Assembly: GCA_040437565.1 (NCBI GenBank)
Contig: JBDOQK010000003.1
Span: forward strand, 744,001-808,000
Direction: 5' to 3'
Source: Albugo candida
Taxonomy: Eukaryota
Length of the DNA: 64,000 bases
Shown here: one piece after another, positions 1 through 64,000 of the stretch
How positions within the stretch are numbered: position 1 is the first letter of the stretch
Layout of the letters: the number at the start of each line of letters is the position of its first letter
Program-made: the position numbers and the translations under genes
The notes under the pieces: generated by a model
What the model saw: the letters and a program-made list of their open reading frames with translations, nothing else
The model's database searches: none
What the model was told of the DNA's origin: nothing

Positions 1-77
1 CCAACATTAGCATCACCAGGATGCTCTGCTCGATCGCGCTGTAGCAGAGATTGTTCTTCGTCTGTAAGCGCTGACAT
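1..77 (-). CDS. Possible 5' end of an unknown gene running off the window (MSALTDEEQSLLQRDRAEHPGDANV...)
   Basis: ATG at 77 with an open frame to position 1, lying 125 bp downstream of the HisB-like gene. Too short to identify. Confidence 0.3.
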   Translation of the reverse strand, partial: MSALTDEEQSLLQRDRAEHPGDANV

Positions 78-202
78 ATTCGACGCTACCTCAATTATCG
101 CAAAATTACTGGCCCGCCCTCCATTAAAGCAGAATGGCTCAATTGTCGGATATAATTATAACTCGGAGCATTTGAAGGCCAATTCAGGATGTGTTTTATT
201 TA

Positions 203-1727
203 TTAAGTTAGCATTCCTTTCGTACTTGGGATTCCAGCGGTACCATCAAAGCTTACAGCGCTGCGTAGCGCGACAGCAAAAGCTTTGAAGGATGCCTCGG
301 CACGATGATGATCATTCCGACCACGTAGTACGTCCACATGTACGGTGATTCTAGCAGCAGACGAAAATGAGTGGAAGAAGTGAGGCAGCATCTCGCATGA
401 TAGCGCGCCAATATTTGGACGCGTGAGTGCCAAATTGATCTCGCTGTGTGGTCTACTGGAGATATCAACAACTGCCCGAGAAAGTGCTTCGTCTAAAGGA
501 ACGCACGCGGAGCCAAAGCGTGATATGCCGTGTCGATTTCCAAGGGCCTAACACATTGATTCATTGAGCACGTATATTTGTAACAAGGGGACGGGTAGAA
601 TTACTTTGTCAAATGCCTCTCCGAGTGCTAAGGCACAGTCTTCAGTTGTATGATGGTCATCAATGTGCGTGTCTCCTTCACACGACAGGCTTATATCAAA
701 TCGACTATGTTTGGACATTGCAGTGATCATGTGATCGAGGAATCCAATCCCAGTCTTAATCTGCGAATACATACACTAGTAAGGTGTGTGATCAAGATCG
801 ATTTGATACGTGATCTACCTCAGATTTCCCCGTTCCGTCGATGTAGACTTCAGCATCGATAGAAGTCTCTTTCGTTTTCCTTGACACAGTTGCCATTCGT
901 TTCAAGGAAGCGAACTTTGCATTTTTTGGTATGACATCCAGAAGCTCAGCAACACCCGGTTTTAGTATCCGTGTGGCACCGGCTGCCTTCAAGGACGATA
1001 TGTATCCAGTTTCAGCTTGAGCATCAATGAATTGTGCGTAAGCTTGTGGTGTCATGACGCCGCACGAAACCACTTTTGCTTTGCTTGCGGCGACAATATC
1101 ATCAACTGTGTCGCCTAGCATCAATGCTTCATGCGGATTTACACCTAGCTTTTCCAGTGCCAAGCGAATTGGTATTGGCGATGGTTTGAGATCACCGTCT
1201 TCCATGCAAACAAGCACTTTGAAAAATTGCTCCAGACTACGTCATAAAAAATGTTAGACATCGTGATGTACGACCTACATCGTTACAAGTACGTACTCGT
1301 GCGATCTGAGAAAAGTCATGCAGTCTTTTCGCGGTCGTCCAGTGACCACGGCCATACCCGAAGGTAGTCGATCACTGAGTTCCGCAAGTAATCCTTTGGC
1401 AACTAACAAGCTCTCCAAATTAAATAGACCAGATTTTTCGCTGGTACCCTGGTATAAATCTTCAAATTTCGAGGTGACCTCATCGAGAGAGGGCAAGCTG
1501 CAGGATTTTTCCTGAATGAGACTAGCGGCATTATGTATGAGGCGATAGGTAAGATGCCAGTCGTTATTGGCATCACCCAGCAATTTAAGCTTCTCGATCT
1601 CGTCATTCGACGTGAGAACTCCAAAGTGTTTCGCCGTTCCAATAATCGCTGCGCGATACGATTGTGATACATCGGCCAAGACGCCGTCCATATCCCATAA
1701 CAGAGCTTTGATTGTGCCGTCAGTCAT
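203..1727 (-). CDS. Bifunctional HAD-family phosphatase / imidazoleglycerol-phosphate dehydratase (histidine biosynthesis), 4 exons
   Basis: N-terminal HAD motifs DMDGV, VTGRP, KPSP and GDTVDD. C-terminal IGPD motifs [24 protein letters not shown] and [12 protein letters not shown] introns at 1296-1237, 818-761 and 604-548 join the exons in frame. Confidence 0.92.
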
Positions 1728-1792
1728 AATTGTAACCAGTCAATTTAACACGAAATAATGCTCAAATTATTTATATAAAGCGCAGCTACCTC

Positions 1793-3479
1793 CTACTCAT
1801 CAAGCTGCGTCGTCCAATCGAAAGAAGGCCATTGCGATTTGAATTCAGATTTTTCCTTGTTCTGGTCAAAAAAATCATCTATTGTGCTTTCCTCCTCAGC
1901 AGCATCCTGTTCCGATGATTCTGCCATCCCCTTGATAACGTCAAGACCAAACTGACGAGAAAATTTCGATTCGTTCTCGATAATATGAGCGTATCCTTTG
2001 CCATTATCCCACTCGACATAGAAGTAAGGTGTTCGAGATGGGACTATTCTTCTGAATCCTTTCTCGGGGCCATTAATTTCAAGTATTTTTGAGTGTGTTG
2101 CCCACTCTTCTGTCGCTTGTAAAAGCTCTTGTCTGAAATACAAAGATGCTGACGAAGCAATCGCAGGGACAACCGGAATACACTCAATTTTTGTGTGACG
2201 TCGGTGATGGGGTGCGCTTGTCTGCTCTAAAAAGATTACACTTTTATTGATTCTTCTGAAGAAGGCTCGTAGGGACTGCTGATATAGCTGCACCTCTTTC
2301 CAAGTTTGGTCATCAGCGGCAGCAAAAGATGGAAGATGATGCAATGGAACGATCCAGCAATGTTGAGGTGCCAACCGTTGAGATGAGTGAGCCGTAATAA
2401 GATAGGTACACCTACCAACAGATAAAAGTTCCGAATTCCGGAACTGCGGATTCTGTAAGCAATGCCAACATCTCTCTTTTTGACTCTCTCCTGTCTTTGA
2501 CAAAATAAGAGCTTGCTCTATTCTTCGTGCAGTTTTTTCTGCAGTGAATGGCACCAACTGCTCAACTCCTGATAAGTGAGGTTTCATTACCCCACAAATA
2601 GCGTTATGAGCATGGCTTATTCGTTCTTCTCGGACTAAATCTTCCAATGAGGATTCTGTGTTTGCCAGAGTTCTCTGATTCTGCTCTTTTTTTCCATGTC
2701 GGACAGACTTTTGCCCAAATCCTGAAAAAGAATTGCTATGATGCTTGCTAATGGAGCCAGTTGATGCAATACTCTCATGTAATTCTGCCTCCCGCTCGCC
2801 TAATTTATTTTTATACAGTTGGAATTGATCCAAGTCCCCAAGCATTTGAGCTCGTAAAGCACAAGCTGCTATTTTGTTGATATCCATGTCCTCTTGTGCG
2901 TCACTTTTGTGACGCGATACATCCGTTTGAATTGGTGGACTATGCATCCTTCTGTACTGAAAGCCCTCTTGAGAATCACCTGATGGCGTCAGGTCTGCTT
3001 CCTTGTTTGCCTTCAGTTGTCGTGTGGCTTCAGCTGACACCGACTCGATTTCGTCACTGACCGCTATTTTTTTGCTGACAATTTCACGGCCGCATGAATA
3101 CAGATGAGCATCATTCAGACTTTCATGGATGTAATCTTCATCAGGTGCATGTATTGAAGTACTACAACTCTATCCAACGGTCGTTTAGCGTCATAGACAT
3201 AAAGCATACCAAGTTCATGCCAACATAATTGGTATTTTGCAACCAGGGTCTGTCCTTGGTATAATTTTATACACAGCGATTGCTAACCGTTTCAATTGCA
3301 TTCTTCAGATCCTCAGCACGTCGTTTTTGTCGTTTTTTGCTCCTCTTTAATGCCTTTTTGGTCTCTTTGCGATCCTCAAGAATAATAATTCTACAATGTA
3401 CTGCTTATATGAAAATGCGCTAAGATACGTACTCGCTTTTTGCTTCCCGATTGTTTATGCCTTGGAACTCTGCTTGCAT
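1793..3479 (-). CDS. CWF19L2: CWF19-like protein 2 (CwfJ C-terminal domains), spliced; 5' exons approximate
   Basis: CWHCL...HCWIVPLHH...HTKIECIPVP...ATEEWATH...GYAHIIE...FDWTT match the CwfJ_C1/C2 pattern. Short lysine-rich upstream exons start from an ATG at 3479. Confidence 0.8.
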
Positions 3480-3991
3480 CACAAAATGCGATCCCATCCA
3501 ACAGCGAAGTATTATTATCGCTGCTACCCACACGACTCATCGAACGTGACTGGACAAAATAATTGCCTTAATAAAACGTAATGTCTCAGTCGTGTCGCAC
3601 TGCGCTTCCTGATGTGGCGATTCGGAGGTTTGGGAGGAGTGTCAAACTCTTCAAGTAAAAGCGTTAAAAGTTTTGTATCTTGATGCAAAATCGAGGAAGT
3701 ATAGGCTTGATTTTACCAGCCCAAAGACCCTGTAGCCAACTTATACCGAGACTATCTAGATGCACTGTCCGGCCGTGGAAAGATACATGATGGGAAGAAG
3801 AAAAACTGATTGAGGCGCAAGGTTGAACGGTTGCATATATTTTTGACGTGAGAGGTCAAGTCGCCTAAATGTTACTGATGTTGCGTTATGGTAGATTTTT
3901 CCCGCCTTACGACCATTAACACCTTCCGATTCCGATCGAGAATATCATCCATCCTACTTTGCAATCTCTCCACCCATCCCTTTACGAGAAA

Positions 3992-4010
3992 CCTCATTTT
4001 TCATTTTTCT
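3992..4010 (+). promoter_or_regulatory. Oomycete INR+FPR core promoter element
   Basis: CCTCATTTTTCATTTTTCT matches the consensus GCTCATTYYNCAWTTTNYY at all but the first base, and ends 36 nt upstream of the ADH ATG at 4047. Confidence 0.7.
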
Positions 4011-4046
4011 TCAAACGTAGTACTTCACTCGATCACGCCGAATATC

Positions 4047-5104
4047 ATGTCCAGCACACGAACAATACACGCGCTCGCCGCATTTGAATCCAAAGGAGAA
4101 ATAAAACCCTGGTCCTATGAATCTAGACCACTCGGACCCGAAGACATTGAAATCGAAATTACTCATTGTGGAATTTGTGGCAGTGATATCCATACGATTG
4201 ACAGCGGATGGGGACCAACCACCTATCCCGTTGTTCCAGGACATGAAATTGTTGGGAAAGTAACCGAGGTCGGTCCCAGTGTGGACAAATTTAAGGTCGG
4301 AGATCGGGTCGGTGTGGGGGCACAGGTATGGGCGTGTCTGAATAAAGATGCATCGAAACCATGTCATGAATGTGAGGTGGGAATGGATGCACTCTGCAGT
4401 AGCATCGTCGCAACATACAACGGAAAATATCGTGATGGCAGTACCTCGTACGGTGGTTATGCAGACTTCATTCGTGTGATACAAGATTACGCTTTCACTA
4501 TTCCCAAAATATACCGTCTGATGCAGCTGCTCCATTATTGTGTGCCGGTGCCACTGTTTATACACCTTTGAAACACGAAGGTGTCAAAAGCGGCGATCGT
4601 GTTGGTGTCATCGGTATTGGTGGACTCGGGCATCTTGCTATACAATTCATTGCAGCCATTGGTGCAATTCCGGTTGCATTCTCTCGGTCTAATAGTAAGG
4701 AGAAAGAAGTGCGCGCTCTTGGGGCTCAGGATTTTATTGCAACCAACGATATGGAACAAGTCAAAAGTGCGTCACGATCGTTGGATTATCTTTTGATTAC
4801 AGCGGACGCAAACGGAATGCCATATGATCAGTATTTGGGTTTTCTTCGCCCTCGAGGTACTTGTATAATGCTCGGACTTCCCAACGATAACATAACATTC
4901 CGGGGACTATCTCTGGTCTTCCCGGCTGTAAGATTCGTCGGAAGCTTGATTGGCAGCATCCAAGATATAAAGGAAATGTTACAAATCGCTTCGAATAAAA
5001 ACGTTCGGCCGGTCATCCAGAAAATGCCAATGAAGCAAGTTAATGATGGTATTGAACTTGTTCGCAGCGGGAAAGTTCGTTATCGTGTAGTGTTGGAGAA
5101 CTAA
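4047..5104 (+). CDS. Zn-dependent NADP alcohol dehydrogenase (cinnamyl-alcohol/mannitol dehydrogenase family), with an apparent 1-nt frameshift near 4506-4509
   Basis: Motifs CGICGSD, VPGHEIVG, APLLCAG, GIGGLGH and the C-terminal VRYRVVL. The two ORFs join if one A is added to the A4 run. Confidence 0.9.
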
Positions 5105-5753
5105 GAGATGCATTATTCACGATTGAATGTATATTTTGATATGCTTAATTTTCGATGTCTTTTTATAAACAAACGTTAGCTTTAATGGATAATGGGTGCA
5201 CGTAGCGTCATGACGAGCTTTTCTCTATATATAGAGTGACAAACGAACTATGACGTTCGCACATGAAATCACCGTGATCGATGATAAGAGAACGTCAATC
5301 AAGGTACTTGAAGGGACAGTTGGTAAAATGAAGAGTCAACTTTGCAATAAACACTTTGAGCGAAAACGGTAAATCGATGGGTCTAAAAAGTCAAAGACAA
5401 TCCAAATGAATACTATAAGGAGCGACACTTCTTGTGAAATAAATATTACAACGAAAACTTGGAAATTAAAATATCCTCGCATCAGATATATGCGCCAAAA
5501 TACTCGCGCAAAGATTTAGCTGAACAGACGGGCCTTTCACTGATAAAGAAATAATGTCATACGCGCTGCGTTCGTGCCTACGCTCCACGTTATACCTTTC
5601 CATCATATCTTGATTCGGGATTTTCAGGCTGGGAGCAGAATTCGTCAAGCTCAATAGCATTTTCAGTCCTACTCTGTGAGGTAGAATGTATCAATGCTTG
5701 CATAGAGTCTATCCATGTGTAATTTCATCAAATTTTGATTGGGTGGGTCAGTT

Positions 5754-6758
5754 ATGTGGTCTCAAACTTTCAGATATTGTCGGCGCGCGCTCTCAAGCTC
5801 AAGTACATCCGCGGTTGATCTAAACTTCAATGTCAAGAGTCAGCGCGAGATGGAGCAACTAGGCGCATGCATAGGGCGAAGGCTCCGATTGAATGACGTG
5901 ATGTTACTATATGGGTACATATACTTAAATGCAAATACTTTGTACGATCGCCTGACATAAATGTAGAGATTTGGGTTGTGGGAAGACATGTCTCGCCCGT
6001 GGAAGTATTCGAGAGCTAACAAACTCCGACATCCTCGTTCCATCTCCGAGTTACCTACTTGTCAATTCTTACGTGACAGCCAAAAGGTACTTCTCTCGCT
6101 CAGTTTTCTCGCATACTTGCAAAATCAAAGACTGNNNNNNNNNNNNNNNNNNNNNNNNNNNNNNNNNNNNNNNNNNNNNNNNNNNNNNNNNNNNNNNNNN
6201 NNNNNNNNNNNNNNNNNNNNNNNNNNNNNNNNNNTACGATCGCCTGACATAAATGTAGAGATTTGGGTTGTGGGAAGACATGTCTCGCCCGTGGAAGTAT
6301 TCGAGAGCTAACAAACTCCGACATCCTCGTTCCATCTCCGAGTTACCTACTTGTCAATTCTTACGTGACAGCCAAAAGGTACTTCTCTCGCTCAGTTTTC
6401 TCGCATACTTGCAAAATCAAAGACTGTTTCCGGCAGTGTTTTATATCACGTCGATCTGTACCGTCTACGGCAAGTAACGTTTGCAGACGCAAAGGCGTTG
6501 GGGCTTGTAAATGCTTTTGGTTCCGGTATCGTGATTGTAGAATGGCCTGATCGTATATTTGAGCATACACAGAAAATTTGTAATCAAGAGGAGACACCTC
6601 GTCAGCAGCATTCTTGGGTTCCAAATGAATATTTACAAGTCACCATCAAATATGATACGCAGGATGGTACTGACTGGAGAAATGTAGCTTTCCGACCGGT
6701 GGGCAAGAGCTGGGAGGATAGATTGATTGACTTTTCTATAACTGATAAAAACAAGTGA
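5754..6758 (+). CDS. tsaE: tRNA threonylcarbamoyladenosine biosynthesis ATPase TsaE (YjeE), spliced, with a presequence-like N-terminus; spans an assembly gap
   Basis: Walker A YGDLGCGKT is formed across intron 5915-5966. VPSPSY, YHVDLYRL and IVEWP motifs are present. The N-terminus MWSQTFRYCRRALSSSS is R/S-rich and lacks acidic residues. Confidence 0.88.
5943..6426. repeat. Gap-flanking duplication 5943-6134 = 6235-6426 (assembly overlap)
   Basis: The same 192 bp lies on both sides of a 100-N gap. Confidence 0.9.
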
Positions 6759-6798
6759 AATTCTATAGCGGCGAAATATACAAATATGCTGAGACTGC

Positions 6799-8377
6799 TC
6801 ACGGAACAGGACCATTCGAATAACCCTGCCTTCTCAGCAAGTTGCTGACATCTTCACGTGAAGCAATCGCGTCTGGCATCGCAGAAGCGTCATCAATCTG
6901 TGATCGTATAAATTCGTGGAACTCTCTCCGAGACAGCACCGAACGGCAAGACGACGCTACTGAAGCATGACTTGTCGTCCGAAAAGATCGCAATGATGAC
7001 ATATCATCGTCAGCTCTATGGTGTTGCGCAACCTGCGAGCGATCTTGGCTTGCAGGTTCATTATCGTCCTCGTCGTCAGAAGCAATCACTATACCAGTAT
7101 GCTCCAAGTCCTTAAGTAGCTGAAGATCCTGATTAATTTGTTCCAGCCGCTGCTGAGTCAAACGTTCCTTCTTATTATTTTGAATGACGTTCTGTGTCAA
7201 ATGTGACAGAGACGCTTCTCTGTCATCGTCGTGAGATTCGTCGGGAATCGTAATAATTGAGTCCTCATCAAGCAAGATGGGCTGATAGATACCTGCTCTA
7301 TCATGTATCAGTTGCTCTATTGCATCCTTTTCCTCTCTACCAAGTGCAAAGGCATTAATGTCCATAGATGGAGGGCAATTCAATTTTTCCGCCACGGGAT
7401 CCTCACTCAATAAATGATCAAGTCGTTCTTCTTCATCACGAGTGAATTTGGTGCTACCATTTCGGATAAGATCGCGATTACGTTCAATATAGTTCACCTT
7501 TTTTGTTCCATCAAGAAGGAAAGTGACGCGGCGTTTGGACCTTCTTTGTTTTCCCCTCGGTTTATTGTCATGATTAGGAGTTGGATCGATTTCAGTGATT
7601 TTATCTTTCTTGTGTACATCGACAGTAGCTTTGTGCACTTCGTTGTACAAGTTTTTTCCCCATTTGACTTCCAGAATAGCGTCCAGTTGACGGATACGTG
7701 CCGTTTTCACAGCAATCTTGGTTTCTAAAGTCATTTCCCCACGATTATTTTCATCCTAATCACAAGAAACGCTTATAAAATATTTGAGAGTCTGTAAACG
7801 AGGTGAGACTCACAGTGGCATAGTGCTTGTTTAAAGCACGTTCAATCAGCAAGTGAGACCAAGATGCACCTTGGTTACTTTTACTCTGCGTATGAGTGTC
7901 CTTTCCGTCACTAATATCAGCTTCATTCATTAAAGATACTATCCGGTCGAAGTTACCAGGAAAATGGATCAGTGTTCCACCCAAATCATCCTTTTTTGTG
8001 GCCAAAGATGCAAGATATTCTTCAAGATCTTCACAGACCATCAATCGTCGTTGTTGATAGTAAGTCAGCATATTTTGTACTCGTTGCAAATGTTCTTCTG
8101 TCTGATTAGGTACATCTTGTTTATCGGTTCCTTCAATCTGCGGATTGAGAATCGCATCTTGATCCGCCAGACAATGACCCTCTTTCATCTCTATGTGGCA
8201 GGTATGCTGTAAAGCCGTTGCCTCGATATTTCTAATTTTCCGATTGTACAAAGCAACTTCGTTTTCACAATAAGATGCTTCTCGCTCAGAGGTACTTGTT
8301 ATGAAAATTGGCTTATCGTTCGGGCATTTCATTAGATTGACACTATTCTCCGCTTCGCAAATCATCCGTTTCGACAT
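6799..8377 (-). CDS. Coiled-coil protein, FSIP1 (fibrous sheath-interacting protein 1)-like, at least 2 exons
   Basis: Intron 7813-7756 joins the two ORFs in frame. NYIERNRDL...EEERLDHLL and QQRLEQINQDL resemble FSIP1 family blocks as I recall them. Confidence 0.55.
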
Positions 8378-8654
8378 AATATTACGCCAGAAACGTCGAC
8401 ACTCCACATCTAATCAAAAGACCGATAAATTAAAAACTTTTCATACTGAAACGTTGACAACCTTCTGCATTTAGAATTGATCTCTAATGCATCTAATAGA
8501 GCACCTTTGAGGCTTAAAATCAATGCAAGTTAGGGTTATTGTATGTACGGTGATAGTGTTTGACTTCTGATTGTATGCGGTTAGTGCTCTCTCCCGATAT
8601 TTTCGATTCTCACTACTTTTATTGGCGCTTGCATCATACTCCGCATTGAAAGCA

Positions 8655-9776
8655 ATGGCAACAGATGACGACAGCGTTCTCGATGTTAACTCTTTGATTG
8701 ATCGAGCCACTTTTGATGATAAAATAGGCTTGGAGGATTTTACTTTGATTCGAGTAATCGGAAAAGGTTCTTTTGGGAAAGTTACATTAGTTCGGAAAAA
8801 AACGAACAGTAAGATATTTGCAATGAAAATACTGTCGAAAACTCAATTAGTAAAACGTAAACAAGTAGAACATACTAAAACGGAAAGACGGGTTCTGAGT
8901 GTTGCGAGTCATCCTTTCATTGTAGGGCTACATTATGCATTCCAAACCTCCTCAAAGCTGTATTTTGTATTAGACTATTGTCCAGGTGGAGAATTATTTT
9001 TCCATCTGTCAAGAATGGGAAAGTTTGATGAAAACATGACTCGGTTTTATGCGGCGGAACTAGTAGTGGCTCTGGAACATTTACATTCTCTTGGAGTAGT
9101 GTATCGAGACCTAAAGCCGGAGAATATTTTACTAGATGAAATGGGGCACATAAAATTGGCAGATTTTGGACTAGCAAAAGACAAGGTCACCGAAGTGGAT
9201 AGTGGAGCTACTTCATTGTGCGGTACGCCAGAATATCTAGCACCGGAGATACTGACAAGAAAGGGGCATGGACGAGCTGTGGATTGGTGGGGATTAGGAA
9301 TGGTGATTTACGAAATGCTTACAGGATTGCCACCATGGTATGCTCGGAATAGAGAGGAACTTTTTGCCCGAATTCGTGACGCTCCCCTGGAGATTCCCAA
9401 CTATTTCAGTGCTGAAGCCGCTTCATTGACTTCATTACTATTACACCGTGAACCGAGTAAACGATTGGGAAGCAAAGGGGCAAGCGAGGTTAAAGCGCAT
9501 GCTTTTTTTCGTTCAGTTGATTGGGATAGTTTGCTTTGGGCTGAACCTCCATTCAAACCGTCAGATCCACAATCAAAAGAAGCTGGTGACACCTCTAATT
9601 TTGATCCGGAATTCACAGAGATGCCTGTTTCCGGCACACCACTCAGCAAGTCCAATACAGGATCTTCGTTCCCCAAGAGTATGTTCCGCGGTTTCACGTA
9701 TGAAGCTCCTGCCGTGTCGTTTGGATCGGACACATCACAATCCAAAGTTGAATTCGCTTCTACCCCGTACATTTAG
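8655..9776 (+). CDS. AGC-family Ser/Thr protein kinase (S6K/SGK/PKB-like), no PH domain
   Basis: Motifs GKGSFGKV, YRDLKPEN, DFG, CGTPEYLAPE, NFDPEFT and the hydrophobic motif FRGFTY. Confidence 0.93.
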   Translation: MATDDDSVLDVNSLIDRATFDDKIGLEDFTLIRVIGKGSFGKVTLVRKKTNSKIFAMKILSKTQLVKRKQVEHTKTERRVLSVASHPFIVGLHYAFQTSSKLYFVLDYCPGGELFFHLSRMGKFDENMTRFYAAELVVALEHLHSLGVVYRDLKPENILLDEMGHIKLADFGLAKDKVTEVDSGATSLCGTPEYLAPEILTRKGHGRAVDWWGLGMVIYEMLTGLPPWYARNREELFARIRDAPLEIPNYFSAEAASLTSLLLHREPSKRLGSKGASEVKAHAFFRSVDWDSLLWAEPPFKPSDPQSKEAGDTSNFDPEFTEMPVSGTPLSKSNTGSSFPKSMFRGFTYEAPAVSFGSDTSQSKVEFASTPYI

Positions 9777-9867
9777 TGCAATATTAAACCACATAGAATA
9801 TCAATTGTGAGAAAAAATAGAACTTTACTGACGTAACTTAGAAACCACCAGTCATTTCTTCCCAATT

Positions 9868-11414
9868 ATGGGCGGCGTAGATACAGGAAACGAGGAGCTA
9901 ATCTCAGCATCCCAAGTAGTTCCAGACACGAAGTATGACCTCACCAACACACTCGCACCCTCTATGGATTTGCATTTCATGTTCCCATTAATCGACTTTC
10001 TAATGAGTAATGATATGTACGAAGAATCAGAATTATTAATGGCAAAACTCTCGCTACTAAAACCTACCAATATGGCAGATTTCGCGTTAGAAGTGTATCA
10101 AAACCTATATCAGACCAAAGAGACTCCCGCGGAATTCGAAAATAGGCGCAGTGAGATTTTAGAGCGTCTGAGTGCAACTGAAAATGAATGCAAATTAATG
10201 CTGGACTTGATTCAGGATGAACAAAAAATCATCCAACTACAAAATGAAAATCTGTTAAACGCATCCTATCTGGAGAAGCACGAGAAGATATCTACTTCAG
10301 TCTTAGATGGATTGTACAAGTACGCTAAAGTGCAGTATGAGTGCGGGAATTATCAAGATTGTCTGACGTATCTAACATATTATGGAGTTCTTATACCCAA
10401 TTCCTCACCTCGATATATAAATGCTCTCTGGGGGAAATTGGCTGCTGAAATTCTCATATTTCGCTGGGAAGAAGCTCTAGCCGATATAGAACGAATCAGT
10501 GATGTCATCGAAAATAGTGTACGTAAAGTATAGTAGCCGAGGGATTTTTCGTGAGATGAAAAAGCGCACAGGCAGTCGGTAGAGTCAACCTGTATGGAAA
10601 ACATATATCGAAGATCAACTGCGTTGTGCGCTTTGGTTTACTCACTAAAATCACTTCGGACTCTTGTATTTGGATTTGGAGCTCACCGTGATTTATATCT
10701 TAGGCTTCCATGACACCCCAAGAACAACTTCAACAACGCACATGGTTGTTGCATTGGTCTCTCTTCGTTTTTGCCTGGTGCGAAGATGGACGCGATGCGA
10801 TTGTCGAGTTCATGCTTCAGCCACGATACGCAGAAGCAATTCAATGTAATGCACCATGGCTGTTACGATATCTTTCAGCAGGTGTTATATTCCACAAACG
10901 TCGAAAAAGTCTTATTCCGGATTTACTTCGCATTTTACAACTGGCGGATACAACCTACGTCGATCCAATTCTCGAATTTGTGGACTACTTGTTTGTCCGC
11001 CTTGATTTTGAATCCGCTCAAGCTAGTTTACGTGAATGCGAGGCCGTGTTGGCAAGCGACTTTTTTCTCTATGAGAAAAATTTAACTGACTTCATGGAGT
11101 CTGCTAAATTAGCGATTTTTGAACTGTACTGTCGTGTGCATCGCACGATAGATATCAAAGTATTGGCAAGGCAACTTGAGATGGAAGACGACGAGGAAGC
11201 CGAACAATGGATTGTCAACTTGATTCGCAATGCTCGTTTGGAAGCAAAGATCGACTCACAGTCTGGGCAGATTATCATGGGCTCCCATAATAGCTCTCGG
11301 AACAACGTGTATCGCCAGATAATTGAACGCACTAGAGACCTTGTGGTCCGGACAACAAGCATGGCAGCTCAAACGGAAAGGGTCAGACAACGTAAATCTG
11401 ATGTTCGAGCCTAG
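9868..11414 (+). CDS. EIF3E: Eukaryotic translation initiation factor 3 subunit E, 2 exons (intron 10519-10703)
   Basis: Motifs YDLT..LAPSMDLH..FPLIDF, ALWGKLAAEIL, LQQRTWLLHWSLF and AEQWIVNLIRNARLEAKIDS (PCI domain). Confidence 0.95.
10537..10659 (+). other. Long imperfect hairpin inside the eIF3E intron (candidate structured RNA)
   Basis: Nested helices CCGAGG/CTTCGG, GATTTT/AAAATC, GTGAG/CTCAC, AAAGCGCACA/TGTGCGCTTT and GCAGT/ACTGC, plus an inner hairpin TGTATG-GAAAA-CATATA. Confidence 0.75.
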
Positions 11415-12710
11415 GGTACATGCTCCTATGCATATGTATCTGATATCAACGCTTGCGGAGATGATGGATAAAAAATGATCACGATCATTCTTGCTTGAAT
11501 AGTGAAATTTCTTCATAGCGTAACACTTCAGGAGCGAGTTGTTGCGACCACGCATCAAATGTCATGATAAGTGAGATTAATCACAGTGCTACAGCTCTAG
11601 AACAAGTATATTGCATTTTTCCTTCCGATTCAATAGAGCAAGCCGTAGTCGCCGTGCATCGCAAAAATCGTAGTTCACGACTCGTTATTTGTTCATCATT
11701 GTCGAACACGATTACGTCAATTATCAGAGCAAGCACCGCTTTGAATCGTTGCTGATATTACTCATGCACAAAAGCTCTCGTCGTCAGCTCTTCGAAATTG
11801 CTCACATGGTAAATTAGATGCACCGCTCTTAGCGACATGTGATGAGGACATATCCTAGGCTAACAAGCATGTTGGTGCTTGTCCATTCGGATAATGTTGC
11901 GATGTGAAGCGATCCTCATCTGTAGAATATAATCATAGAACGTTTAATACTGAGCGTGTTTTGGTAAAGTAGAAAAAGCAAGTTACGATAATTGAAATCA
12001 CGAGTGAGTAGATCATCCGCGCGTGCCATATCGAGCCGTGCGCTGAAAATTTGCATGGAAAGGCAAACTGAGAGTCACTGGAGTGATTTTCACAATAAAT
12101 TGAATAAATACAACGTTATAGAAGTGAGTTGATGGAGATATATTGAGCTATCATCGATTCTGTTGCTTGTGCTTGAGTTTGTTCTGCTCAGCACTTGGAT
12201 CAGGACAAAGAAGCGAAGTTTGATAATGGTTTAAGAAGCAAATTCGTCATTCGTGCGTCGTTATCTTGCGGAAAGAATTGTGCATATAGAGCGCGCCTTC
12301 ATTTAGGCCATGTATTTTGATTCATGCGATATTAACATAACTACCGCTTGTATTTTGCCAAATACGAACGAGCACTTGTATACATTGTACATCAATGCTT
12401 GCAGTTGGGACAAACGGCTCCCACGAGCTGGAAGTTGACACATGAACAAGCCAAGTGAGCACGCGGTTTCACGCAGGTCACATATGGTTGCTGTGTAGTA
12501 CAGTGGACCGGGAGAATCCACTTTGTTCTAGGCCAAGGCACGCTGAATGAAAAGGTAAAGTTCGTGCTGATCTTCGTCTTGGCACGCAGATTATTTTCCG
12601 AAATAAAAATCAACAGAAAAGATGCGGAATTAGACAGGTAAGACGAAATCATTTGATTTGCTTAAATGCATGTTCTAATGCCAATGCAAAATGGAGTAGT
12701 ATTGTGAAGC

Positions 12711-13061
12711 CTAGAGAGGCAGCAGAACATATCCAGTGGCGAAAATGCTGAAATAAATCCAGGCCATAGATGTAGACAAAGCATCAGCCGTCCCGGAATT
12801 TGGTTCAGATGCCGGTTTTTTTTCAGTCTCACCAGATTTGATTGGTTTCTTCTTCTCGAGTGCTGATGGATCCTCTTCTGGAAGTCTTTTTGGGAGAGGT
12901 TCTAATTCTGACGATTCAGAACTTGTATCCTGTGCGTTTTCCAGTTCGATCTGTGTGGTATTGAATTTCAAGTTGTCAACGTCATCATCCGAGGGTTCAG
13001 ATGCTTTTGAGAATATCGCGGTGACGCAACATATGAGTACAGCCGTCACAAAAAATTTCAT
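12711..13061 (-). CDS. Small secreted, probably GPI-anchored surface protein (116 aa)
   Basis: Signal peptide MKFFVTAVLICCVTAIFSKA, an acidic S/E/P/K-rich body, and small residues (SGTA) before the hydrophobic tail MAWIYFSIFATGYVLLPL. Confidence 0.75.
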   Translation of the reverse strand: MKFFVTAVLICCVTAIFSKASEPSDDDVDNLKFNTTQIELENAQDTSSESSELEPLPKRLPEEDPSALEKKKPIKSGETEKKPASEPNSGTADALSTSMAWIYFSIFATGYVLLPL

Positions 13062-13953
13062 GCTTCTTAATTTTTAATTATAATTGGTTGGATGTGAATT
13101 GAGGTATGAGATAATTTGTCAGCAGAATGGTGTGACACAAGAAGAAAGTCGCTAGAATATAAATTACTACCACATTTATTTCTCACAAGGTTTTATATCC
13201 ACCCATATATTAACGTATAATCATGCTGCACTATCGACACGTGTTTGTATTATACAGACTGCGAAGGTGATGAAATTTTGGAAGAAAAAGTGGGAAAATA
13301 GGGCAACGTGTGTGATAGCTACAAAGTATATGTAAAGGTCGATCTTACAGCCATAGCTTTTAGTCCTAAATTTTATACAGCGGGATCAGATTACGGCGGA
13401 TGTTTTTCCACGTATAAGAGTCAACGCAAGCTAGCCCTCAATTATGTTCTTGTGAGTAATTAAATTTGCCTCTTATGCACCATTCAGAGTCATCAATGTT
13501 TTACACCTACTGACAAGTGACCCGATCCGGAGAATGCGCACCTCACTAATTATTGCGCCACGTTGTTTCACCCTCGTGGAATTACAGCCAAAATTCATGA
13601 ATTGAACGGAGTAGCATCTACTTCAACTGTCGTCAGCTACATACCATATCGCGGGTCGTGTGCACTGCCCGTTAATACGGTATGCAGACGGAAAGTGCGG
13701 GTTGAGCGTATTTCGGAGATAGACTCTATTACGCATGAGATCTACGATGCAAACGCACTATCAATGCAGTGCAAGGAAGAGTGAGATTTAAGTACAAAGT
13801 TGACTTTGCTTGCACAAAGCTGGTGCATTTACGTGCTCCGCTGAATTGCTGCATCTACGCTCCACAAGAAGGCTAGAGTCCACATGGCTCATGTGGACTG
13901 TACTTGCATTAGAGTACCTTAGATCATACTTTCACTTCACGCCAGTCAGTGTA

Positions 13954-14787
13954 GATGGAGATAGCAGAGAGCCCAGACTCATACTCATCTGTCTATCGGA
14001 AGTGACGGTGTAAGAATCACTATACCACTAGCATTCGAACAGATGTTTGATCCAACAAATGTCCAATTCCGCACTGCTTTTCGAGTATGCCACCAATAGA
14101 TACAGTACTCTCATACAAGTAGATTTCTCTAATGTTGCAGGTTTGTGCAATCGTATCGACGACTAGTTCTACACGGTTTGTACTTCTTCAAGTGCATCAG
14201 ATTGGACAAGCACCTAACAAATAGATCGGATATTCCAGTACTAGTAATGTTTCTCAGTACTGACCTAGAGAAGTGTTGATTACTAAAGTTCGTTAGACAT
14301 GAGTTTTTTCTCTTGAAAAGNNNNNNNNNNNNNNNNNNNNNNNNNNNNNNNNNNNNNNNNNNNNNNNNNNNNNNNNNNNNNNNNNNNNNNNNNNNNNNNN
14401 NNNNNNNNNNNNNNNNNNNNGATGGAGATAGCAGAGAGCCCAGACTCATACTCATCTGTCTATCGGAAGTGACGGTGTAAGAATCACTATACCACTAGCA
14501 TTCGAACAGATGTTTGATCCAACAAATGTCCAATTCCGCACTGCTTTTCGAGTATGCCACCAATAGATACAGTACTCTCATACAAGTAGATTTCTCTAAT
14601 GTTGCAGGTTTGTGCAATCGTATCGACGACTAGTTCTACACGGTTTGTACTTCTTCAAGTGCATCAGATTGGACAAGCACCTAACAAATAGATCGGATAT
14701 TCCAGTACTAGTAATGTTTCTCAGTACTGACCTAGAGAAGTGTTGATTACTAAAGTTCGTTAGACATGAGTTTTTTCTCTTGAAAAG
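13954..14787. repeat. Gap-flanking duplication 13954-14320 = 14421-14787 (assembly overlap)
   Basis: The same 367 bp lies on both sides of a 100-N gap. Confidence 0.9.
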
Positions 14788-15577
14788 CAAGCTGATTTTG
14801 CTAGCAATGGATCCTATCGTTGTTTACTACTGTATGTAAAAATGCCAAGCGCTTCATTTAGCGCTGCAGTTCTCAATCGATAATGCAGTACATCGATGTG
14901 ACTTTGAATACCCTTATGGTCATTGAAAAATGCATCCATAAGACTCTGATTAGAGATTGTTACATGGTCACCACTAAACTCTCCAATAATGTACGGATTT
15001 TCAGCTATCAGAATTTCGTTACTCGGAACTATGTGCATCGGTCGCGACAATCATCGAGCACCTTCTAAGTCGCACTCACTACCAGTTGAAATTGATATAT
15101 TGCATCTTCAAGTTTTCGCTACTTGTCTCTAGCTGTAAGGATTCATCGTGGATGATATTTTACTCTGCAGCTACCATGTCTCAGCTGTCTGACTCTAAGT
15201 CCGCGTTTTTTAAATCTTCATGAATCGCACATTCTTGTGCGAATTTTGCTTCGTATTTGTCTTTGGACTTCCTACTCCAAACTTTCAGTTTCATTCCTAG
15301 TAGAGTGATCCGGACGGAGCGTACGCCCACCATCGTAACGGGCGGCTACTTCGTAATGGTTTATCGTCGGCTTTTCATTGTTTTGTAATTTGTCAATTGG
15401 GTGCACGCGATCGGATCATCGGTTGAAGACCAAGAAAAACTTCCGCGAGTGGTTGAAAGGCTTCCACATCATACGTTTCTGCTCCGCTTGTAGAGCATAG
15501 CTTCTCGCTCAGGCACACGATTTTTTTAGCTTACGGGTTATCACAATTGTATACTAGATTATTCGAACTTGTCTGTA

Positions 15578-17905
15578 TTATTTCATATCATTTTTTGGAG
15601 CATTCCAGGCTGCGAAACGGCTTTTTTGATTCATCATTGATTTTGCCTTTTTTGTAAACATCGTGTTGTTCCAGCTGTAATTCTGCATGATTGCTTTTGC
15701 TTGTACTACTCGACTTTTCATGTCATTGTGCGCTTCTTCCTGTGGATTCGAACCCTCCTGATCGTCACTATCTTCGCTATCATCACTTTCATACGTACGC
15801 CGGGATTCTCGATTAAATTCGGCTTTTCCCTCAACTTTTCCTGCTTTCTTGACATCTTTGCTACGGAGCGTGCCGGTCCGAATAAGTGAAGACTGATCAA
15901 GATTGACAATTGATTTGTAATGACGCTCGCGTTTATAATTTGTTGCTGATGGATTTGTTGACATACGCGTTAGTTTTTCCTGAATACGCTGGGACACACC
16001 TGCTGCCGGTTTTTCTTCTCTGATCCTGCGGACAGAAGCTTTTGTTTTGGACGGAGCCAATGGAAAATCCCACGAGTTTTCCCCGCTTTGGGCATTATAG
16101 TAATAGAAATCGCCTGGATAATGACGACTCTCCACACGTGTCCAACCTTCTGGTAGTTCTTCATTGCTCTCGGTTGTAGAGTCCGAAGAAGTCTCTGCAA
16201 AGTCTACTTGTTGCTCCATGGGTTCTTCCTCTATATGAGACTTAAAAAATCTCATTTTACGCTTGCTTTGATCAGTATTACCTTCTTTTCTACCAGCTAT
16301 AGATCGATTTTTTATATCAGATGAATGCGGAACAAGATCAACTCGTTTCGAATTTTGCTTTGTAATTTGTTTGAACTTGCCCATGCGTTGATAGATCTGG
16401 TTTTGTAGACGACTCAGCACTTCGTCACTTTCACTGTCGGCACCATCGCGACCGAGAAGCCGCACCTCTCCCTTCGAAGGTGATAAGCTGATAGTGTCAA
16501 TTTTTTTCCTCCACGCAAGTGCTTCTTCAGCTCGTTGCTCCGCCGAGTCGCGCATTCTACGCTGATACTGAGCATCTTTTTCCAACTCGTCCAATAGATA
16601 TTCTTGTTCTTTCAGTTTCTGTAGGTAACTTGACACTTCCTGCTCCAACTGTTTACTTTTCCCAACGAAATCCCTAGACTGTTCTAATTCATTAGTCAAA
16701 CTGGCGATGTGCGCATCCTTTTCTTCTAACTCTTTGATCGCTTGCTTATGCTCTTCTAAGCGCCGCTGTAAATCGCTCATTTTAGCCTCACTTCGCTTCA
16801 ATGATCGTATCACCTGATCTTTCTCCGCTAATGTTGCTTGATATTCGCTTCCACTTTCTTTCATTTCTGCCAGTTTTGCTTCTTGATTTTGATATATACT
16901 TGCTATATCTTCAAACAATGCCATCAACTGCTCGAGGTTTTGTAGTGGATTTCTTTTGTCGGTTTGAGAGGCCCTTCTGGATGTACCCGAGCCTCGAGAA
17001 GAACTACGTGCCTTTGGAGTTTTACCTTCTTCCAACCCTGTGGTCATCAGGGAATTTCTTATCGTGCGGCATTGCTTCAAGGTTATCTCAGTCTGCTGTG
17101 AAAAGTCATCCAGCATTTGACGGAAATAATCGGCCTCTTCTTGTGCACGTTCCTCTTCTTTTTCGTCCACAATTTGTTTACTTTGTGCCACTTGATCTCG
17201 CAAGTCAGCGATCATTTCGTTTGCTTTTTCTAGTTCCCCTTCTAGCACTTGTATAGATTGATCATCAACCTCACCACGCAGACGTCCTGCCACTTGCAAG
17301 GCTTCAATCCATTCACTACCCTCTTTAGGCAACGTCGGATCCAAATAAAGCTCAAAGGGCTCCACTGGTACCTCATTATCTTCTATACCATTTTTCTTTT
17401 CGGAAGATGAACAGAGCCGAAAACTATACTTACTACTCCCTTGGAATTGCTTTTTCCCAAACGTGTCCCCGACCTGTGATTTGTAATCAACTTGATCCAG
17501 ATATTCTAAATCAATGACACCACTCGGAACATCATCATCTGCTGTCTGGTAGTAATATAGATAGGTAGCCGGTCGAATGACAAAGTAATACCAGTTCCAG
17601 GTCTTTGTCCCCGGGACTTGCTGTTTCAAATATCCGGACTTGACACCTAAATTGGATAAAGTTTTGGCGTCCTGCTGAGGTGAGAACTGGATGCGTGATC
17701 GCTTACAGCCAGCACTCTTGTGATTTCGGACCGAATCGTTAATCAGAGTTCGATTACGCGTACCTTGACGTTCAGAGTCATCACGTGTCGAAGAGTGAGA
17801 GACTGATAATGATTGGCTTTGGCTGCTAGATCTGCTCGCTTGAGATCTGCGTTGGGTGGGGCGTTCTCGAATAGGACGCTTGTTTGGCGCATGCGCATTG
17901 TTCAT
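15578..17905 (-). CDS. PH domain / coiled-coil / WW domain protein (775 aa)
   Basis: PH domain: KSGYLKQQ...TWNWYYFVI...LYYY...PSGVIDL...EWIEAL. A long heptad region follows, then a WW domain: LPEGWTRVES...FYYYNAQSGENSWDFP. Confidence 0.85.
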   Translation of the reverse strand: MNNAHAPNKRPIRERPTQRRSQASRSSSQSQSLSVSHSSTRDDSERQGTRNRTLINDSVRNHKSAGCKRSRIQFSPQQDAKTLSNLGVKSGYLKQQVPGTKTWNWYYFVIRPATYLYYYQTADDDVPSGVIDLEYLDQVDYKSQVGDTFGKKQFQGSSKYSFRLCSSSEKKNGIEDNEVPVEPFELYLDPTLPKEGSEWIEALQVAGRLRGEVDDQSIQVLEGELEKANEMIADLRDQVAQSKQIVDEKEEERAQEEADYFRQMLDDFSQQTEITLKQCRTIRNSLMTTGLEEGKTPKARSSSRGSGTSRRASQTDKRNPLQNLEQLMALFEDIASIYQNQEAKLAEMKESGSEYQATLAEKDQVIRSLKRSEAKMSDLQRRLEEHKQAIKELEEKDAHIASLTNELEQSRDFVGKSKQLEQEVSSYLQKLKEQEYLLDELEKDAQYQRRMRDSAEQRAEEALAWRKKIDTISLSPSKGEVRLLGRDGADSESDEVLSRLQNQIYQRMGKFKQITKQNSKRVDLVPHSSDIKNRSIAGRKEGNTDQSKRKMRFFKSHIEEEPMEQQVDFAETSSDSTTESNEELPEGWTRVESRHYPGDFYYYNAQSGENSWDFPLAPSKTKASVRRIREEKPAAGVSQRIQEKLTRMSTNPSATNYKRERHYKSIVNLDQSSLIRTGTLRSKDVKKAGKVEGKAEFNRESRRTYESDDSEDSDDQEGSNPQEEAHNDMKSRVVQAKAIMQNYSWNNTMFTKKAKSMMNQKSRFAAWNAPKNDMK

Positions 17906-18055
17906 ATTCTGGTACGAGAAGTATCTCTCTCGATGTAATTCTTATCAATATGTGGATTCAGAATCGCTGCTGAATAGTATGCCGTTTATTCGCAATTGAG
18001 CTCCTCGTGCTCTGTTCTTATGACATATATTCGGTTTCAATGCCGCACAGCAAAA

Positions 18056-18070
18056 TTTCAACCAATCAGC
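18056..18070. promoter_or_regulatory. Extended CCAAT box upstream of the PH/WW gene
   Basis: TTTCAACCAATCAGC (reverse complement GCTGATTGGTTGAAA) lies about 150 nt upstream of the ATG at 17905. Confidence 0.4.
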
Positions 18071-18261
18071 ACTATTAGACCGACGCATCGACCAATGAAA
18101 ACAAAGTTTTTGCCTCCATCTCGGCTGAGCTGGCAAATCAACAATACAGTGTACAACCACGCACTGGATACATTCGCGCACAAGGGGTGATCAGAGAACA
18201 ATGTGTCGAGCAGGGATAAACCTAGCGTTTGATAGTAAGCACTGTATTATCGATACTTGTA

Positions 18262-18958
18262 TCAACCTAGCGAAGAGCCCACAAACACAGAGTATTCTGT
18301 TGACTGCTTGATGGGAAGCAGCCACGTCCAATCCGCACTGGTTGTTGGTAATAAGCCCAGACTGCCACATTTGTAAACTGCTAGTGCAATACTTATGCAG
18401 TTACCAAGAAAGTACAAAAGTTTAGGCTGTGTCAAATCGACACGACCATCATTAACTGTATCAAACGCTGGATATACAGGGAAAAATTGCATTAAGTCGA
18501 GTTGCAACAAGGGGTCGTAATTCGTACCGTTGTTAACATCGAATAGTGACTTTAAAGTGTTCATGACAACCATTCCAGTAACCATAATACTAAAGATGTT
18601 GATAGAGGACCCGCTCATCCACATCATGAAAGCCGTTTGTAGGAGGCTTTTGAACGGTGCCATTCCTATTTCGCTGGCACGCTGACGCACAAACTAAGTA
18701 CAAATATTCGGGAATGATGTGATGTTTAGTTTCCTACTTTCTTTTTGAGCTCGCACATACTATCCGCAGCCTTGGCGATTGTGGTCGCGGTCACCTATTG
18801 TCACGATATAAGACCATGATCATGACTCATTCGGCACTGTAGATAACCTTCTCAGATTTGATTCCTTTTGTATACCCGATTGGTTCGAGATCCGTTGTGC
18901 TATCGAACTCCTGTCCATCGCACAATTCTACCTGCCATTTTCGAGCTGCTTTACTCAT
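18262..18958 (-). CDS. EMC4: ER membrane protein complex subunit 4, spliced
   Basis: N-terminus MSKAARKWQVEL...LEPIGY, then APFKSLLQTAFMMWMSGSSINIFSIM and YKCGSLGLLPTTSADW. Confidence 0.9.
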
Positions 18959-18979
18959 TGCGTAATTTTCCTAGATTAA

Positions 18980-19149
18980 CTTACACACACACAATCAGGC
19001 TAGCCTCGGAAGCGNNNNNNNNNNNNNNNNNNNNNNNNNNNNNNNNNNNNNNNNNNNNNNNNNNNNNNNNNNNNNNNNNNNNNNNNNNNNNNNNNNNNNN
19101 NNNNNNNNNNNNNNCTTACACACACACAATCAGGCTAGCCTCGGAAGCG
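18980..19149. repeat. Gap-flanking duplication 18980-19014 = 19115-19149 (assembly overlap)
   Basis: The same 35 bp lies on both sides of a 100-N gap. Confidence 0.8.
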
Positions 19150-19241
19150 TCATCAGTTGCATATGCGTTACAATTATGAAAAATGGCTTATGAAACTTAC
19201 AGCATAGCAGGCGTAATATTAGAAGGCAAGTCAACATCATT

Positions 19242-22200
19242 ATGGCAAGTGGCGCAGTATCACGGCAAAATCCTGATCTTGATCGCATGAATGCTCCGGG
19301 TATGCATACTAATTCCGATTGCACTGCTACTATGACTGCCATGTTCTTTTCGATCCCTAGATTCTCAGAAATTTTATAGCTTACTGAATAACCTTCAGGC
19401 TCTATCGTATTTCGAAGATGAAATTTCTCGATTCCATCAATCTTCGTTCTCTCCGGGTACCTTGTTACGAAGGTTCAGTCTAAATGGGGATGGCCAGCTG
19501 GATATGAGAGAATTCATATTGGCGATGAAACGTCTGGAGATAATTGTCGATGTTGAGCGTGATATGGGAACCATTCCAGCTTCTGTTCGTGGAAGAGAAA
19601 TGTTTTTGCTTTTTTGCCCGACAAGCTCACGTAAACTAGGTGAGCTACTACTGCCTGCGATGTTCTTAAAGAGACGATTTTGAGATTGCTGTGCTTAGAT
19701 ATAGACTTTTTTTGTCGGATCATGAAAGAATGGTACCTAAAGTTGATGCAATTGCGTCAAAAGAAAGACTCGTCGATGATCACGAAACCTTTGTCACCAA
19801 AAAATACCGCAAGAACTCCTGTTTTCACACCATACGCTGTCGAAACCCCGAACCAAACTTTTCCGGATTCATTCGGAGAGCTGTTTAATGAAAAGAATTC
19901 TATCGATACAATGAGCGACGCGACAACATTATGGAAGCGAATTCGAGGGACACTTGTTCAAAATCTTGACAAATTGAGCCAGCTTTTCTTCAGAATGGAT
20001 GTCACATGTAGTGGTAGCATCAGTCTTGACGAGTTTGAACTTGCACTCACCCACATTGGAGTTCATCTTGCCACACAGGATTTAAGCAAATTTTATGCAG
20101 CTCTTTCACCCAAATTTAAAGATTTCTCATCCCACTTCTCTTCCATAAATGAGAATCAATCAGCTCAAACATTTGGGATTCGATACGCAGCTCTGCTATC
20201 CATAATACTGAATACTTCCCATCAAACTTCTACTACTAATGGCACGGCACCTTCAAGACCAACCACACCTGATACAACTCGTCCTCTACATTCAAATATG
20301 GCATTGAAGACCACCACAAGACTGTGGGATGTGCTTCAAAAGTCTATTGAAAGGCTGGAACCGATTCTGATGCGTTACATTCGGACCCATCACCGCAGTA
20401 TCTCGGCGGATACATTTCGTGATTGCTTGCTTCGTAGTGGGGTCTCGTTGAGCAACTCCGATTATGCTGGTCTTCGGGTCTTGCTTATGCCTTTCACAGA
20501 TGCAGATGATTGCATTATTATGCAGAAAATTCTGCAGGCATTAAAAAATCAAGGAAATTATGAGGATGCCGAGGTAATCGCCACTGGGATCCGCGGAATA
20601 GCCCCTTTACGCACAGGAAAGAAGACTATATTCAAGTCGGCTTCACCGTGTTCAGCAAATCCTATTGCAGCTGGAAAAACAAATGAGGAACGTAACGCTG
20701 CGGCTACTCGGACCCTTGTCAAAGTGTGCGATGAAAACCGCTGGAAGGATAACGTGCAGCAATCAATGGTAGGTTACGACTCTACAGGAACACAACAGCG
20801 AAACGATACCGTCGACGGTGACCGAGTACAATATAGTTTGGAGAAAAGGATCTTGGGACGATTAGATCAGCTACAGAAACAAAAAAGTTTTTTAAATTGC
20901 TCTATTGAGACCACATTTCCAGGGGATCGCTACGGAAGAATTACAAGTGGACAACTACGAGAGAATCTAGTACAAATTAATGTTTTAGCTCGACATGCTG
21001 AACTTGAAGCTCTATTTTGGTGTCTGGATCCACAAGGACATGGTTTTATCGTGAATCATGACTTACATAATCACTTGCGTGATATTGCTTCCGCGAAGCA
21101 ATCCCGGTTTGGAGGAAATCAACATCGATCGAAGGAAAATGAACAATTGCAAACAAACTGTACCAATTCGACGTCATCTCATGATAGTGCACCACATCTG
21201 TTGATAAATACTTCTCTTGTTCCAGAAGGCCGACAGATTGATCGGGCAGTTCAGAAGGTGCTGGAAGTACTTGTGCAGAACTATTCCGACGTGCTACAAC
21301 GCTGCTATGAGTCACATAACTCAGACGGCAACAAGGGCTCAGTCCGAGTCACAAGGAACATGCTTCTCCGCATCATATACGATCTTGGAGTACTTGGAGC
21401 ACCATCCGACCTAGAAGCTGCTGTATCTGCGATTATGGATTGTGATTATCCAGGACAGACAGAAGATGGAATTGATATACAACACTTCGAATCGAGATTA
21501 AATCTGCTAACTAGTGATCTCTTATCCCCGCGGAACCGACGTAATCATTGCTCTACGACTTCAGTATTATTGGCACCTATGGAAGATCAAAGATGGCAAA
21601 ATAGCTCTAGTGATCCTGCGTATCAAACTGGCTCACAAATACAAAGTACGAACCGGCTTGGTGAAAGCGTTTACCACACAAGACGGCGAATGAACCAGTC
21701 GCATCCTGCCACTCGATCTACGATTGAATTAACGGAACATGACCTTGATGCAAGAGATGGCAATCAGAACACGATCGATACGTCACGTCATCTCGAAACG
21801 CCAATGTCAGGCTATTGTCGGCAGCGGACGAGTCTTCTTGCAATAATATCAATCATTCAAGATATTCTCGAACGACGAGCAGAGCTGAAGTCTATTCTGA
21901 ACTATCATCGCAACACGGGTGTGAATGGCGACATACCAGTGGAAGATTTGGCAGAAATCTTTTTGTCTTCAAGACTGGGTTTGAATTTTTCAACCACCTC
22001 GACAAGTGGAATCTCCGTGCACGACTTTTTACGACTTTTGTTCTCACCGGAAGAAGGCGATAGTCAGCAACACGAGAATCGCAAAACAATCGAATTTCTG
22101 GACTTACTACGACTTATAAGTGGTCTTTATTCCAGGTTGACAAAAGAGCAAGGAGCCCTTCTTTACAAGTCGCGCGGCCAAGAAAATGACTTTGAATTGC

Positions 22201-22757
22201 CGAATCAGCCTTTAAACCGACAGAATGATTACAAAAGATCAGCACTTTATGGCTCGATACTGAATAAACTTGGCTCAAACAAGTGCCAGCTTCGAGACCT
22301 TCTTTTTCCGAGTCGGTACACAACCAATGGGTTGACATATGAGCAAAAGCAGAGTGCAGCTATCCTGCTACGTCACCAGTTTAAGGCTGTAGCGGCCACA
22401 TCGCAAGGTGTTATCAGTCTCCCATATGGAGACTATGAGAGTATCTGTACTCTTCCAAATCTGCGCAATATCTGCTATCGTCTCGGGCTGGATTTGACCC
22501 TACAAGAACTTGAATTGGTCATGAGAGAAGTTGATCCGGAACAAAGTGGATACTTCTCATCATTAAGCTTGCTCTATTTTCTCTTCCGAGTGGCTGAAAC
22601 CGCGGTACATGGACAATGTCAACAAGAAAATAGCAGGTATTCAACTTTGGACAGGGTGAAGAGCTGTGAGGACAATCGTCGCCCTGGTAGCTCTCATTCA
22701 CATAGCAGTCGTAGGAGTACCCCTCGATCAGTCACGAACTCTCTGCACAATGATTGA
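19242..22757 (+). CDS. Large multi-EF-hand protein, spliced at the 5' end
   Basis: EF-hand-like loops SLNGDGQLDMREF, DVTCSGSISLDEF, DPQGHGFI and DPEQSGYFS. Short 5' exons from ATG 19242 splice into a ~1000-codon ORF. Confidence 0.75.
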
Positions 22758-22799
22758 GATAGCAATGTGAAATATAGTCCAGTTTTTTCTAGATTATCA

Positions 22800-25545
22800 G
22801 CATACAAGCATCCTTGAGGCTCTGCATAGGTGTCTCAGAGGTTTCGGCGCGCTACTCACAATCACAATATTATGCTTAAGTATAATCCACTTCTATTTCT
22901 CAGAGCCTCTCACACGTTATACGCTTCTTACAGGCTACCATGTCTCGTGCTAGACAAAAGCAAATCTATTTGGAGCTCCGAGCACATGAACTTCTCAGTC
23001 CAAGCGTACTAGATAATGGAACTTCCTCCCACGTTCATTGGTATGCACGCAAACATTTTTTGATGGCTTCTTTAGCCTCTTTCTAATTAGTGATGTAGCA
23101 TCTTCCTTCAAATCAGGAGCCCCGACTCGGGTCAACCAAACTCAATAATGCTTCTACTAAAATGTTGTAGCGATAAACGTCAAGGCAGTCTCCAACGTTT
23201 AACATATTCGCAATCCTTCCCACGACGTGGGTTTTGAATGTTTGCTTATGCTTGTATCTAAATTCATGCTTCCATGCTCATTGAACATTTTCGCAAAGGT
23301 CGCAGCGATGAATGATCTGGCGAGGTCGCCCTGTGAAGCATCTTCTTATCATGTACTTCTCACCCACTCATGAAGCCGATAGTCGCTGCTGAGTGGTAAG
23401 AAGACACGGCGGACGCATCTTGGCTTTTATCCCGATAGAATCCCTTATGTTGCCAATTGCACTTTTGTTCCTTCAATAAAATAGATGAACGAAGTGGCCG
23501 GATAAGCGTCAAGCATTTTGGAACGAAGCTGGCATGCTGAGTTAAGAAAGTGCGGAGGGATATCATTGGGCTTACGATTTCGAATTGGACGCTACTATCG
23601 GGGGCTACTTTTTCATGATGAGCCGTATATTCCTCTCGGAGCTTCACTTTTTTGAGAAAAGCGAAGCAGACTCTGTCTACTAGCAGGCTGTCTAAAAGTG
23701 TTTTCCTTACTCGCTTGTGAAATCACGAGCCTAAACACTAGTAACGAGAACTCACGGATAGCAAGAACTTCATTTGATAGTCACCGAATTGAACCTGACG
23801 AATAACTGTAACATTTTTCTGGTCTCAATAATAGCACTCTTGATCTACAAGTTGCATGTGCATAGTAGAATTCTAATTTTGCACCAAGTAATAACGAAGG
23901 CGCTTTCTCCCGCACACATCGATTGTCAGAATTGAGAAGAATGAGCCAAACTTACTGAAGCATGAGAATGTTACCTTGTACTTGCTTTTAGATAGAATCT
24001 ATCCTGGTCAGCTTTTGAATATGTGATACCCAACATTCCCCAAATTGCGTCATGCTCGAGCGTCAGTGTTAACCAAGCAATCATTAAAAGCAGCATCCGC
24101 TTCCATCTTGCAATCAACATACGTTTGATCAGCAATGTATTCGTTTGATTTGCCATCCGTTCGGGCACTTGCTGCAAATAAAAGCGCAGGTTTTCTCGGT
24201 CGTACGGAAGCTTCCATTTCGTTTGTTTAGTAGATGCAGATAATTCTAACCTTTTACATTGCCAACGTACGACTTGTTGTTGAAGTAGAATGAGGGACTC
24301 GTACAAATGCAGCTGCGGGCGGAAGGCAACAACTACATTTTGATGCTCGATGAGATCTACAATGCTTGCGCTTTTTGTATTAATGATTGCATTTCAACTC
24401 GTGATGCGCAGTGTCTGAGCCATATAACTACTTTTGCAATTATTGTTCCCCACTTGATTCGAAGATACTTTAGCAGGTTTAGTTTTGATCAGAAAAAAAG
24501 CTCATCGTGATCGGGCATGCTCTTGCCACACCGTGTGGCATGCTGACAATTTGGAGGAGGCGGATCTGAAGTCCTGAACGACTTGACGTGCTTGGAATTC
24601 TTCAATGAGTGGATATCGCGCACAAAACAAGAAAGCCAATTTTGGTCTGAGCGAGCCTCGATTGAAGCAAATTCATGCAGGTACAAACTCCTGGTTGAAC
24701 CCACTGATTGAAGCATAAATCTGATGTCGACACAAGTACGTGTCATGGATAATTGAAGCGATTTTTAATCGCTATCACATCAGACGCAGGAGCGATGCAG
24801 TGAGTGCTCTATTCCGGCCATATAGCTTTACTGAGAGTAATACTTTCACCTTCAGATTTCTATTAGAGACTTTGGGATGTCATTTTGATGGCATACGATG
24901 CCGTATCCACCTCGATAGAGGTTAGCATGGATTGCAAGAAAAATAAAGTATTTCATGAAATCGAGCGATAAGAGTATTATCACGTTGTTTTCTTCCACTG
25001 TTTTCTCTTTTAGTCTTCCGTCGATGGTCCGGTCGCGCGTGTTTAACTCAAATACTTCAAAGCAATTAATAACGGACGACGAAGCATTCCGAAGCAGCCA
25101 TTCCACATTCATAGAGATACACCCAGTATAGAGCACCTAAGAAAGCTCCACCCGACAAAGCCCGGCCACGAAGAAAAAAATCAATGATCTTTAAGAAAAG
25201 GAAATGAAGTTCTTAACAAAGAAGTCCAAAAAGTAAGACTTATGTACGTAGATCTCGAAGAAAAAGTCGTACGACAATATGCGATAGCTACGTAAGCAGA
25301 TATCACGCACGATCTCTCGTGGTAGCTGGAGACGAGTGAGTATCGTCACCGACCGAATCAAATGCTGAGCAGCAAAATTCCGACAGATTGGGACATAATA
25401 GTCCTGTAGAATTCGATGATGAATACATACAAAGCTTTTCCACAGTCTCAAAAAATACAGCATTCAATGAAGATAGGTTTTGATGCCAGATCGATGCGTA
25501 CGTGCATCTAATGAGGAATTTAGCGACAGATAAAGTGCTTGGCAT
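22800..25545 (-). pseudogene. Possible decayed gene (stop-interrupted, protein-like fragments on the minus strand)
   Basis: Successive protein-like minus-strand ORF fragments and frames broken by TGA/TAG. No family recognised; boundaries are approximate. Confidence 0.3.
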
Positions 25546-26451
25546 ATTTATTGTGTACAATGCATACTACCCTTAGCAAGCAAAAGTAGCTGATTTGGGT
25601 TTAGAATATAAATATATCTATTCCAATTTCTGTATCAACAGTTCGAATATGACCATGAGATCCTTGTACTAAAGGCACAATATTTCGTGTAAAGTTACCA
25701 TTACGTATATCCGGTGCATGATCTTATCAATTTTTCAATCGGTCTGCTAGCTCCTTTTTTCTTTCTCTGGCCGTGATGCTTCTCTTATCAACTGATAAAT
25801 TGTGACAACCGACACTATGATGGTTTTCATCGCGCTGAGTAAAGTTTGTGACAGTCGGAACTTTTGTGCCGTTTGCCTCACAGTGCGGCCTGCTCCATCT
25901 TGACACTATGAAAGAGAGCATTCATTAAAAAGCTACGGACTTTGGATACCACGGTCGGTACGATTTGCATGTAATTGACCGATTTTCTAGTGAAGTAAGT
26001 TGCTGTATATCACGATTTTTGTGCCCAGGTCGAGTACTGTTGAGACCTTCGGTCCGAGTTTATTGGACCGAACGATTCATGAATACAATACTACCATAAG
26101 ATCTCTGTTGGATACACGCGGTAGTATATTTACAATTACGCCATCGGTGCTCAGCCCTTCGTCCCGCTCTCACAGTTTAGTATATTTTGATTCAATACTT
26201 CACTTCACATTTCGCAATATCGCAAGGTGTATTTAGGTCATTGTCCGCTCAGACAATGTTTTCAGGAGAGGAGTCAGATTGCAATAAAAGTCCGTCAATT
26301 ATAAGCTTTTTGCTTAGCGGGTGATCGGCGGTGCGAACTTATTGGTAATCGGATTTCGCACATAAAACGAATCTCAAACGGAAGATATCCGGACGTAGCA
26401 CAAGTACGAAATCAAGCTACTTGCTGTTCATCTCATAAGTTCGTGACGAGA

Positions 26452-27867
26452 ATGCCGCTCGAGTCGACGGTTTTATGGTACATTTGTTGCCACTTATTTC
26501 TATGAGATATTCGACTGAATTCGCGCTAGTTTGGATAACTCAGAATGGATGCGCAACGGGGACTATGCACCATCTCGTCTTGTGGCGCAACACGATGCTG
26601 CAAGCATGTTATGTGGGGCTAAAATACAATCCCATCCTGAAAGTACTGTTGGAGTTATCGCAATGGCGGGGAAAAGGTCTTCTTTGATTCACTAACTGAA
26701 GACCAAAAACTAATCGGTTTATGTACTAGTGTACAATTGCTAGCGTCTCCAACAGATAGCATGGGAAGTTTATTGAATGCGATACACAGTGTCACTATCA
26801 ACGGAACTGTTAATTTCTCCAACTCCATCCAAGTTGCGCAACTATCCTTGAAGCATCGCTGCAATAAGAAAGGTATATACTAATGAAGTGCCAGGTAGTT
26901 GGCGGTTTGATTTAATTGCGATCGTGATAAATAGGAGCACAGCGAATTGTCGTGTTTGTAGGATCTCCGGTGGCTGAAGACGATAAAGTGTTGATTAAGA
27001 TTGGAAAGCTATTGAAGAAAAATAATGTAAAGCAGGCACATCATCATAGTATGCGTCGTGTAACAGTTCTTTCGATAGATCGCAGTGCATGTTGTGACAA
27101 TGGGAGATATTCCCGGTAATGATGAAAAGTTGCAGGCTTTCGTGGATGCTGCCAACAGCAATAATAACAGGTACGATTTCGCTCTAAGTTTTAGGAGAAG
27201 TCTGTCACTACCAAAAACATTTTAGCCATCTCGTGCACATACCAATTGGAATGATGCCATCAGATGTACTAGTTTCTTCACCAGTTATTCGTGGCGAGGA
27301 TGCTGCGACCAATGTAGTTGGGGGTGCTGCCGGCGAGACATTCGCTGAGTATGGTGGAGTGGATCCTTCAATGGACCCAGAGTTGGCACTTGTAAGCAGT
27401 AGTTTTGACACGGATCTTCTCATCCTAAGCATAATTTTAATAAGGCTTTGCGGGTATCGATGGAAGAAGAACGGGCACGTCAGGAGGCAGCACAACAAAA
27501 AGCGGCCGAAGAAAGCGCAAATCAGAATGCTGCACAAGCGCCACCGCCCAACGCCAGCAAAGAGAATCAGAATGAAAGAAATAATCCTGTAAATCTTGTA
27601 GCAACCACGTCAAGTACTGTCAATGAAGCCGCCGCTGATTCGTCTTCAACGAAACTAGCAACCGATTCTACAGACAATGCCGCGAGGGAAGTTACGGCTC
27701 CACCTCCTGCGTTGAACTCACCTTTTATGGACGCTACTTTTGTCAATTCCCTCATTTCAGGTCTACCCGGCGTTGATCGCAATGATCCTCGTATCCAGGC
27801 TTTCATTCAACAACACTCCCAACAAAGTGAGAATAGTGAGAAGGATGAGGAAAAAAAAGAGATGTAA
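26452..27867 (+). CDS. RPN10: 26S proteasome non-ATPase subunit 4 (Rpn10), multi-exon
   Basis: Spliced MPLESTVLCLDNSEWMRNGDY (VWA domain), QRIVVFVGSP, and the UIM [26 protein letters not shown]. Confidence 0.95.
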
Positions 27868-27968
27868 TNNNNNNNNNNNNNNNNNNNNNNNNNNNNNNNN
27901 NNNNNNNNNNNNNNNNNNNNNNNNNNNNNNNNNNNNNNNNNNNNNNNNNNNNNNNNNNNNNNNNNNNN

Positions 27969-29652
27969 TACGTCCTTTGGCGATCTGGACATCGAATTAT
28001 GGCCGATGCAGGCTCCCAAAGCATGTCGAAACTTTGTTCAGCTTTGCTTGGAAGGGTATTATGACAACACGATTTTCCATCGACTGATTCCCAACTTTAT
28101 GATTCAAGGCGGAGACCCCACTGGAACAGGAAAGGGTGGTGAATCAATCTACGGTGAGGCATTCAATGATGAGTTTCACAGTCGACTTCGTTTTACACAT
28201 CGCGGTCTTCTGGCGATGGCAAATGAAAATTGCCCAAATTCCAATCACTCTCAGTTTTTTTTCACCCTGGATGCGTGTGATTTTTTACAAAAGAAGCATA
28301 CAATTTTCGGCAAAATCACGGGTAATACCATTTTTAACCTTTTGAGCGTCAGTAATTTGGAAACGGATGCTACAAATGATCGACCTGTAAATGCTCCACG
28401 GCTGCTCAAAACAGAAGTATTATGGAATCCATTTGATGATATCATACCAAGGTACAGTAGACTTTTTTTCTTTTCTTTTCTCATCCATCTCATGTGTACT
28501 ACTGATCGATACATAGAGAGATCGCATCTACAACCAAAACGACAAAGCAATCGGCAAGTCAGACAGTTAGAAAAGGAATAAATAATTCAAATTTATTATC
28601 ATTCGGGGACGAAGAATCTGCAAGTTCTGCCACGGTTTTGAAAAAAGTTGATTGCGAGTTTGAGAAAAAACCCGCCAAAGTCATGAGAAGCTCACATGAT
28701 GTTCTAGAAGACAAACATTTGAAGCAAGATGTAGATCCTGATATTCAAGCAGCGATCGATAAAGCCAAGAGAAAGGTGGAGAAGTCCAAGCTTGCACTAG
28801 AAAAACTCAAAGCGAAGGCAAGTGCACAAACAAAAGTGCTGGTAACTGATGCTATGTCCGATGAATGTTCAAAAGCGATAACAAAGGATTCGAGTCATGA
28901 AAGCAGCGACGACGAATCAACAGCCATATCGGAAGAAAGCAAGAAAACCACCAAGTCCAGTAGAAAGAGGAAAAAGTCGGACGACTTGTCCGCTTTAGAT
29001 GAATACACCCAATTACGACAAGAGCTACGCAAGTCAAATCCAGCTATACCGGTCATAGTTGGAGACAAAGCGCAGCAACTGAAAGAGCAGGAAGAGAGTC
29101 AAGAAGTACTTGCACCGTCACAACAAAATCGAAAAAAGCTTTTCCAACGTCGAAAGTCAAGGATGGCTAGTCGTCAGGCGAAAACACTCCAGCGATTACA
29201 AGAATTCCGAAGAACTCTTGCTAAAGCACGGGCTGAAGCAAAATTGAAAGAAAAGCAAATAATAAAGGAAGCCCATCCAGCTGAAACGATCTCAGACACA
29301 ACGAAGAACGAGGAAGAAGGATATCATGGTCAACTCCTCGAGCAAGATTCAGACAAAGAAGAAACAGAGACGAGTGAAACAGGTGCCAGTTCCACCGGTC
29401 TTGATTTTTCTTGGATGGCGTCCAAACTCAAATTCAAAAAGCACATTGATGTATGTTTGTGAATGGATCAAGTGTTTCCACTCACCACCTAAGTTTGCTT
29501 GTATCATGTAGGATCAATACCGGTCCGCCCTGCATCCTGTTGATGTAAGTTTGCACTTGCCCGACGTGATGTTGTCCTACTATAATGATAAATGCTGTGC
29601 CGACACGTAGGATTATGTCACCATCGACACGCGAAAAACACAAGGCAGATAA
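27969..29652 (+). CDS. CWC27: Spliceosome-associated cyclophilin CWC27; 5' end lies in a gap, and the 3' part is duplicated by the assembly (second copy ends 30617)
   Basis: Motifs IELWP..APKACRNFVQLCLEGYY, FHRLIPNFMIQGGDPTGTG, DEFHSRLRF and NPFDDIIPR, NLLSFGDEE, SSHD, and the C-terminal WMASKLKF...DYVTIDTR. Confidence 0.92.
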
Positions 29653-30725
29653 GAAGCAACGGCTCACAATTTCATCTGTATGAATTTAGCGAACATCAAG
29701 GTCTAAAAAATCTCAGAATGGTACTCAAAATTCACTTTGGTTTTCTTGGAATGCAATTGANNNNNNNNNNNNNNNNNNNNNNNNNNNNNNNNNNNNNNNN
29801 NNNNNNNNNNNNNNNNNNNNNNNNNNNNNNNNNNNNNNNNNNNNNNNNNNNNNNNNNNNNCATGAAAGCAGCGACGACGAATCAACAGCCATATCGGAAG
29901 AAAGCAAGAAAACCACCAAGTCCAGTAGAAAGAGGAAAAAGTCGGACGACTTGTCCGCTTTAGATGAATACACCCAATTACGACAAGAGCTACGCAAGTC
30001 AAATCCAGCTATACCGGTCATAGTTGGAGACAAAGCGCAGCAACTGAAAGAGCAGGAAGAGAGTCAAGAAGTACTTGCACCGTCACAACAAAATCGAAAA
30101 AAGCTTTTCCAACGTCGAAAGTCAAGGATGGCTAGTCGTCAGGCGAAAACACTCCAGCGATTACAAGAATTCCGAAGAACTCTTGCTAAAGCACGGGCTG
30201 AAGCAAAATTGAAAGAAAAGCAAATAATAAAGGAAGCCCATCCAGCTGAAACGATCTCAGACACAACGAAGAACGAGGAAGAAGGATATCATGGTCAACT
30301 CCTCGAGCAAGATTCAGACAAAGAAGAAACAGAGACGAGTGAAACAGGTGCCAGTTCCACCGGTCTTGATTTTTCTTGGATGGCGTCCAAACTCAAATTC
30401 AAAAAGCACATTGATGTATGTTTGTGAATGGATCAAGTGTTTCCACTCACCACCTAAGTTTGCTTGTATCATGTAGGATCAATACCGGTCCGCCCTGCAT
30501 CCTGTTGATGTAAGTTTGCACTTGCCCGACGTGATGTTGTCCTACTATAATGATAAATGCTGTGCCGACACGTAGGATTATGTCACCATCGACACGCGAA
30601 AAACACAAGGCAGATAAGAAGCAACGGCTCACAATTTCATCTGTATGAATTTAGCGAACATCAAGGTCTAAAAAATCTCAGAATGGTACTCAAAATTCAC
30701 TTTGGTTTTCTTGGAATGCAATTGA
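28896..30725. repeat. Gap-flanking duplication 28896-29760 = 29861-30725 (assembly overlap)
   Basis: The same 865 bp, including introns, lies on both sides of a 100-N gap. Confidence 0.92.
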
Positions 30726-33607
30726 TTGTAATGCAGACATTCATCCCGCAATAATCCATTCAGCTTACGAGGACCACAGAAAAATACTCCGATATCAGCT
30801 TCATGTGTCCCTTCCGAGTCATTGCTTCCTACACTATTCAGTTTGCTCGCGTGATGCTGCTTCGCGATCCTTGAAAGCTCCTGCGGCCAATTTGGTCGTC
30901 CAAAATGCGTCATTTGCTTCGTTTCAAGACCTGATATGATGTCTTCGCCTTCCGTTTCGTGTATAAAAGTTTGCACAAATCGCAAAGGAGCAATCACAGA
31001 CTCGCGTTTGATGGGAGAGAAGTAATTGTGAATCTCGAGCCTATTCTCTGTGTCCAAGGCGCTAAGTTGATTCATTGTTTCTCGAAACCACGAAAGACTC
31101 TCCTGTTCTCGAGTCATCCAATAAAAGTAGATTTTTCGGATATTGAATGTTTTAGGGAAGTGAACGTGGTTGCAATTTGGACAGCGATAACCTTCCCATT
31201 GATAGACAATCGTGCGTAGAATAGAGGCAAATGGGGTCACTCCAATCCCTGCTCCAATAAATACAAGTTCATTGTACTGATAGTATGCTTGAGTGGGAGC
31301 GCCGACCGGGCCATCGATGTAAACGGACGGGTACGGAGATAAACTGTCACTATTAATTTCCATTCGGTGCGTGTCTTGGTCATATTTCGTTCCCGATGGT
31401 GTTGATGGGTGTTTTTGTGATTGCGACTTAAGATTTTGCATCATTTCATATAATGCACCCGTCCAGTCACCAACTTTGTGTATATGCAGACTAAGTGTTT
31501 CGTCATCCGGAGCAGATGAGATGGTGAAAGGATGCCACTCAAACCGAGAAATTGTAGGGATATTGAGGTAGAGGTACATACCTGGCTCGAACCCACGTGA
31601 CTTTCTGAAGGACCGCGGTTTTTGAATGTACAGCGCAACCGTGTCTCGATAAATGTTGACATTTAAGATGGTCGTCCGGCCTCCGAATACGTTAGCGATG
31701 CGATATCGCTTTTCAATGAAGTAGAGAGCACAGGGAAAGCAGATCCATGCAAATGCTTGTGGTGGGGCAATCCAACGGGCAAGATTATGAATCAAGACCA
31801 GTAGTATAAAGGGTATGAGCAGCAAATGTGTGAACCAGAACGCATTGAAAAATTTTCCTTGTCTAACACGCCGATGAGTCATGGGTATCGCAATCATTGC
31901 CAGTAAAATCATTAATAGTCCAGTCCACACAGGAAGGCGCATAGCTAAATCCTCCAACGGTTCATTTCGCAAATAATCTAAATGAGAATAGCGAGATATA
32001 CGCCACATCTGATCTGAGCATGTTCGAAGCTGATAAATGATAATAAACCAAGCTACGGAATGGCCGGCGGCAGCAAAAAGTAGAACAGAGCCAGCAAGTT
32101 TGTGGAAGGATATGTGTTGATCAACCGGAATACATCGTCTGACCCATCTGAGCTGACGGATGAGTGTGATAAGATTACGGCAGATTGGAAAGAGTACAAA
32201 CATCGTGTTAACCATTACTATTTGAGCAAAACCTTTTGCCACCCGGGCCATGTGATTGACAACAGGGTCGGCTGGGATCATTTTGAATTTGATAAAGAAT
32301 GCAAGAAGCATGATGCCAGTATAAAAAGTCAGAAATCGCATTTCCGGGCCGTACTTTCGAAACCATTTTCGCACACGATAATGCACTGTTTTTTTCTTCA
32401 AGCCGCTTATTGTAGATCGCTCGCCTCGCTCGCCTTCGTGGTCGTCAGACTTTCCTTCTGGTTTTGCACTTGAATTTCCGGGATGCTTGGCATCAAGTAG
32501 TTGACCTCTTTGTGATCGTACACCATCACAGCTAGATCGAGTTCGCAATCCAAATCGACTTTGTTGCTCCTGTTCGGGAACGGAATGAGACTGATTTATT
32601 GCTTGTTGCTGGAAATTCTGCATGTGGTCTCGATCATGCGGATTTGCTTCCATGAGTCTGCTGAATGTCGTTTCGTTGTGCACGCCTTTTTCTACCCAAG
32701 AACCAAAAGCCGCTTTGAATTCTTTGAATGTCATTGCATTTGGTAGTATAGTCGTCGTGAAAAATTTGTCAGCTATTTGTCTTATCTCTAATTGACCAAG
32801 GTATTGGACACCATGAGAAACCATATTAGCATCTAGGAAAGCTTCAATTCCTTCTCGTGACAAAACGTTGTCATTATTGACATCCAATGCGTCAAATAAA
32901 AATCTTAGTTTGTGATCATGCTCGAGCGTGGAGCCACGGACAGCATCCAACAGCACTGCCATTGACTCACGAGGAATCTGGCTGCACAGAGTGTTCCGAA
33001 AGTAGCGATGACCATGCGGGCTCCTCGATACCATCAAGCCTTCAAGATTAAACGCAGCTTCAAGTGAGCTGACAGAACGATTGCTAGAATTGTACATTAT
33101 ATCCCTAAATGCGGGTGAACGCTCCGAAATCTCACATTGAGGTGTATCTACGGTTTCATGGGACAGCCATTCCTTCAATTGTGATAGGTTGTGTATGTCT
33201 AATCCCAAACTATTCCGGATGACTGATACGTGAGTCTCAGTCGTAACCGTGTCGCTGTACTTGAAATTATTTGACTTCAAAGCCTTGACGGGTGTTCGCA
33301 AAGTTGTATAACAGGATCTGTTGGAAGACTCTGGGGCGTCGGCCTCACGATGTAGGTTCTCTTTGGACTGCTCACCCCGAAATGGCTGTGAAGGCTGAAC
33401 AGTAAGCAATTTGTCCAAGCGAATCGAAGAAGTCGATATTGAAATGATCTTCCGCGACGTTGTAGCAATAAATTCTTTCTTTGATTCAAGGGCATTTGGC
33501 TGCACATTATTATTTTCGTCGCTATGCGTAGGATGATATGTACACTTGGAAAATGTTTTTGCGAAAGATAAGCTCATGTTGTCCATTTTGGGACTCAAAG
33601 CGTTCAT
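30668..33607 (-). CDS. EF-hand NADPH oxidase (RBOH/NOX5-like), 979 aa, single exon
   Basis: EF-hand DVNNDNVLSREG; heme histidines in FHK...GH and FWFTH...IH; FAD motif EWHPFTISS; IDGPVGAP, GAGIGVTPF, HFGRPNW, VFFCGP and terminal HSEIF. Confidence 0.93.
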   Translation of the reverse strand: MNALSPKMDNMSLSFAKTFSKCTYHPTHSDENNNVQPNALESKKEFIATTSRKIISISTSSIRLDKLLTVQPSQPFRGEQSKENLHREADAPESSNRSCYTTLRTPVKALKSNNFKYSDTVTTETHVSVIRNSLGLDIHNLSQLKEWLSHETVDTPQCEISERSPAFRDIMYNSSNRSVSSLEAAFNLEGLMVSRSPHGHRYFRNTLCSQIPRESMAVLLDAVRGSTLEHDHKLRFLFDALDVNNDNVLSREGIEAFLDANMVSHGVQYLGQLEIRQIADKFFTTTILPNAMTFKEFKAAFGSWVEKGVHNETTFSRLMEANPHDRDHMQNFQQQAINQSHSVPEQEQQSRFGLRTRSSCDGVRSQRGQLLDAKHPGNSSAKPEGKSDDHEGERGERSTISGLKKKTVHYRVRKWFRKYGPEMRFLTFYTGIMLLAFFIKFKMIPADPVVNHMARVAKGFAQIVMVNTMFVLFPICRNLITLIRQLRWVRRCIPVDQHISFHKLAGSVLLFAAAGHSVAWFIIIYQLRTCSDQMWRISRYSHLDYLRNEPLEDLAMRLPVWTGLLMILLAMIAIPMTHRRVRQGKFFNAFWFTHLLLIPFILLVLIHNLARWIAPPQAFAWICFPCALYFIEKRYRIANVFGGRTTILNVNIYRDTVALYIQKPRSFRKSRGFEPGMYLYLNIPTISRFEWHPFTISSAPDDETLSLHIHKVGDWTGALYEMMQNLKSQSQKHPSTPSGTKYDQDTHRMEINSDSLSPYPSVYIDGPVGAPTQAYYQYNELVFIGAGIGVTPFASILRTIVYQWEGYRCPNCNHVHFPKTFNIRKIYFYWMTREQESLSWFRETMNQLSALDTENRLEIHNYFSPIKRESVIAPLRFVQTFIHETEGEDIISGLETKQMTHFGRPNWPQELSRIAKQHHASKLNSVGSNDSEGTHEADIGVFFCGPRKLNGLLRDECLHYNQLHSKKTKVNFEYHSEIF

Positions 33608-33993
33608 CCTAATGCCTCAGACACTGAAAAAGAAACTGACCCTCAAGTACGATCCATTGACACGAAACTCATGCGTCAGGCCGTTTCGCTTTTCAAAACA
33701 AGGTTAGTTTTCTCCAATAAACAAATTTAGTCGAAAGATCTGATTTTGATTATGCTGTGCGCCATTTTGTCCGTTTTACTGTTGGCTAGAAAAAGAAGTT
33801 AAATCAAAAAGCACAATCGCACTGACATTGAATTATTTCAAAGCATGGAAGGTGGTCATAATGGGCTATCATAATCGGACGTTCTGATTTTGTGGGCGTC
33901 TGGTTACCTATAAATATCCCCTTTTCCTACTACTGTAGGCGGATGCATCCGGGTCAAAGTCAGTCCGGGAACATTACGACCAATCAATTCTAG

Positions 33994-35132
33994 ATGCTGA
34001 CACACTGCAGCCGGTCTTGTAGACTAAAAGCATCTACCAACCGCATCTGTTTTCATTCGCGAGTTGTTTCGAGTGTGTTGAGTGATTCAAAGCTGATTTT
34101 ACAAAAAGAAGGAAGAAATACAAATGACGCGAAAATTCTGCTGGCTAGTGCTCTACGTCCAGCTGTAACACCCAGCAACAGTCTGTTTCTTCAATTGGAC
34201 CGCGAGGTAGTTGAGAGCACATTTCTGACGTAGAATATTATTGACATGCTGATATGAGCAAAATGTTGAAAAGGTGACCGATGATGAGTATACGACATTC
34301 AGATCAAGTATCCGACGCCGCTGCAAAGGCGAACCGATCGCTTATATAACCGGGACAAAAGAATTTTGGTCGATGGAATTCCGAGTTAATTCTAATACTC
34401 TCATCCCTCGTGCAGACAGCGAAGTATTGGTCGAAGCAATTGCGGTACGAGGATGTTCATCGCTGACAGCGCCTTGCGCACACTGATCTTACGCGACCAT
34501 GTTTTCGACAGGAAGAATACCCGAAAGACGCGAAACTCCGGTTTTTAGATATTGGAACAGGCTCTGCTTGCTTACTGTTGTCCGCTCTGTCCGAATATCC
34601 CCGTGCAAGTGGCCTAGGAATTGACATTTGCAGCAAGGCAATTGACATCGCACGTGAGAATGCCAAACATCATTCTCTTACGAACCGTTGTGATTTCGTA
34701 AAGTTTGATTTACGAGGTATCCAAGCATTGACTCCAGTGGGATTCCATGAGTTTTTTCCGCTGGCTCCGTTCGATGTTATTCTGTTCAATCCTCCGTACA
34801 TCCCGCAATCTGAACGTTGCATGGTCGATGAAGAGGTTTTGATGCACGAGCCTCATTTGGCGCTATTTCCATCCTCGGATGACGTTCATCATGATCTTGG
34901 TTTGAAACTATATGAAAGCCTTCAGTGTGTTGCATTACGCTTGCTTGGCATATCACATAATTCAAAGGAAACCACAACTTCGTATAAGCGAACACTTTGC
35001 ATGGAAATTGGCTCTCGAAAACAGGCGGAAGCTGTCAGAGCGCTTTTTGCGCATTTGGAACCCAAATTACAATTCAAGAAAACCCTTTTTGATATAGAAA
35101 ACCGCCATCGAGGTATTTTATTCACTACTTAG
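33994..35132 (+). CDS. Release-factor glutamine methyltransferase HemK/PrmC, probably mitochondrial, 3 exons
   Basis: Motifs RRCKGEPIAYITGTKEFW, TLIPRADSE, LDIGTGSAC, NPPY and EPHLAL, with a basic N-terminal extension. Confidence 0.88.
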
Positions 35133-35158
35133 TCATCTAGCGAGATAGCTTGATATAA

Positions 35159-36381
35159 ATGAAGGAAGCATATCTGACCCGTCAGGAAGATCTTTTACGT
35201 CAAAATGAAGCTGTTGATAAGAAAGTGACTGAGCTTGAGAATCGACAATCACAGCATTCAGCAACATTTCCTACTGAGACACTGTCGACCTTTTTTGAAG
35301 AATGCGAGGAAGAGGACTCTAATCAGTATCAATCTCAAGAAGAAACAGCCGAAAGCTATGATATGTCCAGATTGAGTGTGAAAGATCAATATAAACCGAA
35401 TTTAGAGCGGAAAGTGAACACAAAACACATTGATCGTCGCTCAGAGTCGCGTTCAGCGAAAGTAAGGGTAAAGGCTGAACAGCCCGGGTCGATAGGCAAC
35501 AATTCTGATATCGAGAGTACGCTTGAGCTTGCTTCACCGAAAGGATTGGGATTCGAAGCCACTGTCCGTTATCAAAAAGCTCGACTACGTGTGTTGAAAG
35601 ACGATCTCGATGCGACTAATGCCCAAGTTGAGGAACTCGTAAGGCTGCTTGTTAACTCCTTACCAGTCTGATCAATACTACATCATCTGATTAGCGTACA
35701 ACAAATGATACACAGAAGTCCAAGATGGAAGAACTCAGCAACGAGAACGCTGTGACAAATAAGAAGCATCAGCACACCCTACAGCTTCTTACCAAACAAA
35801 AAGAACTTACGTATTTCAAACGCCTTCACCTGGTAGCAGTTAGGTGCTGATTCCTTGCTCCAGGTCCGCGCTAGAAAAGCAACAAAGCATATTAGAGGCG
35901 CAATTGCAGGCTAGTAAAGCTAAGATTGAAGAGATGGAGACTGCACAGAAGCAATCCGCTTCTCAATCGAGGTCTAAGGAAGTTCGTCTGAATCGAGCAC
36001 TCGAGGAACTAGAGAAAGTCAAATCACAATTGCAGCAGGAGCGTCAAGTCCCCAGCGAAGCTACTGTTCCAAAAAGCGAATACGATAAATTGATAAAAGA
36101 GTGCAGAATTTTGGACAAGCAAAAGGTGTAAAAGGTGTGAAGTGTTTCGTCCGCACAGGTCTTTCCTCATCCTTTATTTCACTCATAGTCGGAGCTTCTT
36201 GTCGTATTCAAGAAGCAAATGAAATTAATTGACCTACTAAAACGGCAGCGAATTCACATGGAGGTAAAAAAGGTTTATGAGCAATAATGTCAGCTTGTTT
36301 GACAGGTACTCCTCACAGGCCGCGAAAATGTTATCGTTCACCGAGGAAGAATTCAGCAGAATTTTAGAATCAGAAAATTAA
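35159..36381 (+). CDS. TEX9: TEX9-like coiled-coil protein, multi-exon
   Basis: Motifs GFEATVRYQKARL and EVRLNRALEE, and the spliced C-terminus [31 protein letters not shown]. Confidence 0.85.
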
Positions 36382-36579
36382 TATTGATACTGTACAACGC
36401 CTATAATGTTTCGTACTTTTAAGAGCAGACGTAGTAAGCGATGATCCTGAAAGGGTACGTTGCTTTCCGTTTCGTCTACCCTGCGCGACCTTCGTGCTGG
36501 CAAGGATTGATAGCACGCACATACAGTTGGAGGCTGGCATTCACTTGTAAGGCCTTATATTACATCTTACCTGTTGATT

Positions 36580-37729
36580 ATGGCGGCGCGAGATATCGAT
36601 GGTTTATTGGAGAAGCTCACAAAAATCAACGCTGAGATGGGAGGCGATGAGAGCAAGAAAAAAAAAGGAAAGGGTACCTCGGATCGATTTGAGGAGCTGA
36701 AAACGAAAATAGGGGAAAGGCTGCATCGTCTCAAGGCTGTAGGTCATCACAGCGCAATGCTTACACATCCATTTGTCATCTAGCAACCGTGTTTTTGCAA
36801 TAGAATCTACAAGAATCGGAACCACAGATAAGGCGTAATAAGCATCCGAGGGAAGTCATCAGACGTCAACAAGAAATTCGTGAAGATATCCGTACTGTGA
36901 CGGAAGATATACATGAGCTGAAAATGAGTCATGACCAAGAAGCTAAGAAGAAAAAGGTTTTCCATTGCTTCTGACATATGAACTCATGCTGAGCGAACTA
37001 TGTAGTCTAAATTCACACCATTGGAGTTATCCATGCGAAAGGAGTACATCGAACAATACACTGCAGAATTAGTCACTATCAGAGATATGGCAGCGCAAAC
37101 GTACGCACGGAGTAATGCAATGGCTGTTGGGTACGGAGAAGATGGCATACCTTCAGCAATAGGTACTTTTGAAAATGGAGCTTTTTTTGCCAAGCATCAG
37201 ACCGCAGCGGAATACGTCTTGAGCGGTGGAGGAGATGGGAAGGAAGTGGCCGGAGTCACACGACGAGCAGAGGAAGTCACTGGTGAACAAGAAGCAACAC
37301 TTCAGCAGATTAAGAACAACGACCAGCGATTCGTAAGCGATAATGTGCGCTTCTGTTCATTTCATAGTCATCATTGTGATGTCTATAGGATCAAATAATC
37401 GACCAGATAGGTACTGGTGTGCAAGAACTTGGTCAGCTAGCCAGAGGATTAAATGAAGAGTTGCAGCAGCAAAGCATCATGATCGATGGATTAGATGAGA
37501 GAATTGATACCACGCAGGCTCACGGTACATAGTAGCTGTCTTTCTCAATACAAAGGATTCTCAGCAATATTTCATGCTTCTATGAGTAGTGGAATCGGTC
37601 AACCAAAAAATGAAGAAAACGTTGGAAACCTTAGCTCGAAGTCCCGATAAATGCATGATGGATATGATTTGTTTAATCTTGCTGCTTGGTATCTTGACGG
37701 TTGTATATAACATGTTTATCAAAAAATAA
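36580..37729 (+). CDS. Syntaxin, SYP7-like Qc-SNARE, multi-exon
   Basis: SNARE motif DQIIDQIGTGVQELGQLARGLNEELQQQSIMIDGLDERID and C-terminal TM segment DMICLILLLGILTVVYNMF. Confidence 0.85.
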
Positions 37730-37792
37730 GCGATTTTTTATGAACGATCTTTCTTGTCTACGAGTACCTGTAAGGCTAAAGCGTACGCTGTA

Positions 37793-38429
37793 TCAAGACT
37801 GAGGACCGTAGATGGAAGGACGAGGTGGAAGCAAATTTCGTGGAGGTAGTCCTCGTGGATAACCTAGAAAAGCTAATGTGAGAAAATATACAACGAATGA
37901 AGAAATAGTGATAACAAACTTTGCATTGGTGGTGGTGGACGCATCAAACTGGGTGGACCACCGGGTGGTGGCATCATCCCTCGCGGTGGCGGTCCGCGTC
38001 CTGGAATCATTCCAGGACGGAGCGGAGTTGGTATTCCAAGTGAAGGACCACGTAACCAAGCGCCAGCTATTGACATCACACTATTAAACGATGTAACATG
38101 CTATCTTTCTCGCCAGAGTGTCAACTTACGTGCCATGAGCATTGCCACACTGCCACCAGTATTCAGTATTGTTTGATTCGCTAACAACTAGTATTTGTAT
38201 AAAGACATGAGAACAATTTTGAATCAAGCACACAAAAGCACCTGTTCGTAATACAATTTGACATTCTCACGATGTTTCCATCCCCGATTGTGTTGCTTCC
38301 TACCAGCTTGCTACATATGACATCCAACATACATTATGTATCTACGACATGTTCATAAATCCTGAAAAATGACTGCACCGAATCATGCGTCAGATACGTA
38401 TCACAATAATCGCAATAATATCGCGGCAT
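37793..38429 (-). CDS. SNRPC: U1 snRNP protein C, multi-exon
   Basis: Spliced [34 protein letters not shown] (matrin-type Zn finger) followed by a P/G/M/R-rich tail. Confidence 0.93.
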
Positions 38430-38504
38430 AATGCTCCACGACAGGCACTACCGTAAACTTCAAATCTTCTACTCCCTTCTGGCGTGCATCTAATCCACAC
38501 ACTG

Positions 38505-39449
38505 ATGATGAATATTTCAGACAATAAAGAATGGTTTACAGAGACCGAGGCACTATGGCCAGGACAACAATTCTCCTTGAAAATAGAAGAAGTGCTGTAT
38601 CAAGGGAAATCTGACTTCCAAGACATCATGGTGTTCAAGTCTAGCACATACGGTAACGTTTTGGTATTGGATGGGGTCATCCAGGCTACTGAACGAGACG
38701 AGTTTGCGTATCAGGAAATGATCACACATCTTCCAATGTTTGCACATGCAAAGCCAAAGAATGTTTTAATTGTGGGTGGAGGTGATGGTGGAGTTTTACG
38801 TGAAGTGGCCAAACACAATTGCGTGGAGCGGATCGTAATGTGTGAAATCGATCCAAAAGTCTGTGAAGTATCAAAAAAATTCTTTGCAACATCGCTTGCT
38901 GTTGCTTTCAACGATACAAGATTACACTTGGTACATGCTGATGCAGCAAAGTATTTGAAAGATGAAAACACTGAGAAATTTGATGTGGTTATCGTTGACT
39001 CATCTGATCCGATCGGTCCAGCCCAAGTCTTGTTCCAAACTGAATTCTATCAACATATGCGTGATGCACTGGCTGCCGACGGTATCATTTGCACCCAAGG
39101 AGAATGTGTATGGCTACATCTAGACTTGATCAAGACCGTGATGAGCGAATGCAATTTACTTTTTCCGACTGTGCGTTATGCCTACACCACTATACCTACG
39201 TACCCATCAGGCCAAATTGGGTTCATCGTTTGCTCCAACGAGAAAACCGGTGCGTTCACGTTTACTTTTCCACACTCTACTCGGAATTTTGTTTGATTTT
39301 GTATCACATTAGATGTGCGAGAGCCCAAACGTAGGCCAACATTGGAGACGGAAAATACTCTACGCTATTACTCACCCTCGGTGCACCACGGAGCCTTCAT
39401 TTTACCCGCGTTTGCTGAGCGCGCTCTGAAAGAAGTGCAAAAAGAGTAG
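38505..39449 (+). CDS. Spermidine synthase (start codon uncertain), with a 3' intron
   Basis: Motifs LVLDGVIQATERDEFAYQEM, VGGGDGG, DSSDPIGP, PTYPSGQIGF, and the last exon LRYYS...FILPAF. Confidence 0.94.
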
Positions 39450-39587
39450 TTTCGTCAGACCGTAGAAGGGATCGGCCGGAGCGAAACAAGTTATACAACA
39501 GAGCAACCGTTTTGAATAATGTGTGCTTTTCATTGTTCATTTAATGGGACCTCGAATCAGACATGGAACAATATCCTGCTCCGATTT

Positions 39588-40417
39588 CTAAAATTGGCGA
39601 AACTGCTTCCTCACATTGATGGGCTTGGTTTCCGAGGCTGGAAAAACTTCCAGTACGTTGAAACGCACCGTTTTGGCAAGTGGACGACATTGGCCGATGG
39701 TGACCACATCTCCCTCCTTGACACGGAAGCAAGGTGATACGTGTGCCGCAACATTCTTGTGACGTTTCTCAAAACGCTTGTACTTCTTTACGTAGTGCAA
39801 GTAATCCCGACGAACGATGATTGTTCGCTTCATTTTCGTGGATAGCACGACACCTTTCAGAATTCGGCCTCGAATCGAAACGTTGGAGGTGAATGGACAC
39901 TTTTTGTCGATATATTGTCCCTCAATCGCTGCTTTTGGTGTTTTAAAACCAAGCCCAATGTCTTTGTACTTGCGAGGTCCTTTCTTCTTGTTCGCATATT
40001 TTTTGCTTGCAAGAAAAACTCCTTCTTGTTTTTGAAATGCTTTCTCCGTCTACAAAAAAAAACTCTATTAGTACTCCATTGAAAGCTTCTCTCATAATTA
40101 TCGATGATGGGATCGCGCAAGCACACAGACATCAGCTTGCATTGAGACCGCCTTTGACAGATCACAGCCTTGGTGAGCCATCACCTCACCAACTAGCGTC
40201 CTGTCATTATTTTCTGCGTTAATTACCAGAGGTTTTCACACAAGATTGTGACAGGTCAATGCGCTTTGACAAGCTGTAAACATGTATGCATGCATCATGC
40301 TGCAAGAGTCNNNNNNNNNNNNNNNNNNNNNNNNNNNNNNNNNNNNNNNNNNNNNNNNNNNNNNNNNNNNNNNNNNNNNNNNNNNNNNNNNNNNNNNNNN
40401 NNNNNNNNNNGTTCCAT
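39588..40417 (-). CDS. RPS11: 40S ribosomal protein S11 (uS17); tiny first exon inferred at the gap edge, long first intron
   Basis: TEKAFQKQ...IGLGFKTP...[16 protein letters not shown]...[18 protein letters not shown]...[14 protein letters not shown]. Acceptor AG at 40051-40050; ATG GAA C at 40417-40411. Confidence 0.93.
40150..40264 (-). ncRNA. Candidate intronic H/ACA-like snoRNA in the RPS11 intron
   Basis: Layout is hairpin, AGAAAA (ANANNA), hairpin (GACAGG/TCTGTC and TTGGTGAG/CTCACCAA), then AAA 14 nt after the upper stem. The terminal box is non-canonical. Confidence 0.35.
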
Positions 40418-40681
40418 GATGCACCTAGTACAATTGTAAGTGAGCTTCTAGAGCCAATCAAAAAAAACGCAGTGTTTCAAACGCGTTTGATACGATTCAT
40501 TCTCATTGAGGTAAAATACATTACATTTCTGACTGGTACTAATTTGATGTTGAGTCTACCTCATAACGTCAAGCTGACTGTCAAATCATCCAATCAAAAA
40601 AAGATGTCAGATACTCGAACGCCTTGAGGCAAAACAAGAGGCGTGTACTGCATCTTATTACATATCAAGCTCTCTGTTGTA

Positions 40682-43600
40682 ATGTCGGAGGATAATGTAA
40701 ATGTTAAGGTATTTTGCCGTGTCCGACCTCCTAATGAACGCGAAAAACGTCTATCTGCGACTCCTACTTCCTCTTTTGCTGGAGTCAATAAATGTATCTC
40801 TGTACCTGCAAGTGATCCCAACAAGAAAACAATCGTTTTACACTTGAAAAACGCACAAAATCAGAACCCGCCTTTTAATAAACCCTTTACCTATGATCGC
40901 ATCTTTGACGAGGATTCTACGCAGGAAGATGTGTTTCAGGTGGTTGGGATGCCGATCACAAGAGCGTGTTTGCAAGGGTACAATGGCACCATTTTTGCAT
41001 ATGGACAAACGGGATCCGGGAAGACGTTTACTATGCAAGGACCAGATGATGCCATTCTGAGCAACGTAAAGTCTGAAGATGACATGCGAGGTTTAGTGCC
41101 ACGAGTATTTGACTATCTCTACAATACTGAAGCTGCAGGACGAAATCAAGACAACCAAGAAACACACGATATTAAGGATGGTAATGCCGACGTAACGCAT
41201 CATCGATTCACATGCTCGTTCCTGGAGATTTACAATGAGCGAGTCTACGATCTCTTAGAATCAAAAGGGAATTCCACCATGTCAACTACAGCTTCCATTG
41301 GATTACCTGTACGAGAAAATAACAAAAAAGGAGTTTTTGTAGAGGGCCTCACTGTTAGCGAAGTAGATAGCGCGCGAAAAGCAGCTGAACTAATGAAACT
41401 CGGTGCTCAAAATCGTCGCGTTGGCCAGACTGCAATGAATCGTGAAAGCTCACGATCTCATAGTGTATTCATTCTAAATATTGAGTCAACTGAGAATGTC
41501 AGTACAGGTCTGAAACGTACGAGATCATCAAAATTCAGCTTAGTTGATCTCGCGGGGTCAGAACGTCAAAAAAACGCCGAGTCATTCGGTGATCGATTGA
41601 AAGAAGCCGGAAGCATAAATAAGTCTCTTTCAGCATTAGGAAATGTTATTATGGGTCTCGTCAATAAATCAGCTGGGAAAGCTTGTCATGTCCACTTTCG
41701 GGACTCGAAGCTTACCTTTCTGCTCAAAGACTCGCTCGGTGGAAATTCCAAGACATTTATGATCGCAACAATTTCTCCGACGGAAGATTCCGCTAACGAG
41801 ACGCTTTCAACCCTCAAATTTGCACAACGAGCGAAATTAATTCGGAACCAAGCGTTTATCAATGAAGACACCAGTGGTGACGTGATAAATTTGCAGCAAG
41901 AAGTCCAACGTTTGCGTTTGCAGCTATCCATGCAAGGACAATGTAATGCAAGCCGAATCCCAACTCCAATCGACAGAGTTCTACAGCTTGATGACAAGGC
42001 CTTCGACGAAGATGATGACACTAATGCACCAGCTTGCACGGGTTTGTTTGATAATTTCTCGAAAGACATCCGCTTGAAAGAACTGGAGTGTACGTTAGCA
42101 ATAATTGCGGAGGAGAGCGTTAAATACAAGTCTGGATTGCAAAAAAGTTTGGAGAAGGAGCAACAACTCAGCTCCATATGTGAATGTTTGAAAAAGAAAC
42201 TCCAGCACTCGAAATTACTTTTGAAATTTGCAAGTGATAAGCTATCACACCAGCAGTGTGAAGAATCAAAGTCAATCCAGGACCTCATTGATCGAGAGAT
42301 GACTTATGAGCCCTCCATTGACGCAATAGAGTGGCGTTTGAAATTCGAGAAAATGGAGGAAGCGTATGCAAGGCTAAACGCATCGTATGAGAAGCGTGCT
42401 GAATCAGCTGATAGCGGGATGACATTTACCGAGCTTTCGGGTTTCGATGATTGCTACCGTGCGCTTTCAAAGCAATTTGCACATGTTCTTTATGATAAAC
42501 ATTTTCTCGAGCGGCAGTTGAGTAGACACAAAGAAAACGTCCTTGAGAGTATACCTTCAGACAAAGCGAGCGAAGAAGAAGTGCAGTATTTATTGAAAAT
42601 ACAAGCCCAAGAATACGAAGCAAAATTAAGTGCTGCAATTCAAGTCCAGATCTCTCTCGAACAGAAAGCAGCATCTGTAGCAAATGATTTGCTGAGGAGT
42701 AAGCAACGTGAGACAGCCTGGAGCGTACGGTATCAGGATACTGAACGGCAATACAGTGAAGCTATGTTCATGTTCGAGCGGGAATGCACCACCTCGAATG
42801 ACCTGCGCAATCAATTACTGACTGAGAAGCAACGGATGCAGGAACTGATACTGGAGAAGGATCGAGAACGACTGGTATCCGACCACAATCAAAGACTACA
42901 AGTAGAGGCCGGTGATTCTCACGAGAAGTTAATGATTATGAATCAGTGGCTCAAAGTACAATTACAACTGCTATCGAATCATCGACACTCACTCGACAAT
43001 GTAATTGATCATTTGCACAAGGAGAAAGTAGAGGCCCAGTCGAACCTCGACTCCGCTTCACAAATTGTCAGCGAGTTGAGATCGAAAGATAATGTTTTGC
43101 TTGCTGAATTGACACAGACCAACAATAGGAATATAGTGCTCCAAGACCAATTAAAATCAAAGCAGTCAGCATTGATTGCTTGGAAAAAGGAATTCGAGGA
43201 CGCTCAGAGTCGGCTTAAACAAACGAATGCCTCTCCAGAGAAAAAAATATCACTGCTAGAAAGTCAACTATACCATATTAGTCAAGAAGCATTGGCAAAA
43301 TACAACGATGTCAAGCATGAGTCGGATCCATTGGCGTTGAGATCACAAAATATTGATCCAAACCAATTCTCACAAAATCCAACATGCTTGAACACATCTT
43401 TGGTGACTTCAGAGGACAATATCGTAAGCAACGTACCCCAGCCTTCTACAACTGATTCCTCTTTCAAGGATCCTCTACCGAAATCAGATATACAAGGACC
43501 GACACAGTATATCATCAAAAGAGATGGAGAGTCTGGAAGTACGCGAGACCGTAGAGAGCTCGCAAGAGATCAATACGCTTTATTGAAAAAGATTGCAACT

Positions 43601-44449
43601 TTGGAAACGGAGAAACTGATTCTGAAGAGGGATTTAAGCATGCAAAATGAGAAGCTTGAAAAAGTAGAAGCAACATTACGTCTGACAAAGCAAGACCTGA
43701 TGCTCGAGAAACGACTACGCAGTGAAGATGTAATGCAATTAGCAGCATTTAAGAACAAATTAGAGATCCTGGTCGCGCAGTTCAAGCAAGAAAATGACGA
43801 TCTTCAAGACCGCTTTTCACAACTGGAATTTGAGTTTGTCAAAAATAAGAGAATGCTTGAAGAAAGTCTTTACAAACTCAATGCTCGGGACCAGAAGTAT
43901 AATGCCGCCAAACAAGTATTCGAACGTTTGCTGATGGAAGCCACAGAGTCTAATCAGAGGCTCCACATTCATTTTGATAAGATTGTAAGAGCCGGATATA
44001 TTCCTTCAGCACATGGGCCAAAGCTGAAGGCATTTAATTCAACAAGTGATCCATTAATTACACCGATCGACAACGTGAAAAGGTCATTCTTCAAGATGCA
44101 GGCCGACTTGGAAGGGGCTCGTACCCGAATTGAGGCTACAAATGCATCAAATGATGTTCCTGTGGGCTCATGGCGATCTCAACTAGACCGCGCTAAGCGA
44201 CAACTCGATCAGGCGTTGGGCGTTGCTGCTGCTAAAGAAAAGAAACTACAAGAATTGGAGAAAAGATGCGTGATGTTGACACGTCTGGCAGAAAATCGGA
44301 GTATGCTGCTCACAACATACGAAGAAGAAGTGGCTGCTGCCAAAGCTGCTAAAATTGAGACGGAGAAAGATTTGTTACGCATTCGAAGGAACTTGGGTGA
44401 CTTGGGTCATCTCCTAGATCGTCATGGTCAAAGTGGTTTTGAAAACTGA
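40682..44449 (+). CDS. Kinesin-12 (KIF15-like) motor protein
   Basis: Motifs VFCRVRP, GYNGTIFAYGQTGSGKTFTM, NRESSRSHSVF, VDLAGSERQK and HFRDSKLTFLLKDSLGGNSKT, followed by a long coiled coil. Confidence 0.92.
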   Translation: MSEDNVNVKVFCRVRPPNEREKRLSATPTSSFAGVNKCISVPASDPNKKTIVLHLKNAQNQNPPFNKPFTYDRIFDEDSTQEDVFQVVGMPITRACLQGYNGTIFAYGQTGSGKTFTMQGPDDAILSNVKSEDDMRGLVPRVFDYLYNTEAAGRNQDNQETHDIKDGNADVTHHRFTCSFLEIYNERVYDLLESKGNSTMSTTASIGLPVRENNKKGVFVEGLTVSEVDSARKAAELMKLGAQNRRVGQTAMNRESSRSHSVFILNIESTENVSTGLKRTRSSKFSLVDLAGSERQKNAESFGDRLKEAGSINKSLSALGNVIMGLVNKSAGKACHVHFRDSKLTFLLKDSLGGNSKTFMIATISPTEDSANETLSTLKFAQRAKLIRNQAFINEDTSGDVINLQQEVQRLRLQLSMQGQCNASRIPTPIDRVLQLDDKAFDEDDDTNAPACTGLFDNFSKDIRLKELECTLAIIAEESVKYKSGLQKSLEKEQQLSSICECLKKKLQHSKLLLKFASDKLSHQQCEESKSIQDLIDREMTYEPSIDAIEWRLKFEKMEEAYARLNASYEKRAESADSGMTFTELSGFDDCYRALSKQFAHVLYDKHFLERQLSRHKENVLESIPSDKASEEEVQYLLKIQAQEYEAKLSAAIQVQISLEQKAASVANDLLRSKQRETAWSVRYQDTERQYSEAMFMFERECTTSNDLRNQLLTEKQRMQELILEKDRERLVSDHNQRLQVEAGDSHEKLMIMNQWLKVQLQLLSNHRHSLDNVIDHLHKEKVEAQSNLDSASQIVSELRSKDNVLLAELTQTNNRNIVLQDQLKSKQSALIAWKKEFEDAQSRLKQTNASPEKKISLLESQLYHISQEALAKYNDVKHESDPLALRSQNIDPNQFSQNPTCLNTSLVTSEDNIVSNVPQPSTTDSSFKDPLPKSDIQGPTQYIIKRDGESGSTRDRRELARDQYALLKKIATLETEKLILKRDLSMQNEKLEKVEATLRLTKQDLMLEKRLRSEDVMQLAAFKNKLEILVAQFKQENDDLQDRFSQLEFEFVKNKRMLEESLYKLNARDQKYNAAKQVFERLLMEATESNQRLHIHFDKIVRAGYIPSAHGPKLKAFNSTSDPLITPIDNVKRSFFKMQADLEGARTRIEATNASNDVPVGSWRSQLDRAKRQLDQALGVAAAKEKKLQELEKRCVMLTRLAENRSMLLTTYEEEVAAAKAAKIETEKDLLRIRRNLGDLGHLLDRHGQSGFEN

Positions 44450-44704
44450 TGAAAGCCTTCAATCACTGTACGTGCGTCCATACGCTTAAACCAACTACAA
44501 ATACTCTCAATGCTTTGGCTAAATCAGGCGGGAACTGAGTTTCTCAAATACAAGGCCAAAATATTTAGCCGCATGCTGTTCATATTATGCACGTGTCGTG
44601 GTTTATCATTGCTAAAAACTAGTCAATTCTATCAGAAGTGCTTCTTTTTCTCCAATTTTTACAAGATGCAGAGCTGCAGGAGAAAAGGTACTCAGCTCCT
44701 GCAA

Positions 44705-45076
44705 TCACGAAGATGCACCAAATGACCCAACATTATCTTTTTTGTCATTCTTTTCTGTTTTGATGGATTCTCGATACTTTTGTAAATATAATTTCAGTGG
44801 TTCCACATAACTATCAAATCCCAAAGTGCTCATAGCCCAGATGATGTCATCGCCGTTAATCGTTTTACGTTTCTCTTGCTGGCATTTATCGCTGGCTTCA
44901 CTTGTGATGAACGAGATGAACTCACTCACACATTCTTGCACAGTTTCCTTTCCATCCTTTGCAATTTTCGCTGTGGATGGAAGGGAGACCTTCATGATTC
45001 GTGATATATTTGCTGTCGGTAGAAAGCGGTCTTGCTCCCGAATTTCATCGTTATCGTGATCGTCTTTAGTGGACAT
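44705..45076 (-). CDS. NFYB: Nuclear transcription factor Y subunit B
   Basis: [17 protein letters not shown]...[32 protein letters not shown]. Confidence 0.96.
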
Positions 45077-45169
45077 GATATCACTTTACCGCTTCTTTGC
45101 TAATAAGATCCCCCCTTTGGATGTGTTCCAGTGTCTTGGTACAGGTGTACTTACTCGCTTACGTACGAA

Positions 45170-48169
45170 ATGATCGCACCGTTCTCGCTGCACTCGAAAA
45201 CAAATAAAGAGAGTTCAGCAAAAATGTTCTTCTCACTAAGCTTGTATTGCTCTCAGTTCCCTTGCAGAGTGTGGATTACATGCTTTCTCACGAGCCTCAT
45301 TTTGTCGCTTGGATCATTTTATGTAACAATTCAAAATGATCCGGAGAAGCTATGGGTTCCTTCTACCAGTGCTACAGCCATGCAACAGGCTCGATTTAAT
45401 CATCTTTTCGGTGCTTTTTTTCGTATAGAGCAGTTTATATTGTACGCAGACAGAGATAATCTGCAGGACGATTTGATTGAGCGTGAATATTTGCAACTTA
45501 TTGCGAAAATACAAAATAAAATTGAGCTGACGAGGATCAATGATAGTCGATTGTCTGCCAAGGAAATAGGTCTACAAGACTTTTGTTACCAACCAATTGC
45601 AGGAAAAGGATGTCTAGTGATGAGTCCTTTTCAGTATTGGCTCAATAACATAAGTATCTTGGACGGAGATCCTGATATCAAGCTTACTACTGCTTGCCAA
45701 ACAACCGATCAAGTTTTAAAAGAGCGTGCTCCTTGTATGGATGCTATTGGGGTTCCAGTGATGCAAAATGTCGTTTTTGGGGGCATCAGCAGGGACACGT
45801 GTCATGTAAATCCTGATCCTTGTGGTCAAAGCACACCCAAAGCAAGTGCACTAGTGGTTACATTCTTACTCGAAAACAAGCTGGACAATGTCACGTACAC
45901 GAAAATGGCTGAACAATGGGAGGAACAAGTGTTTTTAGACACTGCTAGAAGCTTCCAAGAAGAACTCATGCTATCAAAGCCAAGCAATCGTACGAAAATA
46001 AGGCTTGCCTATATGGCACAGCGTTCGGTGTCCGATGCACTGAAGTCAGAAACCTCACAAAATGTAGTGGTGGTCGTGGCTAGCTACTTTATCATGTTTC
46101 TATATGTGTCAATGACGCTGGGTCCTTGGCGCAATCCCATCTCTTCTCGTTTCGGACTTGGTCTCACCGGCATTATGATCGTCATCATGTCCATCGCGGT
46201 CTCTTTGAGCATTTGTGTGACTATATTTCATATCGAAGTGACGATGATTACATTAGAGGTGGTCCCATTTCTTATACTCGCAATTGGAGTTGATAATATG
46301 TTTATTCTCACCGACGAATTCGATCGTCAGAAACGTTTACACGGGTATGTTGATTATGAATTTGATTCAAGAAATGGAAATACTCCTTCCGATTTCTCGC
46401 AGAGGACAACAAGCTCACATGCAGGTAGCAGAAGATCACGAAGCTGTTCAGAAGATGATTTGCTTCTACAAGAGATTACATGTCAGACTATGGCTAATGT
46501 TGGACCATCTATAGTCGTAGCGGCTGTCTCAGAATGTCTTGCATATTTCGTTGGTACGCTGACAAAAATCCCAGCATTAGAAACCTTCTGTGTGGTGGCC
46601 GCGGTAGCTGTATTAGTGGATCTGGTTTTGCAGTTGACATGGTTCATGTCCGCAATCGTGATGGATGCTCATCGGGTTCGTGCCAGACGCTACGACTTAC
46701 TCCCGTGGATCAAGAAATGTACACCTTCAAAAGCAAAAAGCCATGGAGAAAAATACAACAAGGCAAAAACATCAACACTACAAGCATATATTCAGCAACG
46801 CTACACTCCATTTTTAATGAAAAAGAGGACAAAAACAGCAGTTTTGCTTCTATCTGGATTCATGATCCTACTCAGTTTATGCGTTCTTCCGCAAATACCG
46901 CTCGGGCTGGAACAAGAGCTCGCCGTCCCGACTGATCACTACTTGCACGAATACTTTCGAGTGCAGACGGAACTTGGTGCCGCCGGACCACCGGCCTATG
47001 TCACAATATCTGAGAAGATTGAGTACACAGACAGCCAAATACAAGAAAAATTACTCGGAATTCTCGATCAATTGTCAAGTCTGCACGAATACATACAATT
47101 ACCCGTGTACTCATGGCTGAACACATTCAATCAGTGGCGCCAAATGCGATATTTTTTGCATGGAAAGATAGCACAGAAGCTATGCGACTGTCCCTCACAA
47201 CCCCTTCTTCCTTTTGCATACGAACGGGATCACTCGCCAATATTGTCGTTGTCAGATTTGACACCTGATGCGGATTTTTATCCATTAGCAAAGAACTTCA
47301 CAGAAATTCCGATCGATTCGCAATGTTGTCAAAACTATGGAATATGTGGAGCACAGTACCAAAAAGACATCATCTTTGAGATATCGAATAATCGTAATCA
47401 CAGCAATAGCTCAAAAGTTGTGGGAATAACAGGTTCTCGATTTCGCTTTCAAGTGAACGCATTGGGGAACCAGACAATGTTTATCAATTCGTATTACTAT
47501 CTACAAAAAATGGCAAAAACTTGGAGTCGGAGTATTCCAATTTTTATCTACTCCTTGTATTTCGTCTTTTACGAGCAATACACATATATTCAAGGTGTGG
47601 GCTTGCAAAGCATCCTTCTGGCACTCGGAGTTGTGTTCATATCTGTATTCCTTCTGATTGATCGTAATATCCGTCTCAGCCTGCTGGTAGTGGTTGGCGT
47701 TTTCGGCATCGTGATCAGCCAACTTGGATTTATCTTCCTTATCAATCAATCAACTTTTGCGAAAACCTCTGTGAATGCGGTCTCTGTCGTCAACTTACTT
47801 GCGGCTGTCGGGCTTGGTGTTGAATTTTGTGTCCACTTGACGTATCACTTTGCACTTTCACAACGTCATCAGGCAACACTTTCAGCACATGATCACGTCG
47901 CGAACGCTTTGGCTGCCCGAGGAGCACCAATTATTTCGGGTATTACATTGACAAAGACCGTTGGCATTGGTGTGCTCGCATTTGCGCCCTCTCTGCTATT
48001 TCGTGTGTACTTTTTCCGCATGTATTTGGGTATCGTCCTATTTGGTGCATTTTATGGTGTTGTGGTCTTACCCGTCCTGCTCAGTGTATTTGGTCAACGC
48101 AATACGATACTGAATGATTCCAGTATTTTTTTGTTATCTGAGGAATTAGATGACGTTGGTGAAACTTGA
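45170..48169 (+). CDS. Niemann-Pick C1-like RND/sterol-sensing-domain protein without the N-terminal domain
   Basis: Motifs DPEKLWV, FGAFFRIEQ, SSD segment EVVPFLILAIGVDNMFIL, GLEQELAVP, GPPAY, GLGVEFCVH, ISGITLTK and FRVYFFRMYLG. Confidence 0.9.
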   Translation: MIAPFSLHSKTNKESSAKMFFSLSLYCSQFPCRVWITCFLTSLILSLGSFYVTIQNDPEKLWVPSTSATAMQQARFNHLFGAFFRIEQFILYADRDNLQDDLIEREYLQLIAKIQNKIELTRINDSRLSAKEIGLQDFCYQPIAGKGCLVMSPFQYWLNNISILDGDPDIKLTTACQTTDQVLKERAPCMDAIGVPVMQNVVFGGISRDTCHVNPDPCGQSTPKASALVVTFLLENKLDNVTYTKMAEQWEEQVFLDTARSFQEELMLSKPSNRTKIRLAYMAQRSVSDALKSETSQNVVVVVASYFIMFLYVSMTLGPWRNPISSRFGLGLTGIMIVIMSIAVSLSICVTIFHIEVTMITLEVVPFLILAIGVDNMFILTDEFDRQKRLHGYVDYEFDSRNGNTPSDFSQRTTSSHAGSRRSRSCSEDDLLLQEITCQTMANVGPSIVVAAVSECLAYFVGTLTKIPALETFCVVAAVAVLVDLVLQLTWFMSAIVMDAHRVRARRYDLLPWIKKCTPSKAKSHGEKYNKAKTSTLQAYIQQRYTPFLMKKRTKTAVLLLSGFMILLSLCVLPQIPLGLEQELAVPTDHYLHEYFRVQTELGAAGPPAYVTISEKIEYTDSQIQEKLLGILDQLSSLHEYIQLPVYSWLNTFNQWRQMRYFLHGKIAQKLCDCPSQPLLPFAYERDHSPILSLSDLTPDADFYPLAKNFTEIPIDSQCCQNYGICGAQYQKDIIFEISNNRNHSNSSKVVGITGSRFRFQVNALGNQTMFINSYYYLQKMAKTWSRSIPIFIYSLYFVFYEQYTYIQGVGLQSILLALGVVFISVFLLIDRNIRLSLLVVVGVFGIVISQLGFIFLINQSTFAKTSVNAVSVVNLLAAVGLGVEFCVHLTYHFALSQRHQATLSAHDHVANALAARGAPIISGITLTKTVGIGVLAFAPSLLFRVYFFRMYLGIVLFGAFYGVVVLPVLLSVFGQRNTILNDSSIFLLSEELDDVGET

Positions 48170-49099
48170 ACGAGATTTTAAGCATTGAAATCTAGGGCTT
48201 CATTGCTCGAGCTTGACTGGACTATGTTAGCACTTTGAAGGGGTTCAGCATCGGCAAGAAAAAGCTGCTACTCTTCAGTCAGCTATTGCATGCAAGATTG
48301 AGATGAAGAGGCCAGTTTGAGCTGCAGAGATGCGTGATAGAGTAGCGAAACCAAAATATCATACTGGGGATGTGCTTAGCAACGTCAGTAGTATATAAAA
48401 GCAGATAACGAGCACGTATTCACGACAAGTAACGTGGTACATCGATACGCAGAAAATTTCGCTCGTATGAGTTTCGGAACTGAGTCAGCTTGTAGAAAGA
48501 GCTATTGGATTGCATACATTTGGTAGAACGGATTTGCCCGCTAGTAGAAGCGACATGCAAAAGTATGTGATACAGGTATGCGATATAGTCAAACTAATGG
48601 CGATTGAGTTGCGACACATTAAGCAACTGCTATACTACCGCAGTTTCTCTACCGCATATATAATGAACAACATTCGTCATGTTACCGGGTCGCATCCTTA
48701 TACTTTCTAAACGGTCCAGAAGTTTCCAAAAACTACGTAAATTTTATTTTTTTATTTCGTGTTGTATCTTTTTTTTTTCTCCAGTCGCAATTCTGTGCAT
48801 TCTATTATCAAATTAAGGAAACTGAGACGCAAGCCGAAATATCATTCGCATCGAGAAATATTTGGCACTGCGCCTTGAATATTTCCTCCTCGAACGCGAT
48901 TTCCTTTCGTGACGCACACCTTAACGCACAATAAATTGTAGACTTCTATTGATTGATGCCATTCGAATTTTAACATAGTACGTTTAGGCAGTTGGTCGAT
49001 CACGCACGTATACATAAGTAGTAGTCCTGAACCATCCATACGTTACCTCCTGCGGGATCACTTTCACATCGAGAGCTGCAAGCAACATCAAAAACCTAA

Positions 49100-50373
49100 A
49101 TGGAGTCGACGTCAAGGAAGCTACCGTCGTCTCCTATCAAATATTCGCTCAAAAGGACCATATCAAAATGTCACTTTGGACCTCCCTCACCTTGTAATGA
49201 CGCTTTGGCACTCAAGCGCAAGGTAGCAGCAGCAGATGACGTCAATGCAAACAAGCACATTTCCAATAATGTAATGGTATATAATACTACGCCCGTGCTA
49301 TTATCTCGTGCACCACGTTATTATTGCCTAGAAGAATATGATGATGTTCTATCGGATACGGAGGAACCAAATCGAGGAATGATGAATGAAAACTTCTTTG
49401 CCGACGATTACGTGGACAGTAGTTGCTCAGAGTGGGATGAGACCCAATCACCTCAGACAGGAGGCGATAGTGTCAAGACATTTACAGAAACACCACAGAT
49501 ACTCTCAACTTCGCTTCAAGGAGGGGTTGATCACACTCATAAATCAGCCGTGTCTACTTCCGCTTTATCAGCTACTTCAACTTTCATTGAAAGTTGTGCG
49601 AGTCTACATGCCTTTTTTTCAGGCTCTACTCGTGTCTGTGACAGTGCATTGCGGGACCATATGATAGATAGAAGGAATTTGTCTGATAACGAAGCGATAT
49701 ATCACATGACGGCCACGAATGTTTGCATGCTCGTTTTGGAGTATGTACAAGAATTACTAGAATCCTCTCAGAATATATCGACAATGAGTTTTGCTCAGGT
49801 TGGGATTACGATGCAATCGGTGCCGAATAGAGCGGAGGCAATACAATTTGTGGTAATTAGTCGACTTCATCTTCCCGTTCATTTTGGGCAGCGTTTTGTG
49901 CTACATATCATGGAATTCATTTGCGATGAAGATATTTGGGAAGCAACTATTGACGAGTTTGCTGGTTTTTTGAAAGAGTTTATAGAATCATTGCGATCTA
50001 ATTGGAACCCCACAGTCAATCTGATCAGAAATTCCAATGTTTTGGAAAACCTGATGGAATTTTTCTGCTATATATCCAAAAAATTCAAGCGTTATTTGGT
50101 GACACAATGGCTTTCAAGTCGAAGAATCAGTGCGCCCTGTGAATTCGGAAAGAAGTCGGACGTGTTATTTCTATGTATGGAGTGTCACCGCGAGCACATG
50201 TGACGAACCTTGCGTTTCTGCTGGATGTATTTGCCCGCAAAGCGTATATGGCGGATGACAATGACTTAAATTATTCAGATTACACGGAATTGAATATCTA
50301 TAATTCAATAAGAGATATAATGCATTGTTCCCGTAAAAAAGTAATGCTACGAGCGAAGGTATGTGGGCAGTGA
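49100..50373 (+). CDS. Hypothetical protein; ORF ends at 50203, or at 50373 if a 1-nt frameshift near 50141-50145 is corrected
   Basis: 367-codon ORF with a low-complexity N-terminus and helical C-terminus. An overlapping frame continues IRKEVGRVISMYGVSPRAHVTNLAFLLDVF. Confidence 0.6.
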
Positions 50374-51360
50374 TAGTCCTTTGCCCACAATGTAATTGCG
50401 ATATTCTCGACCTATATAAGTCGCTGGAACCTCTGCTTTTAATCGTGCAAGGTTTCTCTGATTTTGCTGATGACACTCGGATACTGGAAGGATGGGAAGT
50501 GCGTGTACCGTATTACTTCCCTGAGCTGAATAAAGCTGCCACCACTCACCTTGGGGCACATACCATGGACCATACCGCGAACGCCGCGCGGGAATGATTT
50601 GTGTGTTGCTTTGCACTAAATTGTGATGTGTACTTGTATTCGGTCGTGAAAGACCTCGCTGAGTGTGCCCGCTGCTCAGTTTCCGTGCAGGAGACGGTAG
50701 TTTTTTGCAAGTAACCTTTATAGAATGAATGGAAGAATCGACTATGAGCACCCCGCAATCACCCCATGTTCGTTTCGAAGGAAGGGTTGGAGAAGTAAAA
50801 ACATTTTCAATATTGCTTTTAGTCGATTCAGGATCCTGAGGCGCGATCAAATCGGATAAGTCGATTGGAGTGGTCCGCATAGGTTGTTGAAATGGAACCT
50901 GATTTTCAACTAGTTTGTGCCCCATTCTCTTGAATGCTGTCCGTACACAATCCAAGCCGTGCTCACCGATGGGATTGGCGGATGGTCGATGATGTTGCAA
51001 TACGGTATTTCTGTGATTTTGTATATTTTCTGGCTCATTTGATTCAGGAAAGCTCCTCGCGAAAAATTGAAGTTCTTGTAATGCTTCTGATCTCTGGTCA
51101 TGCTGCACTGTATCGGATAGATTCGATGTGGAGAATGGATAAAGATCGACTTCTTTCAATACTACTTCTGAATTGCTTGTTTCTCGCGTCTCGTTATCGA
51201 TAGCTCGTCTTGGTTTACCAATGCACTCTGCTTTGGAATGAAGCTTTGTAAACCTCCAATGCATCTCGGGATATCGTAATGGACTTCCTTGAATCGACCT
51301 CTTCGATGGTGATGTGCGCGTGGAACATGTGTACGGCCGTGTGGTTGTAATGGTGTGCAT
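50347..51360 (-). CDS. Hypothetical protein (337 aa), largely disordered, with a C-terminal motif-like region
   Basis: Long ORF ending in YGPWYVPQGEWW...PATYIGREYRNYI...LPTYL. Confidence 0.6.
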   Translation of the reverse strand: MHTITTTRPYTCSTRTSPSKRSIQGSPLRYPEMHWRFTKLHSKAECIGKPRRAIDNETRETSNSEVVLKEVDLYPFSTSNLSDTVQHDQRSEALQELQFFARSFPESNEPENIQNHRNTVLQHHRPSANPIGEHGLDCVRTAFKRMGHKLVENQVPFQQPMRTTPIDLSDLIAPQDPESTKSNIENVFTSPTLPSKRTWGDCGVLIVDSSIHSIKVTCKKLPSPARKLSSGHTQRGLSRPNTSTHHNLVQSNTQIIPARRSRYGPWYVPQGEWWQLYSAQGSNTVHALPILPVSECHQQNQRNLARLKAEVPATYIGREYRNYIVGKGLSLPTYLRS

Positions 51361-51670
51361 GAAGAAAGCTTGTTCGTCCTTTCGGTGAGAGGTTTGCCGG
51401 GATATATATAGCTAGCTGGAAATAATTCGTGTCATCTATCCATCAAAATTGACTCCTCTCAAGGGAATCTATTGTCTTATTGAAAAAGGCAGAAGTGGCT
51501 ACATTAAAAGAAGCTGAACGCTTGCCGTAATTTGATGCCGAAAAATGGTCGAAAAAAGAGGGAGTCTCTTTCGAAGTGACTATAAAATTTTTGTAAATAT
51601 GACCAAATGTACCACGGGATTTGCTCTGTATCGTCTTGTGCGTGAGCATGTGATAATGAAAATGAAAAGA

Positions 51671-53836
51671 TCATGGTTGTGATGCTGGATTGCAACCATG
51701 AATCCAAAATGTTAATAAGAATAAGTCTTCTTCGCTCGATTCGAATGGCGAAATTTCATTCAGAAACTTGGCGCTATCAAATATGACGAGGCGATCAGGA
51801 ATAATTGTATATTCCTTTTCTAATTGGTTTTGAGCACGTGAGTCGGGTCGAAGGTGTAATACAGCATTGGAGATTTCGGGGGAAGCGATACAATATATGC
51901 ATGTGAGCTTGATTCCATTATCATTCGGCGGGTTACCACAATCACGTCGTAGTGGTTGTGTTTGCCCCTGACGGTACCGCTGAAGCAAGGTCGAATGCGG
52001 AAATGGTGCACAAAGCGTGCTGATAGACCGCAACCCCAGATTCGACGATTCGTNNNNNNNNNNNNNNNNNNNNNNNNNNNNNNNNNNNNNNNNNNNNNNN
52101 NNNNNNNNNNNNNNNNNNNNNNNNNNNNNNNNNNNNNNNNNNNNNNNNNNNNNTATTCCTTTTCTAATTGGTTTTGAGCACGTGAGTCGGGTCGAAGGTG
52201 TAATACAGCATTGGAGATTTCGGGGGAAGCGATACAATATATGCATGTGAGCTTGATTCCATTATCATTCGGCGGGTTACCACAATCACGTCGTAGTGGT
52301 TGTGTTTGCCCCTGACGGTACCGCTGAAGCAAGGTCGAATGCGGAAATGGTGCACAAAGCGTGCTGATAGACCGCAACCCCAGATTCGACGATTCGTGGC
52401 GCTTGCGATTGATCTCAAAGGGAATTTTATACATCTGACAAAGTAACTCGCCTATAGCAGGGTAGTCGTTGTCACACGATTTTCTCTCCACAAAGCAGAT
52501 TTGTGGTCGCTTTGGTTGCGTTTTCTCGCAAGTGAATTTCCGAGTCAAGTGCTGATCTCCTTCTACGGAACAATTTTCGAGGAACATGGCATTGGTAACC
52601 ATTCTTTTCACATCATTGTGCAGAAGCTGCTTCCACTCGTTTCCCATGTACCCATCGATAATCGCAATCCCAGAATCACTTAGCAATTGCAAGCAAGCTG
52701 TTGAAATCGTATCGTAATACTCTCCTTGGGTGTCGTCTGTATGAGCGATTAGCCTCGTATCATTTGCAAGTAGTAAATGCTTCTTTGAATTAATGCGCTG
52801 GATAATCGAGACCAGTTCTCGCGCAAACGCTTCCTGAAGCACTTGTGGCCATAAGATCTTCTCTGTATCTACATCCATAAATTCTCCTTGAGCTGCTCCT
52901 TTTTGTTTGACATTGTTTAGCACATTCTCTCCTTTTTGAACTATTTTGGGCATCACTTCCATCAGTTCCGCCTCGTACATTGGATCTAAAAGTACTTCTT
53001 GCAGCGTTTTTGGGGCATGAACAAGCTCCTTTTTCGAGATCCCAGGGTAAATGAACTTTTGAAATTCATCTTTCTGTAATAGCTTTCCAAATAAACCATG
53101 ATTCAGTACGACAGATTGCCCCTTTTCGTTCCGCCCGCTTGCATTACATGCTTCCTTAAGTCGGCGCAACATTCTGGTCCATTTGAGCTCAGAGTCTTTC
53201 TCTTTCGTCATTGATACAGCATCTTTCTCCGAGTAGATGCCTTGTCCTTTGCTAGCGCCAACTCCGTTCAGAAATCCTCTTGACACGGCCTCACCTCTTC
53301 TGTTTGAGCCAAAATTTTTGGCAGTTTTGTGGTCATCGTTGTGCAGCTGACGAAAGCGTTTGTGGGAGACTTTTGCTTCCTCATGACGATCCAGTTTTTC
53401 CAAAATTTGACTTTTGCGATAGTGTCCCTAAATCTCATTAAGTCAGAAAAATGCGCTATTACACATGTAAATTGAACCTTTGGCCATTCGGGTGCTAAGG
53501 ATACAGCAATGTCGGCGTCCTGAAGCGCTTCTGTGAGCTGATTAAGATACATGCGCGCCGCTGCTCGATTGCTATAAATGAGCTAACGCACACATATCGA
53601 TAACATTCACAATTTTAGCTGACCGACTTACAGGATTATGAGGTTCCTGTATGATCGCTTGATTATAGTGGAAACACGCTGTCATGTAATCCTTCCTGCT
53701 AAAAGCAGCATTTCCAAGCTGTCGTAATGTATCTACATCGGATCGGCATTATCACGGAATGTGTTTCTCACTCAGATAACAAAGTACCATCCTTTTGCGT
53801 CGGAATTGCACAGTCGATAAAGCGGTGATCGATCAT
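51671..53836 (-). CDS. TPR-repeat protein fused to a degenerate 2OG-Fe(II) oxygenase (PHD/EGLN-like) domain; multi-exon, spans a gap
   Basis: TPR segments LGNAAFSRKDY, IYSNRAAA and DADIAVSLAPEWPKGHYR. The C-terminal segments GIAIIDGYMG, KLTCIYCI, DRLVIFDS and LLTFWI follow the PHD strand order. Confidence 0.75.
51810..52397. repeat. Gap-flanking duplication 51810-52053 = 52154-52397 (assembly overlap)
   Basis: The same 244 bp lies on both sides of a 100-N gap. Confidence 0.9.
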
Positions 53837-54076
53837 AATCAAAGGTCACCGAGTGTCTCGTGTCTCTCGATCGGTCACACTTGAGAGATTTTCATATCAA
53901 TAAGCGACGTGTGCTCAACGCATTCTATTTACGAAATACATGGAATATGTATGTTAGTGTCATGCATCCACGATTGTGAGCTACAAGCTGAGTAAAAGTG
54001 GCTATAAGGTTTCGTCTGATGCTCAAAGGTTGATTCAAGCTCTAATCGTAATGCTCAAAGTATCTTATCGCATGAA

Positions 54077-56691
54077 TTATGCCGAACATGCATACATCCC
54101 TTGCGCTTCGCGTTCCTCATCCTCACTATCATTTGTAGCCGCATCGATGGACCGGTATTTTCCATCATCACGCTGACCGGAATGACCAAAACAATTCGTC
54201 ACTGGCTGTAACCAGTGCTTCCAGTTGATGATGTAATTTTGCAATGAGGCACAAATGCTTTGGGTACTTTCCATTCGTATCATTTTATGCCCTTCGGAAC
54301 TTGTTCCGGAATTGTTGAAGGAAGCTCCATCCGTCGATGAAAGTGAAGTGCCATCACTTTCTTTGTTTGCAGTTGGGAGAGAAGCAGGATGTAGCCCAAA
54401 CAGTTTTGACGCTCGTGCAGAGAAAACGATGCGAGCTCTAGATGCGGACTCTTTCCACTTTGACCCGGTCATGTACGACAGTTCCATATTCTGATCAACC
54501 TGTTCGATCTGTATCGAGGGGCCCAGGAGATAGACATCTGTACGCCACGGTGTTTGATACTCCAATTCACAGGCCGGTAGGTAGACGACAAGCTGATCAA
54601 GTTGTTTAAGCTGTCGCGCGAGTTCTGAGGTCGACCCTCCTCCAACTCCGTCAATCGAAATAGTCTCTTTGATGATATCTTCGACAAGAACTTGATACCA
54701 AATCGATCGACTTTTTTGATTATAAATCGAGCCGATGGCCGGAAAAATAGCTCCATTTTTGACTTTGCACAGTTCCTTAGAAGCTGTAGAAGCCTCGCTA
54801 TATACCGTCACTCCTAGTGATTTTTCATCTGATATGAGCTTTTTTGCGTCTGCACTGGTTTCTGGCTTGCAACAAATCTGAAGAGATTCTTTGGGCTCTA
54901 TCTTTCCAGGACGTCGAATCTCTTGCAAGAGACAATTATTGTCTGTCGGATCTGATTGAATGACGAATCCGTACTCTTCATTTTGTGTATCACCAGTGAT
55001 AGTCATAGCGAGTCGAATCCAAATTTGACCATCTCGATTAAGAACGCGATAATTTGAAGCAAAGACAGTCCCAGGTTCCAGCTGCCCGATAACTTCGCCA
55101 TCTATTCGCGCTTCTGAATTTATAGACAGACTTTTCTCCGCGTATACATTCCGATAGTAACGTTCAATAGCATCTAGATCTCGACTAGTGTCTTGTGATA
55201 AAAGCTCTGTGAACCCACCGCCAACACCCCAAGGAATTACTACTTGCTCCCCGGTGTTGACGTTTCTTTCCACGATCCAAACTGCTTTCGTGCTCCCGGA
55301 ATTTTCATTTTGATCCTCTAGGGGGATTATGCTCAAATTCTCCTGTTTGACTGGTTCATCGCTTGTGTTTTGANNNNNNNNNNNNNNNNNNNNNNNNNNN
55401 NNNNNNNNNNNNNNNNNNNNNNNNNNNNNNNNNNNNNNNNNNNNNNNNNNNNNNNNNNNNNNNNNNNNNNNNNTGTCGGATCTGATTGAATGACGAATCC
55501 GTACTCTTCATTTTGTGTATCACCAGTGATAGTCATAGCGAGTCGAATCCAAATTTGACCATCTCGATTAAGAACGCGATAATTTGAAGCAAAGACAGTC
55601 CCAGGTTCCAGCTGCCCGATAACTTCGCCATCTATTCGCGCTTCTGAATTTATAGACAGACTTTTCTCCGCGTATACATTCCGATAGTAACGTTCAATAG
55701 CATCTAGATCTCGACTAGTGTCTTGTGATAAAAGCTCTGTGAACCCACCGCCAACACCCCAAGGAATTACTACTTGCTCCCCGGTGTTGACGTTTCTTTC
55801 CACGATCCAAACTGCTTTCGTGCTCCCGGAATTTTCATTTTGATCCTCTAGGGGGATTATGCTCAAATTCTCCTGTTTGACTGGTTCATCGCTTGTGTTT
55901 TGAATTTGGTCTGCTTCACACTGTATCTCTACTTCTAGCCACACTTGATCCTTAACAATCTTCCTCTCTAACAGCTTGACAACTTGAAACGGGCCCAACA
56001 CACCTACACGTGGTGCTTGTAACATTGGAACGGCTCGATACGGTAAGCCTCCCTTCCAGTTTCTTCCAGATCGTGACGCTATATTCTGCACATATCGAGA
56101 TCCAACCACGTTCGTACGACAGGAGTAATGAACTGGTGAGCCAATGATCGCAAAGGCCTCTTCAAACAAAGTTCCAAAGGGAATGACTGTCCATCCTGTT
56201 GTGCCATGAAAACTTTTAATTTGTAGCGCTATTTGTGTGTGATTATCGTTCCATTGACATTGTGTGGCTTCTATAACAGTATGCGGCTGTAATACTCGAT
56301 GTGGTACTCTTGTATGAGGTTCCGGACTTTGACCAGTAACAAACATCGGGATGCGAGAGATACGTAGAGGCTGCAAAGTATGCAAAAACACTGGAAAACT
56401 TGGCATTTTGAGTAAATTTCGGAAACAAATGATTGGAGGAGTTGTATTAGAAGGGTCGAAATCATGCGCGAGTGAAACTGGTATATAGCCATTCTTTTTA
56501 TGATTGGAAAACGTGCCTTGTCGAATCTGAAGCCATATTTGAGAAGATAAATACAGAGTTTTCGAAGACGCAAAGTAAGCTCCACGTCGAAGCTCACCAC
56601 ATTTCTCAAACTTGTTTTCAGACGGGCTCGCATACACGCAAAGCGGGGCAGAATGCTTACCGCTACCGACGTACTGATACATGAACTCCAT
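54077..56691 (-). CDS. Uncharacterised protein (~694 aa after collapsing the gap duplication) with tandem SH3b-like repeats
   Basis: Removing the 530-nt gap plus duplicate leaves one 2085-nt in-frame ORF with recurring L-x-V...G-x-L-x-x-G...W-L/Y-x-V/I units. Confidence 0.7.
54944..55903. repeat. Gap-flanking duplication 54944-55373 = 55474-55903 (assembly overlap)
   Basis: The same 430 bp lies on both sides of a 100-N gap. Confidence 0.9.
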
Positions 56692-57283
56692 CTGATAATA
56701 TTGCGATTGATTGAGGAATACGTGTACACTGCCAAAGAATTACGAACTGTATCAGGTACACCACACTATTCTACAGTGTTCTTGGTAGAAGTAATGGAAC
56801 TATGTCGTGCTTGTAATGGTAACAGTAAAAATATGCGTTTCTGAGTAGACTTATCGTCCAGCATACCAAGCATGCTTATCCATTGAATGTGCATTTTACT
56901 ATGTGATCCTTCCTATTGAGTTGCTCATTTCGCCTGTCAATAGTCGCATTCAAAGTTTATAACGGTAAATTAAGCCAACTTTCTCGGATGAAGAAACTCA
57001 TCGTTCACTGTTGAGTCCTGCCGGCCTTAGATAGGAGGATGTACTGCATAGAGCGGCTATACCATCTCACAATCTCGTAGCATTGCTGCTACCGCTCTGG
57101 AGATAGTACAAGGACCCTACAGGATGAGTCGAGAAGCAGTAGGTAATTTACCCTCCATCTGAGTCAACGCAATGACACACACTATCACTCTATCGATTCC
57201 TACGACTACATTATACGCGTTATAAACGGAGACATTATCATTTTAGTACGGCGATATACACTATTCTATCAGCAAAAGGCATA

Positions 57284-59814
57284 ATGGTTACATCCGAATC
57301 TCTGTCGGATCTAGCACTGGTGCTTCTCATCATATTTCTACTATCGATTTCGGTCGCTCTCTTATCACTGTTGCGATCACGTGCACATCAGCAAACCTCT
57401 GAGCGAGATTCTCAGTTCATGCGCATTTTCATCAATAGAATATTTCAGACTGAAGCTGCGGAAAACACAACTCGATTAGATCTTGAGAGAAAGTAGGTGT
57501 CTTTAGACCATGTTGTACATTGACGTGTAGGGACTGACGTTTTGTCGTAGCGAGAAAAGCGAAATTCGGTGGAAATGTCAGATTTGCGAGTTTTCCAATA
57601 ACAAAGAAACAGACTATTGTCTCCTTTGTGCTACGAAACGTGGTCAAGGAGCCGAATATAGTATTCTTATGCCCAGTTGTAAAGCTGGTACAAGCACCGA
57701 ATTNNNNNNNNNNNNNNNNNNNNNNNNNNNNNNNNNNNNNNNNNNNNNNNNNNNNNNNNNNNNNNNNNNNNNNNNNNNNNNNNNNNNNNNNNNNNNNNNN
57801 NNNCTCAGTTCATGCGCATTTTCATCAATAGAATATTTCAGACTGAAGCTGCGGAAAACACAACTCGATTAGATCTTGAGAGAAAGTAGGTGTCTTTAGA
57901 CCATGTTGTACATTGACGTGTAGGGACTGACGTTTTGTCGTAGCGAGAAAAGCGAAATTCGGTGGAAATGTCAGATTTGCGAGTTTTCCAATAACAAAGA
58001 AACAGACTATTGTCTCCTTTGTGCTACGAAACGTGGTCAAGGAGCCGAATATAGTATTCTTATGCCCAGTTGTAAAGCTGGTACAAGCACCGAATTCTCG
58101 ACAATGAAAAACACCGCCAAAGCATCAGTGATATTTTCTAGCTCGGATCGGATATCGCTGGAGCAAAAAGCAGAGAAGCTCCTTCCACTGAATAGCCGAC
58201 AAGAATACGCACGGTACATAAGGAATACTTGATCACTCGTGACCTCTCTCATTTTCGTTTTGAAGGAAAAGAAATGAATGGGTTCGACAGATTAGTAATG
58301 ATGGGACGGCAGCTTGGAAACGGCGAGATTTCTTACCCGTAAAAAAAGAAGAGAGTAGAACCTCAAAAACAAGAACAGGTTCAGATGAAACACAACCTAG
58401 CCGAGCTACTTTACTTCCATCGCTTACATCTGTCCCAGTGGGACCTTCGAGTGCGCTCACATCTTCTTTTGCTCTTTCAACAATATCGATGGAACGTGGC
58501 TCGCACGGATATATCACTCGACTTGTACGATCATCCTCGAGTGGTGCGGCACGTCTGACATTTCAAAACGCTAAAGATGTAGATGCATCGACCACCACGC
58601 TAGGAAGATATAAGCTACAGGAAGCGGAACTTGTGAATCTTGAGCAGGGTCCATACGTGCCTTTTGGCAAAAAGCTCGAATGGTTCTTGGAGCAAATGCA
58701 GAGTCTCATCAAAAGCTGGGAACAAGGCCGGCTCAAAATGCGACTCCATCGAGAGAATATTCTAGTTGAATCAATGGAACAACTACTTTCCATTCTGCCA
58801 ACTGATTTGCACTTCCCATTACGGATCGAGTTTATCGATGAGGTGGGTATTGACGCGGGCGGTCTTCAGCGGGAATGGTACGCTTTGCTGTTTTCGAAGA
58901 TTTTGGACGAACAAGTTGGGCTATTTATTGTCTGTCATCGAGAAAATCAATCGCTCTGTTTAAATCCGAATTCGGAGGAGCATTCACCCGACCATTTATT
59001 ATACTTTCGAGGCGTTGGTCGCTTAATTGGACGATCTCTGCTTGATGGTTACACGATGCCTGCCAAGTTTGCTCTACCAATTCTCAAACATCTTCTCGGC
59101 GTTCCCATCACATTCTCCGACCTGCAGTATGTGGATCCAGAAGTGTACTCCAGCATGAAATGGATCCGTGACAACAATGGGATTGAGAGCTTAGAATTGA
59201 CTTTCTCGGTCACTGAAATCCGATATGGTTCGCCAGTGGTGATTGATCTCAAGCCTCGGGGACGCGATATTGCAGTCACAGATGCAAATAAGATGGAATA
59301 CCTGCATTGCCGACTCCGATACTTGACCCTAGATCGGTATGCAAGCCAACTACAAGCGTTCTCTGAAGGGTTTCTCGAAGTAATTCCTCAAGAGAAACTT
59401 ATGATTTTCGATTACCAAGAACTAGAGCTTGTAATGTGTGGATTACCACAGATACATGTCGATGACTGGAAGACCCACTCAGTAATTCATCCTCCCAACT
59501 TTGCCAATTCTGACGTCGTGCGGTGGTTTTGGGAAGTCTTACATGATCTAAATCAGGAAGAGCGTGCACGATTTCTACAGTTTTCTACCGGATCCTCCCG
59601 CGTTCCTGTACAAGGCTTTCGAGCATTGACCAGCTTTGATGGCAGGCTGTGTCCGTTTAATATTCGTCCAATAGCGGATCAATCTCGTGGTTTCCCCAAA
59701 GTGCATACCTGCTTCAATCGAATTGACCTTCCAGTGTACCAGTCCAAAGCAGAGCTGAAAAGCGCCATTGCAATGTTACTGCAGCTGCAATGGACAGAAT
59801 TTAATATCGAGTAG
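57284..59814 (+). CDS. HECT E3 ubiquitin ligase with N-terminal TM helix and RanBP2/NZF zinc finger, 3 exons; spans a gap
   Basis: TM segment LALVLLIIFLLSISVALLSLL; spliced WKCQICEFSNNKETDYCLLC; HECT motifs EVGIDAGGLQREWY, LQFSTGSSRVPVQGF and the catalytic HTCFNRIDLP. Confidence 0.9.
57411..58096. repeat. Gap-flanking duplication 57411-57703 = 57804-58096 (assembly overlap)
   Basis: The same 293 bp lies on both sides of a 100-N gap. Confidence 0.9.
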
Positions 59815-59869
59815 AAGCGTGATTGTCGTGTGTAGGAAATACAATTCTATTTACTGAATTATCTCAACG

Positions 59870-62800
59870 TCAATGTCGACTTGACAAAAGCTCAAACCAT
59901 TGCCGTAACGAGTCGGACAGAATTTCTGGCAAATGCTGGGAACTGGGAAGCAGAACGTAATACGGGAACGGGTACTTTTCGAGGTACGGAATCATTTGAA
60001 TGTTGCCATTCGAAAACTGCACGCGCTTTGTTTCCAAAATGCTATTACCAGCTGCCTTTCCGACTTGGCTTGATGGATGATCATCAACAATCAACAAAAC
60101 AATCAGCTGGTTCTGTTCTGTGGCTTTTTCGATCAGTTTCTTCACCGAAAGCCGTCCATCCGTGTCAAATCGACCATCCGATATCATGAAAACGATTTGC
60201 GTAAAGTCCGGGGCAGAAGCGGTTGACGAGGTATTACATGCTTGTTCCTTTGCTGCTTGAAGCACATGAAGAATTGTATCGATTGTCTGAATCATATTCG
60301 TTCTCTTTTGTTGGAATCCAAATTGAGAAATGATATACCCACCAGCATCATCGGTGAATGGCACATCAAATGCATGCAACAGCTGGAAGGTATGTCCAAA
60401 CTTGACCACTGAAAGCTGACCGACTTCCAACTGCGATAGTGCTCTGCATAATGTCGTCATAGCTTCTAAAGCAAGTCGACCTGCCTGGTTATCCGCCATA
60501 GACTCGGAATCATCAATTGCGATCATAATTTGATAAGCTCGTTTTGATGGTTTTGTACGACGCATCCAAATCTTATCCTTTCGAAAATGAGAAGCGATAT
60601 ACGGAATGACTTTCCGCATATTGATTCGCTTTCCAGTGCGATAATCTCCTTCCAGTTTCGCCCGTAGCATTGGCTCCAGTATCAGCCGAAGTTGCTCACA
60701 CAAACGCTGTGAAGATGGCGAGGTGATAGCTTTATACTTGCACCATAGCTCTACACCTCGAGATAGTTCCATAGAATCAGATTGAGACCAAGTCGATATC
60801 GATTCATCAAGTTCCTCGCGAAGGGTCTGAATCTCTATCTCGGTAGAGTCCATCTCATCTTCTGGGGTCAGTTCTGCATCTTGTGCCGCAGGGTCGATGC
60901 TCTGATGATACGAGTCGTGTCGTTCTTCCTCTATACTTTGCTCATTTTCGCTGATATCCGTGCGCGTTGATTCGAAATTCCTCAGGTCTTGATTCACCTT
61001 ATCTTCATTTGTGTCCCAATCCATCGGCGTGGTCGTGTCATTAGCCATGACAGCCTCAACGTCTGATTTGTCTTCTTCAAGATGCGGTGTGTCCGTTTTT
61101 TCCTCCTTTGATGTTGCATGACCTCCAGTGCCCGAGCCGTTCTCTTCTTTTTCATTCATTGTTTCTTCCTGTGCAGAGCCCGCATCATCCATTTGCAGCT
61201 CATTGTCGTTTGTGGGTGCAAGAGCAAATTGATCACCTTCGCGTTCAATTGTTTCCTGGTCAGCATCCAGCTCAGCTTGCTTGAAATCTGTCGTTTGGGG
61301 TTGAAATGCGTCAAGATCTTCATTGGTAATCTCCCTTTCGATGCAATCCACTCGACGTTTCCAGTGTTCACGAGCAAGCTCTCGATTTTGGTAGGGATTT
61401 GGACCATTGCTTTCTTCCTTCGATAGATCCTTGGGCTGAGGTTGTTGCGGTCCATTGGAGCTAGAGAAGGCATCTGAGGTCCACTGATCGTTGCTTCCAA
61501 TATCATTATTTCCGGTATTTGGCACGGGATTTTGGGCTTTATCGGAGGCATCCTGCTCTGCTTTTTCTTTATCCATTGTCTCCGGCAGCATCGTGTCATC
61601 CTTCTCTACGGATTGCCCTCCACATTGCCCAGCCGCTTCAGCTGCCGTTGAGTCGGAATTATCATTTTCACCGATATCCTCCGCATCCTCTTCTTGTTGG
61701 GTATCCATATCTCCTGAGCCAGCTGCTTTTGCCATATCTTCACTTGTCAGATCTTGCTCGTCAGGTAAGATTGGTTTTTCCGCTTCCTGATCAACTTCGC
61801 TTGTTGCGTCTTGATCGATATCGGAATTGACATCATTACCTTCTTGTGTATCTTCCTCGCAGTTCTCAGGTTCGCCACCATCCAATTCCATGTCTTCAGG
61901 TAGTTCTTCATCGACGTTGTCGGTCTCTATCTCTTCTGCATTATGCATTTCACTTTCTTCAAATTCCCCATGTTCCTTCTCGTAATCATCTTCCCAATCT
62001 GCATTGACAGCATCATCTTCGGTCAATTCGTCAACGGGTTCTGTCTCCTCATTCTTCGATTCCGCTTCTTGGTTCTGTGCTTCACAAGCTTCATCCTTAG
62101 CTTCCGTGCCGTTGTTTTCTTGATCCTCATTTTTACCACGGATCTCATCTTCCATAGCCTGGGCGCCATCAGAGCGTGCATTTTCATCAAACTTCTCCTT
62201 CTCAGGATCAACGTCTTCATTGTCATCGTCAGAATCTTCTCCCCACAGCTTATTGTCGACCAGATTCTCATCCTCCTGATCCACGTCACCCATTTCTCTA
62301 TCCAGCTCCTCTCCGTCATCTTGCTCGTCTTCCTCTTCGTTGTCTTGATCTGGAGCATCCTGCATGGACCCTTCAAAATCATTTTCCATTTCCAACCCGG
62401 TGTCATCTGGAGGCTGTTTTTCTGCAGATTCTGTCTCATTCGTCACTGGATCATCTCGAAGTCCGAGTAACTGCTCTTCATCCTCAATCTGATCACTCAC
62501 ATCCTTCTTCCCTTCTCCTTGACCCATACCCGTGCCATCAAACTCCTTTCCAGCCTGCGTCTCACCGTCTTGTTCATTTTCGTCCTCTCCATCTTCCTCT
62601 TGTCCTCGGCAAAATCCATGCTCTAGTAAGTTCCGGAACACGCGAATGATGATGTAATTAAACTTGACCACTGCCTTATGAGTCAGGATATAATTCACCA
62701 AATATTGCCTGCTAATCAATTGGACCTGCACTATGGAAGGCAGCAGAGCTTGCAACGTTGAAAGACTACTCTTCAAAGTATTTCTCAAGTGATTACTGGA

Positions 62801-64000
62801 GTCGTTCTGCGTCACTTTGTTGTACATTGACATTAGCATACTTTCCAGTGTGTTGAGATGCTCGAGAATTTCCCCAATGCGCGCCTGAGAGATGTCACGC
62901 TCAAGTCTGTGCATCTGAGGAATTATTCCTTCTGGCTGGGTGACAGACTCACTCTCTTTCAGAGCCTGTACAGCCAGCAAGATTGTCTCTAATATCGAGT
63001 CGGACGCTCTTACGAAACGCTGAACGGTATCATCACTTGCATCATCTTTCGTCATAATGGCTTTTGATGCCGATTTTCCCAACCATATCGACTCTTGTTC
63101 ACTCATCTCTTCTACGTAGGGGATAAGCTCACCATAGCCAAAAGATGGAATGATTCGTGCTCGTGTCGTCGTTTCTCGAAGCTTGCACAAACAGCTGAGC
63201 AAACTGTCGATACCTTTTGCGTTCTCAATCAAAATGTCTCGTGATGGTGAGAATTGAGCGCTGACATTTGCCTCCAGCCTTTTGACTAATGCAAAGCCTT
63301 CCTGCAGAATCGACTTTATGGAATCTTTGGTCTCGCAAACGTACTCCGATGTCTCCATTGCGACATTAATCGTTGCTTCAAGTTCCCGCAGAGGTTGCTG
63401 AATATGCAAAATGGTCTCTTTCTGTCGAGCAAACCATTTTGTAACCATACACAAATCCTCTCCTTCCTTTTCCAAATGTATGTCACACCACGTCTTTAAT
63501 TCCCGAAATCGATCAAGAAACTCCACCAACTTGACATGCCGTCGAGTTGTTTGGAGCAGTACTTGACGCTGCTGGAGACAGATATGAAGCATATTCTCCG
63601 AGTATCCACGCAATTGTATCACCTCATGCAATGAAAGATCGGACGAGTACGCTTTCGACACTCGAAATCGTAGAGCTGTCACTTGCTCAACAAGGCGATA
63701 GTAATATAGCTCAGCTCGATCCCAGCTCCATTTCAAAGCTTTGTAGATACCCTCGCCTTTAGCCAATTTGGAAGCAAGTGTACTGATGCTTTTGCTTTCA
63801 GACAAGTCAAGCTCGAGATGTTTGATTTTAGGAGCTTCCAGTGTAAATAGATGCAGCATACACTGCAGCTGTGATGGTAACTGTGCCATCAAATGTCGAA
63901 AACCGTGAGCTTTAAGCTCACCTAATAAGTCCAATAACGCTTTTTTCTTGGCTCCTTTTGGTAGTCTATACGATCGATGCTCCTCAGCGTCACCTGTAGC
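59870..64000 (-). CDS. MDN1: Midasin (Rea1), C-terminal part; the gene continues beyond the window
   Basis: GTGMGQGEGKKDVSDQIEDEEQL, a D/E-rich tail, LCEQLRLILEP...GDYRTGKRINMRKVIPYIAS, MIDAS motif DDSESM and ISDGR. The frame is open to 64000. Confidence 0.96.
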   Translation of the reverse strand, partial: ATGDAEEHRSYRLPKGAKKKALLDLLGELKAHGFRHLMAQLPSQLQCMLHLFTLEAPKIKHLELDLSESKSISTLASKLAKGEGIYKALKWSWDRAELYYYRLVEQVTALRFRVSKAYSSDLSLHEVIQLRGYSENMLHICLQQRQVLLQTTRRHVKLVEFLDRFRELKTWCDIHLEKEGEDLCMVTKWFARQKETILHIQQPLRELEATINVAMETSEYVCETKDSIKSILQEGFALVKRLEANVSAQFSPSRDILIENAKGIDSLLSCLCKLRETTTRARIIPSFGYGELIPYVEEMSEQESIWLGKSASKAIMTKDDASDDTVQRFVRASDSILETILLAVQALKESESVTQPEGIIPQMHRLERDISQARIGEILEHLNTLESMLMSMYNKVTQNDSSNHLRNTLKSSLSTLQALLPSIVQVQLISRQYLVNYILTHKAVVKFNYIIIRVFRNLLEHGFCRGQEEDGEDENEQDGETQAGKEFDGTGMGQGEGKKDVSDQIEDEEQLLGLRDDPVTNETESAEKQPPDDTGLEMENDFEGSMQDAPDQDNEEEDEQDDGEELDREMGDVDQEDENLVDNKLWGEDSDDDNEDVDPEKEKFDENARSDGAQAMEDEIRGKNEDQENNGTEAKDEACEAQNQEAESKNEETEPVDELTEDDAVNADWEDDYEKEHGEFEESEMHNAEEIETDNVDEELPEDMELDGGEPENCEEDTQEGNDVNSDIDQDATSEVDQEAEKPILPDEQDLTSEDMAKAAGSGDMDTQQEEDAEDIGENDNSDSTAAEAAGQCGGQSVEKDDTMLPETMDKEKAEQDASDKAQNPVPNTGNNDIGSNDQWTSDAFSSSNGPQQPQPKDLSKEESNGPNPYQNRELAREHWKRRVDCIEREITNEDLDAFQPQTTDFKQAELDADQETIEREGDQFALAPTNDNELQMDDAGSAQEETMNEKEENGSGTGGHATSKEEKTDTPHLEEDKSDVEAVMANDTTTPMDWDTNEDKVNQDLRNFESTRTDISENEQSIEEERHDSYHQSIDPAAQDAELTPEDEMDSTEIEIQTLREELDESISTWSQSDSMELSRGVELWCKYKAITSPSSQRLCEQLRLILEPMLRAKLEGDYRTGKRINMRKVIPYIASHFRKDKIWMRRTKPSKRAYQIMIAIDDSESMADNQAGRLALEAMTTLCRALSQLEVGQLSVVKFGHTFQLLHAFDVPFTDDAGGYIISQFGFQQKRTNMIQTIDTILHVLQAAKEQACNTSSTASAPDFTQIVFMISDGRFDTDGRLSVKKLIEKATEQNQLIVLLIVDDHPSSQVGKAAGNSILETKRVQFSNGNIQMIPYLEKYPFPYYVLLPSSQHLPEILSDSLRQWFELLSSRH

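Follow-up and report, generated by a model that had tools for sequence, protein, structure and literature searches.

The gene for eIF3 subunit e (eIF3e) in Albugo candida has one intron only, and two thirds of this intron form a core hairpin of exceptional stability. The window, that is, the whole 64-kb stretch of DNA analysed here, contains both exons and the intron between them, which is removed precisely at the predicted sites in a public RNA-like run. When the core hairpin is subtracted (185 - 123 = 62 nt), the intron has the length and, with a putative branch site, the 5' splice site-to-branch spacing of three other introns in the window. We explain the hairpin as a palindromic insertion, tolerated and looped out of the intron, a reading to which we give an even chance. 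Most likely, the hairpin is a passenger that the intron tolerates, rather than an RNA gene under selection.

The eIF3e intron and its hairpin

The coordinates of the exons, the intron and the elements of the hairpin are listed in Table 1. The two exons together have the length of the public A. candida model CCI40489.1 (453 aa; 217 + 236 codons), in which the sequence of exon 1 is identical. The same exon 1 sequence is found in 221-aa Logan ORFs, which extend four codons past the end of the exon into the intron. Exon 2 is 100% identical to the NCBI entry listed as 'unnamed protein product [Albugo candida]'; the same protein cluster also contains CCA26196.1, the orthologue from A. laibachii.

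Table 1 Position of the eIF3e gene elements, the intronic hairpin and the comparison introns in the window
Feature	Position	Strand	Description
eIF3e exon 1	9868..10518	+	217 codons, ATG at 9868; ORF; Pfam eIF3_N, E 1.8e-35
eIF3e sole intron	10519..10703	+	185 nt, GT..AG, phase 0; contig junction, protein models, sequence
5' splice site GTACGT	10519..10524	+	hexamer common to the 60-nt HAD intron 1237-1296(-)
3' splice site AG	10702..10703	+	cttAG followed by G, intron end TTAG; sequence, X15 contig
eIF3e exon 2	10704..11414	+	236 codons + stop; Pfam PCI, E 2e-12
Core hairpin	10537..10659	+	123 nt, 48 bp, -50.0 kcal/mol
Stem CCGAGG/CTTCGG	10537-42/10654-59	+	MFE
Stem GATTTT/AAAATC	10543-48/10647-52	+	MFE
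Stem GTGAG/CTCAC	10551-55/10641-45	+	MFE
Perfect 10-bp helix AAAGCGCACA/TGTGCGCTTT	10561-70/10625-34	+	100% complementary; MFE
Stem GCAGT/ACTGC	10572-76/10618-22	+	MFE
Inner hairpin TGTATG-GAAAA-CATATA	10591-10607	+	MFE
Apical loop GAAAA	10597..10601	+	MFE
Weak A-U/G-U basal extension	10526..10536 with 10661..10671	+	MFE
Donor-like GTGAGA inside 5' arm	10551..10556	+	regex scan; paired in MFE
Putative branch site CTCAC (A at 10685)	10682..10686	+	yTnAy motif scan; inferred
Sole intron variant, run X13	10542	+	G>A; hits G of the 10542-10654 G-C pair
Other intron (HAD)	1237-1296	-	60 nt; flanks: HAD hydrolase
Other intron (ADH)	4474-4526	+	53 nt; flanks: ADH_N, then ADH_zinc_N
Other intron (PrmC)	34445-34511	+	67 nt; flanks: PrmC_N, then methyltransferase

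In the public run X15, which is called RNA-like (the RNA labels of X15 and X17 are guesses), one contig links position 10518 to position 10704 exactly ('skips 185, GT..AG'). This contig has a depth of 178 at eIF3e, and the gene is thus well represented in the run. The precise GT..AG skip is as in a spliced transcript and confirms the borders of the intron. Contigs from the DNA runs X1 and X13 continue through the intron unbroken, and in run X17 13 of the 30 bins are covered, the junction lying outside this coverage. The protein models agree with the X15 junction. Particularly, the residues DVIENS are directly followed by A(S/T)MTPQEQ in three A. candida models (453, 416 and 408 aa) as well as in the A. 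laibachii protein (453 aa). These results establish the 185-nt intron that the initial annotation had proposed. No intron-retaining contig was seen among the contigs of X15, which by their nature cannot prove absence.

The stem of the core hairpin is long and largely unbroken, its bulges being small (MFEI 0.91). Each of the five stems described in the initial annotation is present in the MFE structure, as is the inner hairpin. The single long stem described there is present as well, whereas its pair count of roughly 40 bp has to be raised to the 48 pairs found in the core. Shuffled controls, suggested there as a check, set the hairpin clearly apart. None of 1000 dinucleotide shuffles of the core (-26.5 ± 3.3 kcal/mol) is as stable as the core itself (z -7.16), and the best of them reaches -39.2 kcal/mol, so that none comes within 10 kcal/mol. 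For the whole intron the folding energy is -59.4 kcal/mol compared with -42.0 ± 4.3 for its shuffles (z -4.07), none of 200 being as stable. Moreover, the 150-nt segment carrying the hairpin ranks second among 4930 such segments from both strands of the 64 kb, its value of -57.2 lying 4.1 sd below the mean of -30.6 ± 6.4. The sole more stable segment is a coding stretch (37926-38075) with 59% G+C. The stability of the hairpin is exceptional, and chance is practically excluded.

The hairpin persists in a 385-nt pre-mRNA context that includes the adjoining 100 nt of either exon, the six core pairs sampled having probabilities of 0.95-1.0. The basal extension (10526-36/10661-71) has a pair probability of just 0.17 in the same context. 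In addition to the donor-like hexamer paired within the 5' arm, branch-like CTCAC/CTAAA motifs at 10641-10649 are buried in the 3' arm of the stem. The burial of these motifs fits an observation from yeast concerning structure around cryptic sites.

Intron length, arm symmetry and history of the position

The initial annotation had regarded 62 nt as a standard intron length, and the three other introns of the window, with 53, 60 and 67 nt, are in line with this. They were retained from 55 mostly spurious candidates of a heuristic finder on the basis of Pfam continuity across their flanks, and they represent three cases and not an annotation. Two further candidates were dropped, namely 7756-7813, which has no Pfam match on either side, and 15946-15999, whose downstream side is without a Pfam match. 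In the eIF3e intron, the putative branch A at 10685 is located 18 nt from the 3' end, at intron position 167; the branch-like motifs in the HAD and PrmC introns are located 17-25 nt from the 3' end. After deletion of the core hairpin, the putative branch A comes to position 44, close to position 43 in the HAD intron and 42 or 47 in the PrmC intron. No argument for the hairpin having been added to a standard intron is stronger than this agreement in both length and spacing.

In our preferred explanation, an ordinary 62-nt Albugo intron would have acquired a palindrome of about 123 nt that would be specific to the lineage, either through an insertion of the foldback type or through inverted duplication on the spot. 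The two arms would pair in the pre-mRNA to form the 48-bp hairpin, and the extra length would be extruded as a side arm. The spliceosome would then meet approximately the same 5' splice site-to-branch spacing as in normal introns of 53-67 nt, which would allow precise removal. The hairpin would act like the 'zipper stem' of yeast introns, a behaviour that would require its own weak basal extension to remain unpaired. We infer an origin by insertion, the position of the branch point, and that folding is what makes this long intron spliceable. Long introns as such may be no rarity in oomycetes, as suggested by mean intron lengths of 75-150 nt for six other oomycetes in a table of PMC3681718. For A. 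candida itself, no intron-length figures were found in the available text of PMC3206522 and PMC13585763.

The two arms were compared by a strand-neutral alignment, in which the 5' arm is set against the reverse complement of the 3' arm. The alignment contains 51 matches, 14 mismatches and 11 gap columns. The arms thus agree in 51 of the 65 aligned columns (about 78%), a divergence of about 22%, which points either to an old event or to a palindrome that was never perfect. Five of the mismatches are G-U pairs on the sense strand, two are G-U pairs on the antisense strand, and the remaining seven are transversions. The G-U pairs had been taken in the initial annotation as a sign of selection at the RNA level. 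That argument does not hold, since five or more of seven wobbles on the sense strand are not significant (binomial P = 0.23) and the z-scores are equal on both strands, the reverse strand of the intron folding at -47.3 kcal/mol with z -4.04 (sense, -4.07). Judged from the sequence, the wobble and z-score pattern appears to be that of a decaying DNA palindrome and not of a strand-specific RNA under selection. The single variant of the intron, found in X13, abolishes the 10542-10654 pair, and no second change makes up for it; over 1189 exon bases, this contig differs at 4. Together, the strand and variant data neither support nor exclude a function, and they remove the G-U argument. Despite the divergence of its arms, no other AT-rich structure in the 64 kb matches the stem in stability, a persistence that could mean that pairing has been maintained.

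The history of the intron position was followed in other eIF3e genes. From metagenomes, 80 distant loci were fetched, 77 of which have both exons found (protein identity <=54%). The junction is crossed by coding sequence with at most 15 nt of excess in 68 of these 77, including loci on contigs of 10-66 kb, and the other nine have larger gaps, mostly with an exon 1 match that ends earlier. As a rough indication, in which many of the short loci may be transcripts, the junction position is not ancient. Among closer relatives, the ORFs P0002, P0007 and P0010 (60-70% identity) are continuous through the junction, and the ORF clusters P0003-6, P0008, P0009 and P0011 (56-71%) start at a conserved Met two residues past it. 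Such starts result from a prokaryote-style gene caller when an intron lies at this place. The window's own exon 2 ORF likewise begins at the conserved Met, and so does P0250, an A. laibachii sequence on a 1002-nt Logan contig. The A. laibachii eIF3e protein is 94% identical (428/453) and has the same junction. These ORF starts and protein junctions suggest that the intron position is shared among oomycetes, A. laibachii included, and that the intron would thus be older than the hairpin. The A. laibachii intron might hold the same hairpin. A scan of genome contigs with eIF3e gave one 45% match, on a contig labelled Planctomycetaceae MAG, and a scan of viral contigs with an eIF3e alignment gave no match.

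Alternative readings of the hairpin

The absence of C/D, H/ACA and riboswitch signatures, stated in the initial annotation, was borne out. The Rfam search that it had recommended returned no match for the intron (10519-10703) at E <= 10 and none for the whole 64-kb window at the gathering score, and neither CTGA nor TGATGA occurs anywhere in the intron. A snoRNA host intron and a riboswitch were rejected for the missing boxes and the missing Rfam match, respectively. No tRNA or tmRNA genes and no tandem repeats were found in or near the intron. The stop-to-stop frames of 52-85 aa within the intron have no support as coding ORFs. Moreover, a mirtron is ruled out by geometry, the ends of the hairpin being 18 and 44 nt away from the splice sites.

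Among the alternatives, a selected splicing or regulatory structure, in which the stem is kept for efficient splicing or sets the ratio of spliced to retained transcripts, is unlikely. Its geometry is the same as that of a looped-out insertion, and the stem is very stable despite many differences between its arms and hides both GTGAGA (10551) and CTCAC/CTAAA (10641-10649). In addition, a retained intron would read GTA CGT AAA GTA TAG, that is, an immediate in-frame TAG after four codons. The retained transcript might then be untranslatable or NMD-prone and provide feedback on the translation-factor gene, an extension that we likewise hold to be unlikely. Yeast ribosomal-protein genes that are autoregulated via intron structures, among them RPL7B with its zipper stem, are described in the accessible part of PMC12311795. 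Selection is opposed by the only polymorphism, G10542A in X13, which breaks a G-C pair uncompensated, by the lack of strand bias in wobbles and z-scores, and, weakly, by the lack of a retained-intron contig in X15. We know of no protein-binding motif for such a structure. Taken more broadly, a functional RNA element of this obligate plant parasite, either an intronic hairpin processed by Dicer, which would give small RNAs whenever the abundant eIF3e pre-mRNA is spliced, or a structural switch linking eIF3e dosage with splicing and NMD, is likewise unlikely. If it exists, the element would be conserved among Albugo species, with compensatory changes, and oomycetes would have their first description of a structured intronic RNA element.

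It is distinctly unlikely that the intron hosts a small-RNA precursor, the 48-bp stem being cut during or after splicing by a Dicer-like enzyme into 21-25-nt duplexes, in the manner of miRNA-like or hairpin-siRNA loci. Neither an Rfam match nor a mirtron-like geometry (18 and 44 nt) was found, and the two strands are symmetrical in z-scores and wobbles, which speaks against this reading; the long near-continuous stem, its MFEI and the good representation of the gene in the RNA-like run (depth 178) speak for it. DCL and RDR homologues are present in Albugo according to the part of PMC4791657 at hand, which is also in favour. Infection by A. laibachii is unchanged in the Arabidopsis ago1 mutant, as stated in an excerpt of PMC7297541, a result that does not favour cross-kingdom RNAi for Albugo. 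The literature search found no report of small RNAs from hairpins of Albugo.

We regard it as very unlikely that the hairpin is a copy of a dispersed mobile family, MITE or introner-like, which either inserted into the intron or, on insertion, gave rise to all of it. A palindromic, AT-rich, intronic element of about 120-150 nt would suit such a family, and most distant eIF3e genes are without an intron at the junction. Tc1/Pogo and MULE DNA transposons are present in A. candida (table 3 of PMC13585763), and other organisms are known to have symmetrical introns or TIR-bearing introners, as indicated by the available portions of PMC8469720 and PMC9860276. However, no second copy was found. A blastn search with the intron against the 64-kb window (word size 7, E <= 10) returned the intron itself and seven chance matches of 11-18 nt. 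In four public runs, which include one 76.6-Mb contig set of the organism and from which a filter removes some records, no further contig pieces matched the hairpin at >=80% likeness (partial matches 0 in each), and all 10 matching contigs are collinear with the eIF3e locus. The hairpin is apparently single-copy, and this is well supported for close copies (>=80% likeness).

The surroundings of the hairpin also argue against a mobile copy. There is no convincing target-site duplication; the flanks show TA or GTA matches at chance level, and in a sequence so rich in A and T chance alone would place TA dinucleotides beside possible ends. The intron borders carry no direct repeat of >=4 nt, and no family-type terminal motif is recognisable in the hairpin, which is internal in the intron and not terminal. 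Moreover, the place where the ORFs begin in seven relatives points to an intron position older than the hairpin. An introner was rejected, as no near-identical intron occurs at other positions in the 64-kb window or, at >=80% likeness, in the four runs, and the three other introns do not match the eIF3e intron. Of the tolerated MITE-like insertion envisaged in the initial annotation, the tolerated insertion is the best-supported part, given the normal length and spacing without the hairpin, whereas the MITE part is not supported, for want of further copies and of a convincing target-site duplication. The palindrome could have originated from a foldback transposon or another foldback-type insertion, from a local inverted duplication, or from a template switch.

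A chance inverted repeat without history or meaning, conceivable in AT-rich introns that are free to drift, is effectively refuted by the 1000 shuffles, none within 10 kcal/mol, and by the rank of 2 in 4930, and its probability is close to nil.

Relation to zipper stems and other intronic hairpins

To our knowledge, structure-assisted splicing has been worked out almost solely in yeast. The eIF3e intron is a natural example of a short-intron genome carrying a threefold-oversized intron whose excess is self-complementary. If the hairpin is conserved or needed, the zipper-stem principle would reach the stramenopiles, and the intron would offer a simple model for the length limits of intron definition. 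As a mere passenger palindrome, the hairpin would be a minor curiosity. The public eIF3e gene model is unaffected under either reading. At the level of listings and abstracts, no account of the eIF3e hairpin or of structure-assisted splicing in oomycetes was found in the literature.

The nearest known system is the zipper stem of yeast (RPS17B, RPL7A/B and others), as presented in the available parts of PMC12350175, PMC2536676 and PMC12311795. Limits modelled on the yeast spliceosome place the total linker of a zipper stem at 42-85 nt, with >=10 and >=20 nt on the two sides (PMC12350175). Similar to a zipper stem, the 48-bp core lies upstream of the putative branch A (10685), starting 18 nt after the 5' splice site and ending 25 nt before this A. 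The resulting linker of 43 nt is at the lower, very edge of the yeast steric limits, which may fail for an oomycete spliceosome. With the weak basal extension formed, the linkers shrink to 7 and 13 nt, too short by the yeast rule. The likeness rests on the predicted fold and the putative branch site. Unlike the zipper stems, which are hosted by yeast introns of 400-500 nt, the Albugo structure is one continuous hairpin that makes up two thirds of its intron, in a genome whose normal introns measure about 53-67 nt.

MITE and foldback elements in introns resemble the hairpin in being short, AT-rich, near-palindromic, non-coding and able to fold on either strand. In contrast to them, the hairpin is apparently single-copy and has no recognisable target-site duplication. 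With respect to the terminal inverted repeat of a MITE, the whole element is an inverted repeat here, and its flanks show TA/GTA at chance level. Like a mirtron or an intronic pre-miRNA, the hairpin resides within the spliced intron of a well-expressed gene. It differs from a mirtron in starting 18 nt after the 5' splice site and ending 44 nt before the 3' splice site, and from an intronic pre-miRNA in that Rfam gives no miRNA family match. The symmetrical (stw)introns of Hypoxylaceae and the TIR-bearing introners share with it an internal symmetry and a possible dsRNA, as far as the accessible portions of PMC8469720 and PMC9860276 describe them. These form multi-copy families of similar sequences with terminal repeats reaching the intron ends, whereas the Albugo hairpin is solitary and internal. 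The closest matches to the hairpin, with its putative role, are known kinds of intronic structure, namely zipper stems, foldback insertions and symmetrical introns.

The kinase gene upstream of eIF3e and the annotated eIF3e starts

An open reading frame whose translation carries protein-kinase motifs lies immediately upstream of eIF3e (table), leaving a gap of only ~90 nt between its end (9776) and the eIF3e start codon (9868). KAL0592079.1, a public A. candida model (829 aa), shares a 90% cluster with eIF3e; a protein from A. laibachii annotated as 'protein kinase' belongs to this cluster as well. Because this cluster is common to the two proteins, KAL0592079.1 is probably an erroneous fusion of kinase and eIF3e. 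In X15, a public sequencing run labelled RNA by guess, the kinase and eIF3e are found on different contigs, with depths of 23.8 and 178.4, respectively. In public annotation, eIF3e is additionally given as three isoforms, 453, 416, and 408 aa long, which differ solely in the start methionine (MGGVD..., MFPLID..., and MSNDMY...; start region 9868-10000 of the window) and may reflect either genuine alternative starts or differences in annotation.

Features of the window outside eIF3e
Feature	Position	Strand	Remarks
Protein-kinase ORF	8571-9776	+	VYRDLKPENILL...DFG motifs, from ORF translation
Most stable 150-nt window	37926-38075		-59.5 kcal/mol; 59% G+C; GGTGG/GGACC-type repeats
Several strong local hairpins	56550-57200	minus	from the 150-nt folding scan
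14-nt word, first copy	57420-57433
14-nt word, second copy	57813-57826		393 nt from the first copy

Other stable or repeated stretches

The window has a G+C content of 42.6%, includes 900 N, and contains no tRNA genes along its 64 kb. The 150-nt stretch ranking first in fold stability across these 64 kb is without a match in Rfam and, judged from its sequence, looks like Gly/Pro-rich coding sequence. The minus-strand hairpins and the recurring 14-nt word, located further downstream, may together mark a dispersed or duplicated segment; no tandem array was found by TRF at 56550-57200 or 57420-57826.

eIF3e in other isolates and an eIF3e-like gene on a contig labelled bacterial

Over 9700-11600, X1 and X13 (both public DNA runs) differ from the window at 4 and 6 positions, and X15 at 6, the variable sites including 9948, 10059, and the intron position 10542. 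Divergence at the eIF3e locus is thus low, at ~0.3% among public A. candida-like runs.

An eIF3e-like gene with 45% identity to the query was also observed on CALOFE010000039.1, an 82.5-kb contig labelled as part of a Planctomycetaceae MAG. The presence of a eukaryotic translation factor on this 'bacterial' contig suggests that CALOFE010000039.1 is a eukaryotic contig that has been misbinned.
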